Assembly (NCBI RefSeq): GCF_003334405.1
Contig: NZ_QOWM01000057.1
DNA length: 676 bases
From: Escherichia coli
GTDB taxonomy: Bacteria; Pseudomonadota; Gammaproteobacteria; Enterobacterales; Enterobacteriaceae
Reading direction: 5' to 3' (one strand)
Shown: piece by piece, positions 1-676 of the stretch
Layout of the letters: each line of letters starts with the position of its first letter
Numbering within the stretch: the first letter of the stretch is position 1
Notes under the pieces: model-generated
Seen by the model: only the letters and a program-made list of their open reading frames with translations
What the model was told of the DNA's origin: nothing
Databases searched by the model: none
Made by a program: the position numbers and the translations under genes

Positions 1-676
1 GTAAGTCACTGTGTGGATTATCATAACGGTAGCGGGTGATATCGCCGTCAGGGGCAGTTTCCTGAATCAGACGGCCCCATTCATCATATTCCCGGCGTAT
101 TTCCAGCCCGTCAGGCCCGGTGGCTGACGTTAACTGGCTGTGGTGGTTATAGTAAAACGCCGATGCCCTGCCATCCGGCGTGGTGATGCGCGTGATGAGG
201 CCCGTCACCACATCCGGACTGTATTCTGTTGTCCTGCCTGCGGCATCCGTCTGTGCCCTGAGCCTGCCCACCGCGTCAAACTGACTCTGCGTGACGCTGC
301 CGTCCGCGTGTTCCTTTTTCACCACCCGCTTCAGCCCGCCTTCACCCTGCGTGTGCAGGACTTCACGGCGGTTCAGGCTGTCGGTGATGGTGATGCGGTC
401 CTTCTCATACTGATACGTGTAACTTAAGCCTGCCGGGTTTAGCTGTTCTGTCACCCGCCCGTCGCTGTCGTAACGGTAACAGATTTCCGGTCGGCCCGTG
501 TGACGGTGCGCCACCATCCGGCCCCGGTATTTATCATCGTAAGTAAAGCTGCGCACCTGTGTATTGCTGCGGTCATACACCGCCGCCAGTTCGCCGCGGG
601 GCGTCCAGCCATAGCGCACCAGCGGCGCGGCAGGTAAATTCTCCGGGTATTCCGGGTCGTGCGTCAGCCACACGGC
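1..676 (-). CDS. rhs: Rhs-family YD-repeat protein, internal core fragment (partial at both ends; gene continues beyond both window edges)
   Basis: Hand translation of the reverse complement in the frame with codons at 676-674 ... 4-2 gives 225 codons with no stop: AVWLTHDPEYPENLPAAPLVRYGWTPRGELAAVYDRSNTQVRSFTYDDKYRGRMVAHRHTGRPEICYRYDSDGRVTEQLNPAGLSYTYQYEKDRITITDSLNRREVLHTQGEGGLKRVVKKEHADGSVTQSQFDAVGRLRAQTDAAGRTTEYSPDVVTGLITRITTPDGRASAFYYNHHSQLTSATGPDGLEIRREYDEWGRLIQETAPDGDITRYRYDNPHSDL. It contains repeated YD / YDxxGRL-type motifs (VYDRS, FTYDDKYRGRM, YRYDSDGRV, FDAVGRL, EYDEWGRL, YRYDNPHS), the hallmark of Rhs/YD-repeat cores. I recognise the sequence from memory as closely resembling the E. 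coli Rhs core, but I cannot tell which paralog (rhsA/B/C/D or other) from this fragment, so the symbol is the generic family name. No start or stop codon is present in the window, and position 1 belongs to the next codon downstream. Confidence 0.9.

Follow-up and report, generated by a model that had tools for sequence, protein, structure and literature searches.

The 676-base stretch of Escherichia coli DNA analyzed here (the window) comes from the interior of an E. coli Rhs core gene, one with the rhsC-type allele, and corresponds, almost certainly, to codons 293 to 517 of K-12 rhsC. Over its whole length (676/676 bases, 100% identity), the window matched the reverse complement of positions 730459 to 731134 of the MG1655 chromosome (NC_000913.3), and this stretch lies inside rhsC (b0700), which occupies positions 729583 to 733776 on the plus strand. 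The offset of the window into rhsC is 876 nt (292 codons), its frame is the annotated rhsC frame, and its translation reproduces residues 293 to 517 of the 1397 residues of RhsC verbatim (NP_415229.1 / WP_000015200.1); codon 518 begins at window base 1. The first-pass annotation had placed the window wholly inside a minus-strand Rhs core gene and had regarded it as part of a known system rather than a new one. The exact match to annotated rhsC confirmed the placement, and the window is indeed an ordinary, already known and annotated fragment of a well-known gene; nothing contradicted this identification. The N-terminal adaptor, the protease motif, the toxin, and the immunity gene all fall outside the window. 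The coding segment and the repeat units that it contains are listed in Table 1.

Table 1. Position of the rhsC coding segment and of the RHS/YD repeat units in the 676-base window
Feature	Window positions	Strand	Remarks
Internal coding segment of rhsC (b0700)	2..676	-	Codons 293-517/1397, conserved YD-repeat core; open frame, exact match, NF041261
Weak RHS/YD repeat unit	500..601	-	aa 26-59; PF05593 i-E 0.11, alone not significant
RHS/YD repeat unit	377..472	-	aa 69-100, contains YRYDSDGRV; PF05593 i-E 5.7e-06
RHS/YD repeat unit	230..328	-	aa 117-149; PF05593 i-E 0.00094
RHS/YD repeat unit, register overlaps neighbors	167..280	-	aa 133-170; PF05593 i-E 1.8e-07
RHS/YD repeat unit	107..205	-	aa 158-190, contains FYYNHHSQL; PF05593 i-E 2.2e-05
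RHS/YD repeat unit, cut by window edge	20..88	-	aa 197-219, EYDEWGRLIQE ... YRYD; PF05593 i-E 3.7e-06

When the window was searched by megablast against 5426 complete E. coli genomes, matches were obtained in 3885 of them, the median number per genome being three. Identity of at least 99% was recorded in 590 records, many of them identical over all 676 bases, and 28 of the 30 matches listed at 100% identity carried the annotation rhsC, mostly in derivatives of K-12. The same rhsC allele was also present in many natural isolates.

The complete K-12 gene has the features of a full Rhs protein. Full-length RhsC scored 2683.5 bits against the NCBIfam model NF041261 (RHS_core), for which the curated cut-off is 2000 bits, and the alignment covered model positions 1 to 1261 of 1261; the YD-repeat model TIGR01643 was matched over the whole protein with an E value of 9.1e-41. 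Rhs_assc_core (TIGR03696) was found at residues 1170 to 1247 (83.6 bits versus a cut-off of 32.5 bits), PF03527 was also matched, and the PxxxxDPxGL boundary motif is present as PISNIDPLGL at residue 1238. In the N-terminal 320 residues, DUF6531 was matched at residues 46 to 123 (E 3.3e-18); the literal sequence KPAARQGD is present, and the profile PAAR_motif (PF05488) aligned with residues 2 to 20 only, at a nonsignificant E value of 0.14. The frame of 1397 codons is intact. The G+C content of rhsC, at a locus with a value of 0.52, falls from about 0.60 in the core to 0.46 and then to 0.39 in the last ~600 nt (7184-7777 in the K-12 locus excerpt, L002), and over nt 3601 to 3900, an interval spanning the core/tip boundary, identity to rhsA is down to 54%. 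Judged by this composition and divergence, the 3' end of rhsC is the known variable tip of Rhs proteins. The tip (residues 1248 to 1397, Cys-rich) matched no Pfam or NCBIfam family. Of the papers found, the one mentioning rhsC most often reports only a T186A mutation, which was incidental and had no phenotype.

The first-pass annotation had also taken the surroundings of the window to be an Rhs toxin locus, and the expected architecture was seen in K-12, where the gene order is kdpFABC (on the opposite strand), ybfA, rhsC, ybfB, ybfO, ybfC, ISAs1 remnants, ybgA, and phr. The start of ybfB (108 aa; L002 7777-8103) overlaps the rhsC stop codon by one base, the last of that codon. It is followed by ybfO (L002 8221-9654), a pseudogene consisting of an orphan Rhs core fragment with a different tip, by ybfC (189 aa), and by three ISAs1/H-repeat transposase remnants (ybfQ, ybfL, and ybfD). 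This is the classical layout of an Rhs element, with a core gene, a putative immunity gene, an orphan tip-immunity module, and an H-repeat. Neither YbfB nor YbfC matched an NCBIfam or Pfam family, and in K-12 the 9 kb flanking the window on each side contained neither vgrG nor any other gene of a type VI secretion system (T6SS). Such linkage is common among Rhs effectors delivered by a T6SS and is not strictly required; in an in silico study of enterohemorrhagic E. coli, rhsA to rhsD were orphan genes that lay outside vgrG islands and had no assigned VgrG (PMC7216683). Genomic-SELEX peaks for minor sigma factors have been reported at about positions 732870 (the 3' part of rhsC) and 728638 (upstream of rhsC) of NC_000913.3 (PMC5493296). 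Both peaks are outside the stretch 730459 to 731134 that corresponds to the window; they may bear on how ybfB or the tip is expressed, without bearing on the window.

A search of solved structures turned up none for RhsC itself and returned several relatives of the window. The window translation aligned with residues 213 to 422 of Tse5 from Pseudomonas aeruginosa (8cp6; E 1.7e-36) and with residues 432 to 636 of RhsA from Pseudomonas protegens (7q97), past the plug domain of the latter protein at residues 268 to 386 (PMC8765631); it also aligned with Photorhabdus Tre23 (7pq5), a Salmonella bongori Rhs core (8qjd), and Acinetobacter baumannii Tse15 (8uxt). The repeats of P. protegens RhsA build a closed beta-cocoon of three turns around an autoproteolytically cleaved toxin, the cleavage needs the PxxxxDPxGL/aspartyl protease region, and the N-terminal part binds VgrG (PMC8765631; see also PMC8636562). 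Since the window aligns just past the plug, we infer that it encodes beta-hairpins of the cocoon wall, in an early part of this hollow shell. By analogy with these effectors, the YD/RHS repeats of the window would contribute beta-hairpins to a shell enclosing the C-terminal toxin domain, and the core would end in an aspartyl autoprotease that cuts at PxxxxDPxGL, leaving the variable toxin cleaved inside the shell. The N-terminal region would mount the shell on the VgrG spike of a T6SS, which would then inject it into a neighboring cell, and the product of the small gene just downstream (YbfB in K-12) would protect the producer.

A role in interbacterial competition, as proposed in the first-pass annotation, holds as knowledge of the Rhs family; for the toxin, immunity, and delivery of K-12 RhsC in particular, no documentation was found and no vgrG gene is adjacent, and a literature search returned no work testing the toxicity, immunity, or delivery of RhsC-CT/YbfB. 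E. coli K-12 is not known to have a T6SS, and rhsC is therefore probably silent, or undeliverable cargo, in that strain. It is probably cryptic as a weapon there and mainly a substrate for recombination. The wider proposition that rhsC, although intact, is no secreted weapon in its host and either acts within the cell in a toxin-antitoxin-like manner or serves only as a repeat that promotes rearrangements draws on this lack of a T6SS in K-12, and on the fact that no T6SS or vgrG gene adjoins rhsC there. It would have a parallel in Salmonella, where one report describes Rhs elements as acting as type II toxin-antitoxin modules (PMC7043789), and it accords with the origin of the name rhs, which was given for unequal recombination between the K-12 copies (Lin, Capage and Hill 1984), as well as with the 96 to 100% identity of cores between loci and the existence of mosaics. 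However, the delivery-related features appear to be conserved as a set, the frame of 1397 codons is unbroken, and the allele is found in many natural isolates; a T6SS may be present in at least some of these. We regard this proposition as possible, if rather unlikely; moreover, it concerns what the gene does in one host, not the coding content of the window. That RhsC, in a strain lacking a T6SS and with no vgrG beside it, would still have a secretion-independent cellular role, e.g., an intracellular toxin-antitoxin-like one as in the Salmonella report, and that the highly conserved core in the window would be kept for that role and not for delivery, appears very unlikely.

The window sequence is also present, unchanged, away from the rhsC locus. 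In strain CFSAN061761 (NZ_CP042903.1), all 676 bases were found at 100% identity in an Rhs gene that adjoins yibF-selA, i.e., at the rhsA position (L006 4740-8552, minus strand, 3813 nt; window match, 7001-7676). The first 300 nt of its core are rhsA-like (99.3% identity, versus 97.0% to rhsC). Of the eight 300-nt blocks that make up core nt 301 to 2700, five, the three that hold the window among them, are identical to rhsC, and two more match rhsC and rhsA equally. Past nt 2700 the core is rhsA-like again, and an IS3 element truncates the gene. This mosaic looks like the outcome of gene conversion between rhs loci. Because the identical 676 bases occur at the rhsA locus of this strain, the locus and the tip are unreadable from the window, and it could in principle come from another Rhs locus, such as a yibF/selA-linked rhsA whose core was converted to rhsC, with a different tip and immunity gene or in a gene broken by an insertion sequence. 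Such an origin is nevertheless quite improbable, given that rhsC was the annotation of 28 of the 30 matches listed at 100% identity and that strain 300709, one of the two exceptions listed, also has its copy at the kdp-ybfA locus.

Strain 300709 (NZ_CP025903.1) offers a second kind of mosaic. Its Rhs gene (L007 4353-8552, minus strand) is at the rhsC locus, and its core, which equals that of K-12 rhsC over the first 2700 nt, is fused to a stretch of 1506 nt that is 99.7% identical to K-12 ybfO. Neither the primary tip nor ybfB is present, and the fused gene is followed directly by ybfC; this is an apparent core-orphan recombination that would have swapped the expressed toxin tip. The orphan tip carries a variant of the boundary motif, PVQYIDSMGL (DSxGL for DPxGL), both in ybfO and in the Rhs protein of 300709 (residues 1238 to 1247), and the upstream DPIGL is retained. 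Both mosaics fit the known behavior of Rhs genes, namely, core-core and core-orphan recombination. With core recombination in both CFSAN061761 and 300709, the attached tip cannot be told from a core window of 676 bases, and, as far as these sequences indicate, the window alone fixes neither the locus nor the toxin tip.

Membership of the window in the Rhs family was evident from profile searches of its translation. The profile comparison proposed in the first-pass annotation aligned the Rhs core along the full minus-strand translation, at positions 301 to 525 of 1261 of NF041261 (E 1.5e-132). The score of the window alone, 443.7 bits, is below the curated cut-off of 2000 bits only because one sixth of the model is covered. 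TIGR01643 (YD_repeat_2x) was matched in three stretches (E 6.6e-19; best at aa 181 to 216), and Pfam RHS_repeat (PF05593) gave five matches at E ≤ 0.001 plus a weak sixth, so that the multiple YD repeats noticed at first pass are borne out. YD repeats are also found in the Tc toxin component TcB/TcC and in metazoan teneurins, which belong to the same YD-shell fold family as Rhs proteins (PMC8765631), and the window did show weaker matches to the teneurin-like structures 9ifo and 9pt5 (E about 2e-11), with a faint TEN_YD-shell match (E 0.02) in the C-terminal part of RhsC. An origin of the repeats in a TcB/TcC component or a teneurin-like protein is nevertheless extremely improbable: the best structural relatives of the window were all T6SS Rhs effectors, and the identity of the window to E. 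coli rhsC, together with the match of whole RhsC to the equivalog RHS_core model from position 1 to 1261 of 1261, refutes it.

At the nucleotide level, the window has a G+C content of 59.9%, and six-frame translation gave a stop-free minus-strand frame of 225 codons running from window position 676 to position 2, as the first-pass annotation had stated, with 6, 9, 10, 13, and 15 stops in the remaining five frames. The open reading frames in those frames are short, the longest being one of 95 aa on the plus strand, and the plus-strand open reading frames are antisense shadows of the coding frame. An end-to-end open frame, in any of the frames, occurred in 25 of 5000 (0.5%) mononucleotide shuffles of the window, a rate that makes the minus-strand frame unusual even at 60% G+C. 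It is not impossible for composition alone to give such a frame, and homology is the decisive evidence that the window is coding. G+C contents at codon positions 1, 2, and 3 of the frame were 0.62, 0.48, and 0.69, respectively. Compared with rhsD, whose product is 72% identical to RhsC in the region of the window and 74% identical overall, nucleotide differences at the three codon positions numbered 44, 42, and 90, and this excess at third positions supports coding constraint on the window frame. The chance that the frame is an untranslated accident of G+C-rich DNA is negligible: even though 60% G+C lowers the frequency of stop codons and 0.5% of shuffles stayed open across the window, this reading is refuted by the E value of 1.5e-132 with which the translation matches a curated protein family (RHS_core), by the substitution pattern relative to rhsD, and by the location of the segment inside an annotated gene of 1397 codons.

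There is nothing of note in the window besides the rhsC coding segment. No Rfam match was obtained on either strand at E ≤ 1, and a terminator scan of the window found none. One sigma-70-like sequence, at window positions 124 to 153 on the plus strand and hence antisense to rhsC, has CTGACG and TATAGT separated by an 18-nt spacer (9/12 matching positions); one such match was seen in the promoter scan versus 0.3 expected in shuffles, and it is probably due to chance. The only repeats in the window are unremarkable: an imperfect direct pair of 19 nt, and an imperfect inverted pair of 15 nt whose members lie 532 nt apart.

The rhs genes are a textbook gene family of E. coli, described since the 1980s, and the window has little importance beyond its correct annotation. 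Since the segment is present in about three copies per genome at 96 to 100% identity, short reads or windows of this kind are unassignable to one locus. The recombination of cores between loci and with downstream orphan fragments matters in that it changes which toxin is expressed.

Among the known Rhs proteins, K-12 RhsC (b0700) shows no difference from the window, whereas in non-K-12 strains the identical core segment joins other C-terminal tips. RhsA and RhsB share the core subfamily and the register of RhsC, and their genes occupy other chromosomal loci and have other tips. Over the window stretch rhsA and rhsB share one sequence, and it differs from the window at 24 of 675 bases (96.4% DNA identity, ungapped), which affects 21 codons, 12 of them synonymously and 9 nonsynonymously (A324V, N330G, T331K, C358R, N394D, G405A, S472N, I485L, and W492L). 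Nine of the 24 differences fall within 39 bases (window positions 560 to 600, RhsC codons 318 to 331, alignment columns 78 to 116), and seven are packed into 9 bases (CAGCAATAC versus TAGTGGCAA), where they result in N330G and T331K. In this sequence comparison, differences spread so unevenly suggest conversion or import of a small tract and not even drift. RhsD represents a second core subfamily, with a homologous core that can be aligned codon for codon over the region of the window.

Beyond the E. coli paralogs, the solved T6SS Rhs effectors are cocoons of YD repeats in which the window matches the repeat region right after the N-terminal plug. They are distant from the window in sequence (E values between 1e-36 and 1e-20 for alignments of about 200 residues), and their N-terminal adaptor domains and toxins are unlike those of RhsC. 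[quoted passage not shown]

Follow-up and report, generated by a model that had tools for sequence, protein, structure and literature searches.

We asked whether the high GC content of a 676-nt stretch of Escherichia coli DNA, analysed here over its whole length and referred to as the window, stems from a recent import from a GC-rich organism or is a long-standing property of the gene to which it belongs. The combination of a GC-rich core of about 3.7 kb and an AT-rich extension or tip classically defines the Rhs elements of E. coli and has been textbook knowledge since the early 1990s. An earlier note, made from the letters of the window, had recognised an Rhs core, reported a GC content of about 60% and cited the interpretation of such values as evidence of horizontal acquisition. 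Our results identify the window as part of the rhsC core, trace its GC excess to two sources and point to an old and persistent origin of the composition; taken together, we assign this reading a probability of about 90%.

The window is an internal segment of rhsC

Of the six reading frames, the sole one without a stop codon in the window is that of the minus strand starting at base 676, which runs for 225 codons. The sequence shares 100% identity with rhsC from E. coli K-12 MG1655 and from many other strains, and in the K-12 record (L001) it occupies positions 20001-20676 inside the rhsC coding sequence (19125-23318). The window thus comprises 225 codons, on its minus strand, from the conserved core of rhsC, which belongs to the Rhs (rearrangement hotspot) genes of E. 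coli K-12; it covers codons 293-517 of the 1,397-codon gene, corresponding to 16% of its length, and contains no boundary features. Of the 5,426 complete E. coli genomes, 3,885 contained matches, the median number of copies in a genome being three and their identity 95-99%, and two matches among the E. coli records were plasmid-borne. The K-12 paralogue rhsA showed 96.45% identity to the window.

A search of the translated window against protein families revealed a match to the NCBIfam family RHS_core (NF041261) over model positions 301-525 with 443.7 bits (E 1.5e-132), a match to TIGR01643 YD_repeat_2x (E 6.6e-19) and five significant matches to the Pfam family RHS_repeat (PF05593; E 1.8e-07 to 9.4e-04). 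Together with the complete identity to K-12 rhsC, these matches confirmed the assignment to an Rhs core made in the earlier note. The features of the window are as follows.

1-676, minus strand: rhsC coding sequence, internal segment belonging to the GC-rich Rhs core (codons 293-517 of 1397; sole stop-free frame; 100% match to K-12)
1-676, no strand assigned: compositional feature, 59.9% G+C, with GC1/GC2/GC3 of 0.622/0.480/0.693 in the coding frame
20-472, minus strand: run of YD (RHS) repeats, Pfam PF05593
377-472, minus strand: PF05593 repeat, residues 69-100 of the translation
230-328, minus strand: PF05593 repeat, residues 117-149 of the translation
167-280, minus strand: PF05593 repeat, residues 133-170 of the translation
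107-205, minus strand: PF05593 repeat, residues 158-190 of the translation
20-88, minus strand: PF05593 repeat, residues 197-219 of the translation
500-601, minus strand: weaker sixth PF05593 match (E 0.11), residues 26-59 of the translation

Base composition of the window

The exact tally of A 107, C 212, G 193 and T 164 gives 405 G+C in 676 bases, or 59.9%, the very number that had been counted by hand in the earlier note. Divided into blocks of 60 bases, the GC content amounts to 50.0% (positions 1-60), 60.0, 56.7, 58.3, 66.7% (241-300), 63.3, 55.0, 56.7, 61.7, 61.7 and 65.0%, so that the previously named extremes of about 50% and about 67% were right in both value and position. The plus strand of the window shows a strong A/T asymmetry (T 164 versus A 107); conversely, on the coding minus strand A exceeds T and G slightly exceeds C (212 versus 193). 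This asymmetry is the ordinary purine bias of coding strands.

Opposite rhsC, the plus strand carries an antisense open reading frame of 95 codons at window positions 140-427. It most likely represents a shadow ORF, such as commonly occurs opposite GC-rich coding sequences, and its status as a gene is without support. A search of both window strands against Rfam at E <= 1 matched no family and gave no sign of an RNA element.

The window compared with the E. coli chromosome

As a background we used a sample of 376 kb of the same K-12 chromosome, taken from eight evenly spaced loci with the two Rhs elements masked, in which 280 long open reading frames served as proxies for annotated genes. The GC content of this sample is 51.5%, and its 676-base windows average 51.6% (sd 4.6). 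Among these windows, 0.74% reach 59.9% GC, and the window under study has a z value of 1.8; an independent-base model at 51.5% GC gives z = 4.4, with the empirical test being the more meaningful of the two. The comparison with the host proposed in the earlier note thus placed the window, at 59.9% GC and a GC3 of 0.693, against a sampled chromosome of 51.5% GC: neither does its GC lie near the host average, nor is the host itself a genome of about 60% GC.

Of the proxy genes, 0.7% (n = 280) are as GC-rich overall as the window. Resolved by codon position, the window ranks in the top 1.8% for GC3 (0.693 versus 0.565 in the proxy genes) and in the top 2.9% for GC2 (0.480 versus 0.410); GC1 is not unusual (0.622 versus 0.598). 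The Karlin dinucleotide distance was 156 for the window compared with 88 +/- 31 for the background, which corresponds to the top 2.7%, and the whole core belongs to the top 3.6%. Native genes of equal GC content exist, such as eutA (60.7%) and fhuB (60.0%), and the neighbouring kdp genes have 54-58% GC. The window is a real but non-unique GC outlier, and a single window of 676 bases at 60% GC is unusual yet not without parallel in E. coli.

The trait that is unusual is the length of the sustained GC-rich stretch, which is followed by an abrupt drop within the same reading frame. The longest runs of windows with at least 58% GC in the sample are those of rhsC (about 3.8 kb) and rhsA (about 3.9 kb), and the next longest is that of fhuB with 2.3 kb.

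GC content of core and tip

The core of rhsC (nt 1-3741) has a GC content of 61.3% and its C-terminal tip one of 41.6%, and the corresponding values for rhsA, which is 96-97% identical to rhsC within K-12, are 61.6% and 40.3%. In both genes the break between the two compositions is located near nucleotide 3640. Determined per 300 nt along the rhsC core, the GC content varies between 57 and 68%, and the 59.9% of the window falls within this range; a value of 60% GC is normal for the 3.7-kb core as a whole. The values for rhsC and rhsA agree with the 60-62% that the earlier note had quoted for Rhs cores. Its statement that the composition is corroboration and not novelty was likewise borne out, as a GC-rich Rhs core with an AT-rich extension has been described before (PMC2935791, PMC7259588).

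In both genes the fall in GC sets in some 100 nt ahead of the point where the conserved PxxxxDPxGL motif ends. The last 100 nt or so of the rhsC core (nt 3642-3741; L001 22766-22865) have 42% GC and the same stretch of rhsA has 48%, compared with about 60% just upstream. Because the drop precedes the end of the motif, the final part of what is called the core belongs, by composition, already to the AT-rich tip. This early drop fits an exchange of tips together with the hyperconserved junction (PMC2935791).

Two sources of the GC excess

Recoding of the window protein with the codon usage of the background yielded an expected GC content of 55.8%, compared with the observed 59.9%. The mean of the proxy genes is 52.4% (52.9% in the test with 675-base segments), and the share of the excess that is due to amino-acid composition therefore amounts to 40-45%; in other words, about 3.4 of the 7.5 GC points above the average gene are set by the protein. 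In the latter, Arg, Thr, Tyr, Gly, Asp and His are abundant and Lys, Ile, Phe, Met, Asn, Ala and Leu are scarce.

Synonymous sites supply the other 4 points or so in the form of G/C-ending codons, with a GC3 of 0.69 versus 0.56 expected. The GC3 of the window lies 0.137 above the expectation conditioned on its amino acids, which places it among the highest 1% of 479 background segments, and 0 of these 479 combine an equally high amino-acid-driven GC content with an equally high GC3 excess. The codon log-likelihood under host usage was ordinary (z = -0.5). This measure does not discriminate here because the core prefers G/C-ending codons which are also common in E. coli, and it was replaced by the GC3 excess given the amino acids as the measure of atypicality. 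The codons over-used in the window are CGG, AGG, ATA, GTG and CAG. The high GC content has two measurable components, the amino-acid make-up of the YD repeats and a strong synonymous preference for codons ending in G or C.

Age and distribution of the rhsC core

Escherichia albertii contains a relative of rhsC with 92% amino-acid identity, and the 9 kb upstream of it are collinear with the K-12 region from kdpE to ybfA, which identifies the E. albertii copy as a positional orthologue. Between E. albertii and K-12 the core is 91.7% identical and the kdp genes are 92.4% identical. The same site and a divergence like that of native genes indicate that the element was in place before E. coli and E. 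albertii separated. Orthologues from Citrobacter (C. amalonaticus) and Trabulsiella share 61-66% amino-acid identity with RhsC; their GC content is 59-62%, with 59-61% in the segment corresponding to the window and 51-56% in the flanks. At this level of amino-acid identity, synonymous sites should be saturated.

A wider comparison comprised eleven Rhs cores in hosts with a local GC content of 50.5-62.3%, with flank GC as a rough stand-in for host GC and with loci that are phylogenetically non-independent. The difference between core and flanks ranged from +0.5 to +10.2 points with a mean of +6.5; ten of the eleven cores lie 4 to 10 points above their flanks and one matches them. The offset of E. 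coli K-12 from its host is the largest in the set (+9.8 to +10.1 points) and exceeds what amino-acid composition explains, so that a foreign component is possible. In a host of 70% GC (L031), the core (69.2%) showed no excess over the upstream sequence (70.5%), although this is a rough point with little flank. Regression of core GC on flank GC gave a slope of 0.46 (r = 0.58, p = 0.06), which is too weak for a law given eleven non-independent loci. Three hits from a search of representatives at 50% identity are located on contigs of 6-10 kb whose flanks are too short for the comparison, and L031 alone gave the rough point above. For a Serratia Rhs element, 67.7% GC in the core and 46.4% in the tip have been reported (Jackson et al. 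2009, PMC2935791), and the same authors describe rhs as an ancient, core enterobacterial family.

Within E. coli, kdp and rhsC are contiguous in 3,635 of 5,426 genomes, and eight matches in this search of E. coli records were plasmid-borne. Some strains, e.g. NC101 and ATCC 25922, have kept kdp (query positions 1-8337) and lack rhsC at the site. These strains reveal a presence/absence polymorphism of rhsC in E. coli, meaning that gain and loss do happen.

Several assemblies with Rhs genes are of unusual structure or taxonomic label. In C. amalonaticus AUH_CA_2023_1 (L011, L012, L023), all three Rhs frames stop after about 780-840 codons without reaching the DPxGL motif; they are either pseudogenes or the result of frameshift errors in the assembly. 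Enterobacterial-type Rhs cores of 59-65% GC were present on short contigs (0.5-4.3 kb; L009, L013, L020, L021, L022) attributed to genomes of Oscillospiraceae, Akkermansia muciniphila, Collinsella and Rheinheimera, with amino-acid identities to K-12 RhsC of 97% for L009 and 95% for L022. Binning or assembly contamination is the most likely source of these contigs. A search for homologous proteins yielded nothing but short enterobacterial fragments; the two on long contigs, Rhs fragments of 144 and 294 aa in GCA_014216895.1 and GCA_014216475.1 (L024, L025), are surrounded by plasmid-type genes (Tra, MobA, Rep3, CcdAB, IS) in contigs of 5.8-6.4 Mb, which represent either integrated plasmids or concatenated assemblies; both loci were unfit for the host-GC comparison.

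Substitution patterns in the core and in kdp

Substitutions were polarised in the rhsC cores of K-12, O139:H1 P15-25 and O157 Al Ain with E. albertii as the outgroup, and the adjacent kdp genes served as control (K-12 regions: rhsC core, L001 19125-22865; kdp, L001 10598-18363). Across the three strains, the core had 90 GC-to-AT changes for 62 AT-to-GC changes, and kdp had 177 for 92 (Fisher p = 0.21). Per site, GC-to-AT changes occurred at 4.0% in the core and 4.1% in kdp, and AT-to-GC changes at 4.2% in the core versus 2.7% in kdp. The latter difference is 1.56-fold (Fisher p = 0.007); it comes from a post hoc comparison of three strains with a single control region and may be confounded by conversion from paralogues. 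The implied equilibrium GC contents are 51% for the core and 39% for kdp.

Between rhsA and rhsC of K-12, changes polarised by E. albertii were biased 57:31 towards AT (p = 0.007). A reading of this paralogue bias as amelioration was dropped, as the bias of native kdp (177:92) is equal or stronger. The lean of the core towards AT is consequently the ordinary substitution pattern of E. coli and no sign of faster decay, and no extra GC-to-AT decay of the core relative to native kdp was found in the three strains with this one control region.

Origin of the GC-rich core

The classical explanation regards the composition as a fossil: the cores evolved in a GC-rich genome, moved to E. coli fairly recently and have yet to drift to 51% GC. 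Wang, Zhao and Hill (1998) reportedly argued from substitution patterns between subfamilies that divergence of the cores took place against a GC-rich background. A recent introduction of the core from a GC-rich organism is stated, with reference to Hill et al. 1994, in PMC7259588. Horizontal acquisition, which the earlier note had cited as a historical interpretation, thus does exist as a reading in the literature, and several of our observations agree with it. The window is in the top 0.74% of its host for GC, in the top 1% for GC3 excess and in the top 3% for its dinucleotide signature; the AT-rich tip and the fragments of ISAs1 (H-repeat) make the locus composite; rhsC is present in some strains and missing in others; and polarised changes of the core lean towards AT both between paralogues (57:31) and between strains (90:62). 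The tests nevertheless gave this interpretation little support. The lean towards AT is no greater than that of native kdp, with practically the same GC-to-AT rates, and about 45% of the excess is driven by amino acids. Since E. albertii has the locus at the divergence of its neighbours, any transfer would predate the split of the two species. In three other genera, orthologues with a divergence of about 35% have retained a GC content of about 60%, and cores stand above their hosts in genomes of 51-62% GC as well as in Serratia, so that none of the examined hosts looks like a donor at equilibrium. A fairly recent import is in our judgement unlikely, and a transfer in ancient times from a GC-richer background is possible.

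A different explanation invokes active maintenance by a process that favours GC in the cores, either GC-biased conversion between near-identical copies or selection on synonymous sites or mRNA. The elevated AT-to-GC rate of the core at an equal GC-to-AT rate is what such a process would produce, as is the higher implied equilibrium (51% versus 39%). The copies, of which a genome has three in the median, are 95-99% identical (rhsA and rhsC 96-97%) and offer ample substrate for conversion, and the GC content has stayed constant across deep divergence. Against this stand the post hoc nature of a test with one control region and three strains, the unreliability that paralogue conversion can introduce into parsimony polarisation, and an implied equilibrium of 51% which still lies below the observed 61%; moreover, GC-biased conversion is debated for E. 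coli. We regard a contribution of such a process as improbable on this evidence, and slightly more so the strict form of the idea, namely that the GC content of Rhs cores is no transfer fossil at all and is upheld by a higher fixation of AT-to-GC changes, e.g. through GC-biased conversion among copies. If it were true, Rhs elements would lend themselves naturally to tests of biased conversion in E. coli, and the possible enrichment of AT-to-GC changes would bear on the question of how an atypical composition is preserved in multicopy genes. A local fluctuation of GC in a native gene, of the ordinary sort that many E. coli genes display, could be argued from eutA and fhuB, which reach 60.7% and 60.0%, from the 54-58% of the kdp neighbours and from the unremarkable codon log-likelihood (z = -0.5). 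It is very hard to reconcile with a high GC content that is sustained over about 3.7 kb and then, within one reading frame, drops abruptly to some 40%, with the repetition of this pattern in the paralogue rhsA and in orthologues of four other genera, and with the finding that 0/479 background segments combine high amino-acid-driven GC with a high GC3 excess; we consider this explanation highly improbable.

Most likely, the composition of the window is an old and persistent property of an ancient enterobacterial gene family rather than the mark of a recent import. Taken on its own, GC-richness is weak evidence for a foreign origin. Horizontal transfer should not be concluded here from GC content alone, because the amino acids of the repeat protein impose nearly half of the excess and the rest has persisted through vertical descent.

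The rhsC locus and the putative function of RhsC

Full-length RhsC (1397 aa) matched RHS_core over model positions 1-1261 with 2683.5 bits, compared with a curated cut-off of 2000. Outside the window, the N-terminus (residues 1-293; L001 19125-20003) contains a clear DUF6531 domain (E 2.8e-18), and the Rhs-associated core domain TIGR03696 was located at residues 1170-1247. The PxxxxDPxGL motif at the end of the core reads PISNIDPLGL in RhsC (residues 1238-1247) and PVTNTDPLGL in RhsA. An NCBIfam search with the 150-residue tip of RhsC and with YbfB yielded no family for either.

In K-12, rhsC is located between ybfA/kdp and ybfB, and these are followed by an orphan Rhs fragment, ybfC and remnants of ISAs1 (H-repeat). 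The ybfB gene, immediately downstream of rhsC, has 108 codons and 31% GC. No vgrG is present next to rhsC at this locus, and the Pfam PAAR_motif gave a marginal, partial match to RhsC at residues 2-20 (E 0.13). Judged by these sequence features, loading of K-12 RhsC on a secretion spike appears doubtful.

By analogy with solved homologues, the beta-hairpins formed by the YD repeats of the window would be part of a hollow Rhs shell. This shell may enclose the variable C-terminal toxin until delivery, as in Tse5, Tre23 and RhsA. The putative toxin of RhsC would lie past the PxxxxDPxGL motif (residue 1247), which is the site of autoproteolysis in the homologues studied, and the small, AT-rich ybfB is the presumed immunity gene. 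The roles of RhsC and YbfB as shell, toxin and immunity protein are thus predicted from their homologues.

Comparison with known systems

The closest counterpart of the window is the RhsA-B-C-F subfamily of E. coli Rhs elements (clade I, Jackson et al. 2009; NF041261), of which it is a member without any differing feature. The YD repeats, the 3.7-kb core of 61% GC, the tip of 40-42% GC, the small AT-rich downstream gene and the PxxxxDPxGL motif at the end of the core are all shared with these elements. The GC-rich rhsC core is already known, and the window is an ordinary part of a well-described gene.

Solved Rhs effectors of type VI secretion systems (T6SS), namely Tse5 (8cp6), Tre23 (7pq5), RhsA of P. 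protegens (7q97) and a Salmonella bongori core (8qjd), aligned through their shells over nearly the whole window (E 1.7e-36 to 1e-19), with the Rhs cage of Tse5 (8cp6_B residues 213-422, E 1.7e-36) as the closest solved relative. The alignment supports the prediction that the window encodes part of a toxin-enclosing cage, although these effectors are distant sequences from other hosts. The genomic context differs as well. Relatives at two loci (L027, L028) have vgrG directly upstream, whereas K-12 rhsC lacks a vgrG neighbour and its match to PAAR is marginal (E 0.13). A further relative (L026) adjoins T6SS structural genes (TssF, TssG, ImpA, ClpV-like), in contrast to the position of K-12 rhsC between ybfA/kdp and ybfB.

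With horizontal islands that are recognised by composition, the locus shares GC, GC3 and dinucleotide values in the top 1-4% of the host sample, nearby IS fragments and presence or absence among strains. It differs from them in that rhsC occupies the same locus in E. albertii at a divergence like that of native genes and shows no excess amelioration. Much of the GC excess of the rhsC core is, moreover, set by the protein, and the same offset is seen in other hosts.

Follow-up and report, generated by a model that had tools for sequence, protein, structure and literature searches.

The 676-nucleotide stretch of Escherichia coli DNA analysed here (the window) is almost certainly an internal part of rhsC, encoding about 10 YD-repeat hairpins that would form an early segment of the wall of the Rhs shell. 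The YD motifs that a first-pass annotation, which did not recognize the named and long-studied gene, had noticed along the minus-strand translation were confirmed, and their interpretation as Rhs repeats is supported by the family profiles and by a structural model. It was on the Rhs genes of E. coli K-12 that the YD repeat was defined, and solved structures of several Rhs cocoons are available. The window, the gene and its repeats are therefore already known, and nothing about them is new; the window belongs to the founding example of the Rhs family itself, which goes beyond mere likeness to that family. The description of Rhs elements in K-12 dates from 1984, when they were recognized as substrates for recA-dependent unequal crossing-over, and five loci, rhsA to rhsE, as well as an RhsABCF subfamily have been defined (PMC2935791). 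As the K-12 Rhs elements have long been studied, our results carry little weight as a discovery. The value of the check is that a call based on motifs alone proved right, that the gene could be named and that the register of the repeats is now exact, with ten hairpin units of 21 to 22 amino acids.

Identity of the window

Minus frame 1 of the window, read from position 676 to position 2, contains no stop codon and encodes 225 amino acids, and all other frames are broken by stops. The window matches the rhsC gene of E. coli K-12 MG1655 at 676 of 676 nt (100% identity), and residue mapping places its product at residues 293 to 517 of the 1,397-residue RhsC protein (WP_000015200.1; Rhs subfamily RhsA/B/C/F), with no difference between the two. 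The feature in the MG1655 record, "rhsC: rhs element protein RhsC," has 1,397 codons and is flanked by ybfA and ybfB. The rhsC frame stays open past both ends of the window, with base 1 opening the codon that follows, and GC3 in minus frame 1 is 0.69. Nothing in the analyses contradicted the assignment to rhsC or the predicted fold. The assignment, which is based on the open frame, the nucleotide identity, the residue mapping and the GC3 value, is as follows.

2..676, minus strand: internal rhsC coding segment (RhsC residues 293 to 517)

In the K-12 genome, rhsC alone is 100% identical to the window; the paralogues rhsA and rhsB each match it at 652 of 676 nt (96.45% identity) and thus differ at 24 sites. 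Across strains, the assignment to a locus is less specific, because a perfect copy of the window in strain CFSAN061761 sits at the rhsA locus, in an rhs gene that is interrupted by IS3 before the tip. This fits the known exchange of Rhs cores. An intact K-12 rhsC gene is accordingly not the sole candidate source: the window could derive from an rhs core elsewhere on the chromosome or in another strain, for instance at the rhsA locus of a strain other than K-12, or from an rhs gene that has been disrupted. In a megablast search of complete E. coli genomes, 3,885 of 5,426 contained the window (median copy number per genome, 3), many of the matches were perfect, and 590 records hold a copy with at least 99% identity, which makes an origin at another locus possible. 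However, among the matches listed, 18 of 20 perfect ones are annotated as rhsC, and this together with the 24 sites that set rhsA and rhsB apart in K-12 leads us to regard another origin as unlikely, if by no means negligible. Even then, the encoded peptide and its predicted role in a YD-repeat shell wall would be unchanged.

The rhs gene of CFSAN061761 that holds the perfect copy lies between yibF and yibA (L004 6740-10552), with the window copy at 9001-9676 and IS3 separating the gene from the tip. The presence of this copy at the rhsA locus suggests that core sequences are exchanged between rhs loci.

It is also conceivable that the YD motifs are a chance pattern, produced by translating GC-rich noncoding DNA, or that the real gene is a 95-amino-acid open reading frame (ORF) with a GTG start at 140-427 on the plus strand. 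One weak, sigma-70-like promoter site is present upstream of this ORF (124-153), and it was the only match in the promoter scan of the window. However, only the minus frame is open over the whole window, the GC3 value suits that frame, and the RefSeq annotation shows rhsC alone here, leaving the 95-amino-acid ORF unannotated. The profile matches described below range from 1e-7 to 1e-132, and none of the shuffled sequences reproduced the observed motif counts or periodicity. A scan of the window against Rfam at an E value of ≤1 returned no family, and a terminator scan of the window returned none. We therefore give a chance or plus-strand explanation practically no credence. The 95-amino-acid ORF (140-427, plus strand) is most likely a shadow ORF lying antisense to a GC-rich gene.

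Family membership and register of the repeats

The first-pass annotation had proposed a profile hidden Markov model (HMM) scan and a structure prediction of the extended ORF, and both gave positive results for Rhs repeats of an encapsulation shell. The Pfam family PF05593 (RHS_repeat) matched the window five times at E values below 1e-3 (1.8e-7 to 9.4e-4), with a sixth, weak match in addition, and TIGR01643 (YD_repeat_2x, a 42-residue double unit) scored 67.6 bits (curated cutoff, 15.8) over four stretches of the window, the best being window residues 181 to 216 in the region of unit 9. The window thus contains tandem units of about 21 amino acids that score above the profile thresholds, which places it among the Rhs/YD-repeat proteins. 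At a finer level, window residues 1 to 225 align with residues 301 to 525 of NF041261, the NCBIfam equivalog "RHS element core protein" (E value of 1.5e-132; 443.7 bits, a score expected for a fragment), and the full-length gene scores 2,683.5 bits over model residues 1 to 1261, against a cutoff of 2,000. This score, and a GC-rich core of about 1,200 amino acids that is joined at PxxxxDPxGL to an AT-rich tip, identify the protein as an RHS core equivalog. In the full-length gene, the Rhs_assc_core domain covers RhsC residues 1170 to 1247, and Pfam assigns DUF6531 to residues 46 to 123 and RHS to residues 1143 to 1179. The family is very large: when 1.84 billion representative proteins were scanned with HMMER, 132,201 matched at an E value of ≤1e-3, of which 12,324 were at ≤1e-30.

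The register of the repeats was determined from the Pfam matches, a 36-sequence family alignment and the structural model. After a short lead-in, the window consists of ten units of 21 to 22 residues, the last of which is cut by the window end. All are on the minus strand and are listed here in the order of translation, each with the evidence on which it was placed.

620..676, minus strand: lead-in, one strand (AVWLTH) and a proline-rich loop, DPEYPENLPAAPL; AlphaFold2 secondary structure
560..619, minus strand: unit 1, VRYGWTPRGELAAVYDRSNT, degenerate YD unit (YxW..xxGxL) that holds VYDRS; consensus VRY.Y...G.L..V.DR.G
485..559, minus strand: unit 2, QVRSFTYDDKYRGRMVAHRHTGRPE, YD unit with a turn two residues longer; retranslation, family alignment and model
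422..484, minus strand: unit 3, ICYRYDSDGRVTEQLNPAGLS, canonical unit (YxYDxxGRV); Pfam RHS_repeat at window residues 69 to 100 (E value of 5.7e-6)
368..421, minus strand: unit 4, YTYQYEKDRITITDSLNR, YxYE unit without the Gly and with a short turn; retranslation, Pfam and model
296..367, minus strand: unit 5, REVLHTQGEGGLKRVVKKEHADGS, degenerate unit, family variant YxFxGEGGLxRLV; Pfam at window residues 117 to 149 (second half) and consensus
233..295, minus strand: unit 6, VTQSQFDAVGRLRAQTDAAGR, canonical unit (FDxxGRL); best Pfam RHS_repeat match, window residues 133 to 170 (E value of 1.8e-7)
167..232, minus strand: unit 7, TTEYSPDVVTGLITRITTPDGR, degenerate unit; Pfam at window residues 133 to 170 and 158 to 190
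104..166, minus strand: unit 8, ASAFYYNHHSQLTSATGPDGL, degenerate YN unit; Pfam at window residues 158 to 190 (E value of 2.2e-5), consensus and model
41..103, minus strand: unit 9, EIRREYDEWGRLIQETAPDGD, canonical unit (YDxxGRL); Pfam at window residues 197 to 219 (E value of 3.7e-6) and model
2..40, minus strand: unit 10, ITRYRYDNPHSDL, YxYD unit without GR, truncated by the window end; retranslation and model

Unit 10 continues in RhsC as PCATEDATG..., and unit 1 corresponds to the weak Pfam match, at window residues 26 to 59 (E value of 0.11). In the model, the strands of unit 1 are at RhsC residues 312 to 316 and 322 to 326, those of unit 5 are at 396 to 402 and 409 to 414, and those of unit 7 are at 441 to 446 and 453 to 457; in unit 3, the DSDGR turn is located between strands 357 to 361 and 367 to 371.

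Retranslation returned the exact peptides for all six motif strings that had been listed previously, at 506-580, 443-478, 380-415, 245-283, 56-94 and 2-31. The spacing given for them, roughly 20 to 40 residues, does not hold: the period is a uniform 21 to 22 amino acids, and gaps of 40 residues appear only because three degenerate units within them (VLHTQGEGGLKRVV, EYSPDVVTGLITR and AFYYNHHSQLTSA; the GEGGLKRV, YSPDVVTGLI and FYYNHHSQL units) were skipped. These units are matched by Pfam (window residues 117 to 149 and 158 to 190), and the family consensus shows them to be conserved variants. The string at 506-580 includes a canonical unit, FTYDDKYRGRM, but the YD of VYDRS in the same string belongs to the unit before it, unit 1, and occupies the place of the second turn there, for which the family alignment has the consensus V.DR.G..VR. 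Likewise, the residues G-R-L/V, described as following YD, stand directly after YDxx in three units only, YDSDGRV, FDAVGRL and YDEWGRL (of the YEDWGRL type); one further unit, YDDKYRGRM, has them after a longer turn.

To assess chance, the same 225 amino acids were shuffled 5,000 times for motif counts and 2,000 times for self-similarity. The motif [YF][DEN]xxG[RNKQ] was observed 3 times (0.06 expected), [YF]x[YF][DEN] was observed 5 times (0.26 expected), and G[RK][LVIMTA] was observed 6 times (0.79 expected), counts that none of the 5,000 shuffles reached for any of the three motifs. The BLOSUM62 self-similarity of the window peaks at lags of 21 (z score of 5.9) and 64 (z score of 6.0 to 6.1), and 0 of the 2,000 shuffles reached either value; over RhsC residues 340 to 780, the z score at lag 21 is 8.9. 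At the DNA level, the window contains no meaningful direct or inverted repeats, and the periodicity is thus confined to the protein, as in an old, diverged protein repeat.

The lag of 64 reflects the placement of the canonical YDxxGR[LV] units, which occur exactly every 64 amino acids, at RhsC residues 361, 425, 489 and 553, with two degenerate units between each; the first three are at 422-484, 233-295 and 41-103 of the window, and the fourth is outside it. This spacing is retained in the family consensus. A duplicated super-repeat of three hairpins and 64 amino acids was considered and rejected: the degenerate units score -9 to -34 against their counterparts three units away, and the signal stems only from the canonical units, of which those at residues 361, 425 and 489 resemble one another (scores of 25 and 22), as does the one at 553. 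Whole blocks of 64 residues show no mutual similarity. Past RhsC residue 553, canonical units occur every 21 residues. An HMM of the 21-amino-acid unit seeded on the canonical units recovered canonical units only and was too narrow for counting the degenerate ones, and hence the units were counted by Pfam, the family alignment and the structural model instead.

Predicted fold and solved relatives

A structure of RhsC residues 48 to 1247 was predicted with AlphaFold2 from the 36-sequence alignment (RhsC and 35 of the HMMER matches). The model has a mean pLDDT of 87.8 and a pTM of 0.80 and is almost all β. Within it, the 10-residue blocks of the window have pLDDT values of 88 to 97, almost all of them exceeding 90, and the window comprises 20 β-strands in about 10 hairpins, with two strands per unit and a distance of about 11 residues from the start of one strand to the start of the next. 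Each YD/DxxG motif falls on the turn of a hairpin. In the canonical units, the aromatic-x-aromatic residues end a strand, D-x-x-G-R makes the turn and L/V opens the next strand. The model therefore has the features expected of YD repeats that fold as β-hairpins and build a continuous, spiraling β-sheet shell. According to this prediction, each repeat of 21 to 22 residues would form one β-hairpin, in which aromatic-x-aromatic-Asp ends the first strand, DxxG(R) makes a tight turn and the return strand begins at the L/V-x-x of the repeat. The hairpins would join edge to edge into a long antiparallel sheet that spirals into a hollow shell, the Rhs cocoon, with the window as an early segment of its wall.

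In a Foldseek search against the PDB, the model matched solved Rhs cocoons best, headed by Tse5 (8cp6_B; E value of 7.1e-96, TM scores of 0.80/0.88, 32% identity) and followed by 8qja, 7q97, 8uxt, 8qjb-d, 7pq5 and 8h8a/b and then by teneurins and TcdB2-TccC3. The sequence of the window alone also finds Tse5 (8cp6_B) at an E value of 1.7e-36, in a contiguous alignment of window residues 12 to 222 with residues 213 to 422 of the shell chain; after Tse5, it finds Tre23/Rhs1, RhsA, Tse15, the Advenella and Salmonella bongori cores, RhsP and teneurin-like proteins. Whole RhsC aligns with the Tse5 shell chain at an E value of 1e-125, with RhsC residue 48 corresponding to shell residue 1. Tse5 (PA2684) of Pseudomonas aeruginosa, determined by cryo-electron microscopy (8CP6), is thus the closest solved relative. 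The two proteins share a barrel of YD hairpins and a DPxGL aspartyl protease plug, and a short PAAR-like N terminus may be a further common feature. However, the C-terminal toxin of Tse5 (Tse5-CT) is a pore former, whereas the RhsC tip belongs to no recognizable family, and Tse5 is a demonstrated substrate of a type VI secretion system (T6SS), whereas K-12 rhsC has no adjacent T6SS genes. The barrel of Tse5 consists of 40 β-hairpins with the consensus YDXXGRLV, whose DXXGR residues form the turn and whose Tyr is directed toward the cavity (PMC10684867).

Other T6SS Rhs cocoons are RhsA of Pseudomonas protegens (7Q97), Rhs1/Tre23 of Photorhabdus laumondii (7PQ5), Tse15 (8UXT), the Advenella and S. 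bongori Rhs cores (8QJA-D) and RhsP (8H8A/B). These proteins share the spiral β-sheet shell of YD repeats with plugs at the N and C termini, at about 20 to 25% identity, sequence E values of 1e-19 to 1e-22 against the window and Foldseek TMq scores of 0.60 to 0.76, but differ in their toxins and in their N-terminal modules (prePAAR-TMD-PAAR, a VgrG fusion or a clade domain). The YD shell of teneurins and the TcB-TcC cocoon of ABC toxins have the same architecture and are distant relatives, with 10 to 15% identity, TMq scores of 0.3 to 0.5 and Foldseek E values of 1e-34 to 1e-42; by window sequence, teneurin-like proteins are found at an E value of about 2e-11. Teneurins are eukaryotic and uncleaved, with a toxin-like domain outside the shell, and TcB-TcC is a two-protein shell that docks on TcA (PMC8765631).

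An older view sees the YD repeats as an extended, surface-exposed array that binds carbohydrates or other ligands and forms no encapsulation shell, and the early literature did tie the YD-repeat domain to carbohydrate binding (summarized in PMC2935791). However, all homologues with solved structures form closed cocoons, the confident RhsC model superposes on the Tse5 shell with the TM scores given above, and the Tyr of each Tse5 repeat points into the cavity (PMC10684867). For the window, we consider an open binding array to be very improbable.

The rhsC locus and the proposed working of RhsC

The analyses established the identity of the gene, the anatomy of its repeats, its family membership and its predicted fold; encapsulation, autocleavage, delivery and immunity are processes that we infer for RhsC by analogy. 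The cocoon, a PxxxxDPxGL autoprotease and the release of the toxin have been described for homologues (PMC8765631; PMC8636562). Judging from these, the shell (approximately residues 48 to 1247) would enclose a variable C-terminal toxin (residues 1248 to 1397), which an aspartyl autoprotease within the Rhs-associated core would set free. Catalysis is predicted to depend on D1221 and D1243, which are part of DPIGL...PISNIDPLGL, with DPIGL at RhsC residues 1221 to 1225 and PISNIDPLGL downstream at residues 1238 to 1247. The two aspartates are 22 residues apart, matching the catalytic pair of P. protegens RhsA, D1324/D1346 (PMC8765631). As in homologues, a short PAAR-like N terminus might attach the toxin-filled shell to a VgrG spike, so that type VI secretion would carry it into a neighboring cell, and the small downstream gene ybfB would be expected to be the immunity gene that protects the producer.

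At the N terminus, Pfam called no PAAR domain in RhsC residues 1 to 1197. RhsC residues 2 to 29, within residues 1 to 47 (L001 9412-9552), have a weak match to the last or single PAAR repeat (4jiv_D, E value of 0.034; SalCis10, E value of 0.0046), and the layout of the RhsC N terminus parallels that of the 47-residue PAAR-like Tse5-NT. The N-terminal cleavage site of Tse5 has been mapped between K47 and P48 (PMC10684867), and H47-P48 of RhsC aligns with this site, P48 being the first residue of the shell. At the other end, the tip (residues 1248 to 1397; L001 5362-5811) had no Pfam match even at an E value of ≤10, and YbfB (ybfB; L001 5033-5359) had no NCBIfam match, so that these profiles assign neither a toxin activity to the tip nor an immunity role to YbfB.

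The order of the K-12 locus is ybfA, rhsC, ybfB, an orphan rhs-CT, ybfC and ISAs1 remnants, with the kdp operon upstream. No vgrG or T6SS gene adjoins rhsC at this locus, and the linkage looked for in a T6SS effector was thus not found there, which counts against the proposed delivery of RhsC in K-12. K-12 itself is a strain that we take to lack a functional T6SS. In an in silico study of enterohemorrhagic E. coli, RhsA, RhsB and RhsC were likewise not linked to vgrG, and the translocating VgrG, if any, was left open (PMC7216683). As the shell, autoprotease and tip are intact and yet no vgrG or T6SS gene is linked, RhsC in K-12 might act without type VI secretion, as an intracellular module resembling a toxin-antitoxin system, or serve mainly as a substrate for recombination. 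Intracellular action of this kind has been reported for Salmonella Rhs elements (PMC7043789). We hold a role without type VI secretion to be rather improbable for RhsC.

The composition of the gene also separates the core from the tip. The GC content is 0.60 to 0.66 in the core and approximately 0.38 to 0.40 in the last ~450 nt of rhsC and in ybfB, with a sharp break inside the gene (L001 5359-9552), and a GC-rich core with an AT-rich core extension has been described for Rhs elements (PMC2935791). The cores of K-12 RhsA, RhsB and RhsC are 97% identical, and their tips are approximately 17% identical. The break in composition is consistent with a separate acquisition of the tip and immunity module. 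Downstream of rhsC and ybfB (L001 285-5002), there is an orphan Rhs C-terminal fragment, annotated as a pseudogene and GC rich at approximately 4100 to 4900, together with ybfC; these are followed by three transposase pseudogenes of the ISAs1 family (H-repeat), in the classic layout of a composite Rhs element.

Follow-up and report, generated by a model that had tools for sequence, protein, structure and literature searches.

The window, as the whole 676-nt stretch of DNA analysed here is called, is antisense to an rhs core open reading frame along its entire 676 bases. Frame 0 of the minus strand reads through the window without a stop (225 codons), and the plus strand carries stops in all three frames of the six-frame translation. 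A megablast search of 5426 complete E. coli genomes matched the window to nucleotides 877-1552 of the 4194-nt K-12 rhsC gene with 100% identity over 676 bases. Several unrelated strains besides K-12 also carry it at 100% over its full length. The positions of the coding segment, its repeats and the tracts that distinguish it from the other K-12 paralogs are listed in Table 1.

Table 1. Features located in the window, counted from its first base
Feature	Position	Strand	Evidence or remark
Internal rhs core CDS fragment, without start or stop	2-676	-	K-12 rhsC nt 877-1551, RhsC residues 293-517
YD (RHS) repeat, protein residues 69-100	377-472	-	PF05593, i-E 5.7e-06
YD (RHS) repeat, protein residues 117-149	230-328	-	PF05593, i-E 9.4e-04
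YD (RHS) repeat, protein residues 133-170	167-280	-	PF05593, i-E 1.8e-07
YD (RHS) repeat, protein residues 158-190	107-205	-	PF05593, i-E 2.2e-05
YD (RHS) repeat, protein residues 197-219, only model positions 1-23 of 38	20-88	-	PF05593, i-E 3.7e-06
Span of the 24 sites separating the window allele from K-12 rhsA/rhsB	78-599		Local comparison
Dense patch, 6 substitutions in 9 bases vs K-12 rhsA/rhsB, Asn-Thr to Gly-Lys	561-569		Local comparison
Exact 77-bp stretch in common with K-12 rhsA/rhsB, one of the two longest in the window	1-77		Local comparison
Second exact 77-bp stretch in common with K-12 rhsA/rhsB	600-676		Extends outside the window to a 229-bp run, gene nt 725-953

The window translation lies in the YD-repeat shell of RhsC and over its full length matches NF041261 (NCBIfam RHS element core protein, equivalog; 443.7 bits, E 1.5e-132), where it covers 301-525 of 1261 model positions. 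The whole K-12 RhsC protein belongs to this family, scoring 2683.5 bits against a curated cut-off of 2000 bits, which applies to whole proteins and is out of reach for the window fragment by itself. The translation also contains five significant units of PF05593 (Pfam RHS_repeat, YD; i-E <=1e-3), which place it among the YD/RHS repeats, and scores 67.6 bits with TIGR01643 (cut-off 15.8). In K-12 RhsC, TIGR03696 matches residues 1170-1247 at the boundary between core and tip, and the core ends at about residue 1247. The window is pure core, as a preliminary description of this DNA had proposed, because it lies far from that boundary. Its G+C content is 59.9%. The window is assigned with high confidence to an internal segment of the G+C-rich conserved core of an E. 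coli clade I (RhsA-B-C-F) rhs gene, in the allele of K-12 rhsC; this confidence is joint with the explanation by recombination between loci that is developed below.

At the protein level, the window encodes some five YD repeats. They belong to the beta-sheet shell in which the C-terminal toxin of an Rhs polymorphic toxin is enclosed. The matching YD-repeat shell region is found in T6SS Rhs effector shells of known structure (E 1.7e-36 to 3e-21), which are distant homologues from other genera. The nearest solved relative is Tse5 (8cp6, E 1.7e-36), and the others are Tre23 (7pq5), Pseudomonas protegens RhsA (7q97) and the Salmonella bongori Rhs core (8qjd). The hallmarks of T6SS PAAR-Rhs effectors are an N-terminal PAAR domain, dependence on VgrG and the T6SS, and a C-terminal toxin with a cognate immunity protein, all of which lie outside the window. 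K-12 RhsC has the N-terminal sequence MSGKPAARQGD..., and ybfB lies downstream of its gene.

The window contains few other features. No Rfam family matched either strand at the gathering thresholds, a Chi site is absent from the window, and no terminator was found in it, the counts being no different from those of shuffled sequence. A single weak promoter-like match, at 124-153 on the antisense strand, is within the shuffle expectation (mean counts in shuffled sequence are 0.3 for promoters and 0.6 for terminators). Internal repeats are trivial, comprising a 19-nt pair at 79% identity and a 15-nt inverted pair. Plus-strand open reading frames of up to 95 aa (140-427) were rejected as chance, being antisense to a fully open, strongly matching frame in 60% G+C DNA. 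The promoter-like match fits a sigma-70-like consensus at 9 of 12 positions and stands just upstream of this 95-codon frame, an arrangement that is itself most likely due to chance in a G+C-rich antisense strand.

Comparison with the K-12 paralogs and copy number in E. coli

The window was compared locally with all five rhs loci of K-12 (rhsA, rhsB, rhsC, rhsD and rhsE). The rhsC gene (b0700; RhsA-B-C-F subfamily, clade I of Jackson et al. 2009) is 100% identical and shares the sequence, the frame and the YD repeats. The rhsA and rhsB cores, which equal each other over this segment, are colinear with the window and align without gaps at 96.45% identity, each with 24 mismatches that cause 9 amino-acid changes. 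The rhsD gene, of the RhsD-E subfamily, has a homologous, alignable core, but its gapped alignment reaches only 74.5% identity, a divergence too great for confusion in mapping or for efficient recombination. In the rhsE remnant the corresponding part of the core is missing, and it gave no match in the local comparison. The window is thereby placed in the RhsA-B-C-F core subfamily; core nucleotide divergence is a few percent within a subfamily and about 20% or more between subfamilies, according to Wang et al. 1998 as cited in PMC2935791. K-12 accordingly holds three copies at >=96% identity, namely rhsA, rhsB and rhsC.

The sites at which the window differs from K-12 rhsA and rhsB are 78, 98, 100, 138, 185, 218, 224, 272, 339, 344, 359, 373, 401, 422, 481, 491, 561, 563-566, 569, 582 and 599. 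The patch that begins at site 561 is far denser than the rest of the window, suggesting that several nucleotides changed in one event or that a short tract has another ancestry. No exact substring of at least 100 nt is common to the window and K-12 rhsA or rhsB, the longest being 77 bp. Given the 24 mismatches and the lack of a shared run of that length, the window is therefore uniquely placeable in K-12.

When whole cores are compared, rhsA and rhsB of K-12 agree exactly over runs of 1811 and 1214 bp with a single mismatch between them, which bears out the earlier claim that rhs cores are nearly identical over several kilobases. The longest exact run of rhsC with either gene is 341 bp over the whole core. 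All rhs genes of K-12 have the same chromosomal orientation; rhsA and rhsB are 144 kb apart in direct orientation, and rhsC is megabases away from both. The near-identical direct repeats of rhsA and rhsB are the substrate of the classical glyS duplication, and rhs elements were named after this recA-dependent unequal crossover (PMC2935791; also PMC3150448, PMC1636419). The preliminary description called such cores substrates for RecA-dependent rearrangements. The unequal crossover between rhsA and rhsB supports this in part, but the rearrangement itself rests on laboratory selection, since rhs-mediated chromosomal rearrangements had not been reported from nature (Jackson et al. 2009, PMC2935791).

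Of the 5426 complete E. coli genomes, 3885 gave megablast matches, at 12129 places altogether (median 3 and maximum 7 per genome), and the earlier description of the window as multi-copy sequence holds. All but two of these places, which are on plasmids, are chromosomal. Records at >=99% identity number 590, and most genomes carry relatives at 95-99%.

Two shorter sub-queries served to estimate the situation across the population. A 121-nt sub-query built to share no 28-mer with K-12 rhsA or rhsB was found, among the matches listed, at one place in each K-12 record and at three places in several wild strains. A strict 300-nt diagnostic sub-query, for which at most 3 mismatches were allowed, found 730 places in 613 carrier genomes (median 1, maximum 3). 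In 60 evenly sampled carriers, 8 (~13%) had 2-3 places at >=99% identity. K-12 laboratory derivatives dominate the carriers, and the proportion is therefore probably larger in wild strains. In most carriers of the window allele, the segment is effectively unique, with a median of one place at >=99%.

A rival reading is that the window is effectively a single-copy rhsC sequence, uniquely placeable, to which the worry about multiple copies does not apply. The single place per K-12 record and the median of one place per carrier genome agree with it, as do the K-12-type genomes, where exactly one 100% copy is found and the paralogs, with 24 differences in 676 sites, share no read of >=100 nt with it. 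The carriers with two or three places speak against it. In addition, K-12 454 assemblies still broke at rhsC: contig breaks common to these assemblies are attributed to all five rhs genes, rhsA to rhsE, among other causes, and one false polymorphism was traced to mis-assembly of an rhs element in the same data (Lyons et al., PMC3045373). The assembly hazard pointed out in the preliminary description is thus documented.

Dependence of placement on the strain

Five genomes were examined locus by locus. By position, rhsC is the rhs gene that lies between ybfA/kdp (kdpFABC) and ybgA. In K-12, 300709, AR_0085 and 99-3165, the 100% copy adjoins ybfA; the window itself comes without flanking sequence. 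In addition to its 100% rhsC copy, AR_0085 contains an rhsB copy with only 3 mismatches, and 99-3165 likewise contains a 100% rhsC copy and an rhsA copy with 3 mismatches. The closed genome of CFSAN061761, in which the rhsC and rhsB loci were found by synteny, carries 100% copies at two loci. One is at the rhsA locus, adjoining yibF/selA, and the other is at the rhsC locus, adjoining ybfA. The two genes form an exact direct repeat of 2795 bp (gene nt 220-3014), with the copies 3.3 Mb apart. The copy at the rhsB locus of this strain has 3 mismatches to the window.

The effect on read placement was expressed as the share of ambiguous reads, meaning those taken from the window that recur unchanged in another paralog of that genome. 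In K-12, 0% of 150-nt reads are ambiguous, and the same applies to every read of at least 100 nt. In both AR_0085 and 99-3165, 55% of 150-nt reads are ambiguous. In CFSAN061761, the share is 100% at all read lengths.

The window alone fixes no locus, because the identical 676 bases are present at the rhsA and rhsC loci of CFSAN061761; depending on the strain, it has no duplicate, a near duplicate or an exact one. Identity with K-12 rhsC does not fix the chromosomal position either, as the rhsA locus of CFSAN061761 carries the same bases. The exact second copy in that strain, together with the second loci at only 3 mismatches in AR_0085 and 99-3165, makes the single-copy reading doubtful as a general account, and a segment shared among dispersed loci is preferred.

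Across strains, the earlier warning against assigning the paralog from the window alone stands, in view of the two loci of CFSAN061761; for K-12, where the sequence is diagnostic of rhsC, it is overstated. Unique mapping, which the preliminary description named as the observation that would speak against it, is seen at the exact-match level in K-12-type genomes (one 100% copy, the next at 24 mismatches), and most exactly matching genomes are of this type. Unique mapping is not seen in CFSAN061761. Overall, that description is essentially right and overstated for K-12-type genomes, it applies in full to other strains, which have these bases at two or three loci, and its content is already known biology.

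Mosaic cores and probable exchange between rhs loci

The relation among the loci was resolved at 93 informative core sites, defined as those where K-12 rhsA and rhsB agree and both differ from rhsC. Eight further genes from four strains were scored at these sites, and all eight are block-wise mosaics of rhsA-type and rhsC-type sequence. The rhsA-locus gene of CFSAN061761, for example, starts with 5 rhsA-type sites, continues with 71 consecutive rhsC-type sites and ends with rhsA-type states at 16 of the last 17 sites. The breakpoints vary by locus and strain, and the first ~220 nt stay locus-specific. In runs tests on the mosaics, z values were -6.3 to -8.5; clustering of this degree did not arise in any of 100000 permutations. 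The rhsB gene of AR_0085 and the rhsA gene of 99-3165, from independent assemblies, have the same arrangement of mosaic blocks, with only 3 differences in 3600 core sites. Judged from these sequence patterns, the mosaic blocks point to gene-conversion tracts between dispersed paralogs.

The identity of paralogs in some "complete" genomes could instead be an artefact of assembly or polishing, in which short reads are recruited across paralogs, and not a product of gene conversion. Rhs genes are a documented source of mis-assembly and false variants (PMC3045373), but the near-identical mosaics of AR_0085 and 99-3165 come from independent strains. The tract boundaries are also sharp, and each gene keeps the 5' and 3' ends specific to its locus. 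Furthermore, K-12 rhsA and rhsB are identical over ~3.1 kb bar one mismatch in hundreds of independent assemblies. An artefact is very unlikely on these grounds, and gene conversion is the favoured source of the shared tracts.

A different origin for the mosaics would be allelic replacement at the same locus only, by imported DNA, with no transfer between loci within a genome. E. coli recombines often with imported DNA, which counts in favour of this origin. Clade I rhs sequences also cluster by chromosomal position, and recombination of cores between loci was judged "infrequent (if any)" (Jackson et al. 2009, PMC2935791). Against it, the identical allele is present at three different loci, and therefore at least one transfer between loci must have taken place somewhere in the history of the lineage. 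Moreover, the rhsA-locus and rhsC-locus cores of CFSAN061761 are identical over 2795 bp while their ends differ. Replacement at the same locus alone is therefore improbable as the full explanation, and transfer between loci remains the preferred one.

A further exchange appears within a single locus. In strain 300709, the rhsC core carries, by fusion, the tip of the ybfO orphan that lies downstream (L006:4353-8552). Nucleotides 2695-4200 of the fused gene correspond to nucleotides 16-1521 of the K-12 ybfO orphan with 99.7% identity. Neither the native rhsC tip nor ybfB is present, and the next gene after the fusion is ybfC. The arrangement looks like a crossover between core and orphan within one locus that swapped the toxin tip. 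The same type of event was described for orphan Rhs toxins of Salmonella (PMC3967940). With multiple near-identical copies, mosaic blocks and the 300709 fusion, the window belongs to the dispersed repeats that act as recombination substrates.

These observations can be combined in a single scheme. The window DNA is one copy of a dispersed repeat of ~3.7 kb in the same orientation, with copies typically at rhsA (yibF side), rhsB (nikR side) and rhsC (ybfA/kdp side). The copies can pair because they are 96-100% identical, and homologous recombination, presumably RecA-dependent, would follow between them. Crossovers would produce duplications or deletions, such as the classical 140-kb duplication between rhsA and rhsB. 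Recombination between a core and a downstream orphan fragment would cost the gene its toxin tip. Gene conversion without crossover would copy core tracts from locus to locus. A crossover duplication may be tolerable between rhsA and rhsB at their distance of 144 kb, and with rhsC megabases off perhaps only non-crossover events are viable. The result is that no given core segment, the window among them, belongs to one fixed locus, and for the same reason short-read assemblies break or mix at rhs genes. In this scheme the RecA dependence of the conversion tracts and the direction of transfer are presumed, and the deposited assemblies are taken to be correct.

A literature search found no dedicated study of concerted evolution or gene conversion of rhs. 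The mosaics of this small sample indicate that exchange between rhs loci does occur, which would modestly qualify the judgement of Jackson et al. The chances are perhaps even that tracts are exchanged among rhsA, rhsB and rhsC cores so commonly in natural E. coli that rhs "orthologs" assigned by position are often non-orthologous along their cores.

The practical value of these results lies in the care to be taken with variant calls, with the paralog names "rhsA", "rhsB" and "rhsC", and with short-read assemblies in rhs cores. The care needed varies by strain, being negligible for reads of at least 100 nt in K-12 and total in strains like CFSAN061761. The mosaics also caution against assuming orthology over the whole length of rhs genes that share a chromosomal position. 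The understanding of Rhs toxins is unchanged, and the value is practical, not conceptual.

Rhs genes are often inactivated in these genomes (L007:3564-4726; L011:3804-4501; L009:4359-8552). The rhsA-locus gene of CFSAN061761 has its tip split off by an IS3 element, rhsC of 99-3165 is truncated by an IS1 element, and the annotation of AR_0085 gives its rhsC an internal stop. In CFSAN061761, a gene annotated as tssD (type VI tube protein, Hcp; L014:46701-47879) adjoins yrhA and lies ~35 kb from the rhsB locus.
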